From contig JYFJ02000886.1 in NCBI GenBank assembly GCA_000934665.2, forward strand, positions 1 through 64,000: a DNA stretch of 64,000 bases. The letters run 5' to 3'. The position numbers were made by a program, and so were the translations under genes. The notes under the pieces were generated by a model. The model ran no database searches, was not told the origin of the DNA, and saw only the letters and a program-made list of their open reading frames with translations. Below, in pieces: positions 1 through 64,000 of this stretch. This DNA comes from Catajapyx aquilonaris (taxonomy: Eukaryota). The first letter of the stretch is position 1. The number at the start of each line of letters is the position of its first letter.

Positions 1-821
1 GGGGGGCGCCGAGGTCCTGTACATTATTCGCTCGAATATGCACCTTCTTCGCGGAGGAGAGACAGAAAAGAGGATGATTTTGAATGGCCTTGCGCATATG
101 GCGCGCAGTTATGATTTTTTTTTTTGGAAAGTAAGTAGTCAAGCAAAAGAAATTACATTTTAAACTATCAATGGTTCCAACATTTTCGCGGCGGGCTATG
201 GCCAAAATTTTGATTTTAATTTTGATGACAATACCAAATTTGAGTCACGCATTGTTAGCGAACCGCAATTTTAATGGGATTTAAAATCTGCATCTTACAA
301 CCATCCCTTGAGAGACGCATTCTCTGTTAACCCCTTCATGGGAGATTGCCCCTAAATGCGCAGTTAATAACAATGAATTTTGATACAAAAAAACACTACA
401 GTTCAGTTCGCTTTTGTGTAGCAAATATTGGGCTATAGTTTTGGGGAAACCACCCTTGACCTTGTCAAAAGATAGGTCATAATTTAGCAGTCTCGTATTG
501 TGATTATTTTGCAATAGGCGAAAACTAAGGACACGGGCAAAATTTGCTGGCTAATTTTTGCCACTAGTTCTGTTTTTCATGGCCTCCAAGTCGTAAATCC
601 TCACAGTTCCAGTACAATGCCGTAGATGGGAGGGATGGGGCGGGGGGGGNGGGGGGGGGGGGGGGGGGCGAAAGGATAATTTAAAATATTCAATCACATC
701 ATTATTTTGAAGATATCAAATATATCCTACGCGACAAATCTTAATTAATCTCAATTAAATTTTTCAGGTGTCTTCAGAGTTTTCCTCTTGAACAAAAACT
801 CACAATAAAAGACTATACTAA

Positions 822-1024
822 AGCCGCGTTTACATGTGAGCGATTTGACGAGCGAAGTCTTCGCCGAGCGATAACATCTCTGAGTAACCCAAGTAACCAG
901 TATTGTTTGAGGCGAAAAGGGATTGTTACTTTCACCTCAAACAGTATTGGTTACTCGGGTTACTCAGCGATGTTATCGCCCGGCGAAACTTCGCGCGTCA
1001 AATCGCTCACATGTAAACGCGACT
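822..1024. mobile_element. Palindromic MITE (~200 bp), PIF/Harbinger-like ends
   Basis: AGCCGCGTTTACATGTGAGCGATTTGACG at the left pairs with CGTCAAATCGCTCACATGTAAACGCGACT at the right. The arms pair for about 95 bp around a short spacer. Flanks are TA-rich and the exact TSD is ambiguous. Confidence 0.85.
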
Positions 1025-1876
1025 ATACTCCAGTGTTTTTAGCTTTATACAGTATACAGTATAATTAATTGTGATAAACTGCGCAAGCTAACTCTGAAAA
1101 TCTTCGTAGTTTGGCACGAAATATGTTCCCGGCACTATAATTATGCTGGGAATGTATGACATGGCAGGAGAATCCGCTCAGGTTCGGCACTAAGAAAAAT
1201 CGGATTTTGACCATTAAAATGCTTCGGTTTTTTTTAACCCACAAGTAATGCTTTGTTGGTCCCTCTGGTGGTCAATTATATTCCAGTAAAAAAGACACAT
1301 AATCTGCATTGAAAGTTGCGGAAAACAAAAGGACCTGTTCAAGGTTATCCTGAGGAGCCCTGCAACCCAAACGACAGAAATTAGGCTCAGCTTGTAGTGC
1401 ATATTCTATGCACCTAGTTTTACGCTAAAGACCGCTGTGTTCGCCACTTACTGTATCTTTGATGTGGTAGGTGTTGCTACCTAGCGGCATTAGTAGTATT
1501 CAAAAAAATATTGCCACATGGTAAACTGTTTGATTAAATTATGCGAGAACTTTAAAATGCATTTGGGTCCTTCATATTCAAATAGTGGCTAAATCAGACC
1601 CATGAAGTCGGTCAAGTACAGAAGAGTATTGCGCGCGGCTCCCATGGGTTAACCTTCTGTTTGTCACTAATTAACTGATTAGCGCAATGCGCGTTATAAT
1701 ATGAACGCGTTATACGAACGCATTCCGGTGTTTAAGCGTTTCAAAACTACAGGTTAGTAATTGACGGTTAACAAGGTTTCTGGAAATGGCATTACTGTCC
1801 AGACAATAATAATTATAGGCGGGTTAAATAATTAATAAATAATATTATAGGTAGGTTAAATAATTAATGAATAATA

Positions 1877-2226
1877 GGGGAAGGCGTGGTGGCTGAGATG
1901 CTGGTAACGTCTCGGCTTGCTGTGCGGAAGGTCCCGGGTTCGATCCCTGCCCGGGAGTTCCCTTCCGCCTGCGTCAGTGGGTCTCTGGCCCGCGCCTAAG
2001 AAGGCGTCTTGGAAACCAAGCCTTCTGGGGGACTGCACATGACCCATTTCCGACAATGCACTTGCACCTGTGTCCCCTCCCCAAAAATCCCTATCCTTAC
2101 CCCCACTTCCTTGCTTCCCTGCACGGAGAATGAAGAAAAAAGTATAAAAATACTAGAAAACTGATGGTGGTATGTCACCCCCCTACAACGACTTACAGTT
2201 GTATCACGGGGTAAAATACATAAAAA
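1877..2226 (+). mobile_element. tRNA-derived SINE, family A, full length
   Basis: A-box-like TGGCTGAGATG and B-box GGTTCGATCC, body homologous to 28644-28860 and 51426-51772, ending ATCACGGGGTA plus an A-rich tail. Confidence 0.9.
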
Positions 2227-5200
2227 TTAATTAATATTATAACCACAGGTTAAATAATTACGGTAATAAATAATATTACAGGTATTGAATGATCGATCCA
2301 GGAGCATTATGCATTTTGATTTCAGTGTGAGCGTACCAAATAAGAGTCTCATTGATAATTTATTGAGGTATTGATATAAGCGAAATATTCGAGATGTTTC
2401 AGCAGTGTGCATGAGTAAATAACCGTGGAAGGCTTCTTGATCACATTGAGCGTCTACAAGAGAACTTGCTCGACATGATGTAGAAGGACGATCCACTATT
2501 TGCACGCACCATGGGTCAGACAAGGAGGAACACAGCCAAGGGAGTGTTGGAGCAGGTACAGCAGCAAGAACTAACTTAGAGAGCTGCTCCGTTTCCGTCT
2601 GAGAGAATACGAAAACCACTCCGGCGAGGATCTCACTTCACCTGAGATGGTCTATTAACCAGTATGCCACTCGTATAAGTTTATACGATGTAGAGTCTAC
2701 CATTTGGTCACCTGATCAACCAGACTACTTACTATACAGTAAACTATAAACTCGATAGGAAATAGGTATACCCATTTCCGTGCGTATTCAAGTAAGTTAC
2801 ACAATGCTTATTTTAAATAATAGATTACATATCCTGGTTTCTGCCTTCTGGTGCATGCTCCTACATTGTATAAACTATAAAGTCACCCGATGCAGAAGTT
2901 ACTTTATTGAACATCTTTCACTATACTGTATAACACCACGCTTCACCGAATCCAGCTCTTCTGGGCAGTAAAACCACATGTTCTATACCTTTTGAAACTT
3001 CACTGTAATGCAATCCGCTTGACCACTTGCAACAAGAACACTATACGACAAATCCTGCACAGAGATATATTCAGAGCAAAATCCGCAGATTTGGCCCAAG
3101 GTAACCACTTGGTTCTGTTGCAGTCCCTTTGAAAGTTACAGTGAAAGACCACACACAGCAGCATCCTTCCTCTCTTTTATCTTAATCCCCCTTCTGCCTC
3201 CTGGATACGCAATATCCCGCTTATTTTGATAGAAGTGTCCCAATAATGTGCTTCTATACCTATTGACGTGTGCAAGCAAATGACTAAGCAATCCTCTTGA
3301 AGCCTGAGAGCAGAGAAGGTGGCAAAAGTCTCTCTCCTTACCCACCCCTCCTGGCCCTAATTGGTGGCGTCCCACTACAACCACCCCTTGTCCAAATAAA
3401 CGGCCTGGAGCACCCTAGGCCATCATGGCAAGTGCAGCAACCAACCTTCTGCTGCTTCCAGACTAATTTACTAACTCGTGCCTGCTTTATTCCATCCCTT
3501 ACCTCCTTAGGCACCAACAAGTATGAGACAGAGAGACTAAATGGAAAGAAAACATGTCCCTAACAAATGGGGAGGGGGGGGCTTAAACTCACTAGCGAGG
3601 ATGAGTACAGGTGTAACGGAAAGGCTGTATCCTACATATAGGATTAATACAGTACAGTACAGTAAGGATCATGGTCTTTGACCTATCCTCTGCTTCGGGC
3701 AGCCAGCTACCAAATGTCGTTTGCAAGAGAAATCGGTGAACACCAAACACTGTACCGAAAAACCTGCGCTTTGAAAATAAGAGTTTCAAAGCGAAAGGGA
3801 GGTAATTCTGAGAAAAATGGACCTGCAGGAGCAGAAATAAAATAGTCGTGCACAATACGTGCAGAGAACGATGTAGAATTCGTGTCCAAAAGTAAGCCCC
3901 AGATTGGGGCAAGAGCCAGAATTCCATGAAAAATGTTTTCAATTCTCCCGGAGGAAAATTCTCAGCTTTTCCCCTTCACCTAATATGCGCATCTTTTGTC
4001 ATTCTGGGCCCGGAGTATGCAAACAATAAAAAATCCTTCCGCTATTTTTCTCCTTCCATTTTGACGTGCAGATATTTGCACCATGCCACGGAAATTATGG
4101 AGGAAAGGGGGAACTGCGGCGAGGGAAATTAGATCTGCATTCTGTGCGATTCCTGCTGAATCCATGAGATATGTCAGCAGGAGTGACGGACAGTCGAATT
4201 CGGCCCCCTTTTGGAGAGAGAGCAAGGTCTGCAGTATGTACCTTTAGACTATGACTAATCATTATTTTCATCTGCATACGCATCTTTTTCTGCGCATTTT
4301 TATCGGTAAATATAGTACCGGTACGCTGGCGTCTCGCACCGTTTTTGATAACTCTGGTTCGTTAACCTCGTACTGCTTCACTTCCAAGTGGATAGGCGCA
4401 CAGTTGTTCCGTCACAGGAAAGAGATATGGCTTCTTTCTGGCATCTCAACGAGTGCTTCCCAACTGGAGATGTACGCCAGGAACAAGAGAAAACCCATCT
4501 TTACTGGAGAACTGCGTTCAGCCTTTTGGGCACAAAATGTATGTGGACAAGTGGCGGAGATGGGAGCGGGTAGGGAGGGGGGGGGGGGGCTTGGGCGACA
4601 AGGAAAACATAGTATGGGGAGAAACATTACAATTTCTAACCAGGTTCACAAATCACTATTTTTACAGCATATTATTTCCGTAAGATGACAAGGGACGCAC
4701 CACCGTTTATAAAAACAAAAAAGCAAAAGTCAATAGGCAGAGTTGAAGGAACTTATTTTTCTCCAGACATGCTTCGTTTCTTCGTTATATTTTTTTCGTA
4801 TACCCGGGAGGTAACTATTTAAAGCTTGTAATATGATGACCACCGGTTGTTTTGCCATATAATCACATATGCGAAATGACGATTAAATATACCGTATATT
4901 GTGCTTTTTTCGCCCGAAAATAGGCCTAAAATGTGAGTCAAATTGCACGCCATATGCAAAGAATAATGGTTGGTGTTGGGCTTAAATGACATTCCAATCG
5001 CGGCAAATTGTAATGCTGCGTAGTTACCTCGCAAAACACGTAACGCCTGTCACTTGACGAAGTGTACAGCGTCAGCAGTGACCATCAAGCAGTGATTTAT
5101 GTCCCTAGCGGTTGGAGCCACCGATGGATATTGTTTGCGGTCAGCGGTTATGAAATAAACCTCAAATAGTTCTCTACTTGTTAATAATTTGTTACATTAT

Positions 5201-6658
5201 GAGCGTAATGTGCCAAACCATTTATCCGCTTTGGCATTTGATTGTCAGCCTAGCCCGTGTCCACTAAAGACACCAGACCCACGTCAAAGGTGACCAATGC
5301 TGGAAAGCAATAGAAAAATGTTGGGTTGGCCCAAGTCCAAACCTTGCGCCTAGAGGATTGGGCAGCAAGAAGAAAATTAGACAGGAATAGGGAGTGGAGG
5401 GAAGGGGAAAAGAAAATCAAGATGGATGTTCGGGTTGTTGGTTGCTATGCAGGGCGTTGAATTCCGGGGAAGTGTCCCAAGACGCAAGTGGAAATCTGGC
5501 TGCCCTCCCTTTCATGCCCAAAGCCTACAAGCCTAGGAAGCTGCAAGGAGGCTTCCAATCCCTTCGCGGATATTTGAGGCCCAGACATCAGTTTGGGGCC
5601 AATCCCTCTCTAGGGGGGCGACTCAGGCTTCCAAATCCTGCTCAACAACGCCCTCTCTCATCTTTCACAACTCATGGAAACTTGGGCTTACTCCTTTCAC
5701 ACTACCACTTGGACCAATCCCTTTAGGTGCACATGCAGTTACTTATGTGTGGCTCCATCATACGGCAGAGTTTTAATGTCTGCGCCCATGGTGCCATCTA
5801 GACGACCTTGGGTCTTTGTCCACTACTGGTTCAATCATGGGCAGGTTAGTTCCTTTCCACAATGGTATCATCACTTTAGCGATATCAATCAAATTTCATG
5901 CCAGAGTAGTTTTTTGTCACGTTGATGATGTTATCGCAAATCTCATAATGGATGCGCCCGAAGAGATTTTCCCTTCGTGGAAGCAAATGAGCGGGAAATT
6001 TCCGTTTCATCATGCCATGCCTATACAATGTTATTGGGATTCAAAGCCAAAAGACTTCAAAGAAAGCTCATTAGTACCAAAGAAAAGTTGATTTGCCAAA
6101 TATCAGTCCGAAAAGTTGATCAAGGTTATTCCATTCCGCGATGATTGCGGCTAATTTCAGGTATTCAATTTGAACTCCCTTTCATCGGGTTTGGGTCTTT
6201 CAAGGGCGATTGGGAGACCGCAATGAGAAAACAGGTTCGCTCATAAAATGAAGCAACTGTGAACAAGTAGTTACGAAATGATAGCTGGCTAGTGTTACCA
6301 GCGTAACTGCAAGCTATTATGCTCCGACGCGACGCTTAAAAGTTAATTTATGAAGATAATTATAGTGATTATTTGTAGACTCCCAAAATGGCGCCAGAAT
6401 GCTCCCTACATAGGAATGTCCAGGGTTCGATCCCAAGTGGAAGTTATAATATTAGAAACATTGTGAATCAGATTGGCATCATACACATCACGGCTTTTTC
6501 CTAATATTGGGGTGCCAGCGCATAATGAGGAGGAGGTCCTCCTTACCCTCACACGATCACATGATGTATATGATGATATGATGATGAGACTTACATCATG
6601 TAATAAGTAGCATACCCAGAATTTTGATCCATCACAGTGTATACTGTATAATTATATA

Positions 6659-6987
6659 CAGGGTGTTTCAACTATTTTGTCCGAACAGTTATCGTAAAAT
6701 TGCACGTAGCTGTTACTTTGTAAGCAGTGACTTGCAAACGGTGATTTTTCGGAGGAACAGGGAATATTCCCTGTGAATTGTAGGTTGAAGTGGCATGCGT
6801 GCTGCCCGCTGAAAATTGAGGGTCAAGCCTGGAAAAAAGAGGGTCACACATGCCATGGAATGTGTGACCCTCTTTTTTCCCATTCCCCATTCCTCCGACA
6901 AATCACCGGTTGCAAGTCACTGCTTACAAAGTAGCAGCTACGTGCAATTTTACGATAACTGTTCGGACAAAAAGTTTAAACACCCTG
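6659..6987. mobile_element. Tc1/mariner-like MITE, family CAGGGTG-1, copy 1
   Basis: TA|CAGGGTGTTTCAA ... AAACACCCTG|TA, inverted arms of about 95 bp, internal palindrome at 6831-6880, homologous to 19579-19809. Confidence 0.92.
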
Positions 6988-7135
6988 TATACAGTATAAA
7001 GATAGTATAGGCTACTGTATAGACTATAGAGGGTGTCCAAAAGTCAGCTCAGATCAGTATCCGTCAAAATCTCGCATACTTTTCTGATCTCACGCTGATG
7101 GACAGGATTGGTTGACTTTCAGCTCAGTTCATTAA

Positions 7136-7333
7136 AGGCTCTGGCCACATCACCATAGGCCATTGAACGCGTCTGAAAAAAACCGTCATATTTTCCGAAA
7201 CATACTACATAGTAGCAAATAGGATTCCCTCGTGGTCAGCAGCACTAGGAGTGTTTTTCCCTCCAAGTAATACGTAGCAGGAAAAAGTGGCTTTTTCCAG
7301 CTGTGTTTGAACCTCTAGTGTGGGCAGGGTCAT
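7136..7333. mobile_element. Old degenerate MITE (Harbinger-like ends)
   Basis: Left AAAGGCTCTGGCCACA...GAAAAAAACCG is a degenerate match to the reverse complement of the right end TGGCTTTTTCCAG...TGTGGGCAGGGTCATTTA. Many mismatches. Confidence 0.4.
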
Positions 7334-8537
7334 TTATATAGGAGTGGCAATATAACATAGGAGACTGACACTGCACGGACCTCAAGTACTTAAAAAAACC
7401 TCAAAAATATGCACCAGGGCAAAGGGCAAAGGTTTTCGTTGCTGGATTTTCAAAGTGAAGTATGCAAAAATTTTGAACAATAAATTAGTCATTCAAATGA
7501 GGCACATAAAAATTAATATAAGGATAAAATCTGAAACCAACATTTAATATTTGTAGACGATTATTATAATCTCTGCCTTAAGCTTCTGTGTCAGCAAAGA
7601 TCAAGACTTAAACGATACTACAGGGGATGGCATACAGTCATACACTAGTAACTACCATTATTCGAGAGAAGTGCTTAGATGGAAGTGATTATAAAGTTAA
7701 TAAAAACACTGGTCCAGGTATTCATAACCTCGCGAGAGAATATTTGCGCAACCACATTGTTCCCAACTGCGAGGTTGGCCGCAGTTTTGCACAAGCCTAA
7801 CGGATTAGGCATTCCATCGCATCGCAAAAAAAGGAGTTCCCCCGGATTTTTTAAGAGGCAAAGGCAATATTGACTTTATCGAGTGTATTGGAGTTTTCAC
7901 GCCCGACGCCCAATCTCCTTTTTGGCCCGTTAGCCGATTACAGGCAAAGTCGAGCCTCCAATCAACCTTTGCTTCCTCCTTTGCACAATCACGTCCTACT
8001 GGAAAAAAGACGCTGATGCTAAACTTTGTGGCTGATGGGCTGCACTAAAAAGAATTGTGTGTGTCGGGAGAACGAAAAGAGAGAATTTCTCATGTTATTG
8101 ACAGCCGCCTTTTTTCACATCGTCGCATGTCGCAGGCCTAACTCGTAAGTAATGCCCGATACTGCTGGTTCAGGACTCCAAAATGCACTGTAATGTATCC
8201 CTCTTCCAACTACCCCAACATTATGTATATTTCAATCCGACTTTTTTGCTTCATGAGAAAAAGCACGTTGTTTTGACAGCACGAAGCAAACAGAGGTCCC
8301 TGCAAACCAGATAAACGATTTAATTATTCGGCGTATGCCTAAGGGCTCTCCTATTGGCATCCTACGTGCATCAGTACACAAAAGGTTCGCTTTGTGTCAA
8401 CTAGTGACCAATCTGCAAATGATCTCTCCATTACTGCCGTTCAAAAAATTTGTCTATTTGTTATACAACAATAATCCCAGCGTATTTCCTCGTGTAATTT
8501 AATCATGCTCGTGTCTTATACAGTAGGAAATTATATA

Positions 8538-8700
8538 CCATCAATATTGGGGTGAGATTGTGTCAGGGTATTTTTGGACAACAATGCGGCCTACTGGCAG
8601 AAGGCGTCAACTAGCGAATTTAGGCATGTGTCGCTACATTCCCGGTAGGGCGCACTGTTGTCCAAAAAATGCGCTGGCACAATCTCACCCCAATTGACGG
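8538..8700. mobile_element. TA-flanked palindromic MITE (CCRTCAA termini; pogo/Tc1-like)
   Basis: TA|CCATCAATATTGGGGTGAGATTGTG...TTTTTGGACAACA pairs with TGTTGTCCAAAAAA...CACAATCTCACCCCAATTGACGG|TA. Confidence 0.85.
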
Positions 8701-8707
8701 TATAGCC

Positions 8708-9132
8708 CAGCCCCCGGACACTTCCCCTACCATCTTATCTTATCGCCTGCCGCCGGCAGGCGATAAGATAAGATTGTAGGGGAAGTGTCCGAAGATTGTA
8801 GGGGAAGTGTCCGTTTTGCAGGAGGTGCTCACCTGAGAGCGCCATGAGACCTTTCACTGCACTGTTATGTGGCGACCCTACTGGACTACGCTGAACTTTA
8901 TAGGTACAAAAGGGAAGTGCTACATTGGGGGACCCAACATGGTCGCCTGCGGCCATGTTGAGCCCGCATGTAGCGGCTTCTCTTCTACCTTAATTCAGCG
9001 TAGTCCGGTAGGGTCGCCACATAATAGAGCAGAGAAAAGCTGCCTCATGGTGCTCTCAAGCGAGCACCTCGTGCAAAACGCCCCGGCAGGCGATAAGAGG
9101 GAGTGTCCATACCTTAGTATACTAAGACCATG
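8708..9132 (+). mobile_element. Asymmetric-ended fold-back element, copy 1 (CA...TG ends, 8-bp TSD, no TIR)
   Basis: TSD GTATAGCC at 8700-8707 and 9133-9140. Left end CAGCCCCCGGACAC, right end CTTAGTATACTAAGACCATG. Large internal palindrome at 8812-9080. Homologous to 40533-40872. Confidence 0.85.
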
Positions 9133-12100
9133 GTATAGCCTAAGTACACAAACTGCTGACACTGGGAAGTATTTTGCCGATCGTTTGATTGTTAACATTT
9201 TCTCCTCACAGGTCGTTTTCATCTACAGAAATCTTGATCAGGAGCTGCCAAGCTGCTTGTCCTTCTACAGCACCTGGATCATATGGCGGGTCTTATTTCA
9301 CATGCAGGGCGGGTAGAGACGAAACAAAGGCTGCATCTAAATCAAGCTAGTTGACCTGCAGTTGCCTGGGGCGGACCAATTACTATGTTCTTTAAGTCTG
9401 AGTCAACCACCTTCATTCATAAACGCCTGAATTGGCTCTCACCAACAACCGGTCTGTGTCACCTTGATTTTTTTTTTTGTCTTACCTGGCTGGTCAGGAA
9501 TTTTTTTTATAGACTTAGGTGATACAGACTCCAGTCTAACAGCTGTGCCACATCTCCAGACATCTGTTTAGTGGGCATCCGGTAGGTTTTTAAAGGGTGT
9601 GTCATGGGCCGTAGATTTGTCTTACCTTCAAATTTTTTCAAAATAAAAAATGTCTTAAAGTACAGGTAAGAGCCATTTCCAACTTCGTTTGTTAGGATTT
9701 ATTATAAACGACATTCTTGAAGGAGGTGCTTCCACCTGGCGGCTAAAATAATAATTCGGTCCTGACGTGAACACGTTTATGCCTGTTTGTTATTGCCTCT
9801 GTTTGAGGAAGGACTGCCTAAAATCATCGTTTTAGCATTGAGACTTTTGACATTACTCATTGGTACTTATGCCATCTACACGCAAAATATTTGCAGAACT
9901 GAACACAGTAGAAGTGTCTAATAGCATACAAGACTGCTTGTTCAAACTGCTGTTAACATTTCATTTACAGAGCGAAGCAAACTTTGACATGTAAAATGGG
10001 GCTTCTAACGTTAGCTAGGGATAAAGAAGCGACCCATTACATTGAATTCAATTGCTTGGTTTTCCACATGTTATACTGTAACGTATGTTGGAGCTACAGA
10101 AGTGTTTCCTAATGGTTTTCCCAAGCACTGTTGACTCTCGATTCACTGGACCAGTCACCTATCATCTCCCCACACAGGAACCTTCCTCTTGCTGGCACCA
10201 TCTATCGGCAGACGGGCAGAGTATCGTAATTTGGATAAATCTACATAAAAAGTAACATGTCGATTTTCACACGTGACACAAGAATGCTCTGATTTTGTCC
10301 GAAGGCTATATTTATGCATTGGCAGCTGCCCAGATAGTGACGTTGAGATGTGAAACTATGTTGAATAATATGACAGCATTGTCAAACTAGTCCAGTTTCA
10401 CCCCCTATTATCATCGCATTATGCATGATTATTTGAGTCATGTACCAGCAAAAACACGCGTTTTTCATCAAATGAAGTGCCTATCTTGTAAACAGGGTTT
10501 TTAAAAATATTGTAACAATTTGCTGCACCCTTAGATGTTGATCGACCCCACGGTTTCACTTTCATCCCATGGAGGTCATTCAACTTTAAGGCGGGCTTAC
10601 CTACTTAACTTCCTAGGATGCACTTGTCACCGGCCTTGAAAACGTGTTTATCAATGGAGCGACTTGTTTCCGCTCTCTCCTTCTTGGCCAACACGATTTT
10701 CCCACGGTGTTAAACGCTTACGTGGATAGTGTACCAATAGGAGAAAGGCTGCTTTTGCAACCGTAATACATAAGTGGGTAAATCTGACGATTCTCTATTT
10801 AAGCTGATTTTACTATTGCTATGTCTATTCCTTGGATAATTTTCACGATTCATTTCACCAAGTGACATTCGGCAGCAGTTGCAGTATATTATGGACTACT
10901 AGTGGCACACTTACCCCTAACACTTTATCACCACTAAACTTAATGTAGCCTACTGTGACCCTTAATACTGTTGGTCGCTAACAAGCATAACAGTTATAAG
11001 CTGCGTACGGGGCGAAAATATTCCAATAACAATTTTTACGGAGCCTATCATCATCCTGAACGTGTTTAATGTAAATCTTCATATAATTACGTAAAATAAC
11101 TGGCTTTAAGGGTTAAATTATCGTCGTCAAATTTGCTGGCAGCGGTTCGGTCTAGTTTCGAATAATAACACTGCAAACTAAGCATTTCGGAGCATGTTCG
11201 CTAAAGCTTATGAGACAGAGGTTTGAAACTCCCAATTAAAATTTCATTTCCAGAAGCAACTGCAGTATTAGGCCAGTCGTCCACACACATATACAAGGTC
11301 GGAAGCCCAAAGTTCGGTAATTAGCGGTTTGTAAAACGGGTTGCAAACTCTTCAAGTTTTTAACGGACTTGAGAAACTCGGGCCTTTCAACTTCAACATT
11401 TTCTAAACCTGAGCCGTTAGGAGCACACGAATTTTTCCAGAGCACATGCACATATGCGGTACTGTACACATTATTTTGTAGTAGCTAGTACACAACCACA
11501 CATGAGTGGTCTAGAATCGGGGAAAAAATCGTTATTCTGTGGATGAGCGATTTTTTTCAGTCAATAATGAAGCGAGTGTATTCGGCTTGAAAATATCAGG
11601 TTTTTTTCTTTTATTGGCGGAACACCTGTCAAGCTTTTCACATTATGCAATAGACTACCTGCAACATTCCACGCCGAATGTATCCCGGCAGATATGTGGA
11701 GATGGACTGCATGGGCGTAGATATGTGGTCCTCATTATCTCGTCTGTGCGCGCCTCACTTCAGATATTGCAACCTAGGCATATCCACGTTCAAACTTTTA
11801 ATAGACCTCCGTTTATGGATACTTTATGTTAGGCTCTGGAGGGCTCTCCGTCCCATTAAAGGATATCAGTTTCGATTTTCACCAGGAAAGAGGATAAAAT
11901 CCCTACAGGTCTGCGGCATGCGATACTATTTCTGCAAAACTCGTCAAAAGTATAAGTACCGGCAGTAAAACAACAAGAACAACAATAATAAAAATAATCA
12001 CGCCATGATGATATTAGAGAGTGGTCAAGTGATACTCCCACACCAGCAGGTACAGTAGGTATATTATTTAAGCAACATTTCTGGGCGACAATCGTGCTAT

Positions 12101-14949
12101 TCTTGAAAAGGAAGATGGAAAATCCATTTTCTTCGGTAACAAGGTATTGAAATTATTAGTTCACACAAGGACATGCTGCGGAATAAACTACGGAAAGAGT
12201 CCACAATTTCAACATGAGATACTCTGTTCGGAATAGCAATGAGAGAGAGAGAGGTCTCGCCTTCGGTTATTCTACAGTATATTACAAAGATCGCTAGCAC
12301 ACTGTTAGCAGCAAGCTTACGTACATGATTATGGTAGGTAAAACATGGCTCTCTCCCAATTATTTTTGTAGTTTTTGGGTTGTTTTATTGCGCCGAGTAA
12401 TATAAAAAGAGCATGTGCACGAGAACATGATTATTACTAACATTTTTTTCAAAGTCATGCTCAATTCAAGACACAAACCAGTCCAGAAAGTAGCGCAGCA
12501 TTTTTTTGAAAATCTTGCGTACCCTTGACATTGCCAACGAAATCTAATCTCTCACGTATAGCGTTCGATTCGAGCAAGTCACTGAATGAAAAGAGCCGTA
12601 AACGGAGCAAGTCCAAGTCTACAGTCAAGCCTGCCGACCTTCATTTCTTGCACTGGAGGCTGCTAACCTTGGCTGGCCAACAGTTGTTCAACCTCCAAAC
12701 TTCTAAAGTGTATTCCTCTCGACCCTGCTATACAATCCTGTTTCTAAAAAAAAAACGTCTCGACGAAGAATCGACTTTGTTCTAACCATACGCAGGTGAA
12801 AACTTGGAAGAAAAATAACCATCCCTATGTGTCAGCACCAGCATCCAGCTCGTTATGGACCATCCCCTCAAGGTAGTCTCTATTCAACTGGGCAGCAGAT
12901 AACAAAAGACTTGGGGAAAAAAAAATCGTAGGAAGATAAATCAACTAGCAAGTAGCTTCCCTTTCTGGACCGCGTCCAGATTATGATCTTTTCCGTCGCA
13001 GGGAAAGTTTGGCAATCGAGAACAAACTACAAGAAATGAGGGGTTTTCTTTCGCTTGAGAGGAGAATACAGAAGAGGGGAGACCTATACTCCAGCAGCCT
13101 CCATTTGTTCGCTCCAAATGCGATCTGTGCTCGCGCACTGCAGCGCATCTCTTGAACCACTACAAGGGCCTAATCGTCATCTCAATGGAAATGGTCTGTT
13201 CCACTGTGGGGGGAGAGGGAAAGGGCTCCAAGGAAAAGGGGGGGGAAACGGTAGAAAACCCTCTCACCAGATTCAACAACGGACTGGCTATAGAGTATGT
13301 ACCTGCAGATTTTCCTCCTATCCTTGTGTTCAAAGTTTTGCATGGTATTCCCATTCAGAACGTTGACTTTCCTAGTACTACAAATGGATTACGCGTATTC
13401 CCAAGTCAATTTTAGCAAATAGCATCATTCTTTTTTTGTTGATATGACGTGTTTATTGTGATCAGAAAAAAATAATTTTGACGGTATACAACGATCAGCA
13501 TTCTAGCAATATGAATATTATTTTATATCATCTTGACCTGATATGAGTAGCCTACTGGTGGTAGAGCGCCAAGATACTATTGGATGAAACTTTTTTGACA
13601 TGTCTTGCAAAATATTGGTCATACGCCGATGCTCAAACAGAATTATTGGCTCCTGCACTGAAAACTATAGTTGCATGAAATTTCAGATAGACAAATAACG
13701 CTGGTGAAATGAAATGTAAACAAAATCATATGCGGTTGGGGAATAATTTTACTGCCTATATGCACTATTCTAAATATTACAGTATTATTCATTGAGCCAG
13801 CTTTATTTTCATATCCGAAACTTCATGGACAGTGTAGGTCTACGTATAGAGTATAGGATTGGGTGGCTATATAGGTGTCATCGGAAAACATACACTATAG
13901 CCTCTAGTGTGTCAGTGGACGCGAATGCGGCGGTATTTGTCCATTCTGCTGTCGGGATTCTTCTCTACAATGTTTACGAAGATTATTAACGTCCAAAATA
14001 ATCCCCTGAAAGTCTCAACGCCAACACGCCTACGAGGTCCTGCGGCTACAACATTTCACACCAACCCAATCAATTACTATCTACGGCAATGACAGAATAT
14101 TACTTTGTGGTCGTGAATATACTGCACTGAAATGATTACAGAGCTCATATATTTATGTAGCTAATTCAAAAGTCTATGAAGGATCTATCCAGCCTTGGTG
14201 AATGTGTCAGCCAACAACCGCATATTACGACATACTGTCAGTATTTTACTGGTTCATAGACTGCACCACTATACTGTAAACATGACGTACAGCGGATTTA
14301 AAAAAATAATTAATGTGGCTTAAGTAAAATTTACCTTTCCGATGACGACTGAAACACCGGTATTATACCGTAGGCTATACCGTGTAGGAAATAAACATTT
14401 CCCTTCCCTCGTTTTACCTGAAGCAAAAAAACAACGATATGCATTGCAGTCATCGCAACAACCCCTTGTGGATTATTCTATTTCAATGTCAAAGTACAGG
14501 AGCTCCTCCGTAGAAAGCTATCAGCAATTTAAACCCGCTCTTTGAAAATGTTTCCGCATAATGATTTCCCAAGTACAGCATTTGCTTCCCAGAATTCCCC
14601 GACTATAGGTTACATTCTGCACAATTGGATATTCAATCTTCAAACTCTAGAAAGGAATGCAGATCGCAAAAAAAATCGCATGGATGGATACACCAGTGTA
14701 AACCTACCTGCTACTCATGGTGGATTCATCCGAGGAAACTCACTGATGTCATATCTTGAACCGACATTATTTGCGACAAAGACAAAAAAAGGAGGCTTAT
14801 GTTAGTTTACTGCAGAACTCCCTGATAGGTAGTTGGGCTGGTGATGTGTGAATTACATGGTGTTGATGTAGAAAAAAATTAGGCAGAAGTTGTCAGCCTG
14901 TCCTTCACATTAGATGATTAGGACAACAAAAACAACTTGATTATTTCCA

Positions 14950-15231
14950 AGGCGGCATGGTGGTCTAGTGATTACGCCGCTGGCCAGCCAAGCGGGAGGC
15001 CGGGGTTCAAATCCCGTCACCGTCACCTCTGCTTGGCCGGGATCCTTTTCCGCTTTTCACCCGACATGCCGAAGCAGAATTGCACTCCCTTCTCTGCTCG
15101 GGGCCAGGAGAAAAGGTCTGGTGTTAAAGAATGTCAGAAATGGCTATCGCACGGCGCCCTCCCTTGGGAACTTCCCCTTCCCTCCGAAGAGGGCCACGAG
15201 CTCTATCACGGGGTAACAAAAACAACAAAAA
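14950..15231 (+). mobile_element. tRNA-derived SINE, family B (tRNA-Gly(GCC)-like head), with 16-bp TSD
   Basis: A box TGGTCTAGTG and B box GGTTCAAATCC. GCCAGCCAAGCGGGAGGCCGGGGTTC resembles eukaryotic tRNA-Gly. Tail ATCACGGGGTAACAAAA. TSD AACTTGATTATTTCCA at 14934-14949 and 15232-15247. Confidence 0.9.
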
Positions 15232-17540
15232 AACTTGATTATTTCCATTTAAAAATTCGAAAAGCATCAACTCCTCGTGAGTAATTCCGTAAGCTAATTT
15301 TGACAAAATTCTGGAATCCACACCGTTTAAAAGGCTGAATCCTGAGTAATGACAATCAGCCTGCCAGAAACAACATGGCTCACGGACTTCATCCAATTCC
15401 TGCTAGTTACACCACAGGCCGACAGGTGCCAGGTCACTCGCCAAAAAATATAGACAAAAAAAGGAACTGGTCATTGCTGAGTTGTTAGGGCAACTGAAGA
15501 AGTGGTGCAGAAAGAAGATTGAACGCCCTTCTCCCACGTCTCTATTTTTCTGGAGCAATAATGGGCGTCTGTAACATCCACAAGCAGGCCTAGCGTTGGA
15601 GTGCATTGTTGCTGCAACTACAGGACGTTGACAAATCCATTTTTCCTAGCCCACAGAACCACAAGGATTTCCAAGATCGATTCCATTTTTGGCATATTCC
15701 AAGCTATGTTAGGCATAGTACATAACTATTATTCAATAACCTTTTTGCACCCACCTCGTTTTTGATGTCGAATCTTCCAGTGGCAGTCAATAGCCCAGCC
15801 TTTTGATCATGCCCCGTGGAAATAGCTACCATTATCTGAGGTTGCTGTCAACTAAAATTACCTCCCAGGCTAATACATGGCAAAAAGCGCGGGCGGTAAA
15901 AAAAAGTTAGAGAACTACTTTTGTAGTCACGCAAATAAATTGCTTCATCTCGGATGAAATCTCATTAACCTGAATATTGGCAACCAATATGTATGCAGAG
16001 AGGTTGAAAAAAAATGTCCCCATGTGCTAATAATGTAAAGTACACCTGCGTGGGCACGACATGGGTTCGCAATTTCTGCGCGGAGACGCACAAATCATGA
16101 GACTGTAATTGCGTAGTTTTGTCCTAGGGGACGCCTAATGCTGGCGCCCTGTAATTAGGCTCTATGATTAGTCGAACAATATGGGCGTCAACAGGAATGA
16201 GTATGGCGCGGACGCAGCAGAGTGCCAGGGGTCGAATTGTAATTCGTAACCCAACCGGTTCATTCGGATCTATAGCATTACAGTAGTTTATTTACGCTGT
16301 CATGAGTCATGTGATCAGTCAAAATTTTTCAGAATTTGGGACAAAGGATCAGCGTGCCTCGATAGCTTTGGAGCTAAATTAGAACTAAATATACAGTAGT
16401 GTCATAGAAACAAGCACTGCAATATTTCAGAGCGTGTGGACCAGCTCTCAGCTTTTGCCTAGCCTTTTTTAGAGTTTGATGTGTTATTAGCAAACTAATC
16501 GGAAAATTTTTGGAAGCGATATGGAAAATAATTCAAAGCCCAAGCGGAATCTGCCCTTGTTGAGGTTACAGTAACATTAAAATTGCTATTATATTAGCCG
16601 TAATTATATCCCGATCAAATGGCTCAGCACTGTACTAAAAGGGCAACAAATTGGAATCCGGCACACATTTACGGTTGTCGACATGCCATTAAAAAGCACC
16701 ATATATGCTGAAGCCAACAACTTCGCAAATGCATATTTCTTAACATTGACAATCGGACATTTTTTGGTCCAAATTTACATTTACAAGCTAGGTTAACCCG
16801 CAAGCTATAGGTCCATAAGAGGGTGATCAATGATTGGGGATCTGTTAATGCGTTGATTAATGATGCGTGGTTATGCACCTGCACGAGGCTTTTCATGCGT
16901 GCCGAGGTTGTCGGGTGATAAATCTCCACCCTGGCTTACTCTGCTTAACCACAGGATAAAACAAATTGACAGTAAGCGGAAGTTGCAATAATGATATACA
17001 AATACCATCACCAGGGACTGGAAAGGGTTCATGGAAGGAGAGGGAATAAGAAGTAGCTTCCAATAAATTTATTCCTCGCACAAAATGTTTCTGGCCTCTG
17101 CTAGACAATTACGATACTATATGCCTTGTACATTCGTGGAAACTCTGTTTTTAATTAATAGTTTTCCAACTTTCCTGAATTCAGGGTTTCAAAATAATAA
17201 GGTGAGGCTTCGTTGTTTTCGAAGACGGATGTAATAAGAACTCGCATGCAACGAGTCTATAGTCAGATGAATAATCATATTTCACCAAATTAGGTTAGAT
17301 TGGCAAGCGAGGCTGTAGTAGCTGACATCTGGAGGCATCCACGTGTGTTACAGTAATGGTGTCCCTTCTGGGTATATGTATGAATTTTTGGTGCTGAACC
17401 AAGTGCTCGAGTTCTGCTGTGTCTGACGATACAAATTTAAGCTAAACTTGAAAGAAATTTGGATACACAGATGGCCATAAAATCGCTACTCGGTAAGAAT
17501 TCCACTCATAGCACTCTCCATCTCAACAACACTGGCAAAT

Positions 17541-17764
17541 CTGCCATCAGATGTGAGAAGACCGTAACTCATTATCCACTTCCCTTGCGGCGAGAAAAGA
17601 AAGCAAGTGTCACCGAAAGCATCCAAGTGGTGGCGTTGGGGGAAGGGGAAAAAAGGAACGGCGTCCCAACTCCACCTGTTGGGTGCTTTTGGTACCACTG
17701 CTTTTTTTTCTCGCCGCAAGGGGAAGTGGACATTGAGTTACGGTCTTCTCATATCTGACGGCAG
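17541..17764. mobile_element. Palindromic MITE with 4-bp AAAT TSD (Sola-like, tentative)
   Basis: AAAT|CTGCCATCAGATGTGAGAAGACCGTAACTCA... pairs with ...TGAGTTACGGTCTTCTCATATCTGACGGCAG|AAAT. Arms of about 100 bp. Confidence 0.85.
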
Positions 17765-19578
17765 AAATCTGCGCCCTTTCAAATGCCATTTGAGTTCTCC
17801 ATACACTTTCAAATCATATGAGGCGAGATCGGGCTGTAGGGTGGGTGGGATAACACCCAGGCTGTCCCTATGGGGGCTCATATAGGTGTTGGTCTCTAAA
17901 TTGGCATGTGAAGGTCAGCTCTTGATCTATTATAGGCGATGCTAGACTTGTCCAGATTTTCGGTACTGTACTAATTCATAATGATGTCCAACATGTGATG
18001 CCGTCACACAAACAGAGCAATAACAACACAGTATTTATGATTTAGGGTGACATTTATTAGCTGCAATATGTACAAGCTTTGGAGAAATTAGCTAATAGCT
18101 GGGTCGCAGTCTATTATTGTGGGAATCCCTGTTTTGGCCATTTTTGAAAAGGGCTGGCATAATTTTGTGTACAAAGAACTTTCCAAATAATTGCATAATA
18201 AAACATGCAGATTTTTTGGAACCATGTAATTAGTCAGCCTAATAATGAAGTTGACACAGAGATGAAAAATTCAATACCGAAATTGGTAATTTAATTTATA
18301 AACATACAGGGAGATGTGCTAATTATTACTAAATAACATTCATAGTACGCCATATTTGAGAATAAAATATGAAATGACCCTTCAAATCATCCTAATGAAA
18401 TCGGCATTTAATACGATTAAATTTATTACAGGCAGTGTTGCACAAATAAAATTCCAATAACTAACTAACTAAATATAAGCTAATTATTATCAGCAACAAA
18501 CAACTTGTACACGCTGAACCTTCCAGTCAGATGACTTTCCCAACTTCTCCGTAGTAAAGGGTCTGTCAAAATGTCGTGACTGAGCTTTGCACAGATGTGA
18601 AAATCAGCTCGAAAAATATATTGGATCGATCCTAGCGTGGGCAGGTCCTCAGTCCTTTTCTTTTCTTTTTTACTTTCTGCCTATAGGTGACGTCCTGTGG
18701 GCCAAAGATGATCGATGATCACACTGCACGGCACAACAAAATCTGCGCGGAGAATAAGGCTCCGGGAGCCTGCAGGCGGCCACTATTGACCTCTTTTATG
18801 CTGGGCCGCTCGACAATCCCCGGCGGAAAACCAGATGGAATTTGCGCAAACGAGCGCAATCATTATCCATAGTGTAAGGAGCAAACAGCTGCTTCCTGTA
18901 ACTTCAGCCTTAAAACTCTCTACTTGGAGTTGCTCCAGAATGTTTCCGAACTTCTCCTGCGTCGTCATCAGCATGTTTCCCGCTGCGGGCTTCATTCTTT
19001 TTAACCCTCTCTCTTCCTCCTACCCTCCTCAACCTCACCTTCCAAAATGACAAAGGCAAACTTGTGCTCTGGAACCATGCGCGTAATAATTGTGCACCCG
19101 GTTCTTGTGTGACTCAAATTATGACACTGCTTACTTTGTCACCTAGCAGGGGCGCTCAGGTAGATATACCCTAATACGTACATCTCTCTCTCCTAGTTTT
19201 CTCCCTCTGGGAGCTCAAGTCATTTGGAGCTTGTTTGCTCTGAGCAGACTGCTTCTATTGCAAACAGGCCACGGATAAACCCCCGGACACAGGCGGGCAC
19301 AAAAACAAATTTCCCGCGCCGACATGGAGCCTTCATCCCTCCCACATGTTGATCTAAGCAATGGCTAAGGCGGTAAGGCCTGTCCAAATAGGCTGTGCAT
19401 CATAGTTTTTTTCTCTCAGCCCTGGATTAGTTTCGTGACGCTTCATTAGTTCAGGTAAAATGTGTGGTGACTTGTAACATGATATGGTCGTTACAGTATG
19501 TTCAAGCATATGGGCGAATCAGATTTATTGCGAATGGTGGTTGTAAGCATAAGTTATTATAAGTTCATACACGGTATA

Positions 19579-19809
19579 CAGGATGTTTCAACTTTTTAGT
19601 CCGAACAGTTATCGGAAAATTGCACGTAGCTGCTACTTAGGAACTGGGAATATTCCCTGCGAATCGTAGGTTGAAGGCTTCAACCTACGATTCGCAAGGA
19701 ATATTCCCCGTTCCCCCGAAAAATCACCGTTTGCAAGTCACTGCTTACTAAGTAGCAGCTACGTGCAATTTTCCGATAACTGTTCGGACTAAAAAGTTGA
19801 AACACCCTG
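19579..19809. mobile_element. Tc1/mariner-like MITE, family CAGGGTG-1, copy 2
   Basis: TA|CAGGATGTTTCAACTTTTTAGTCCGAAC ... GTTCGGACTAAAAAGTTGAAACACCCTG|TA. Centre is a loop-less fold-back, GTAGGTTGAAG-G-CTTCAACCTAC. Confidence 0.92.
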
Positions 19810-19948
19810 TATTACGTGACAGCAATGTTACATTGGGAGAGACTTTGCAAGTGAGGAGCTGGGCTGCCCCAGCATGTTGCCTCAGCCATTGGTTTTCACA
19901 GTTTGGAATGCTGATGGAGACCATTTCATGGCGGAATTAACACACTCG

Positions 19949-20080
19949 GGGCCGGCATCATCATTGTTTTTAAGTCATTTACTCTCCGTATATCCCCCTA
20001 AAAACGGTCGGTCCCGACAGTTTTGGGGTGGAGGGATTTACCGAGAGTAAATGACTTACGAACACTGGTGCAACAGGCCC
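19949..20080. mobile_element. Short palindromic MITE, PIF/Harbinger-like (GGGCC...GGCCC)
   Basis: TAAGTCATTTACTCTC pairs with GAGAGTAAATGACTTA, and AAAACGGTCGG with CCGACAGTTTT. GGGCC/GGCCC termini, TAG on the right flank. Confidence 0.7.
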
Positions 20081-23000
20081 TAGAGGGCCATTTATTTCAG
20101 CTTGCAGTCCTGAATGATGGGTCACATTCCATAAAATAACACCGTAAGGTTCGAATTTGGCAGAATTGATTTTTCACTACTATAGATTCGCTCTGTAAAA
20201 TCAGCTTTGTCTTACGGACTGTACACATGAGAGGCTATCACATACCGGTAACTGATTTAATAATTATTACTATCGTTAATTATTTTTTGGGCTATAATTA
20301 TTATTTGATCAATAAGTGTGATATTGCAGTGTAATCTTTACTACTGTACTTTAGTAGCGGATATTAAATCACCTACCTGCTGGAGCAAAAGCAACTCATA
20401 TCTCTAGCTTCATAAAGCCGTCTTTCATTACTTTTGTACCAAACCAGGCTTATACACCGACCTATGTCTAGGGTATATCAACATCACAAGTCAGTAGCTT
20501 TCGTAACTTGTCAAGTCTGTTGTATACCCGCAAGCACGATATATATATAACTAATACATTACTGCAAAGACGGCATTTCACTGCTGACATAATCGTGTTG
20601 TTTGCTACAATTCCCTCGGTTCTTTTGAGCAAGCCTGCCTCATCTTGACGTATATGCCTAAAGAAACAACTACTCTTATTAAAATTAATTATACTCGATG
20701 TAAAAGTGAGCAGCATGTGTATAGTGTAGTACCCATACCACCAGTATACTGTCCACATTATACTAGCAGCCAGCTTCTCTGGGTCCGTTTGATAATGCAG
20801 TTTATTTTCCCGACTCAATTTCTGGACCGAAACGGAAGGCCAAGGACGCATTCGTCTCGAAAAGGGACCATTGATTAGGTGACAAAGTGGACTAGATGTG
20901 GACTGGAAGGGAGATGGAGCTCGTCGACCCCATTTCATTTGGTCCGAAAAGGCTCCGGATTGTCCCCGGGCACGGAAAATGGTCGCCATTCTGACTTGTG
21001 GGGACAGCCTCCTTAATCCGGTTATTGCTCTCATACGACTTTTATGTTCAGGTGCTATGAGAAAATATCGTCCGCAATTACTCTAGGCCTAATCCAGCTT
21101 TCTTAGGGCCTCCAGTTTTCGCTATAAAACGTGGCTCTGGGCTCCATCCACTTCGACCTCAGCATGTATACCGCCTGGCTGCCACATAATTTACGGGCTA
21201 ACTATCCGGATTAGATGTTAGCGAGACACTAGTCCGAGTGTTTTCAACTGCCCAACATTTAACAAGTAAAAATGAAATAAAGGCCAAATTGTAAGTTTTG
21301 ATAAGTATTTTTTTTCTTTTCATGCACCAACCGTCTGAGAGTTGGGAGGAATGGTACAGTTACTCTTAAGATTAATTAGTGCCGTCAATTTGATCTTCAG
21401 ATTTCAGCAGGTAAGTTATAATAATATTAGCCTCCGTAAAATATTTTCATTGAAAATTTTAATATCGGTACAAATTATTGTTCAATAATTAAGGACACTT
21501 TTTTCACGGTTGAAGCAAAGTTGGGCATAAAAAGGAAATAATTTATACATACCGAAGTGTAGACTATAATTATTACTTCAAAACCTGTACACCGACATAT
21601 GGGAATTTGGCAACAAAAAGCACAGAGGTAATCATAGGTGCAGCCATCCGTGCCCAATCCAATCAACATGCTTATGTCGGTACAGTATCTTATTACACAG
21701 TAGAGTAGACTGTATATTCCCTACAGTAACGTTCAGTTCCTTTGAAGCTCATATGTGGGTATAAAAATATATACGTATAAGTTCCGTACCTGAGCCAAAA
21801 CAGTAGTTGACTTTAGCTTTGCCAGGATGCCATTGCACAGCCATCAAATCAACTGTTAGGCATTAGAGTCGGAAGCACAAATCCCTCTTAATTAATTCCT
21901 TGTTTCATGAGAACAATCCTCCCTTTCCCCCAAGCCATTATGAAAACGAGAAACATTGTCATTTCCTTTCCGATTTCCAACAGACTAGAGATTCAGAGCA
22001 TTCACTGCTCGGTCGCCATGGACGACAGTAACAAAGGAGAATGCTACATTAAATACTTGTCTGCACCAAAGATCCTGTTCTCTTTCTTCGCTGTTCTTGG
22101 TGTAATCAGCTCAAACTGGAGCAGTCGAAGGGCTATTAAGCCTTTGTACGCTACAAAAGGCAAAGTTTTTCTCCAACTTCCCCATCCGCCTCCAGTCATC
22201 AGGTATAAACTCGTACACAGGCACTGCCGCTTGTTTTCTGCATCGTTGACCGAGAGTTATTACATTGTAGCAACTATATCATTATACCCACTTTCTTTCG
22301 AAGATAATCGACAATAGAGTTCGAGCAGTAGCGCACCGTCTATAACACGCCATTTCTTCAAATTCTTTTCGCTTATTCTTCTGCAACCCACGTAATGGCA
22401 CATTGCAATTTTCATTTGATTGCAGAAGCGAGGCAAGAGTAGGGTACATACCCGGTGGACGCCTTTTATCCGGGAGAAATTGAAATGCGACAACGTGTCA
22501 AATCCCTCACTTTGCCCAGGAGTTGGGAAAATCCTCCATACTTCGAGTATCCACAAAAGAGGTGAACATGAAATGGGAGAGGAACGAACGAGAGGAAAAG
22601 AAAACACTTCCCACATTTCTTCAAATCAAATACAATTTCACTGGTCTCGTTATTTCACACAAAAAAATGTTCATGACTATTCGAGTCATGAAGTACCAAA
22701 TCAGAAAAATTTCAATTCCATGATCAATCATTCTGATAAAACTAAGCGTCTTCATCGATTATAATCAGTCATATTTTTAAATGGAGCTAATATTTTAAAG
22801 TTTTACAGCAGCTTCTTCTTGCGAGTGACACTTTAAAAATAATATTATCGTACAGTCAGTACCATATGCATAACAATGCATTTTTTGCAAACTAAAATTT
22901 CAACTATTCTGAGTCCAGGTGACAGGTGAGTGCTGGCTTGGGTGAGTGGTCTATAACTACAGTGTAGATATCGAGCGGTCCCTGTCTGATTTGCTGCAAG

Positions 23001-25735
23001 AGGGCAACGCAATGCATTATAAGGAATGGAATCCCTTAGACCAATGTCCTTGCAAGGTAGTGGTGCTGCTGATTGTTCCATGCCGTGCGGAAGAGCAGGC
23101 AGCTGACCGCACGAGTACATTACCTCGGTCGAAACCACTCCGGATTATTCGCGCTCTCTTGCCATCACTTCACTAAGACTGAGTGGAACGGTTGAAATAA
23201 TGAAAACGCAGTGTCCGTGATGGAGGACAATAATCTGCAAAGAGAGCTACTAATGCTGAGGATTTGATTATACAGAGCTGCCGCGATGCTTCCAATTATT
23301 ATAGGCTTGTCTCGTGCCCGAAGTGAAATATGTCCGCAATTTGCATCCCAGTCCCCCCTCCGTGTATACTATTTTTTGCAACCCCAAGGAATGCGATCCA
23401 CAATGGTATTTCTCACTACTACATTAGCACTGGATTATAAATTAAGTGTCAAATGTCTAAAGCCGACACCAACACAGTGGATGGTCAGGATTTGAATTTT
23501 TCTACTTTAGTACCATTATGAACCTTTCAACAACATAATAATCCTGACATCGCATCATGTAATGTCGAATAAAGCACAACAGAAGGGACGTAAAAGAGTG
23601 AAGCTCGTGATTAAAGTAATCCCTAAGTTTTTCACATTATTGACGGCAGTTTCTTGGAAGAAAAAAAAGCGATCAAAAAATGTCAACCTTTCCCGGCTTA
23701 TTATCTTCGGGCATAATTGGTGTTCGGTAGTAATCCACGAAGGAAGTCGTTTCCTCTCAGACGACTTTTGCGGAAGCTAAGCAGCGAATCGGCGCCGAAG
23801 ATGTCTTTTATAGCCTCATTAGCACATTAATTGTCCAACTTGGCTCCGCTTTTTGTATATTCCTGCCAACTTGGTGCTGCAGTCTTATACTGCCAACGTC
23901 GCCACAATAACGAACTTGGCGAGAATGGATCTAGATTCTTTTTTTGGTATGGGCATTAATGTCACAGGTTAGTCGACACTATAGTGCTTTATTATAATGT
24001 ATAGATAGATATGAAATGAGGATTATTTTTCAGCCATATTTTGTCAGCTATGTCCACTGCTGGCACAACGAATCGGATAAACTGATGTATTCCGGCCTTC
24101 TGAGAGTAAAGGTGTGTTTTTGGTTATTTTATTATGAAAGTGTGTATTAAATGCAGGTATCGTTGGTCGGACAAGCGGCTGTTGTCACCTTGTAGGCCGA
24201 CTAAAAATAAACAAAGATTTACAAAGAAAGACAGGGTTCATAACCAATAGCAGTAATGAGCTCAAATTTTCTTCAATATAAAATTAAAAACCATCTACTG
24301 AAGGTAGAAAACAGGGCAAAAGAAACTCGCAGAGTACAAAATAAGATAGAAGTTTTTATTTCATTAGGGGAACCATTTTCTTCGAAAGAACTGACAGTCG
24401 CTTTCTGACAATTCGAAAGGCATTCAATCTAATCGTTTATCCGGTCAGTTAAATTGTACGTCTGTACTAACCCTATGTCATTTTCTCTTTATAAAACGTT
24501 CGAAACAGCAATAAGATTACAGCCTGGACATATCAAGTTTGATCTGCTTCAAAACGTTGATTGATACCCTACCATCTGCAGCCTTTGTGGTTCTACTGTA
24601 GACTATAATAAAGATTCAAATGAGTCCATGTATTGCATTATTACATATTCCATCGGGTTGTTCCATCAGAAACTATTGCAAAACTTTATATTTTATGACA
24701 CTCAACATATCTGTTGTTATTGGCGAGCCGGAAGTCTTGCTACTAGATGGAGTGGAGAGTTGGGAGGTGAATCTGGAGGGAGGCTATGATTTTTGTAACA
24801 AGTCGTGTGGCAGCCTCATTTGGGGCTGGCTCTCATAATAATTAGGTTGTTTGGTCACGACCCTGCGAGGTCAGGAGTGATGACCTAAAGAGAGCAGTTC
24901 TCCCAAGTTACACAATATGGTAAGAAAAGCATATATATTGCCAATGAGAAAATATTGCCTGGGATATAGCATTATCCATACCACCGCGGCACGCAGACAC
25001 AGAAACGTGCTTCTTTCAAGAAAACTGGCCATGGAGTCCTCAAAAACAACTCGTATCTTACAGTTTCCTCTCACTTAAGGGGGCTGATTTCAACTCAACC
25101 ACTCACCCTTCCTTCCTGAAATGGCCCAACCGCCAGCCGTGCAGTTGTTACACAAATAAATAAGGAAGGTTTCTCATTTGTTCTCTGGCACGTTGTGATC
25201 ACGAAGGTCCGAGTCTGAAGTATGTACCGGGCAATCGCACTTGCAATCACCTGCACTCTTGTCAAACAAGAATCAAAGACACGGAGACGGTCCTGAAATG
25301 AAATTTGAGAGGAAAGAAAACAGAAGGTGGTGGCTAGTGCTAGAAATAGTCCACCACATGGACAGCAAATCCGCTTGTTTTTAGTCTGGTCACGATCCGA
25401 AGGAAAGTTCCGCGTCCCAAGGCGAATGTCCGGCACTGGGAAATCGTTTTTCCTCCTCCCTTTCCTGTATTTTTATGTTCATTCCATTCTTCGTGGCCTG
25501 AAAAACGAGGAATCATTTTACGCCCTTCCATCACCCGTGATATTCATAACACCCGTGTGTATACTACATCCGACACGAATAAATAAAACGCTTTTATTTT
25601 TTTACTAGAAAAATTTAAATCCGCTCAATAATGGGTATATGGGCGTACCATTTGAATTAGTTTCTGCCTATTGTTTTTTATTTTTTTTACTACTCAAATA
25701 TTAAAGTGAGACTCTATTTACTGCATTGTGCTAAG

Positions 25736-25899
25736 GTGCTGTTAATACTACTGTAGGGTACAGTACATCTCATGGCGCTGAAGAATTTAACTCCAGTATG
25801 TTTTCCGATGGTGACGGGCCTTACTGCATACCATAGTATGGCATGCAGTAGAATCCCCAAAGTTGAGTTCCTCAGCAGTGCGTAGAGCACAAACAGCAC
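25736..25899. repeat. Degenerate inverted repeat, probably an old MITE
   Basis: GTGCTGTT pairs with AACAGCAC and GCTGAAGAATTTAACT with AGTTGAGTTCCTCAGC. Internal hairpin TACTGCATACCAT-AGT-ATGGCATGCAGTA. Confidence 0.45.
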
Positions 25900-28643
25900 A
25901 TACTGGTAGAGTCATATAGAGTAAGTATAGGACCTAGATCGCGTGAAACAGGCTGCGGTCAGCGGCTGCAACCCGTTTCCCTCGCAACAGCCTATGAGAG
26001 GTTTTGCAACTCGGCAGCGCATTGCAGAACAAACCTTCAAATTCATTGTGTGTAAATAAAGCCACCAGTTGCAACCGCCCCTTTTCCCACAACCATACCC
26101 GCACGACCCATAGATCCAACGTACCCTCAACGACAATATTTGGTGACACCGAATATGAGGGGAAAGTTAATTTGTAATCGCAAAAGCCTCCCCTGTGGTA
26201 ATCCACCGGGAGCCGCATATCATTATTTATGGCTTATCCACCAGGACACTGGACGCCCATACTGCCAGCTGACGTCATTCCACTGCCTATTTAAAAGATG
26301 ACCACTACCCTAAGAGGGACACCCACTTCCAGGTTAATAAAGGAGGAAAAATACAGTGCACATAGTGGAAGTATCGCTTTTCTTGGTGCAAGTGCCAGCC
26401 ACGCGGTCATCATTCCAGAGCTTCATGGCTTCTCCCTGACGCAGTATCCGTAAAGAAACGCAACAGAATTGCATTCAGCGCGTGGCTTTGTCATCGTTTA
26501 ATCCTGTCACAGCACTGCAGCCTTCCTTCCCAACGGCTGCCGTTACGTGGCTAGGCGGAATTGGCATACGTGGGCTTCATTACTTTAGAAGCTTGGCAGT
26601 GGAAAAGCAGACGCCGAGTTCTTATCAAATCGCTACAAAAATGTGGCATTCACAAACTGATGTCGTTCGTTCGTTAGTGGTCGGGGCATTGACATACCGT
26701 GCGCATCAAGTGTATATACATCTCCCTAGCGAGAACAGTTTACAGGCGCTCATATTGCAGCAGCTATAGCCTGATATTAAATGATGCTCAGACACGTAAA
26801 CACCCAATAAGGACACGCCATCATTATCTCCTGCTCATTTGAGGGTTCAATATTTTCCCATGTGATTGGATCGTATTTAAAAGTTGCTGGGATCCAATCT
26901 GTTTATATATGGATGTTTAGATGAACATTGCATATTACCCAAGTTTGACAATCATCTGGCTGGAATATTTGCAGGCTTTTTCCCCTTGGGTAATACGGGT
27001 TGAATAGAGGCCAAGTAGAATATTGTGATGCAGAGCGTAGGCTCACGACCAAACAGCGCATCTGCAGTTGCAGGCAATATCAATGCTGGTGGCTGCCGGC
27101 ACTAACCCCCGCACCACATGAACACCAATAAGAATAATAGCCATTGCGTGCCGTTTGCTGCCCACTAAAGATCTAACTGGACGTGGTACGCTGTACGTAC
27201 ATTGCACTTGTATTTAGTGTACTATCAATGGCGGCAACAGTGCCATGAATTCCACGGTCCCATTCTCTTCCTCCTCACAATTTCGTGTCAGCGAGTCATT
27301 TTCCGAAAGAGTGGAATTCAATCCGACCCCCAATGTCATAGGCTCTAAAAGGCCCAAAGGGAAACCGTGCTTGCCATTGGGCGGAATAAATACCCATTCA
27401 ATATGCCTAGTTACCAGTACTACTTTTTTGCGCCATACTACAAACATGCATAACCATCACGACATTTTCCTCTAAAAGGGATAGTCAGGCTGAAGAGAAG
27501 CGAAGACACACTATAATCAAACAACTCGGTTCATAAAAATAATAAAATTAGACTAACAATATTACATACAATAATTACACCTATACTGCGAGGATTGATG
27601 TCCTCAGGTAAATTTCTCCTGACCCCGAAAGGTCACTCAGGGTCGTAGTCCAATAATACAACAGGTTCGGACCAACCCATTTATTTAGACCAGCCTGCAG
27701 CCAGGCCGTTTCACGACTGACTCAAAAAAGCACTCCCTCCAGGTCCACACCAAGCAGACGCCACTGTCCTCTAGGAGGGGCGTCATAATACATAGAGCTC
27801 CATCTCGCAGTAATACACGACACTACAGTACACGCCTTATTGCATGCAAAATATTCAATGATTTTCCCAGTATACTATTCAAAGAGGAGTAATTCTTTGG
27901 GTGAGAGGCTTGCAGATATCCACTCTCGTTTACCCTCCTTTCCCCCAATCTTTCCCTCCTCATTCCTATAACAACCCTCTTTGGTAGTCGTCGAGCCAAT
28001 TTCGAGGAATACAACAAAACGAACGCACTCAGCCTATAGGCATCTAAGGCACAAACAGGACCGTAGCTGGAAAATTTTTATTGGGGAATGGAGGTAGAGG
28101 GGAGAGAGTTTGAGAGTTCGATCTTGTCCGAGTGGAGTAATATTTTTCTTCCTTTTACTTTGAATGAGAATACGGATTTTTTTTATGTGATGGGAGAATG
28201 AGATGGACATGACCACAGGACCATGTTATTGTGCTGAAAAGTGATTTGTTGGGGTGCCTAAGAGAAGGATGGATTAGTGAGAGCAAGAAAACGTCACAGT
28301 TCATATATGGCAAATAAACATGAAGTTGTGCGTTAATTTTTGTTTACTGGCACTTAGTACTTATAAAACCTCTGGTTCTGACAGCGTTTTATATCATTTT
28401 GTACAAGCTCAGATTTGCTTCTGAAGGGCCTCATATCGCGCTTGAGTCGCGAAAATTCAAAAAACAAGAACTGCGTAAAACAATTCAGACTTTACAAAAG
28501 GCATCGTACACAATCTCACTTGCTTCGAAGTAAAATTCTATGTAGACCTAACGCAACTGTTTTTTTTAAATACGGTACCTTAAACAAGACATTGCATTAG
28601 AAATATCTTGCAATCCAACCCTTGTAATGATTTCTCTGCCAGT

Positions 28644-28860
28644 CAACCCAACCTCCTGGGGAACAGCACGTGACCCCTTTTCAGACAATACACTTGCACC
28701 CATGTTCCCTCCCCAAAAATCCCTATCCTTACCCAATGTCCTTGTTTCCCTGCACCGGAATGAAGATAAAAAATTATAAAATTGATTGAAAAATTGTGGT
28801 GTACCACCCCCCTATATAGAACCCGTAAGGGTCATCACGGGGTACAACAAAAAAAAGGAA
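28644..28860 (+). mobile_element. 5'-truncated SINE family A copy with 12-bp TSD
   Basis: Matches the 3' two-thirds of 1877-2226 (CCCTCCCCAAAAATCCCTATCCTTACCC ... ATCACGGGGTA + A tail). TSD TTCTCTGCCAGT at 28632-28643 and 28861-28872. Confidence 0.9.
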
Positions 28861-31043
28861 TTCTCTGCCAGTTTAGTTAGATCCTGAATTATCAATTAAG
28901 CACTAACAAGAAACGAAGCAGTTTGAAATGCTAAGTTTCTTTATTTTTTTAAGAACAACTAGCAAGTGCATAATACCGTCTTTTCGTGAAAGTGTAGGAT
29001 TCCAGTCCATTTTCTTCAGATCTAAAAATTCTAGCACCGTCCACTAAAAAACGCTGTAATTCTCGCTACAAAAAGTAACTCTCAGGCCTATTTTTCCACC
29101 CTGACAGCAAGAAAGATGGCAGCCATGTTGATGGTGGCGTGTACTGGCGCCTAGGCCTATAAGAAAAAGAAAGGGGGGAGCGAGAGAGCAATCCTTCTGA
29201 GGGGGAGATAATACTTGACGCACGTGAGTTATTATCGGTAGAGCGAAGGAGATAGAAATAATCAGGACAATATAAAGGAAATAGAGAATCGACAGAAGGG
29301 GCGTAGAGGCGGAAATGAAGCCTTGGCAAATGGATAAATAACACGATGCCAGCGTGTAATAGAAAAATTGCTCTGGGTCCCCACACCTCATTAACTATGA
29401 GCAAGCAGGCCAACAAGCCAGGCCGTGTAGATGAGCTTCTGGCCGCAACTATGTCGGCACTAGTCCTACCGTTTCTCTCTACGGGCCAGAAAATTCCTCT
29501 CGTGGGAAAATGGCGTGCCCCCCCCTNCCCCCCCTCTGTACACCCCCACACATCCACATGCGCCACTGGTCATTTCAAGTCCTACTTCGTTCCTTCCCTA
29601 TTATGCTGGCTATGAACAGCACCATTCAGATCCGAGGACGCCACAAGAAATGTCTGCAGCCACTCATAGTTTAGCCAAATTAGAATTGCTTCGTTATCAG
29701 GGGTAATTGCATTGCTGTATGCAGTGTATCTCCTGTGTTTTGCAGCTTATTGTAAAAGTACGTGGCGTGTTACACCGTGTTGTTTGGGGAGGACTGTATA
29801 TGTAGACGGCTTGGCAACTGGGGGGTAGGTAGGGGGAGGAGTAGATGGGAGGGCAGTGAAACCGCCTGCCTCTGGGACTGCTATTGAACGCTTCCTTGTC
29901 TCGCCTTCATTCTCCGCTCTAATTAGGTTGCCGCCCAATGTTTATGTGATTGTCCATTTCATTCCACCAACGGATCGATTGCAGCCGCATACTATACCTC
30001 CTTGCTGCAGAGTCAATAGCCACCTGTCACCATTCTTGCTCTGCCATTAGATCCTGCTTTATTTCAAGAAACTGCCTGACCAGTGTAATGGCACGTTTTG
30101 ATTACAGTCTAACAGCTTGCCACATTCAAATTGCTTTCGAACTTACGATTCGCTCGAGAACCTTTGCACGGAAATGATCGTGACATATGGTCCTCATGAA
30201 ATGTGTGGATATTAAATACGTAACACGCAATGTCCATTTTAAAATTTCACCAGATAATGATGAGGTAAAGGACTGAAGAGAATCCAGTGGAAGAGCTGAG
30301 GGTAGCAAGTGGTGATGCCAAGAATAGCCGAGTAGCTCCTCCTAAGGATCACATTTCCTTCAATTCTCACCCAAGTCCGCTTTTACAACACAATAACACT
30401 ACTTACTGTTGACGTGCAATGCTCGTGACGTAAGGATTGCCGGCAAGCTTTATTGTAGGCATAAAGAGCTTCGGAAGTGGATAAGAGGAACTTCTTGTTG
30501 CACTCCGCCAAGACTTCATAAATTTCCGCACCCTCTCGGGGCAACAAATTGTAATGCTCGTGTTAAAGGAGAAGTAGAGTAGGAAGAAATCTACCGTATA
30601 CAAGGGGGGGAGAGAAAAGTGCCAAGCAGCCTAGGAATCTGCTGGATCTGCGCTAACAATCAACAGTAAAAGCTAGACAGAATGTGACATTAACGATGTC
30701 ATTATTCTCCGTGATGCTCGTAAAATCATGCCAATAAACAACGCTGCATTACAATTATTGTCATTTTACACATAGCAAGTACTTCCAAAAATAACCCGTT
30801 CATAATATTCGTTATGATTCCATTTCAGTAAATTGCCGGAAACGCCAGAAATTTACAGCAAAAATTTATAACTACCATAGACCTACCATAAATGACTCTG
30901 TCACAAGCTTTATGTGTTGTGTAAAAAATAAGGACTTTCGTAATGGAAGACCGAATGTGGCAGAAGTAGGAGCACGCTGCACCAACCTACTCCATGACCT
31001 AACCTTCCTTTCCAGCGGATACACGCTTATCCTTCAGCAGATA

Positions 31044-31359
31044 CTCTCCGATTCACATAAGAGTGAACCTTTTTCGATATGCATACGCCCGAGGGGTCGG
31101 TGAACCGCCCGAAAGCAGTGCCCGACATGGCGCTGACATGGCGGGCCTTACCGCTCTTCACAACAAAATGTGCAGTTTGTGTCACGCTACAGCTACCGCA
31201 TGGGCTGCCCATGATAATTAGGCATTCGAATTACTTGTACCAGCACTGTTTCTTCGAGAAAGCCATAGATACCGGGGACTAATTTTGCGGCGCGGCGGCT
31301 CACCGACCCCTCGGGCGTATGGATATCCAAAAAGGTTCACACTTATATGATTCGGTGTG
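31044..31359. mobile_element. Tc1/mariner-like MITE, TIR about 65 bp, TA TSD
   Basis: TA|CTCTCCGATTCACATAAGAGTGAACCTTTTT...CATACGCCCGAGGGGTCGGTGA pairs with TCACCGACCCCTCGGGCGTATG...AAAAAGGTTCACACTTATATGATTCGGTGTG|TA. Confidence 0.85.
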
Positions 31360-32371
31360 TACACGCCTAGGAGAGTAGGTAAAAGTGCAGGGTCTCCTGT
31401 TATGAAAGCGTAGCTCTGTAAAAGTCCTGATATCCTTAGGCACAATATAGCGCTCTGAATAAATGTTAAGAAACATTAACATGCTCTGAAAATCCATCTG
31501 CAATTTTCAGTTATATTTAGGGTCCGCTACAGACATACTTCTTGCCTTTAAACATGCCTTGATGGAACAAAGCACAAAACTTAGTAGTGTTAGAGCCCAT
31601 GAAAAGGTTTGCGGTGAGGCAGACAGATTATAAGCCAGCCCGACGCCATTACCAAAGCAGATGGGTTATTTCAGCAAAGTTTGTTTTCAGTTACCAGTCC
31701 GTACCGAGGCGGCAAGTCAGCAGACGGAAGCAGAATGAGTAAATTATATCATTTGCCATTTCCGGCCATGTCGAACCTTGTCGATTTGGACAGGATTCCC
31801 TCAGGGAACTTAATGGACAAAGTTCTTAACTGCCAAAACAACGACCAAGTCTCTCATCAATCAGTGTGTCACGAACTTCGGGATAATTTTCTACGCCCTT
31901 TAGAGCCAGGTTGCAGGGCATTCCTTTTCCGATGAGCACAACCGAAGTGATAAGGTACGGAAGGAGGCTCAATTCTTACAGATTTGTCAGTTAACCCAGA
32001 CAGCGGCACGTCTATTTATCTTGTCGTGAATGAATCGGCTCACCAGCAGCACATTATGCTCGAGTCCGACTTCAAGATTAATGGTCAGATTATACTGTAG
32101 AACGTCTTTTTGTTGCACTAGTTTAGTGCGCACTTATCGACTTTATTAAGGCTTGTAACAGATTATTACCAGCTACGTTGTGTGTACTATATGGGTCAAA
32201 ATATTATTGCAGATTTGATTAAATGAAATATTATTTTGGTGTGTTCAACCAAATATTTTTAGAGACACATTCCGCAGATTGTAAATGTTTTAGGAGTAGT
32301 CATGAGGACATACTTATAGGCCACATTTTGTAGGAAATCCGAAGTTGGAGAGAATTTCTATAAACTTGGAA

Positions 32372-32389
32372 GTGTGTGTGTGTGTGTGT
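32372..32389. repeat. (GT)n microsatellite
   Basis: Direct reading of the GT run. Confidence 0.9.
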
Positions 32390-34136
32390 GCGATATAAGC
32401 AGAACGATGTCAGTCACAGGCTCTTGGTGCAGTGTAGCGCCATGTAGTGGTGGAAAAAATAGGAGCAAAATTTCTCCAGAAGACCGCATTTCTCCTTTTT
32501 TTTACCAAGCAAAACTCCTGCGTCCCCAGCTTCTTTCCTCGCCCCCATATTTCAAGCTCTAAAGCGTTACTTCTCTGCAAGTCTCAGCAAGTGTCGCTCT
32601 AATTCATTCGAAACCTGTTGTATAACCCATATATCATGCGCCCTAAAGTGAGAGCTTCGTCTCTTCTTGTCTCAAGTCTAGCTATTAACTTAAGAAAAAT
32701 AATGCCGGCAAGTCCTTCACCCTATGAATAGAATGTCCTCTTCCTGCATTTTCTCTATTTTGGAGGCGCACTGAGTGCCCAAGTTAGCAAGCTGTGCGAC
32801 TTTTCCGTTTTTCATGAATATTGTATATCTGACAATGCTCACAGAATACGAAATTAATTGCACTTTAATAAGTCTTCGCCTACAGTTTCTCGCAGGCGTG
32901 TCCTGGAACACATCGTGAGAGACAAAATTATGCAAATATTATCATATAAAACACCAACATTGTCAGACATTTTCTGTATTAATATAATGTGCATACTGTA
33001 TCTCACTTGAGCGGTGACTGCAGTTAATAAAAGGTTACAATTACACACAATTTTATTGGTTTTTATGTGAGATTTCGCGCTCATAATTGTAACATAGGTA
33101 TGCTATAAACAGAAGAATATTACGATACCTACGATACCAACCCATTTTATTAATATCAAGTTTTTGTTACTGAAAATATATTATAAGACATTTTATTATT
33201 AGCAAGTAATGCAAAGCAGCAGCTTTGCTCTGGTGATGTCATTACCCTTGGCTGATGTCTTATAAGATAAAGGCTATGCCTTAATAATACCGACAAATGT
33301 CTGGGGTAAACTCCTGCGAGAGAAAGGATCACCCTAATTATGTAGGGATGTAATTTATCCTAAGCCTGCTCGTTACTGGGATAATTGGCAATTTATCATG
33401 TAAAAGCGTATCCTAGAAGATCTGCATCCAACCTCATGTGAAGCTCGCATAAAAAGTATGCATTCTCTCTATAGTTGTGCATTTTCAACTTCGTGATTGA
33501 AAGACATTTTCAGTGTATGTGGTATGCTTTATAATGGAGCGTTTCAGTGATGGTTACACAATAATTGCATGCATTGTTGCGTACACTGTTGCTGGACTCC
33601 ATTTACATGAGAACACATCGCCAAGTCTACTTGTGACAAAATATGCATACCGTAGTCCACAAACTCTACGGTCTTGAAAGCTCTTGAAAGCAATGGTTGG
33701 AAAACAACTTCTAAAAAATAAGCAGCTTATAATGTAAAAAGATCTCTAACTGAAACACTCCCCCATTGCCACCAAACATTGATATGCCAAGTACTCACCC
33801 GCGAAACAATTCCACTCACTGCATGTAAATCCAAGCTAATAGTTTCCCATTCCTAAAATTATTATTATGTCCCCTCAACCACCACCGTCCAAATTAATTA
33901 ACCTCATTTTTCATCATAATTAATTCAGTGTTGCCAAGAGAATTCAACTCTACGTGGCAACGGGTAACCAGGCGACTTGGTTTTTGGTTGTCATCCTGGT
34001 TGTGTATGATACTGCCAGCAAGAATCACCCCGACTACCCAATGTAAACACTTATCACATTTCCAATTGTGTTGATGCGATGTAGAAGGGAACAAAATTCG
34101 CTCCACGTATTCCCCGTCCTTTCATCCATCCTGCAG

Positions 34137-34186
34137 TCTTGGGTTCTTGGGATTAGAAGGAACTCATACATTCGCATACCTTCAAT
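34137..34186 (+). other. Candidate 50-nt upstream exon of the CaaX-protein gene
   Basis: Preceded by a pyrimidine tract CCCCGTCCTTTCATCCATCCTGCAG and followed by donor GTGAGT. Stop-free in the frame of the downstream CDS (LGFLGLEGTHTFAYLQ). Confidence 0.5.
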
Positions 34187-34250
34187 GTGAGTGCTGGTAG
34201 TTACGACCCCCAACATCACTTCGGACCTAAACTATTCCTTCTCACACCAG
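34187..34250 (+). other. Candidate 64-nt GT-AG intron
   Basis: GTGAGT donor, branch-like CCTAAAC, pyrimidine tract TTCCTTCTCACACCAG. Confidence 0.6.
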
Positions 34251-34258
34251 CCCACACC

Positions 34259-34552
34259 ATGGAGCAGCAGATCCCGCCACTGCCGCGGCGTGGTCCCGAA
34301 GGACAAGCTCAAGACAATGCGGAAAGCAACAGCAACGGTCCGACCAGGCAGAGTCTTCAAGGACCAATTAGACGACCAGGGGGCATTCACACAATACCAC
34401 CGAACCAGTATGGACACGACAGCACAGGACAACCCGAAATGTACCATGGAGGGCCCTCAGCCGGTGATTACATTGTCGTCCAACAAGTCACCATTGTAGA
34501 TGAGGTGGGAAGCACTGCAGTGATTTGTTGTCCTCTGTGCACAATAATGTAA
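34259..34552 (+). CDS. Small Pro/Gly/Gln-rich protein (97 aa from this ATG) with PxxPxR motif and C-terminal CaaX prenylation box (CCPLCTIM*); may be the last exon of a longer protein
   Basis: Strong Kozak context CACCATGG 8 nt after a splice acceptor. Translation MEQQIPPLPRRGPEGQ...DYIVVQQVTIVDEVGSTAVICCPLCTIM-stop. Composition is disorder-like, unlike the other short ORFs. Confidence 0.7.
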   Translation: MEQQIPPLPRRGPEGQAQDNAESNSNGPTRQSLQGPIRRPGGIHTIPPNQYGHDSTGQPEMYHGGPSAGDYIVVQQVTIVDEVGSTAVICCPLCTIM

Positions 34553-37500
34553 ACCTTTGGCTGTCAAGGCAAAATTTTATGTGAGATAAAAATCATTAAG
34601 ACCAAAATGTATTTCATTTCATATTGTTTCACTTCAAATCAGGTAGAGGGAAACTTTAGGTAGAAATTACAGTCCGCCAGTTCAGACCATATCACTTTTG
34701 GATCTGTCCCTGTGGTCTGTGGTGGGAAAAAAGCAAAAAAGGACTGAATAAGGAGGGCGATAAATGAATACTTGTATACCAGGAAAATTTGCATACGAAT
34801 ATTGTGTGGGTGTTTGAATTTGGCTCAATTAAATTAAATTAATATAAATATGGCTAACGTTTGACCGGATCCGGATAATTTTTTCCAGAGTCTTAACCTA
34901 GGAGAGTGGGGTTGGCTAAAAAACGGATTTAGGACTGTTCGTAGAACATACCCTGAGGCTGGCCTGTAAAGTGACTCAGGCCATGGTTTAACCTCGTTTT
35001 AGCAATTAACCCTCGCATCACTACCCAGGGTTATGGTAATGGGTTCCCAGTCATAATAATCACTTTTTTGACAATAGGGCGACGGAAAAATCTTATCTTT
35101 TGCTCAGCTCAGCCTCGTTTCCTCAACTGCTCACGCCGCCGGGCCACGTAAAAAACACAGCTAGTTCTCACACTCGAGTGTAAGAGCACTTAGATGTTAA
35201 GTGATACCTCATTATGAAGGACCATTCCCCATATAATAATCGCCTTATTTTTTTCTTCCCTCTGTCTGGAACGGTCCGGTGGGTGGGGCGGAGGGAGGTA
35301 GGGGTCTTGGTGAGTGCTGCCACCTTCTGGTCACTCCACTAAATCATCAGGCCGGGGGGAAGGGTGGCTGGGTAGGTGGCCGGCGGGGGGTCTGCAGGTT
35401 TTGCTAAATTTTGGCTACGGGTGCACTAGTAGAATACACTTTAAAACTTCAGCAATATTTCCAATGAACTCGTGGTATCCTTGATACATCAGTCTTCTTC
35501 GGCTACCTCCCCATAAACTCCGAGAAAGTTACATCCAAAACCTTTTTGTGTACCAAAACCTGTTCAATTAACTTCTTAAGTATAATTATGTAGTAAGATG
35601 TTTATATTCTGTGGCCTAGTGCATATACCTGTGGTGTATCTGTATACCGCCTGGACGAGCGGACTATACCTTTTTCAGTAAAAATATATTGAACAGGGGC
35701 AGCTCTGCGGCTATACAGTGGATTCCAACTGCAGGTCGGAAAGGCAAGAAGGGATTGGCATCTGGAGGAGGCAGGCATGCAAATGGCAGGAGACGGTGAT
35801 AAATTTGACTAATAAATCCCAAGCCTAAGCGTGTTCGCCTTTCTCCTGAAAATTCTATTAAAACCATTGGAACTTGGTTTTTGGTGATCACTGGGAGGTA
35901 AGGAGGGATGCATGACTGGAATGGCGGATAAGAAGTCAAGAAAATAGAGAAGCTAAGAAGGAAGCAAGATGTATGTTCCTTGGAGACCCATTTGGCGGCA
36001 GACACGTGGCAAAGCGATGCGGAATAAAGAGGTCCCCTGTCCTCAAAAAGGTGCAAGACGGGCTTAATACCTCTTTAAAAGAATATATCTCATACCAGCA
36101 GCTGCAAACGTCTAAACACCGCCATATCGTATTCTACGTTAGCGTATTTTTAATGGCTACTTTTCAAAAAGCTGCTATAAAAGACCAAAATGTGTTGGCA
36201 ACATTAAATCCTTCATTACGATATTTCTAATCCTGCAGCTCATACAATTTGTTGAAGTAATTGTTAAAAACCTATTATATTTCAGAATACATTTATGGCG
36301 AACTCACTTGAGGTGTGTGCAAGAAAATTCCTGCCTCTGTATAACTTGTCACAATCTATCTAATTTCTCAAAACTTGAGGCAGTCTTTAGGAGTCTGCTA
36401 TCTGTTTCAAGAGATAAGGAAATTAAGTGACTAATGCGTTTAGTTTCTGAGGCCATTGAAGATAATGTATTGTATGCGTTATTTCATAACTTGGGTGACT
36501 CGATAAAATGTACTAGTATTTTCAAATGACAAATAATTATTAAATAATGCATACATTGTTAACTTAAAGTCGGAATATAGATTGTAGGGTCATAACATGG
36601 GGTCATGGAACATGGCACTGTAAACCGATAATCTCATTCCGTTACCTCCCGAGTGGGTCAAAACTAGATCGTGGTAAATCCATTAGATGGAACTGTAGTA
36701 CCTGCTTCCGGCTATAGAAAACTCGATCGAACACTTCAAAAGAAGTAGGCTATATAGACTCCCGAAGTATTCTACAAGGAGAATAGAAATCTCTCCAGTA
36801 ATTATTCACGAATGTTTGACCTGAGAAGTCTGTCCGCTAGTCAGGCAGAATTTTTGGGTCTCTCCTAATTTGGGTCTCATTAGTGCCAATAAGGATCGCA
36901 CCGTCCCCTTTTCTTGTTTGGTTTGAACCAGCTAATGAATGAGTGACCATGTCGGCCAAGGCTTCATTTAGGGTGATTCTATTTCTCTCTAGTTCCAGAG
37001 CCTACGGGCAAGCTTGGGAGGCTTCACATCCGTTTCACTTGTGCCAGGCAAATGACGTCACAGAGACAACACTCAACCAGGAGAGTCTGCATTCAGGGTA
37101 CCTCAAAAAAATAGGTAGAAACTACAGTACATTTTATTTTTGCTTAGAATGATTGTAAGCGAGGTTACGATAGGTCGACTTTAGGCGGTGCTATGCTATG
37201 ACATGGTCCTCAAAAGATCGGCTTTCGAATCTAACGTGGAGTGAGGATTGTCTCCCGTTCTCTCGATCGTTATTATTCCGCATCCTTCTCATGTCCTATA
37301 CCGGAGGTATTTCACCCTCTCCCATGACGTTATACAGAGAGCTTTTCTCTCCCAGAGGGATAAAAAAGACACACTCAATAAATTGGCTCTAAAAGCTTCT
37401 CCATACTGTCAAATAATTGGCCTCCACTAACTCCAACACTGTAGGATATATTGTTATTCTGAAAAGTAATTTTTTGACACATTATCAGGAGTTTCCGCGT

Positions 37501-39229
37501 AATCATAACATCGCCTGGTCGTATGTCTATGAATTGCACTGTTGGGAGATATGGCTGCCAAGGGCAAATATTTAATCACATTTATGGCCTTGCATGTGAC
37601 GGGTGCCGCATGTGCTGCTGTTACGATTAATGACACTTGTACGTGGCCGCGAAACAAAGTTTGCCAAAGAAAGTCAGGCTCCCTATGCCAGGAGATTAAT
37701 ATTGAGAAAAAATTGCGCTCGTATTAAAGGCCAAGAGCAGATCTAGGATGAACCTGTGATATCCCCCCTTTTAAACTACAAAAACTGTCGCATAAGTGAA
37801 TTATAGCCTAATTTACTGGCTCGCTACAAACTATCGCTACTGCGGGACCAGTTTTATGGCCGGTTCCATGTGACACTATCTCGGAGACACGCACAAGCAA
37901 ATGCCTGCCCCTACAAGGGCGTCATGTTTCAACACACTCAAAGATTACAACTTAATGAAGTTCCTACTGGCAAAGCATTGGCCTTCCAAAGTAGTCCGTA
38001 CAGGGAATGATGCGGAAAATCGAAAATATCCGAGAGGAGGCGCAAAACCTGGCTTCGGAAGATCATATAACCGGTCCTATCTGGCGATATCAGAAAGTGG
38101 TACTCCAGGAGCTAGAATTTAAGCACGCGAATTTTGTATAAAAAATATAAAAAAATCGCAACAATTGCACTTTTCAAATATTATTGTGACGCCATGTTCG
38201 ATATAGTGACTTGATTTCAATGGAATCATCCAATTTTTCCCCATTGGCTGACAGCTCATTCTGAGCATTTTCAACTTCATTCATCGATGATGCCTGCACA
38301 ATGAAGGACTCTGAGAAGTGCAACAGAAGATGAAATCCATTATTGCTACGTTAGTTAATCTCGGGCGACCCTTTTGCGTGGGGAAATCGATACTTCGGCT
38401 ACTCTCCTTGCTACCGAAAAATCCAGCACTCTCTGCTGCGCATTCTAAGCCCCCCATACAAGGTTCGATATTATCAAAAGACATTATTCTGCTCTTTACT
38501 CAATTACAAAAGTAGGACCGATTTTACTCCAATTTTTGTTCCAAATTCTAGCATTAATACAAGAATAATTGCATGGTCCATCTGTAAAAGATGCTGGACC
38601 AGGTGAGCGGTTAGGACTTGCAAAACAACCCTGATTAGGCGTTTGGTATCACTAATCCCCCCTAGAAACATGAGGCTCTTCCTCACAAAGCCACAACTAT
38701 CTCCTTAATTTGATTCCGCGCCCTGAAAGCTTGACACATTGGCCAAAGCAATCGATTGGAAGCAGGCTGCAAGCCTAAACCACAGCTGCTTGTTCCCGCA
38801 GATGCCCCTGAAACATGTCAAAGTGCCAGCCTCATTCCTAGCCTAAGGTCCTTCCCCTTTCATTAAACTGACATATTACTCGTTTACAACATCAGCCTCT
38901 GGCCATGAGAGACTCTCTGCCTCCTATCCTCTCCCTGATTCCCTCTTCGCCTATCTAACATCCACACAAGCCTCATTCGCAACTTCTTATTGAATAGCCA
39001 AAAACATATTCAGCCTATTACAGTATTTACACACTTACTCGTCAGGATGTAACAAAGCAATATTTTTACTTTTTATACTAAAAACCTGCTAAAAACACTG
39101 GATGGAATTTTTGTCCCACTGCTAGTTACCACTTAGAAGTACCAGTGGCAATGGTACTGCTAAGTTAGCAGTAGGCCTAACTAGCAGTGGGATGAAAATT
39201 CTGCCCATTGTTTTTTCTTCCTCTTCGTA

Positions 39230-39491
39230 CAGTGTTGGACATTAATCGCGTCATACTGCTTGCGACATTTTCCGATGCGGCAGAAGTGCAAATCGAAGTG
39301 ATAGAGTGTGAGCCGTGCGAGTGATGTCACCGGCTGGGGGGCAATGGAGAAAAGGGTTGTCCCCAGCCAGTGACGTCGCCCAAGGGCTACCATTTCTTAC
39401 TCGCACAGCTCGCACTCTATCACTTCGATTTGTACATCTGCCGCATCGGAAAATGTCGCTAGCAGTATGACAGAATTAATGTCCAGCACCG
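39230..39491. mobile_element. Tc1-like MITE, inverted arms about 90 bp, TA TSD
   Basis: TA|CAGTGTTGGACATTAAT...CGACATTTTCCGATGCGGCAGA pairs with TCTGCCGCATCGGAAAATGTCG...ATTAATGTCCAGCACCG|TA. A second hairpin lies in the spacer (about 39323-39377). Confidence 0.9.
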
Positions 39492-40532
39492 TACAAGATA
39501 GTGTAGAGTAGTCCAATTCTCCATTTTTTGAGTCAAATTGTATTAACTTGATGGTGTTTTGACTGCTGCGGGGATTACCAGCAGACATGCTTATATTAGT
39601 TGGAAGTTCCTTGTTAAAACTCCCTGTATGGTAATCAAAGTTGTGACTTCGAATGTGGGATTAGAGGATTAGGCCATCTGCAGCCTGACCGAAAGTGCTA
39701 CTATTGTACTTCTAGCGACCGGTCCAGACTATGGATCGTACCATAATTCAGCTTATAATTATGCCTATAACAGTTCAATTAATATTTTCGACATATCTGG
39801 TGGGTGAAAAGTCAGCTCATTTGTAATAAATATAAGTTTCTAGAACAATCATATGCAAGTGTGGCAGGTAGGTTCAGAAAGATTACAACGGTACAGTATA
39901 TCTCTGCTATACTAGTTAAAAATTAAAGAGTAAAATAAGCGAGAGTATGCGAGATTTCTACCGATAAGTGATCTAACTCGTGCTTCATCAGGTGAAAGAG
40001 GTGGTTTTGGCAAAAATCAAAAATAAAGGAATGAAGAAAGAAAACTCAACACCTATGACTACCATTTCACACGCACTTTTGAAGGCTTCGATTTCTCCGC
40101 ATTGCAGGCATTTTGCGCGTCATCCTGCGCCTTTGTTAAATTACTGACGCAAACTTTGGAACATAGCTGCCATCCATAACGAATGTCACGTTCATTCTTG
40201 GATTTTGTGACACCGCCTCTCAGTACACCTGACGGATGTGACTGTATCCGTATCTATATTTGATGACCAACTGAGACTATTCAAAAATATACTTTACACC
40301 TCATGCTATACCTGGGAGACAGAATATTCTTGTTACGACAGCCTTGAATAAGCTAATAGATTATTCATGAAAAAGCTCATTACAGTCTACAAGGTTGTTT
40401 TAAGCCCACTTTAAATGGTATTACTATCTAGAATAAGTGTAAATAAAGTGCTGTCCAACCGGACAGTAACCAGAATGCGTCTAGCATGATTGTGGTTGGT
40501 GGGTCATACACCAGTTGTCCGGCAACCACAAC

Positions 40533-40872
40533 CAACCCCCGGACACTACACCTATAATCTTATCACCTGAGGTGCTCACTTGAGAGCGCCATGAGACCGC
40601 CTTTCACTGCTACATTATGTGGCGACCCTACCGGACCGAAATGAACTTTATAGGTACAAAAGGAAAGGGCTACATTGGGGGACCCAACATGGTCGCCGAC
40701 GGCCATGTTGGACCCGCATGTAGCGGCTTCATTTCTACCTAAGTTCAGCGCGGTCAGGTAGGGTCGCCACATAATGTAGCAGTGAAAGGCGGTCTCATGG
40801 CGCTCTCAAGTGAGCACCTCCTGCAAAACGCGATAAGAGGTAGTGACCAGACCTTAGTATTATAAGACCATG
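40533..40872 (+). mobile_element. Asymmetric-ended fold-back element, copy 2
   Basis: Left end CAACCCCCGGACAC, right end CTTAGTATTATAAGACCATG. TSD ACCACAAC (40525-40532) versus GCCACAAC (40873-40880). Internal palindrome homologous to copy 1. Confidence 0.85.
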
Positions 40873-41062
40873 GCCACAACAATCCAACGACGCCCGTGTG
40901 AACCTAGCCCCGAAAGAGGTTAATATCAAGCAAGATCCTGTAGAAAGTGGGCAATGAACCTGTTGAATGAAGCAGCAAAATGGTGTTCATCTGGGACAAC
41001 CGGGTGAATCGTCAGGAGGACGAAAGGAGTGCTCATAGCCGAACCACAATCCATCATCGTCG

Positions 41063-41234
41063 ATGGCAGCGGCAAGGAGCAGTGACGGAGCGGATATCGG
41101 ACATGGGCGGTTGCAGGCAGAGGAGAATAGCACAGCAGGAGCTCACAGCAAAAAGAGAAGACTACGGACCCTATTGCGTTTATTGTCAGCCTGCGCCATT
41201 ACTTTGGGATCCGCCATCTTCTACACACCCTGGA
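41063..41234 (+). CDS. Possible first coding exon of a single-pass (type II-like) membrane protein
   Basis: MAAARSS...HSKKRRLR is followed by hydrophobic TLLRLLSACAITLGSAIFYTPW and ends exactly at consensus donor GA|GTAAGT. No convincing downstream exons found. Confidence 0.3.
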
Positions 41235-43307
41235 GTAAGTATAACGAGGCAAGTAAGGCTTATCCAAGCCCCCAAGTGTTTCCGCGTAGTTGGTAGGGGC
41301 AGAGCAGGCGATTTTGATTGCCGGTCGGTCGGCAAGCAGCAAAGTTAGGCAAAGGAAACGATTCGGTTAGAAAGCTACCGCAAGCAGGCAGGCAAGCAGT
41401 CAGTCAGTCAGCCAACCAGCCAAATCCCGCCAGCCTGCGGCACAATTGGCGTGCAGCTACTAGCCTACTATGCAGTATACTCGGTAAGCTTTTCTAGAGA
41501 AATGGTGGCTGCTCCTGATAACAGCAAATCATGGCAACGACGGAACACGCTTCGCAACCTCTTCTCCTCTTCTCCCCAGCGTAATGGCTTCCTTCATTAC
41601 AGCAGCCTGTGATGAAACTTGTTAACTTGAATGAATGTGATTGTTTACTTACTTACGGCGAATCCCTCGACGACTGATTTCCAACGCAGGCTAAATGTAA
41701 TAAGGGGAGAAGCTGAAGGTAATTATAAAGTTTGCTCAGCAAGTGTAGGCCATACTTGTCGACTACAAGCTAGCAACTTCGAGCAATGATATGATTATTA
41801 TTTTCACTATTCCTTCCTTTGCACGTGGTTCGTACTGTGCGTGCTGATAAGCTTCTCAAAGAACCGTCACCAGACTTCGAATCACATTTTTTTCCCCTCC
41901 CAAGCTCATTCTTCATGTTTTCACGCTTCGGGTTTTGGTTTCCTTATGGTATACCTGCGGTCATTATTTGGGTCCACAACTCGCTGCGAGGAATATTTAT
42001 GAAGACATAACAACCGAAATTTGGAGCATCCTTTATCTGCTCCACTCGGTATTGAATTTCCCCAGGAATGATGACTGCTGCTCTGGCCTCATTGCGGTCT
42101 TCCGCACATTGATCTGCACAACACGGCCTTTTTGTTTATGAAACCTGCTTTATGAGTCAACTTAGGGAATGTGCACCTAATGTGCGTCCTACAAGAGGAA
42201 TGTACTTGTACACCCACCCCTTGTCCACAATATTTTTACATTAACTTGCAGTACTGCGGGTTTAAATGGCAATCTATTTGGGTTGCTCCCACCCAAAACT
42301 CTGCAGTAGTTGAATTGGTCTGTCACCAGCATAAAAGTGGGCTTACAACAAAACTGAATAATACATCACTGGCCAGCAAAAAACATTACTACTATTGGTT
42401 CTAACCTGCATACGCATAGTGGCCTGCATGAATATTGGAACTTAGTGCACATATTAATCGTAATAATAATCATGCTTAATGTAAACTATTGCTGATGTTG
42501 CTTCATCTCAACCAGCCTCATGTTCTGTCTCATGCAATATAATATGGCAGCTCTTCTCTCCCCTCAAAGCCCTTATTTACGGACAGCCGGATATTAGTCC
42601 ACTCTACTGTATGTGGTACAGTCTGTACGACAGTATATCTGCACCAAGGGCTGACCTCGCGGTATGGATTAGGTGTGGTAAAGGTTACAGCTGACGCGGA
42701 TTAGGGCTTCCTCCCGTCATTAGCAGATTTGTAAAATTAATAATTAAACACTTGTGGATATTAATATATTATGCTGGTTTGCACATGCGGATATTTTCTT
42801 ATTCTACTAAAGGCATATAATTGCCTCTACCAAAATAGAATTGTGTATTTGAAGAGTTTTCATTCACTTAAAAAATGTTTTTTTTTTTCAACAAAACTAA
42901 TACCACCCTGAATATAGGAATGTGAAGTGGTAAAATAACACCCGGGGTTCCCATCTTCTTTCGTGCAGAGTTGGGCCATCTCTGGCTTCGTTTCGGGTGG
43001 GAATTTCCGCTAGACTAACCCACCCGGGGGAGTTCACAAAATGACCATATAACGACATTGCACTTGCACTTCACACATCCCCTCCTAATTACCCTTGGAG
43101 CAATTAGAAATACGTATATGTATCGCTCCAAACCACAAATGGTGGTAACCCACTCCCCTAGAAATGGCCTATCGGCCAGATAACGGGGTACAGGAAAAAG
43201 GGTAGTAAAATAAATGTAAGAATATACTCGTAAAAAGGAGCATGCCGTTTTCAAGTTTTCCGTAAGCCAAGCAAAGGTTCAAAAGTGCCAAGAGGGACTA
43301 AAATATA

Positions 43308-43759
43308 AGGTGAAGTGGGGTAAGTGCATATATGAAGGGGTTAGTGCCATAACGTGCTAAGCCACACTTTTGTGTTTTTTGAGCTTGCACGTGTCTGAAA
43401 GTCCCACCATCGTGCCTCACAAGTGGGCATCACGTAGTTAGAAAAATTCCCCATAGATCACGAGAAAATCACGAATAATGTTCCTTGTTTTGTATGATTT
43501 GCCATATTAAGCCAAACTTTTGAAAGCCCATATCTCAGAATGAAGGTTTTGTGGCTTAGCACGTTATGGCACTAACCCATTCATATTGTGCCGCCATGTT
43601 GGAATGAAAATGGCTGACGACACCAAAACGCGGGGGGATGTTATGTGCAGCTACACAAAAGAGTGCCTGACGCGTTTTGGTGTCGTCAGCCATGTTCATT
43701 CCAATATGGCGGCACAATATATGCACTTACCCCGTGTATGCACTTACCCCACTTCACCT
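43308..43759. mobile_element. Palindromic MITE (AGGTGAAGTGGGGTAAGTGCA termini) interrupted by a nested MITE
   Basis: Removing 43333-43585 restores GGGGTAAGTGCATATATTGTGCCGCC, the exact reverse complement of the right-arm GGCGGCACAATATATGCACTTACCCC. Confidence 0.88.
43333..43583. mobile_element. Nested MITE with 33-bp TIR, ATAT/TA-flanked
   Basis: TGAAGGGGTTAGTGCCATAACGTGCTAAGCCAC pairs with GTGGCTTAGCACGTTATGGCACTAACCCATTCA. The target duplication is visible against the host element's intact arm. Confidence 0.9.
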
Positions 43760-44984
43760 TTTATTTCACTTATGCGCATGTGGCTACACTTTACAAGTCT
43801 AGATTGTTATAAACTCATCTTAAATGAATCACACGCAGGTATGGCCTACGGGACCACTCAAAACCAGTAGATGCAGCTGGTCTTTTGTACAGCTTAGAAG
43901 AATTTACTCTATAGTTGTAAACCGCTCTTGGTTACCTTCTGGAGTTCCTTCCACCCACACGTACACCAGAGTCGCCTTTTCTGCATAATACACTACAATG
44001 CACATGAAACAGTATCTGATGGCTCAAAAATGTCGCGATCCAACAGTAAAAATCGCAGTAATATGTCACGCTAGTGACGTAACACGTGGAGAAAGTTTTC
44101 AGTGAAACTAAATACCTTTTTCCACAGTAACTATGGCACATTCAAAAACGCAGGTCAATCAAATATTCTGCTATTATACATGACTGTGTGTAGCGTACAT
44201 TATAGACTCAGCTACACGTTAACGCATTCTTTCTATTGTATAAAAACGTTTGAAAAAATTCCGTTCCCCTTCCGCTCTGGTTTCAAACGCTCTATACTGA
44301 ATACAATAAAACACATCATTAGTCAACATTAGATTAATACCGTATTGAAAGTGAATAAGCTCCTTGATCTGCCAGTGCCAATACTCTAGATAATACAGTT
44401 GTCTTCTTAACGTATAGCACCGCACTAATCATTTTGTTAAAGAGTATTGTCTACATTACTGTATGCTGAGTCGCAGAGAAAACTTCCTCTGCTCAAGCAA
44501 GCTGTGTACGGAAAGTAAAGCTGTTTCACCAGGATTGGGCCCAACTTTGCGCAGGCAAGATGCTGATAACGAGCGGCTACGAATGACTAAGCACTGTGGA
44601 TGGCTCTTCCACCAAGGGGGAGCGAAGGTGGAGGAGAAAGAAGGCAAAAAAGAAGGAAAAAGTTGTTTCTAAACTTCAGCAATTTCCCCATCGATTTCTG
44701 ATCCGATTATCCGGAGTCCTGAAGGAGGGGATGAGGGTGCTCAAAACAAAAAAGGAAAAGCAGGGAAACAAAATTACAAGTCTTCTTTTAGCACTTAGAC
44801 TAGCAATACTGCAACATATTATGCGCATAAGGGTGTTTGTCAAGAATAACAAACCGGTTCCAGTCTATTGGGCGCATGCTGTCAGGAATCAAATTCAAAT
44901 AATATTAGCATGAAATCCTGAAATTCAGAACGAGCAGTCACATTTGAGTTATAGTAGTTATACAGTACCGTATATATTCTATAT

Positions 44985-45230
44985 GAAGACCTCCGGGGAA
45001 GAACGATCAAGGTCCACCTCAGGTGAAACTGAGATTTTCAATTTTTAAAGGCCCATATAAGGTTCCATTGTAAATCCCACTTTCGGGGCCTTCCATTGTG
45101 ACCTATATATGATCATTACTCCACAACCACGACCAAACCATCATATTCTATGCTAGTGAAACTATCTTCGGAGATATGTAACTAATTTTTGACAAAAAGG
45201 GGACCTTGATCGTTCTTCCCCGAGGTCTTC
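44985..45230. mobile_element. MITE with TIR about 30 bp, flanked by ATAT
   Basis: ATAT|GAAGACCTCCGGGGAAGAACGATCAAGGTCC ... GGACCTTGATCGTTCTTCCCCGAGGTCTTC|ATAT. Confidence 0.88.
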
Positions 45231-47529
45231 ATATTCTATTAATTATGGAGGTAGGGCTATTTTGCAAGTAAACAAATATGCACGGAAAAATGCTGTCTTT
45301 GACTTATGCATACATATCTTCCTTCGGTTTTTCTGGAAAATGTTTATAAATTTTACTCTTGTGTTTTTGACATGCACTCACTCATATAAACATCCATGAT
45401 TTTTAAAGTCAATATCCCAGAGGCCGAGCTACCAAGTAATTCAATTTATGTTCATTTTATTATACGTAGGAGACAGTCACCGAGGTGATTGAGTGTCGGC
45501 TGTTGCATCCAACATATACAGTATAAGGTGGCGTAATGGACATTGGGATTGGTTGGTGATGCTAAATATTTTAGGACCTCGGGCAAATGACACCTTCCTA
45601 TATACATACACATATTTATTATTTACAACGTTGCCCGTAAATGTTACACACTCCGCTTTTAAAAATAAACTGGTGGGGTAGTCACGTACAGTACTTACAA
45701 AGTGATTATCTGCTGTTTACAAATACCCCACAAAAGTTTGTCTGAATCATTATGAGGCAGCCGTTATGGTACTGTACCTTCAGACACCAGTGAATAATCT
45801 GCCCTTTGTCACTTTAATCTGCATTAAACATTACTGAAAAATGTATAACTAAAATTACCCGCATGACTAATAACGAGATAGGTCGAAAGGTGAGAGTGAT
45901 TCATTATAACTGATATCGGTCTTTTTGACACGAGCATACTTCTACACCATACTGTAGTAGTAGTGCGTGTACTGTACATGGAATAGGCCTAGTTCCATAA
46001 GGGCTTGCGGAATCTCTTTGATGCTTGCCCTTCATCAATATGTCCTATGATCATCACACCGGTTACACTCGACTTTTTGTCCACTTTGAAAATTCACTGA
46101 CGTCAATAGTTACATGCTATAGTACAGGCCGTTGGAAAACCTAACCATATTCTATAGGCTCGAGTATTTCGTGGCGGGCCTTCAACAGCTGGGAATGTTT
46201 CTTAGGTAAGATTCAAGGATTCAAGATGTGTACAGTACCTTCCATACCTGCATTTCAGCCTGCCCCTCTTTCCAAAATGCATTGCCCTTCCTCCTTCCAT
46301 ATTCCCCCCTGAGTGTTCATCAGCAGCACAGTTCTCTCGGGAATCACTCAATGGGTGATCTATGTCAGGCAGATCCCGAGCGACCTTGCGGAAGGAGGCC
46401 AGGGACCTGTACGCTGGGGACACAAAGCCACCCTGCGCAAAACAGTAGGCCTACTTGACGGCACAGCATCGCAGGTGCAGTCACTATACAGAATATATCT
46501 TCGTGACACCAGATCTGAGGATATTAGCGGTAGATATTATTTTATCGCCCTTAACATTAGCTATTCGAGAGTACCTGCTTAATAATAAGCATATTTGAAT
46601 CAAAATACATATTGTTATGGGGTTTAGTTCTCATCTGTACGTGCCTAAATCATCAACCTCGCTTTTTATATTGGCCATTTATTGGCCAAAAGTGAAAAAC
46701 AAGTAATATGTACGGGTAGTGATAGTGACCTCAGCCAGACCTATGCCAGGTGAGACCAATAAGGCCAAAGTGGTATGGTCTGAACCACCCCGTAAACTAC
46801 TGGGACTTGCGAATTTGCATGTTACATTTGCTCCATGTTACAGTTGACCCGTCCTCCCCTATGCAATTTACAAGATGGCGATCGTAAACAATTCATGAAT
46901 GCTGATATCCCGCAGGCTTAGATTATGTTGACGGAAACGACAAATGGGAGACCCTCTCACCGAGTAAAGCTGGTTCAATGATACGGTACTGATGTACCAC
47001 AGTAATGACGGTATACATACAGCCACTTCTTCTCTCCAAGGAAACTTCAAAAAACTCAAATTCACCTGTAAAATTAAGCCTGTTAGTTCGCTTGGCCAAA
47101 AGAAGTGAATTTCCGTTCAGGAGCCACTTGTATGCATTTTGAGCACTTCTTGAAATTTTCACTTGGTAGGATATCTCAATTGCTATAAGTTACATGCATG
47201 GATATGCTTAACGTATATATTTTTCTTAAGCAATAATTTATTTACATGAACAACCCGTAGATGTGAATATCACAACGTAATTTTTAGAAATAAAAGGCCC
47301 AGAATCACGCAGAACTCTATACACTGTTTCTATGCTCAAGCAAGAAAAGGGAAATGGGACAGGTTATGGATTAGTAACTACTGGAATGAATTTGAATTCC
47401 AGAGTGGCGCTTTCTCTAAGTTTTCTAGCAACTTATGTTCGACACGTGCACATTGAAAATAGACTATTCTTTCTCTCCCTGTCTGTCTGTATCGTCAACT
47501 TGGGCAGAGAAACACTTGGTACACTTGAA

Positions 47530-47668
47530 CAGTGGTGGAAATTAATGGAGAAGCACAAGTGTCGCCTCCTGGCGGAGTTTTCCCTCTACATGAAGGTGCT
47601 CCATGTAAAGGGAATACTCCGCCAGTAGGAGACACTACCTTGTGCTTCTCCATTAATTTCCACCACTG
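47530..47668. mobile_element. Short palindromic MITE (CAGTGGTGG termini)
   Basis: CAGTGGTGGAAATTAATGGAGAAGCACAAG pairs perfectly with CTTGTGCTTCTCCATTAATTTCCACCACTG. The interior also pairs. No 8-bp TSD is visible, only AA on both sides. Confidence 0.85.
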
Positions 47669-48009
47669 AACCACTTACCGTTTTAAATAATACTGTACAC
47701 GGTATATAGGTTGTATGTCATTTCTAAGCGGCATAAATTCCTCCAACGTATAACTTGTGCTGGTTAAACTTATGCCTTCATCTCGTTGTATAGAAGAGGC
47801 GAACACAGCAATTCAATGTAAATACTTTTAAACTAATAATGATTAAATAATTACAAGTTTAGAATTAACAGTAGCCTACAGTTTTGCTAAAGAGAGTGGA
47901 GAATTTGTTGATTAAATATTATCACTTCGCTCCTAACTTAGGAGCAAGGGATATCAAGTGTCACATCAACACACTACAGTCAACAGCGGATAGCTGTGTA
48001 TAACTTATA

Positions 48010-48264
48010 CAGAGTGTTCCAGATTCGTGGGTCACTTTTTGATAACACTGATATCGCCCGATTGCAGTTATTTTTTGTAGCTTGTTGTGCCCCTAACCAC
48101 GTGCTCCATTCTGTAGCACCTGCTATAATCGACTCCCAGTGGGTCGAGTATAGCAGTAGTTATAGAATGGGGCACATGGTTAGGGACAAAACAAGCTACA
48201 AAAACTAACTGCTATCGGGCGATATCAGTTATCAAAAAGTGACCCACGAATCTGGAACACCCTC
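48010..48264. mobile_element. Tc1/mariner-like palindromic MITE (CAGRGTGTTCCAG termini)
   Basis: TA|CAGAGTGTTCCAGATTCGTGGGTCACTTTTTGATAAC ... GTTATCAAAAAGTGACCCACGAATCTGGAACACCCTC|TA. The arms pair almost to the centre. Confidence 0.9.
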
Positions 48265-48619
48265 TATACACACAACGCACTAGCATGGAACCCGTCACAT
48301 TGTTATAATATTGGGTGTCTGTAGAGCCACCATGGAAATATGACAAAATGGCATAATTCCACGAGTTAAATATTAACCACGTTATTATAATAATATATTA
48401 TTAAAAGTGGAACTGTGACAAGTATGTTTACCACGGAAAATTGACATGTAGCCGCAATTACCAATTAACCAAGCAAAGTGTGTATATTATTTACACCTAA
48501 CACTCGAGAGTGTCGTCCACTGGCGTCATATGAGCCATGGGCTATGCGCATGTGATTATTAATTAGTATTATTAGATTGTCATTGTTTATGATTTGCCAA
48601 ATTGTTTTTGATTATTTAT

Positions 48620-48990
48620 TGTGTATGATATTACATTGCTGCCTATTTACATGTCACAATTTTATTATACAGTGTGATCCAAAATACTTGTCCGACTATT
48701 TGTTGGCCCTAAGCTATTTATTTGAAGCAGTTGCGTGTCACACCACTACCATGTCAGAATATGATGAGTACTGTAGATGAGGAAGACAAATTCTTCGGTC
48801 CCAATGTTGGAACATTCCTCCTTACACAAGCCTGCTTCCAAATAATGACGCAAGCCTCGTCTCCTGACTTGCCGGATCTTTTAACCAGAGCTAAGGTTGA
48901 ATATCCTTATCCTCGGCAGCAGTATAGCGGTATGCAATAAGATGACGGTGGCGTGTATCTTTCAGGCTTCCTGCTGGCGTGCTGCCAAAA
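48620..48990 (+). pseudogene. Possible decayed Ulp1/C48 (SUMO-protease-like) domain, probably transposon-derived
   Basis: Ordered motifs H-C-C-L (cf. HWxL), IIQCDP (cf. IxxxDS/P), PRQQ and D-G-G-V-Y (cf. DCGVY). Interrupted by a frameshift and a stop. Confidence 0.3.
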
Positions 48991-50496
48991 GCAATTAGGA
49001 GGTCAGAGGAGTTGCATGTGTTTAGTGAAAAGCCCTCTAATTTCTCTCGGCACGTTCCCCAGTGTCTCTCTAGAAGGCCTACTAAATCACAACGCGCTCA
49101 AGTGGCGACACGGAAATTAAAAGCCCTCCTAAAGCGCTCCCAATGTGATGTAATACGAAAATAACTGCAAGGAACCGCATTTGGCGACGCTTTCACAACC
49201 ACAATGCCAGGTCACTTTTTAAACCCAAGTTCAACTTGTGTTCTAGGGTTCTCATACGTCAACATGGATTTCAAGCGGCGAATTTCTGACAGCATTATCA
49301 ACATGTCTCATTCATTAGAGTGTGCGTGCAATCGCACAACGGAGTTGAAGGTACTGAATAGGTACAATGTACTCAAACATCTCATAGTAGCAGGTTTGGT
49401 TCATGTGACCAATCAAGTGGTAGTCAACTGTGTACAGTACTTGCCAGAGGCGTAACGTGAACGCCTCTACAATGCGAGAGAGTACAGAGTGGTGGGTAAG
49501 TACTTGGGGAAGGACGTCAACCCAGCAATAGTTTTCAACCATTAAAAATTTAACTAAAAATTTAAGATACCCTAGTTATATTTTCCCGCTTCTCTGATTG
49601 CAGCACGAATAGTTGAAAAATGTGAAGCATCTAATATTATATTGATAATGGAAACTCAAAAATATTATTAAAAACTTTCGTGCGGAGCACATTTGAAAAC
49701 ACTCTACACGCAGGCAGGAAAATGCCAGAAATGATATTTAAAACGTGCATATTAATTTTTAATAGGGTACACGGTTTTCAAAGGGAGCAGTTAAAAGCTT
49801 ATAAGCATGTAGGTGGCACTCCAACAACCTGTTTTTCATTAAGTTTGATTTTCACACTAATATACAATGCTGTTAGCCGCATATTATTGCTGTAACTCGT
49901 TTGTTGAATGCCACTCCCTGCGCCACATTCCTCACCTATGGCATTAAAAGAATGTGCTCCAGGTAGTGCCATTCACAGGACTAGTGGCCGCAATAATCTA
50001 GCACGGTATGTGCCAATGGTACTATATGAAAGTAAGTGATGTTCTATAGCCATAAAACTATAGCACAGGAATTTTGAACCGTTAATTTAGTTTTATTTTT
50101 CATATTCACGTGTGTTTATTCTTAAATGTTTAAAAATGTTAAAAATGACGATTCAGCAAAGCCCACATTGTTACTTAATGACTCCATTGTCGAAGCAGGA
50201 CTATCCCAGAAGTTCTTCTTTAAAACCCATCCACCAACCCAGGTCCGCAACTGGCACGTCCCACACAATTAGCAGAGGCATCAAATATTATTCTTTCACA
50301 TTAGTTGCACCTTTAAAAACACACCCATCCGACGCTTAGTTGCCGTACTTTCCATTTGCCACTAGAGAGGCTTTGACTAATCCGTAAATCCTGCCGCTGC
50401 ACACGGGCATGAATTTTCCCACCACATCAATCTACAGGTCGCACTGTACTTGAAGAGGACATCACTTCAAACAACACTTGGGCCCGACATGCGTGG

Positions 50497-50541
<45 letters not shown>
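50497..50541. repeat. Compound (GT)n(GA)n microsatellite
   Basis: Direct reading. Confidence 0.95.
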
Positions 50542-50543
<2 letters not shown>

Positions 50544-51425
50544 CTTGTTTGATGTAGGAAGGACCGGTATTAGAGAGACTGGCCTGTCGACAATGGTGGA
50601 AAGAGTGCATGTCTGTGCGGCGTCCGACAGAAACTTGGAGCACAGAAGAAGCTGTCATAATCTAAGTTGTCAGGCTAATTGCCGATCCCGTCAGAAGGAC
50701 AGCTGTCGGAACCGAGTCGCAGACTTGTTGGAGGATTTTCTGTGTCGAGAAACTTGGGCATGTTTAATTACTATCGTATCGCAGCTCCACTGCTTCTTGT
50801 CAAGAAGCGTCTTCCTCTAGCTTTTTTTTATGGTCCTCTCGCCAAATCTGGACTTTCCGCTTTAGAAAAACTTTCTTGCCTTCTCCGTGAGTTTTCGTTT
50901 TTTTTAAAAAAAAAGTTGAATAATATAAATTTTACAATGGTTCTGATTAGAGTGAGACACCAAGCTAGTCTATTGAATCTGCCAATTTGTTACGCATTGC
51001 GCAGGATGTCGCAACTTTGGAAGAGCCTTGTTTCTCTGAAATTCATTTATCAGGTGCAAATAATGTGGACTTACGTGCAGCGATAATTTAATACTGTTCG
51101 CGATTGAAAAGTCAAGCATATGCCCGTCATGATTCAATTTTTTGCCACTTTTTATTCCACTTTATCTGGTTTTGACTCTGAGAGGTGGTTATAACATGCA
51201 ATACATAAATCATAGCAGGCTAATGCAAAAATTATGCTGACATTAATTTTAAAAAATTCGTCACCACAAACAACCGACACAGTACAGTACATGGCAAACT
51301 ATTGTGTATGCAATAGTGTTGCGTTTCAGACCCAGGTCGTCACTGTCATATTTGCACTCACGCAATAGCATTATCCGACTATAATTTGTGTAGTTGATGC
51401 AGAGAGTCCTTGGCATAAATAATTA

Positions 51426-51772
51426 TTTTTTTAAATGTTAACCCCGTGATAGGGTGGAGCCCTTTTAGGGGGGTGGCATACCACCATCAGTTTTCTTGAA
51501 TATTGTTTTTCTTCAAACACCACACCAGTGCAAGGAAACAATGACATAGGGTAAGGAAAGGATTTTTTTTGAGGGGGGGATGGGTGCAAGTGCAATGTCG
51601 GGAAAGAGATCATGTGCTGTTCCCCAGGAGGTTAGGTTGCCAGACACCTCCAAGGCGCGGGTCAGAGACCATCCTGACGCACGTGAGAGGGAAAGCCCCA
51701 GGCGGGGATCGAACCTGGGACCTTCCACTCAGCAAGCCGAGACGTTACCATCTCGGCCACCGTGCCTTCCCC
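51426..51772 (-). mobile_element. tRNA-derived SINE, family A, full length, minus strand
   Basis: Reverse complement reads GGGGAAGGCACGGTGGCCGAGATGGTAACGTCTCGGCTTGCTG...GGTTCGATCC...ATCACGGGGTTAAC + A-rich tail, colinear with 1877-2226. Confidence 0.92.
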
Positions 51773-54700
51773 AAGCATAATAATATAATAAAGCAGAAAA
51801 GGGCCATACTTTCAATTATCTGAAGTAATACATATGTAATTCATGCTGCGGGGAAAATGAATAAATCAGGCCATCTAAAATGGATGGCAGAGTCGATTTA
51901 CCCGCAGAGTATGTGCCTAGATGGACTATATTGTTGACTCGAGCATTTTTCTCCGGTTTCATTTTCTTTGAAGATTGTTTATGGTGTCAGACATTTATTT
52001 ATTCCAAGCATGAAACATTTTTCAGTAACTTTTCCGCAGAGATGGTTTCTAAGGTAAAAATGTTGAAGTTGAGTAATGCAGTATTACAAAGCAATTTCTG
52101 GGTTTAGTTGACTGCCGTACCGGGATATTATGATCAATATGAGAGTATCGTATGATATTGTGCGCAACGGTATGATGAGCATTACCAAATATGGCTAAAT
52201 ATTCCCATGAAAAAATAACGTGGGGTGGTCTATATTTTCTGACGTTCTACTACTGCATTTGAGATCTTGCTGATTAGGAGGACTTGAACTTTTCTCCAAG
52301 TCAATAAAAATGTCTCTCCCAATGTCGACAAATTCTATTCCTCAGTATTGTATCTAGGAAAAACTTGGAATGCTCCAATGTTTCCGATTGACGCAGTGAT
52401 TACCAGTCACTCTGACTTGCAGACAAGTTTGTTTCCCGACAACGGAGAAAATTTCTGGTGACCCAGCTTAAAGTTAGTCAAGATGGGGGTAGTGGGAGTT
52501 TGTGGAGGGTGAGGTTGGGATAGGGGTTGGGGGAGGACACAAGGTGGTCTTTTGCATGGGGATGTAGACGAGAAGAAAGAGCCGGAGTGGGGAAAAAGGA
52601 GAGGGGAGAAAAAAGTTGGGGAGAACCCAATATTCTTTGCAGGCTGCACCCAGTTTCCACCTTTCCCGGTCCGAAGTTCAATAATACAGCCCACCTTCCG
52701 GATGGCAAACTTCATTGTAGCAGATCCCCCAAGTTTGCTCTTTCACGCTCCGGACTCGGGCTGTCTTTGTCTCCGGCAGGATTCGTCGATATTCCTTCCC
52801 ATTTCACTCGGAAGGCGCGTTCCAGATTCGTGAATATTCTCTCCCCCACCCCTCCACTCACTACTCCCCTGGATTTCTTTCTCCGGATCTGAATACGCCG
52901 GGAACAGGGTGGCCAGACACTGCATTTCTTCACCTTGTCAATAAACGAAGGTTCTTCTTATAAGATCCGATCACAACTTTATTGTATGCTGCTCAAAGGT
53001 GTTTTGTATCATTTTATTATGGATAGAATTCACGACCCGACATGTCACCTTTCTGTAAACACAGTTAATAGGTTCCAGCTCAGCCCCCTGTGACTCCTAC
53101 CCCAGCCTTATGAAGACCTCTGTGAGGTTAGTTGCTCCCACCCGCCGAGAGACGTGCTTCTGTGGAGCGACACCAGCGACAATCGGAAACCCCCCTCCCT
53201 ATGGTAGGAGCTGATAACTGCACGCGGGAAATGGGGAAGTGACCAGACTGTGTTTCAGCTCGACCCTGCCCGCCATTATCGAACTCTCCTAACCCCGGCA
53301 GGCAAAGTCAACCCTGCTTCCGACCAGGGTTGACTCCGGTTCCACAATGCGGGGCTGAACTGCCATTACGGTTGTATATATACGAACAGGTTTAGACCAC
53401 TGCCCTCACAAATGTAAAAAGTAAGCAAATTACAGTTTGGAGACGCGATATTTCGTAAACATTATAGCCGCATTGGAGCCACTTATTTTTTTTTGCATGT
53501 TGCAATAAAGCACATTTCCCCCTCTCAAGTCTGAATATGAATTACAGTTCACGCTGAATATTGTTACGGCTAATGTAACAGTTGGCATCTCTGGAAAATA
53601 CTGTACTTGCGAGATAACAAAAATTCAAGAGACGGAAAGACATTTATAACGATGGCAGATCACAGAGTTGGATGCCTTTTCATTCACTCTAAAGCGGTTA
53701 TTGCTTTGAATTATAGGAGTATAAGGTTCTGTACAGTACTTGTTACCTGGAGCTGGCGTTATGATGAGATTCCAGATCTACTGGCCCAGTTTCGCAATTA
53801 TTTTCCTGTCTATCATGCTACCAGTATCTTTGCTAGTTAGGTTAACGAGAAATGGGTACCATATGGGTAGTAATTATTATCGCTTCTGGTGTTTTACCAA
53901 TATCTATAACAAGGCACAATATGCTGTGTATTATCGACTTTTAGGCGATGCGCTTGGAATAAGGCAGTAAAGCGTGTTTGAAAATTTATTCCTAGGTTGC
54001 GGATGCCTCTTTCCAATTAATACACATATCAAGTACATGCTAGTGTAAAAAATGTGATCCTATGTTTCCCCATAGGGGTGCCTATCGTCTCTATCACAGC
54101 ATGCTTCGGGCACTCGGCTTTCCTTATTATATCTCTTGACGTGAGGACTTCTTCTACACAGAAGGAACAGGGTTATTAACCATCAGTCACACATCCCAAC
54201 ATGTTTGTTACGCAGCCATGGCCATCAAGAGAAACTGTATGGTCGTCATATGAAGGGGTGATATGCAAAAACTGACAAATTGTGACTAAGAACGGGTTAT
54301 TATGTCGGCCGCAGGTGACCCGTACTTCATTCCAGTTCAAAGTAATAAATTTGAGTAACCTTACTTTGTGATCCGCCATCGTATTTGTAATGCCTCATTT
54401 GTCATTCCGGGCAATGGGAAAAATACCCTCTGCAGGGACACACATGAAAATGACAAATTAGCATGGTTACTGTAATTGTCGACATGAAAGAGGAAAACGG
54501 TTAGATTGAACCTGGGAGGTGTCGTATGCAACTTTATTTTATTTAAGCCCATTGCATAACACCGTAAATTCGGAACTATACTTCTCTATTAAAAAATTGC
54601 TAGTAATTCTGTATTCTGTTTTATAAAAATAATTTTAGCTCTGTCTGACATTATTTGGCACAATTTTACAGCCATTCTTCACATCATAATAAAGCACTAA

Positions 54701-57700
54701 ATCCTATCTGATATAAAAAGAGGAAAACATATGTACAGTGCATAACTGTATGACTTTTCATGTGCTGTAACTATTGTGGGATTTCTACTAATGTCAAACG
54801 TGCGCTACAGGCTTGCAGAAGCTCTCCAGTAAAAAATAATAGCTCAATAACAATGTAATAAATTCGCAACGAATTTCCTTTACATGTGTAGCCCGTGGCA
54901 TATAGTGTATAGTCAGCAAATGGTTCAGGAACATTACTTGCGTGGGGACTTGACTCCTTGAGACAAGAGGTTTCTGGGTAATATGGCATCCAAATAGATC
55001 AGAGGGCGGTGAAGAATCCACCTTACTTCTTCCCTTCCCTCCCTCCTCCCATCTGAAACCCCTCGCCCCATCCCTCCACCACTTCCACCAAACAAAATTA
55101 ATCTTCCCCGTACAAAAGGGCGCGCCAACCTTAGGCCTGATAATGTCACATTTATCACCAGGAAACTGAAATATAAACATTTCCCCCCCTTTTTCGCTCT
55201 CCCTCTCCCCCCCACCCTCCTCCTTACTTTCTCTGACTGTACCAGAGGGGAATGGGAAAAGCCAAACTTTCCTTCAGTTCTTAAGTTTTCACTTGACTCG
55301 ATACTCATCGCAATTAAGGCGCCGGACTTCAGGCGGACCGGGTTTTCGGAGGTCTTATGAACTGCTGATATCCACAAAGCCTTACAAACAACTTAAGGAG
55401 ATTCGGGAGGCTAATTTATCGTCTCTAATTCACTTCCCCTTCCAACCTTCTCCACGAAAGCGCTTCGGATATCAGGAATCTCGCCAAACCATTTCGATTT
55501 GTTTGGCTATAGATCTGAACGCGGGGCCCCCCATGCTTCTCATCTATACTGTAGATACTCCTCTATATAGACCTAGTTTCATTGTAAAGTTGATGCAGAC
55601 AAGGGCAAACCCACCCCTTTTTTAAGGGACGAATTCACGTCGAAAAGAGACGCGCGGAATAGTTCATTCATTTCCATACTGAAAGAGAAGCGGTATAGGT
55701 GCAGTTCAAGTTATTGGTCCAAGTTTCGCGTTATAGAAGTCGAGTTCTACAGTATTTTCAGAGTGGGAAATGTGTCTGCGTATAGTCTGTCGTTAGTACG
55801 CCGCGACAGGGATATCATGTGAACAGCACTTGTCCGAGCATATGCAGACCTTTAGTTGACACGTAACGTAATCTTTATAGCTTATAAAACGTTGATAGCC
55901 TGTGTCAGACACCTTTATGTAGAATACGTCTTTTCTATACAGCTTCTTTTGCTCCCTCTTTCAAGGTTCGAAGTTATATATTTCAATACATCAAACCCCG
56001 TTTCGTCTTGGGGTGCAAGCAGACACTTAGCTAGTGAGCTTGTGAGAACTGACCTCCTAACACTCGTGGTCGTGGTTCAAAAATTCCAACAACCTGTTTA
56101 TAAGAACAAGCCTCCACACGACTGCCACACGACTTGTTACAAAGCTGGAAGCCCACCCCTGCATATTCACGCCATCTGCTGGCGAAACTCTATATTAGCC
56201 AACAACAGCATGTAGTAGATACGGAGGGTGCCACAAGCTATACTTATACTAAACTTACACTGATTAGCATTTCAGCTATCGGCTATTATGAGAGGGGGTT
56301 CAACCCCTGTCAGTATACAGTGTAATGGGCGGAATCGCGGAAAATACACTAACTTTTAAAGCTTCCTGGCAACTTGCACCAAAAGTAGTTGGAGTAACTT
56401 TACTACACTATCGGTGTAGTTCAGTAGCTCCGCAATGGGCTGGCTATGCATCGTTCGCTCGTAAGACTAGGATGATGTTATAAAATACAAGAGATATGAT
56501 CCGTACTATTGCGCCTGAAGTGTGGCGCACAAGGAACTCATGAGAATCTCGTCAAAATATGAGATTCATAAATCCAGGGAGATGGGATGCTCCCAAACGC
56601 CAATGTCTGCGAAATTATATGCTGGGATAGCTACTTTGTGTAAGTTGCTCGGGGCTATTGAGGTTAAGAACGTGCCCACTGCGGGAAGGTAGAGAAATTG
56701 GGAAAATATACATGCAAAAAAGTGAGCAACGTACTTACGTCTCACCTATAAAGTCTTTGATAATATCGGTTCCGGGTGTAACATGTCACAGAGCATTCGT
56801 ATACACTGTTGCTTTGAACAGATAGTCTGCACTCTAGAAATGAATTTATTATTTCTCATCGCCTTACGAGCAAGACAAGATATACATTTATGTGCCATAT
56901 TAGTGAGATCTCATCGTCACCCAAGTGGGGATTTTTACAAGAGGAAAATAATGCTTTTATTGTAACCTACAAGTGGCTCTTAATATGTTTTTATGTAATA
57001 CAAAACGCAATAAGCTCATTGCATTTGAGAATTTATATCCCCATTTCTCGTAGAGTATATAGATTACTTTAAGACAAATTGCATGACGGGCTCAACCCAA
57101 GATTAGGAAGCCCATTTTTTAAGGCAGGGATAAGGAAACTTGATTTATGAGTATAAGGGCAACGGCCAAGGAGGAAAATAATAGTTTCTACGGCGACTTG
57201 ATCTGAAGAGCAGTTTTAATTTTACCTTGCATAGACCTATATTTTGGCTGTGGAAATGTAATAAACTCTTTCCCACATCCTCTTCCATTGATTGCACATG
57301 TCCACCGTCCGGGGAACTGGACATCTCAGGAGACTCGTTTGTACTCAGGAACACACAGCCCTTCAGATAAAATACGGTCAACATCAGTTACATGTCCTGT
57401 CCTCCAGTGTGTCAGTAGTGACTCAACACACGCCCTCATCATGGTTGGTATTTGTTAAATGCCCTGATGACACACTGTGCATAATGCGCATGTCCAATGT
57501 TACTACAGTTGTCCGTAAATGCCTGCTAATGACCAGCAGTCCAAATAACTGTCGTGCCATGTAGTTATATAGTTGTTACATACCCGTTACACAACATATT
57601 AGTGTATACATATGCACGATCCAACTGTAAACTTTACCTAATTTCTGTCGGGAAACAGATAGTACAGTAGGTACATGGCCAACACCGGGTTGTACCTGTA

Positions 57701-58154
57701 GGTGTACATTTCACACATTTTTGCCATTAAGGGCAGGTTGCATGAAAGAAAATTAGAGAAAATTTTCATTCACGCATAGACATTCAAAACACATCATCCG
57801 GCCTAATCAGAGATTTCCTCTTTAATTTTCGTTTACATAACCATCCATAAGCCTTGAAACGTCTGCTCTTGTGGTCATAAGTCAGCAAATAATATGGCTT
57901 AAAGTACAGTAGAAGCCTGACAGCATGACACCAAAACGTAGTTAAAATTCCATGTTCGCAGTCAAGTAGTTGTTGCTTTCAAGTGCGTTTAGGACATAAA
58001 TACATTTTAATTTCGCTCTAACGGTTTTCTTAATAACTTATTCAATTTCTCGTCAAAAGCTCCACAATTTTGCTCTCTATTTTGATTTTTTGGGGGAGGG
58101 CGGGGGCAGACACCACATCCAGCACTAGGAGAAACTTGATCAGAGAGGTTATTA

Positions 58155-58301
58155 CAAGGGGTTAACCACTTCGGTACTCTGGTGTACACTTGCAGTGGTA
58201 CTCCCAGGTACCCCTTAGGTATTTTACTCTTTGGTACTCCTTGGTACTCCTTGAATTAGGTACTCCAGTGTACACTTTACAGTCGAGTGGTTAACCCCTT
58301 G
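58155..58301. mobile_element. hAT-like MITE (147 bp) with 16-bp TIR and perfect 8-bp TSD
   Basis: GGTTATTA|CAAGGGGTTAACCACT ... AGTGGTTAACCCCTTG|GGTTATTA. Interior built from repeated GGTACTCC-type motifs. Confidence 0.9.
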
Positions 58302-61300
58302 GGTTATTATTAGACACGAGCGCGATTAGTATAAATTAATTAGCAGTGCTCCCGTTAATGACGATTTAATTAAACTGATATTACTGTAGTGTCATGATAT
58401 TCGCAGGGTATCTATTTTATTTACTTTACATTCGTTCAGAATAATCACATACTCTGCAGAGATCCGGTTGTGCCATATGGATGATTCGTATTGTAATTAA
58501 TATGTAAAACTTGCGTTATAAGTTATAATCACAATTCCAATAATGTCATTTACTCATCATATATACATCCGAGCCGCAGCATTGTGGTACCCCATATATG
58601 TGAGGCATTGAGATTGGTCAATGAGTGGTGGATGGGAGCCGAACAGCCCACAGTATGGACTGTATATAGACACCGCTAGTCCTCAACCATGTCATAACAC
58701 CATGTTAGATTACATCGCAAAACAATGAAAGCAAAATTCGTGTACATCACCAAAATCTGGCATATCTCCTACAAAAAACTAACTTCTGCCCCGTATTTAC
58801 GCCGCATTTGGTTGAACTTGGCCAACATAGCCTATTACTCTGAATAGACCGCTTAAACAAAGAAAAGAAAAATCCGCTTACAGTCACCTCATGCAGTATG
58901 ATCCATTCAAAATTCTGACTAGCGCGCGAATACAATGCCCACCGAGTATAAGCCGATTACTAATGTGTTTTGTCATCGTCTGAGTCAAGGATTATTTATC
59001 CCCCCCCTCCCCCCTGCGTTCTTGCCTGAAGCGATCGCATGCATTAAATGAGAGAATATTTGGCGGTCACGTGTAATCCCTCCCACACAGAATATCGAAA
59101 ACTTGGTCCCATGTCAAAAGTTCCTCTTTGATGTGGACTGTTGCTGTAACGCGTCCATCTAGCCGTGGACGCCGCCAGAATCGATGTGGAGAGGTACAGT
59201 CCCTGAGGTACATCCTTGAATGAAGTTATGTAGACTGGCCAGTTATAGAATCTTGAGGAATGGACCGTGGCTCGTGTGCCTCGCGGCTGCTAGAAGCGAG
59301 CCTTACACTCGTACTGCGCTATAGATTGCAGTCCAAGGAGGAGATAAGCACGATGAAAAGCTGTTATTGATGATGGGCAATAAATCTCGGCTGCTTCTAT
59401 CGACGTCGAATATATGTTAGGAGTCATAAAGTGGCTGCTCCGTTATGTTTGACCCAAATGGCTCCAAAAAGACGTTTAGAATAATTGAGTAAGGTTTTTT
59501 TTGCACGTCTTTCTTCTCTGCCATGCAGGGTGTTGAGCCTCAGGAAAAATTGTTGGAGAGTAGATCATGCTTTTATGTGATCCTCACAGGTAGTAGTAGT
59601 GCTATCATCCACCAGCTGATATCAAGCTCATGTAAGCCTCTCTGGCTACTGATTTATATTTTTCAGTATAAGGTAAGCATCAATATCTTTTCAATCACTG
59701 CCTTTCCAACATGAGATCCGATAAATGGGCACAGTATTTTTTTAAATTATTATCCTATTATGCAATACTAGCGCACCCGTAGCCAAAATTTGGCAAGGCC
59801 TGACGATTTAGTGCCGTGATCAGAAGGTGGCAGCACTCACCAGGGACCGTTCTCCTTCCGGAGCGTTCCAGAGGCGAAAAAATAAGGCTATTATTATAGG
59901 GGGAATTCATAAGGAGCACAAGTGGTTTTATATGGAAAATAAAATCCACGATGTGCAGCACATTATTCGGATGTACCTAAAAGGCTCGTTTGTAGACCAC
60001 TATTTGATATTTACTAATTTACATAACACTTATGCAGCTATTATCCATGACTCTTTATGGACATCTCCCTTGCTTCGTTTACTTCTCGGTATTGAGAATA
60101 AGTAGTACTTTGTAGTACCAAGAGCTAATACGTACAGTGTACAAGTAAAATAAGAAGTGCAAACGCTGTGCAAACGACTACTCGCACTTTGCTCGAGTGC
60201 ATATTACCGCTATAATTAGCACGAGGCGAAAGCTGTGAGACTTCCCGCCTGGGCCAGCATTATTTAGGTAATTGCTCAGATAGATTCTTGACAGCTCCAC
60301 AAACAAAATAACTCCACGTGGAGATAGGCAGCGATCTGACAAAATGATTACGGGGGGTGTCCTAGAGCTCTGGGTGCATAATTTACATGACAGTGAGTCT
60401 GCGGCTGCATGCATCAAAAGGGAAAGATGAGGTGGTGATTCCCATGGGTGACGTTCACACGCCAACAGTCAGCCTCCTCCCCGCTTTCACAGGGAAATGG
60501 GTTTCAGTGGCTTCAACACTCGGCATAGGAGGCGTAAAAGTCAACAAGGAAGCTGCCCCCTTCGGGCACCCTCTCTGATCATCTCCCTAATGAGCCAGGC
60601 TTACCACTTTGAAAGGATGCAAATGCTGGGCTCCATCATGATAAACGTCGCTCACACCCCCTGCTGGACGATCCCCAATTACACACTTTGCGACTGTTTC
60701 CCCAATGTCCGGACATTTGGAAGACGAATCTGTTCCATTCTCGGTGTGCAGTTAGCCATCACTGGCAGAAGATAGCACGACTTCACTGCTGGTGTGCTAC
60801 CAGGATAGAAATCGCAATCAATATCATTGGGTTAGGGGATTTTGCCATTTAAGTTAAATGCTGTATCGCTCTGGTGATACCGGCCCGAATCAACATGACC
60901 CGTGGGTTAATCCTCGAGCCTTAGTCAGTTTTGACATGGGGGAGTTCCGGGGATGCCAGTATCGAGGGGTGATCTGTGACATATGAGATGGTATAATGCA
61001 GGCTGATGAATGTTAATTATCTAGGTAATGAGGCTACGGAGACCAATGGCACTACACAAAGTGATCCTCTGGGGCACAAGAGTTCACCCCAGAAGTTTGT
61101 CTGAATCATTATTAAACACCCTGTAAGCCTATAGACCGCAGTGTAGGCTGTACAGAAATTTTCTCCCAAATCATACCAGGTAGTGGAAAAGGTGTGAATT
61201 TCCTTTCGTGTTTAGGTTCATTTCAGTTTTTTAAGACGAACTTATCCTAGTTGGTTTTAATCATTTCGCCTTCACTATACGGAGAATCAGCCGATATCCG

Positions 61301-63387
61301 AGAGGAAGTTAAGCACCTTTGGAACCACCCTGTATATAGTAAATTGCCTGTTCGTCATTTTCCAGCCTATACCGGTATATGAATTGGTCATGACCTATAA
61401 TGAAGCAATTTATCCAAAATAAGCAAAATAAATTATTTAACAATCAGATGTTACAAGAGAATCGAGCAATCCAAAGTTTCTGTTTATTTCATACATCCCA
61501 CAACACGCAGTACATGCGCTGTATTATAAAGGATTGTTCTCTCCAATATTATACAGGTCCTTTCCATACTGCTAATAGGTGCCTGCTTTAAACGACACGC
61601 TACATGTAGGCACATTTGTAATGCACTTTTACTTCAAACACATCACACACTGGACAGTGCCTTTTATTCGTTAATACGCACATATTGCAAAGCATCGCAC
61701 TTTATGAACAGTGCATGGTAATAAATCGTATTAAGGTCATGTTGTCAAAAACTGATCAACTTTCGATAATGAATTGTTTGATTATAAACTAAACGGACTA
61801 ATTATTCATGAACGTATAGGGTGTGTATACCATTAGTAGGCCTACATTGCATGTCAGGCATCAGATTTGAAATTCCATGTGTTCAATTCATTACACGGTA
61901 TTATGAGGTCGTGGCTAATTAGCTTGCTTCTGCATGTGTTACTGCCTCAACGATTTCTGAGCAACTTTATTATTGGAGGACTAGTTTCATTTTCAAAACG
62001 ATGCTGCATTCATGGGTACAGACCAAATGAGGAAAGAAGATTCTGCATGCGATAATATAGGCTTTGCATTCCTATATAACTCGATATAGCTAGTGTGCTT
62101 AGAAAATGGCCATCAACTTTCTGCCAAGCTATACTGATTGGTGGAAACATGTGGAAACTTGTAGTACAGAAACTAGCAAAGATGATTACGTAGCACACTG
62201 CTACCTTTATATCCAATAAATTGTGGACTAGATATTTCGCTATTACTCCTGCTTAAACTTGAATTGAACCCCCTTTCCACATGGCACTATTCACTTTCCT
62301 ATATTGGAAGTATAATACAAGTAATAGGTTACCTTCATTCAAATAAAAATTAAATTAGTGAGTAGTCTATAATATAGCCTATCGAGTATATTACCAGAAC
62401 TTATTATCCCCCAAAACTACTGCAGCGACGTCGTAGGCCGCGTGGGTCGAGATTATTCGATACGATGTCTACGGCCAATGCGTGGGCCAATGAAAGCATA
62501 AAATAATATGGAGCATCTGAGAAAAGGTGTCATAAATACAAAAAAATTAAATTGAGTTACATGTTGCACAGAATATAGTCCTCTCCAAGGATGATCTGCG
62601 CAAAGTCGAATGCAAAGGCACAAAAAATAAATAAGACTTATTTGCGTATGTGGATATTAATTAATAACCTATTAAATGTTCCTCTTTCTGGAATGTGGGG
62701 CATTCCTATGTCTTCGCATCCGTCACACATTATTGAGGTCAACAGGAACTGATTGAGCTGAATAACATTTTTCATGGATCTCTCATATTTCTGTATGTAA
62801 ATCCTGCGCGTTACATTATCCAAGGTCTCAATATGTACCGGACAGTACTATTGTGATCAAAACGACATCCCTATAATTTCGAATACAAGCAAAATCATGT
62901 GCGTCATAATATTCCCGTGCTCTCTGTCATGCATTAAAAGTTGGGCCAGATACATTACCCTTGTTACAGTCAACTCGTTGGAATCACTCGCGATGAAACG
63001 ACTTCATCTTTCTGACCACAATAATATTATTGTATATGATCCAGGTAATGAACAATGACAAGACTAATGACAGCTTGGCAGAAAACACACATGTACTGTA
63101 CATATGAACTGGACTTTTAAATCATTGACCACAAAAATTATGGAAGGTTGTGACATCATGCAGAAAGCCACCCTGCAAACAGTGACAACCACAAATTCCG
63201 GTGTCCCTCCAAAAGAATTTGAAGAGTTGCCACTCTATATACGGGGTAAGCGAAGGTTGGCAGACTGTGACATCGTGCTTGAAAGTCAGATAAAGGGATT
63301 TTAACCATGTTTTATTTTCTAATAAATTAATATTTGCCAGAGTTATACAGAAACTACAATTGTGTAGGCTTTTAAAATATCCAAGTA

Positions 63388-63529
63388 CTATGCTCCTCAA
63401 ATTGTTTTGGCCACTTTATCCTGGTCTTGAAGCAACCCTTCGCACAGACTCCACGTTGAGCAGGTGTGTGTGTGTGAAGGGCTGCTTCAAGACCAGGATA
63501 AAGTGGCCAAAAGTATTTGAGCCCCATTG
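63388..63529. mobile_element. Tc1-like palindromic MITE, TA TSD
   Basis: TTTTGGCCACTTTATCCTGGTCTTGAAGCA pairs with TGCTTCAAGACCAGGATAAAGTGGCCAAAA. Right end TTTGAGCCCCATTG|TA, left end more decayed. Confidence 0.85.
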
Positions 63530-64000
63530 TACATTTAAGCCAAAACTTGCATAGAAATATTAGTAAAATACAAGTGAGTCAAATTACAAGCACTCTCTCC
63601 GTAGCTGGATAGGCTTAAAATGTTATTTAAGTTATTCCCTTTGCATTCCCGGGTAGCCTATTCTTCCCTTCATTTGCATCGAAAACTAGTGCTTGATGTA
63701 ATGGCAGATGCGAAGATCAAATTGAATTGTTTAGTGTGGTAAGATAATAGCACACTCGCTTCCATATGCACAGTCACGCATGAAAGATTAAAAAGGATGG
63801 AATAATACTGCATGATATAATCATGAACCGTTTAACATGAGTATGATGCTTTGTTTACAATCCATACGCTCTTCTTGGTTGCGTAACACTATGGCATAAC
63901 AATGCAGATAGAATCCTAAGACTGCTTGAAAATTTAGTTCATAAAATATAATATCACTCATGCAGTTCGACTCTCACTGTTCACTGAATCATCTTGTGGA

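Follow-up and report, generated by a model that had tools for sequence, protein, structure and literature searches.

A highly repeated fold-back MITE with target-site duplications and asymmetric ends lacking terminal inverted repeats

We describe here a MITE-type transposon, real and abundant, whose ends are unusual in being asymmetric and in lacking terminal inverted repeats (TIRs). Two copies of it, A (positions 8708–9132, 425 bp) and B (40533–40872, 340 bp), are present in the window, that is, the whole 64,000-nucleotide stretch of DNA analysed; the element and its parts are given on the + strand, the duplications that flank it without strand. All generic traits of MITEs are found: the element is short (340–425 bp), non-coding, high-copy, flanked by target-site duplications (TSDs) and endowed with subterminal inverted repeats. 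As to how it moves, our leading reading, held tentatively, is that of a non-autonomous cut-and-paste fold-back MITE mobilized by a hAT-superfamily DDE transposase (Ac/hobo/Hermes type) whose gene lies elsewhere in the genome.

The two copies are 83.8% identical over 314 nt by blastn, copy B carrying deletions in both subterminal arms with respect to a typical copy; no third copy was found in the 64-kb window, either by blastn at word size 7 or with an nhmmer profile. The flanks of A are unrelated to those of B, and each copy lies between duplications of its own. In copy A the octamer GTATAGCC is repeated without change at 8700–8707 and 9133–9140 (8/8); in copy B, ACCACAAC at 40525–40532 and GCCACAAC at 40873–40880 are identical at 7 of 8 positions. 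Among 2,000,000 random boundary pairs drawn in the window, an 8/8 flank match occurs at a rate of 3.2e-5 and a match of at least 7/8 at 5.3e-4. Both copies, with all the features ascribed to them, had been placed at these positions by the first-pass annotation, which took them for independent insertions of a non-autonomous mobile element, each with its own TSD; unrelated flanks and separate duplications bear this out.

The left end opens with a unique tip of 8 nt (8708–8715), CAGCCCCC in copy A and CAACCCCC in copy B, corresponding to CA(G/A)CCCCC and followed in both by GGACACT. The latter begins the left subterminal inverted repeat (8716–8752, GGACACT...CTTATCGCCTGCCG), which pairs with the right one at 9084–9108 (CGGCAGGCGATAAGAGGGAGTGTCC; inverted repeats I5 and I7). 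Beyond this lies a unique right tip of 24 nt (9109–9132), delimited by comparison of the copies and by the contig ends at 9132: it terminates in CCATG, and in both copies its end follows the pattern CCTTAGTAT(AC/TA)TAAGACCATG, reading CCTTAGTATACTAAGACCATG in A and CCTTAGTATTATAAGACCATG in B. A 21-mer of this tip, allowing up to 3 mismatches, is matched twice in the window, against 0.02 matches expected by chance. The tip of copy A holds a perfect 14-nt palindrome (9113–9126), 6 nt from the end of the element; the hairpin originally noted there is thus perfect in A, while two uncompensated changes in B leave a stem of only 4 bp.

When the two tips are paired end to end, complementary bases amount to 3 within 8 nt of the ends, to 3 within 12 nt and to 4–5 within 20 nt, terminal CA/TG included; the figure of 3 out of 12 holds for both copies, and two of the three are the terminal CA/TG themselves. 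Pairing sets in with GGACACT/AGTGTCC, at a distance of 8 nt from the left terminus and of 24 nt from the right one. The two ends are therefore unrelated and the inverted repeats only subterminal, exactly as first annotated. Nor are TIRs hidden outside the boundaries, since contig sequence beyond both ends (outside 8707 and 9132) shows low agreement, i.e. consists of unrelated flanks. A composite origin, in which a TIR-bearing palindromic MITE would be nested within a short host element, was rejected because the bases beside GGACACT...AGTGTCC are not duplicated. Separately, an isolated stretch of 13 nt at 19278–19290 (AACCCCCGGACAC) was noticed to reproduce the left end of copy B exactly, with the rest of the element absent nearby; it could be due to chance or be the remnant of a related end.

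A view of the whole family was obtained by matching Logan contigs from four DNA runs in which the locus is present to the region 8408–9432 at a likeness of at least 80%; the runs are to be taken as replicates, not as independent evidence, because they derive from one sample of one study. Between 1539 and 1819 contigs per run match the element, 459–491 of which match only partly. Summed depth rises from 17–29 on the single-copy left flank to about 50,000–107,000 in the best bins of the core; such sums are not to be read as copy numbers, and the family comprises hundreds to thousands of copies. The positions of loose contig ends were calibrated on those at 8812 and 8752, "before" denoting the first matched base and "behind" the last. 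Among the best-supported loose ends, from which junctions were counted (776 further ones exist), the leading left junction is a match start at 8707 (29–36 contigs per run) and the leading right junction a match end at 9132, after which 18 contigs of run X3 continue into unrelated sequence. Beyond both junctions the agreement of the consensus is 0.38–0.43.

At about 10 positions, among which 8882, 8918, 8948, 8961, 8993, 9033, 9043, 9051, 9061 and 9071, copy A carries a substitution where 76–100% of the family depth has another base; it is not a young copy. The summed depth of the palindromic core (8812–9107) is about tenfold that of the tips (8708–8757 and 9108–9142): this is in part an edge and collapse effect of the contigs, and other subfamilies with the same core and different tips could contribute. 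The right flank of copy A (9143–9432) has almost no contig cover in the four runs, against a depth of 17–29 on the left flank; filtering of the records may play a part.

An 8-bp duplication predicts that the consensus of one flank matches that of the other over exactly 8 positions, and this is what the four runs of the single sample show: the agreement extends over 8 positions and not beyond. On the left, the last 7 letters of the loose-end consensus are, by run, ATCTCAA, ATCCCAA, GTCTCAA and GTCTGAA, followed by the matched C at 8707, a base common to the junction contigs and the last one of the TSD in both window copies. On the right, the loose-end consensus starts with ATCACAAC and then departs from that of the left flank. 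A target motif, approximately RTCNCAAC on both sides, follows as well; its letters are plurality ones, with an agreement of just 0.38–0.43 in one sample. The register of the duplication is ambiguous between 7 and 8 bp, as a 7-bp TSD, with the C assigned to the element, fits nearly as well; 8 bp is favoured because a C also occupies position +8 beyond the right boundary, as both window copies and the consensus of the right flank show. A 6-bp TSD (ends CCAG...CATGG) and a 7-bp one (end ...CCATGG) are also exact in both window copies. These registers, which place the G at 9133 within the element, are disfavoured since the 18 X3 contigs cease to match at 9132 and their next base is not G.

The interior of the element is a fold-back structure. 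Folded as single-stranded DNA, copy A reaches -154.5 kcal/mol (z -20.7) and copy B -135.6 kcal/mol (z -24.2). A long central palindrome, with its centre near 8947/8948, spans 8812–9083 (inverted repeats I1, I3 and I6), where summed contig depth is highest. Between it and the left subterminal repeat, copy A bears a private insertion (8753–8811), a hairpin-forming copy of the left arm with a 22-nt tandem duplication (inverted repeat I2, direct repeat D2 and a tandem repeat). In the Logan contigs, other copies skip 59–61 nt at this point, joining 8752 to 8812–8814 with the loose-end consensus GGGCGTTTTGCA; they read ...CGCCTGCCG-GGG-CGTTTTGCAGG..., the exact complement of the right arm. A typical element consists, therefore, of the 8-nt tip, a palindrome running almost from tip to tip and the 24-nt tip, with an estimated length of about 370 bp. 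The palindrome had been noticed from the start; the extent of about 270 bp then assigned to it is too small for typical copies.

At 8717–8789, where copy A has a perfect hairpin of its own, miRNA-precursor models of Rfam match below threshold. The best of them, mir-1258, scores 49.9 bits (gathering score 74), and the matches can probably be put down to generic hairpin shape.

Fold-back transposons of Drosophila, such as FB and Galileo, likewise consist almost wholly of a long inverted repeat and are flanked by short TSDs. Their repeats reach the very tips, whereas here the fold-back structure is capped by 8 and 24 nt of unrelated sequence. The coral CMITE elements were also considered, and set aside as unrelated because the abstract describing them ties them to piggyBac (PMC2872659).

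The window as a whole looks like non-coding eukaryotic DNA: the 64 kb contain 2 ORFs of at least 150 aa, and GC content is 40–44.5%. The stop-to-stop frames that reach 55 aa number 371, and the 166 longest were scanned; none of the 166 reached a Pfam cut-off, and no transposase domain was found among them. The best sub-cut-off matches were Transpos_assoc (17.7 bits, cut-off 27.7) and MUC20 (16.5 bits, cut-off 30). Three of the scanned frames overlap copy A and one overlaps copy B. Outside the window, conserved 21-mers of the element had no match in the metagenome collections, and the element had none in viral contigs; three matches in prokaryote genomes (actinobacterial records), only 20–27 nt long, were discarded as chance.

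The window is very rich in MITEs. A separate fold-back element of 171 bp (8534–8704), with arms TATACCATCAAT...ATTGACGGTATA and 76% self-complementarity, adjoins copy A upstream; it is itself highly repeated (summed depth 750–14,400, family ends at 8702/8703), and its final bases fall within the site into which copy A inserted. At least 10 further small palindromic, MITE-like elements were recognized, at 802–1044, 6656–6980, 17537–17768, 19566–19822, 19949–20080, 31037–31366, 39225–39496, 43583–43720, 48006–48268 and 63380–63537. Several of them have ends of the type TA|TACAG(G/A)GTGTT, a sequence feature which suggests partners of the Tc1/mariner type. The window also contains a long G run at 629–668, including one of its two N characters, and a (GA)16 microsatellite at 50509–50541.

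Two of the alternatives to cut-and-paste transposition are readily dealt with. With Helentron-associated interspersed elements (HINEs, DINE-1), which move by rolling-circle transposition, the element shares its general layout, namely inverted repeats in subterminal position on either side and, not far from the 3' end, a short palindrome (PMC4067079). According to the same source, however, canonical Helitrons make no TSD, and Helentrons and HINEs insert within TT and have T runs at their boundaries; here, both copies feature 7–8-bp TSDs and CA...TG tips with no T runs, and the flank consensus is common to the two sides over 8 positions. The presence of TSDs contradicts such an origin, in line with the first-pass annotation, and we regard it as very improbable. 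Even less credit can be given to the idea that the copies are a non-mobile palindromic repeat, dispersed by segmental duplication or recombination and bordered by repeats arisen by chance. Nothing specific speaks for it; copies A and B have unrelated flanks, the flanking repeats fall exactly at the shared boundaries in both, and each run contributes hundreds of contigs lying only partly on the element.

Insertion with a stagger of 7–8 bp implies that the partner is a cut-and-paste transposase of the DDE type, and three groups of such enzymes come into consideration. The left tip of the element starts with CAG, as is common among hAT elements. An 8-bp TSD is found (8/8 and 7/8 in the window, with flank agreement over 8 positions), a 7-bp register being possible; the short TIRs that define hAT elements are missing, only 3 of 12 end bases being paired and just CA/TG being shared by the two ends. 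For Hermes, target preference is given as nTnnnnAn, the TIRs as 17 bp long and imperfect, and the left and right ends as dissimilar, with asymmetric subterminal repeats needed for activity (PMC10368747). Sites used by Hermes in vivo include GTGTCAAC, GTGTGAAC and ATGGCCAC; in a tally of 16 of those reported, position 1 is G or A in 14/16, position 2 is T in 14/16, position 7 is A in 12/15 and position 8 is C in 9/15 (PMC2803484).

The hAT superfamily is ranked first because the flank motif resembles the Hermes preference and because Hermes ends, too, are dissimilar and require asymmetric subterminal repeats, a dependence that the present element may share. With Hermes, Ds-like elements and hAT MITEs it has in common the 8-bp TSD, an apparently nTnnnnAn-like motif (sites of the RTNNNNAC type) and CA at the cleaved tips. 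In contrast, Hermes has 17-bp TIRs and Ds is reported to have 11-bp ones, against the bare CA/TG shared here, and the whole interior of our element, unlike that of hAT elements, is one long palindrome. The motif, moreover, is a consensus of low agreement (0.38–0.43) from a single sample, and the TSDs of the window comply with nTnnnnAn only in part, copy A having just the T at position 2 and copy B just the A at position 7; a 7-bp TSD, nearly as good, would be P-like too. The first-pass annotation had excluded hAT on the grounds that hAT MITEs have true TIRs. Much of its interpretation is borne out (mobility, TSDs, CA...TG tips, absence of TIRs, no relation to Helentrons or HINEs), but this exclusion finds no support: the sole signal at the superfamily level, namely an 8-bp TSD with flanks of the approximate form RTCNCAAC, leans towards hAT.

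Read on the opposite strand, the right tip opens with CATGG, resembling the CATG with which the Drosophila P element begins. P elements make 7–8-bp TSDs, so that the 7-bp register would suit them as well, and have subterminal inverted repeats; a non-autonomous member of this superfamily, dependent on a THAP-domain transposase, would be recognized at subterminal sites that are not equally far from the point of cleavage at the two ends. In P elements the spacing between terminal repeat and transposase site is 9 bp at one end and 21 bp at the other, which parallels the offsets of 8 and 24 nt seen here (PMC7776569). Both the Drosophila P element and the zebrafish THAP9 transposon, nonetheless, differ in having perfect TIRs, of 31 and 13 bp respectively (PMC7776569), absent from our element; the second TSD position in the flank consensus is T, which is what Hermes prefers, and no THAP or P transposase frame was found among the 166 frames compared with Pfam. 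A P-like partner is, on balance, quite unlikely. A derivative of a DDE lineage naturally devoid of TIRs, either Dada-like or an undescribed family measuring fixed distances from subterminal repeats, is rather unlikely. As described in PMC3706591, Dada elements have no TIRs, subterminal inverted repeats of 7–9 bp and TSDs of 6–7, possibly 8, bp, a layout close to that of our element, with its subterminal repeats and 7–8-bp TSDs. Six strings from the element found no match in the full texts of papers, which is compatible with an undescribed family but is no proof that the family has never been catalogued. Those Dada insertions whose ends can be defined, however, all lie in U6, U1 or tRNA genes (PMC3706591). 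No such target adjoins either copy: snRNA and tRNA searches of their flanks returned no match with E up to 1, the window contains no tRNA gene and no Rfam family at gathering score, and the flanks of the family are heterogeneous in the contigs of the one sample. Of the Dada-like affinity first suggested, what stands is the combination of absent TIRs and subterminal repeats, while the targets argue against it.

Assuming a hAT-type partner, we infer the following course of transposition. The transposase would bind not a TIR but the subterminal repeats, GGACACT...CTTATCGCCTGCCG on one side and its complement on the other, and would cleave at the CA...TG tips, which are separated from the left and right repeat by 8 and 24 bp, respectively. 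The 3' ends would then be joined to the target with an 8-bp stagger, preferably at sites resembling RTNNNNAC, and repair of the stagger would produce the 8-bp duplication. The unequal spacers of 8 and 24 bp, together with the 14-nt palindrome contained in the longer one, may make the two ends functionally distinct, an asymmetry comparable to that of the left and right ends of Hermes and of the 9- and 21-bp spacers of P elements. More speculatively, and with a rather low probability in our estimate, the family may belong to a eukaryotic DDE lineage, be it an offshoot of hAT that has diverged or a group new altogether, whose transposase reads no TIR, docks on the subterminal repeats and cuts at a set spacing from each, 8 bp on one side and 24 bp on the other, the palindrome marking the right end. 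Such a two-spacer rule could be likened to the 12/23 rule of V(D)J recombination and to the P-element spacing of 9/21 bp.

MITE families with subterminal repeats are already known as a kind; what is unusual here is the asymmetry of the ends and their lack of TIRs. Should the partner not be hAT-like, the element would be one more MITE family in a MITE-rich genome. Tools for the annotation and classification of transposable elements lean on TIRs, and would overlook or misassign a very abundant family which bears clear TSDs and lacks TIRs. With a hAT-like partner, the family would provide a natural example of ends recognized wholly through subterminal sites with unequal spacers, and would bear on how enzymes of the hAT, P and RAG type tell left ends from right ones.

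Follow-up and report, generated by a model that had tools for sequence, protein, structure and literature searches.

A putative lineage-restricted pair of genes for small, CaaX-ended disordered proteins in Catajapyx aquilonaris

A 97-codon frame on a Catajapyx aquilonaris contig raises two linked questions: whether it belongs to a gene at all, and, if so, whether its product is the membrane-tethered SH3 adaptor that an earlier note had proposed from the DNA letters. The window, meaning the whole 64,000-nt stretch that was analysed, spans the opening 64 kb of contig JYFJ02000886.1, which is 103 kb long, in a genome of 286 Mb.

The coding frame, its paralog and the conserved motifs

The frame described in the earlier note, 97 codons ending CCPLCTIM-stop, is read directly at its place, with the start in a CACC-ATG-G context at 34259 and a TAA stop at 34550-34552.

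34259-34552, plus strand: coding sequence for a 97-residue protein (P0001), frame read directly, dN/dS 0.24 over codons 16-70

A paralog at G000:C4901:270-620, on the minus strand, matches it with E 1.5e-11 and 54% identity, has 116 residues and ends CPFRCTIL. Start codon, stop position and CaaX box (CTIL) are all retained in it, as is the putative short GT-AG intron upstream, and the homologous block between the copies extends over about 1 kb (33682-34686). Protein, DNA and pattern searches of the genome for further paralogs, with the top candidates scored, returned the same two loci only. Three of five matches to a 14-nt pattern and one of three matches to the tail pattern (on C4200) were dropped on inspection as paralogs, and an E 1.17 match on C396 was dropped as the antisense strand of another gene, which we take to be glucosamine-6-phosphate synthase. 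Judged by sequence comparison, the gene is one of two old, lineage-restricted paralogs.

The ratio over codons 16-70 combines dN 0.18 with dS 0.75 (Nei-Gojobori, two paralogs; Fisher p 1.2e-4) and comes from a protein-guided alignment of two sequences, with no branch assignment. Substitutions between the two copies in these codons fall 7/9/22 at codon positions 1/2/3. Across the ungapped codons 33-70, the true frame yields dN/dS 0.21 with zero stops; the ratio is 1.2-3.3 in four control frames and 0.36 in the in-register antisense frame, which contains stops. Indels between the copies, among them a 21-nt repeat expansion in the paralog, are in frame and leave the reading frame open. Such ratios mark the shared core of the frame as under purifying selection, and the 97-codon frame is very probably a real gene. 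The expanded 21-nt unit occurs about three times in the paralog (C4901, about 466-528, minus strand), directly before the first of two conserved motifs.

P0001 is acidic (pI 5.1), lysine-free and without an N-terminal hydrophobic stretch, and P, G, Q and S make up 41% of its residues, in line with the composition given in the earlier note. The predicted structure reaches pLDDT 51.8 and pTM 0.13, with no helix or strand of reportable length; it agrees with the earlier picture of a disordered chain lacking a recognised folded domain, although low model confidence is expected anyway because the alignment held two sequences only. Comparison of the copies sorts the chain into constrained and unconstrained parts.

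34355-34408, plus strand: conserved motif 1, residues 33-50, 16 of 18 identical, with four synonymous and two non-synonymous changes
34433-34468, plus strand: conserved motif 2, residues 59-70, holding Tyr62, 12 of 12 identical, with six synonymous and zero non-synonymous changes
34274-34291, plus strand: PPLPRR, class II SH3 pattern, residues 6-11, absent from the paralog

The signalling-adaptor reading holds that PPLPRR binds an SH3 protein of the Grb2/Drk type and that the tyrosines act as phospho-docking sites. The letters are there, PPLPRR at residues 6-11 and tyrosines at 51, 62 and 71; the hexamer conforms to the class II SH3 ligand consensus, lies in a predicted disordered region, and its stricter form, P-x-[LVIP]-P-x-R, turns up in just 1.0% of 20,000 shuffled versions of P0001. 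A class I or II pattern, however, arises in 8.9% of the same shuffles, and the motif sits in the most diverged N-terminal stretch: residues 4-15 differ between the copies, as does the linker at 71-90, and PPLPRR is aligned with RQLAVT in the paralog. Only one of the three tyrosines, Tyr62, is kept there, Tyr51 and Tyr71 being absent, and P0001 contains no Y-x-N motif. The SH3-adaptor reading is thus unsupported, since PPLPRR and two of the three tyrosines are missing from the paralog, and we regard it as unlikely. The features singled out earlier divide in the conservation check, made with the paralog as single homolog and accompanied by dN/dS: the CaaX box and one Cys-Pro are kept, while PPLPRR is absent. 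The hexamer is better described as a fair SH3 look-alike situated where the pair appears least constrained; with two copies and no outgroup, a gain here and a loss in the paralog look the same, and a copy-specific role is possible.

The C-terminal tail, its lipid anchor and known families

The tail carries three features.

34538-34552, plus strand: CaaX box CTIM with stop (CTIL with stop in the paralog), from codon comparison of the copies
34526-34534, plus strand: Cys90-Cys91-Pro92, candidate palmitoylation site, of which the paralog keeps one Cys-Pro
34549-34642, plus strand: possible 94-nt intron splitting the last codon, else 3' UTR; 110 nt in the paralog

A C-terminal CaaX box with an upstream cysteine, as previously claimed, is well borne out by the paralog. 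The codons for C, T and I differ by three synonymous changes, the X residue changes conservatively between Met and Leu, and the stop keeps its position, the box region alone (eight codons) giving p 0.07. The unspliced endings CTIM and CTIL have a cysteine four residues from the C-terminus, an aliphatic a2 and a permissive X. By a permissive pattern of the analyst's own, CaaX-like ends occur in 35 of 8,383 stop-terminated segments of at least 4 aa in the 103-kb contig (0.4%), and set against this background the ending of the frame exceeds chance. Prenylation of P0001 is accordingly rated as likely.

The X-residue rule, by which Met as X favours farnesyl whereas Leu or Phe favours geranylgeranyl (PMC9141697), would make Cys94 farnesylated (X = Met) and the paralog geranylgeranylated (X = Leu or Phe). 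In a yeast reporter, human GGTase-I fully modified CTIL and also took some CxIM boxes (PMC10541624). The farnesyl/geranylgeranyl contrast is soft, since CxIM boxes are taken by GGTase-I and CTIM, like CTIF, is absent from the main text of that paper. By CaaX biochemistry, the last three residues would be clipped off and the new end methylated.

Palmitoylation of Cys90/91 would most likely provide the second membrane signal, because P0001 has no lysine and its last 20 residues carry a net charge of -2, with no polybasic patch. The tails of H-Ras and N-Ras combine a CaaX box with palmitoylated cysteines as second signal, and P0001 shares with them the terminal C-a-a-X, one or more cysteines 3-4 residues upstream and the lack of a polybasic patch. 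Its Cys-Pro stands three or four residues before the box, four in the paralog. P0001 differs from these proteins in having neither a GTPase nor any other folded domain, and there is no sequence homology.

The stop itself overlaps a potential donor, AT-GTAAAC at 34547-34554, and 94 nt further on a pyrimidine tract leads to a pair of AGs spaced by 4 nt; donor, tract and double AG are arranged alike in the paralog. A phase-2 GTAA donor left unspliced reads as one codon plus a stop, and one LITAF gene of the genome shows this pattern. Use of the second AG (34646) would carry the frame past the box in both copies, by 3 and 10 residues, so that the main product would be a soluble or differently anchored protein without a CaaX box, or splicing would act as a switch. 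This alternative is quite unlikely. The first AG (CAG-G here) adjoins the tract and gives CTIM-stop in this copy and CTIF-stop in the paralog, so the box and its stop are restored in both; the extensions from the second AG are unequal in length, and C-T-I is held through synonymous changes. A prenylated tail, spliced or unspliced, remains the preferred reading.

Searches for relatives outside the genome gave no homolog. Pfam at E 10 returned zero families for both proteins and both tails, CYSTM and LITAF profiles included, and so places P0001 in no known family; the earlier note had recognised no folded domain. A search of 5.8 billion proteins yielded one candidate with P0001 and, with the pair alignment, 269 candidates near its length and 1,690 longer ones, none of them a homolog. 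There were zero matches for a single-sequence phmmer query against 1.84 billion representatives, zero of five sequences found by exact look-up, zero of 152 metagenome contig stretches confirmed as relatives, and two PDB matches (E 0.85-0.96), neither a homolog. ESM Atlas gave top scores of 0.78 and 0.76 for P0001 and no usable match for the paralog (P0002). The protein collections searched may cover arthropods thinly, and in the literature texts accessible on CaaX together with orphan or lineage-specific genes and arthropods nothing concerned this gene. The lack of homologs is unsurprising by itself: many genes are orphans, and short ones that evolve fast often merely escape homolog detection (PMC7660931).

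One family with a similar outline, the LITAF/CDIP1 group (PF10601), was considered as a possible origin. LITAF is defined by two cysteine pairs flanking a hydrophobic helix (PMC5142333); P0001 resembles it in a Pro-rich disordered arm before a membrane anchor and, in this copy, one CPxC. A truncated derivative would have kept the arm and the first CPxC knuckle while the second cysteine became the CaaX cysteine. Residues 73-94 weakly match the first knuckle of a genomic LITAF gene, without gaps and at 8 of 22 positions (single-pair E 0.028), 9 of 35 are identical with another genomic LITAF gene (E 0.048), and a profile built from three LITAF exons of the genome gives P0001 5.2 bits, which 7 of 2,000 shuffles and 5 of 2,130 decoy frames equal or exceed. 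The comparison was picked after the match had been seen, however, and with a shorter profile the score falls to 1.6 bits, a level that 134 of 2,000 shuffles attain. For the paralog the two profiles give -0.7 and 0.8, and it does not keep the CxxC, its spacing being CxxxC. P0001 lacks the second cysteine pair and the 22-residue hydrophobic helix, neither protein contains PPxY or P(S/T)AP, the best tblastn E to a LITAF exon is 1.3, and the seven LITAF matches in the genome are all on other contigs. Descent from LITAF is rated as quite unlikely. The genome has at least three LITAF-domain genes (G000:C946, C2947 and C2483), and there are indications that C2483 carries two copies.

CYSTM/CYSPD proteins (PF12734) are likewise shorter than 150 aa, with a non-globular Pro/Gln-rich N-terminus and C-terminal cysteines (PMC2804304), and yeast members are palmitoylated (PMC10840359). 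They differ in carrying a 35-40 aa C-terminal module, whose profile neither protein matches at E 10, whereas P0001 and its paralog have only 2-3 cysteines and a CaaX end, a term that does not appear in the available text of PMC10840359. The best 19-residue hydropathy is 1.57 in this copy and 0.32 in the paralog, which has no hydrophobic segment. A separate CYSTM gene in the genome was matched by none of nine candidates, in a search whose controls were silent too. CYSRT1/C9orf169 (DUF2477, PF10631), the second-ranked ESM Atlas match at 0.76, is also small with a cysteine-rich tail; the Atlas score nevertheless lies within the range of shuffled proteins, Pfam gives no match, and the paralog has no usable Atlas match.

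The upstream exons and the conserved block

The 5' side bears on whether this copy is intact and whether the frame begins at its own start codon. Five features were recorded there.

34137-34186, plus strand: non-coding exon, shortened to 30 nt should the conserved AG at 34156 serve as acceptor, with a 4-nt indel against the paralog
34187-34250, plus strand: putative 64-nt 5' UTR intron, GTGAGT and AG kept in both copies
34043-34136, plus strand: possibly one more 5' UTR intron, from a GTAAAC donor to an acceptor at 34136 or 34156
33692-34042, plus strand: conserved non-coding upstream block, presumed promoter or 5' UTR, 49 mismatches in 340 aligned columns
33964-33976, plus strand: X-box (RFX site)-like 13-mer, identical in both copies, inside a 20-nt identical run

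One alternative treats this copy as a recent pseudogene, the selection signal being historical or contributed by the paralog. With only two sequences to compare, a pairwise dN/dS does not say on which branch selection acted: one lineage alone may have been constrained, and if this copy had lost its function recently the ratio would not show it. The window, moreover, contains no recognisable neighbour gene. The frame, the start context and the splice signals are intact, however, and the upstream block is strongly conserved, and we consider a pseudogene decidedly improbable.

The setting itself is sparse. Pfam matched none of the 290 window frames of at least 62 aa, one of 137 frames in the rest of the contig and none of 115 frames on the paralog contig C4901. 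In the genome as a whole the arthropod cuticle chitin-binding family PF00379 has 51 matches, as fits an arthropod. The gene may lie in a gene-poor stretch or inside a long intron of some gene whose exons are short. Beyond the block 33682-34686, the contigs of the two copies have in common only apparent repeats. One such stretch, 14951-15209 of the window, is 77% identical to G000:C4901:2398-2666, recurs at C354:76286-76449 and is probably a dispersed repeat. Many short inverted-repeat elements occur across the window (1-64000). Two further observations concern C354: a THAP domain match on the plus strand at G000:C354:68353-68583 (E 1.7e-12), possibly a P-element-like transposase or a THAP gene, and a 102-codon open frame on the minus strand at G000:C354:94308-94613 that ends in three cysteines and a leucine and has no Pfam match.

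The splice arrangement given in the earlier note is confirmed in its letters, with AG at 34135-34136, 50 nt to 34186, GTGAGT at 34187 and an AG ending at 34250 (64 nt). The acceptor at 34136 fares less well: the paralog has no matching AG there, but it does match the AG at 34155-34156. The 50-nt exon is open in frame, as stated there, and is Met-free. Because the copies differ in it by a 4-nt indel and the spliced frame of the paralog carries a stop in the homologous exon, the exon reads as untranslated, that is, as 5' UTR on the comparison of the copies.

These results largely exclude the earlier suggestion that the frame is the tail of a longer protein, which would make it a last exon. With the 34043 donor, about 40 more open codons including a hydrophobic run could precede the open 50-nt exon. 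That extension is nevertheless Met-free and runs into a stop, a frameshift breaks it in the paralog, the start codon at 34259 is conserved, and homology between the copies ends near 33682. No upstream in-frame Met was found within the conserved block in the models tested; 51 donor-acceptor pairings reaching up to 20 kb upstream produced a few Met-bearing open stretches, none backed by homology, and the 1,690 candidates of a weak search included no homolog of greater length. A last exon is very unlikely, and the 97-codon protein starting at 34259 is retained.

The paralog's counterpart of the 5' UTR intron is 56 nt long (G000:C4901:628-683, minus strand), and the interiors differ by 5 mismatches in 56 columns. 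At 56-64 nt it is short against three control introns of the genome, a tiny sample (n=3) of 72, 109 and 112 nt with donors GTAATC, GTAAGT and GTTTGT. Its interior is far more conserved than the preceding exon or the synonymous sites. In both introns the 5' end could base-pair with the region of the branch and pyrimidines, at a level not above shuffles. A mirtron-type hairpin was not found in the intron, which offers about 12 pairs (z -1.03 and -0.20 against shuffles), and no pair of the fold had changed on both sides. The 34043 donor letters are identical in the paralog, with a more diverged interior (27 of 103 columns); its GTAAAC could equally, we presume, be a forkhead-type site.

Within the coding core, 18 of 38 synonymous sites have changed; the upstream block and the intron lie lower, each with p below 1e-4. 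Indels of the block against the paralog include 1- and 4-nt events, and two copies of it were found. Rfam gave no match for block or intron, and their folds are weak. Tight upstream conservation points to regulatory constraint, though part of the contrast could stem from gene conversion or from a higher mutation rate at CpG sites of the coding sequence. Because the upstream DNA is so tightly conserved, expression that is regulated and probably tissue-restricted is suggested.

The X-box-like 13-mer has one mismatch to the RTNRCC-N1-3-RGYAAC consensus of PMC2375033; when the 577 nt upstream were shuffled 3,000 times, a relaxed pattern, chosen after the site had been seen, turned up in 0.6% of the shuffles. 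According to PMC2375033, an X-box of degenerate form has no predictive value, and the site offers a weak guess, as a lead toward expression in ciliated neurons or sperm. Elsewhere, two exact matches to the strict X-box consensus stand about 317 nt apart and mutually inverted at G000:C354:95859-95871 and 96176-96188, and may be the arms of a repeat.

The overall reading and its meaning

Taken together, the sequence comparisons give somewhat better than even support to a lineage-restricted, 97-residue cytosolic disordered protein that is prenylated and probably palmitoylated, serving as a membrane tether that displays two motifs. Residues 33-50 and 59-70 would be held at the cytosolic membrane face on a variable linker, where, on the architecture of the chain, they would recruit one or two partner proteins rather than act as an SH3 adaptor. 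By analogy, P0001 would work like a Ras-type lipid tail with linear motifs, while being a member of none of the tested families.

Extremely unlikely is a fungal a-factor-like precursor of an exported prenylated peptide, in which cleavage before the box frees a paralog-specific short lipopeptide: small size, the CaaX end, a divergent sequence just before the box and the possibility that a fly type I prenyl protease processes a germ-cell attractant (PMC3362292) speak for it, but the most conserved part, residues 33-70, would be thrown away, no common processing motif lies near the box, and the upstream Cys-Pro suggests stable anchoring. The yeast a-factor precursor is likewise small, unstructured and CaaX-ended (PMC3362292), whereas P0001 is longer, has its conserved core far from the box and gives no indication of N-terminal cleavage or export. 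The bolder version, likewise extremely unlikely, makes the paralogs animal a-factor counterparts that differ in lipid and pre-box sequence, with a 4-nt acceptor choice able to switch the anchor off; if true, the pair would define a class of candidates, open to testing, for the prenylated attractant that has been proposed in flies.

On the preferred membrane-tether reading, the paralog marks the 30 residues that matter, for tests aimed away from the SH3 look-alike. The pair would matter more if its products are ciliary or sperm membrane proteins, or precursors of lipopeptide signals. As it stands, the pair would enlarge the prenylated proteome of an arthropod by a family of two proteins not recognised before.
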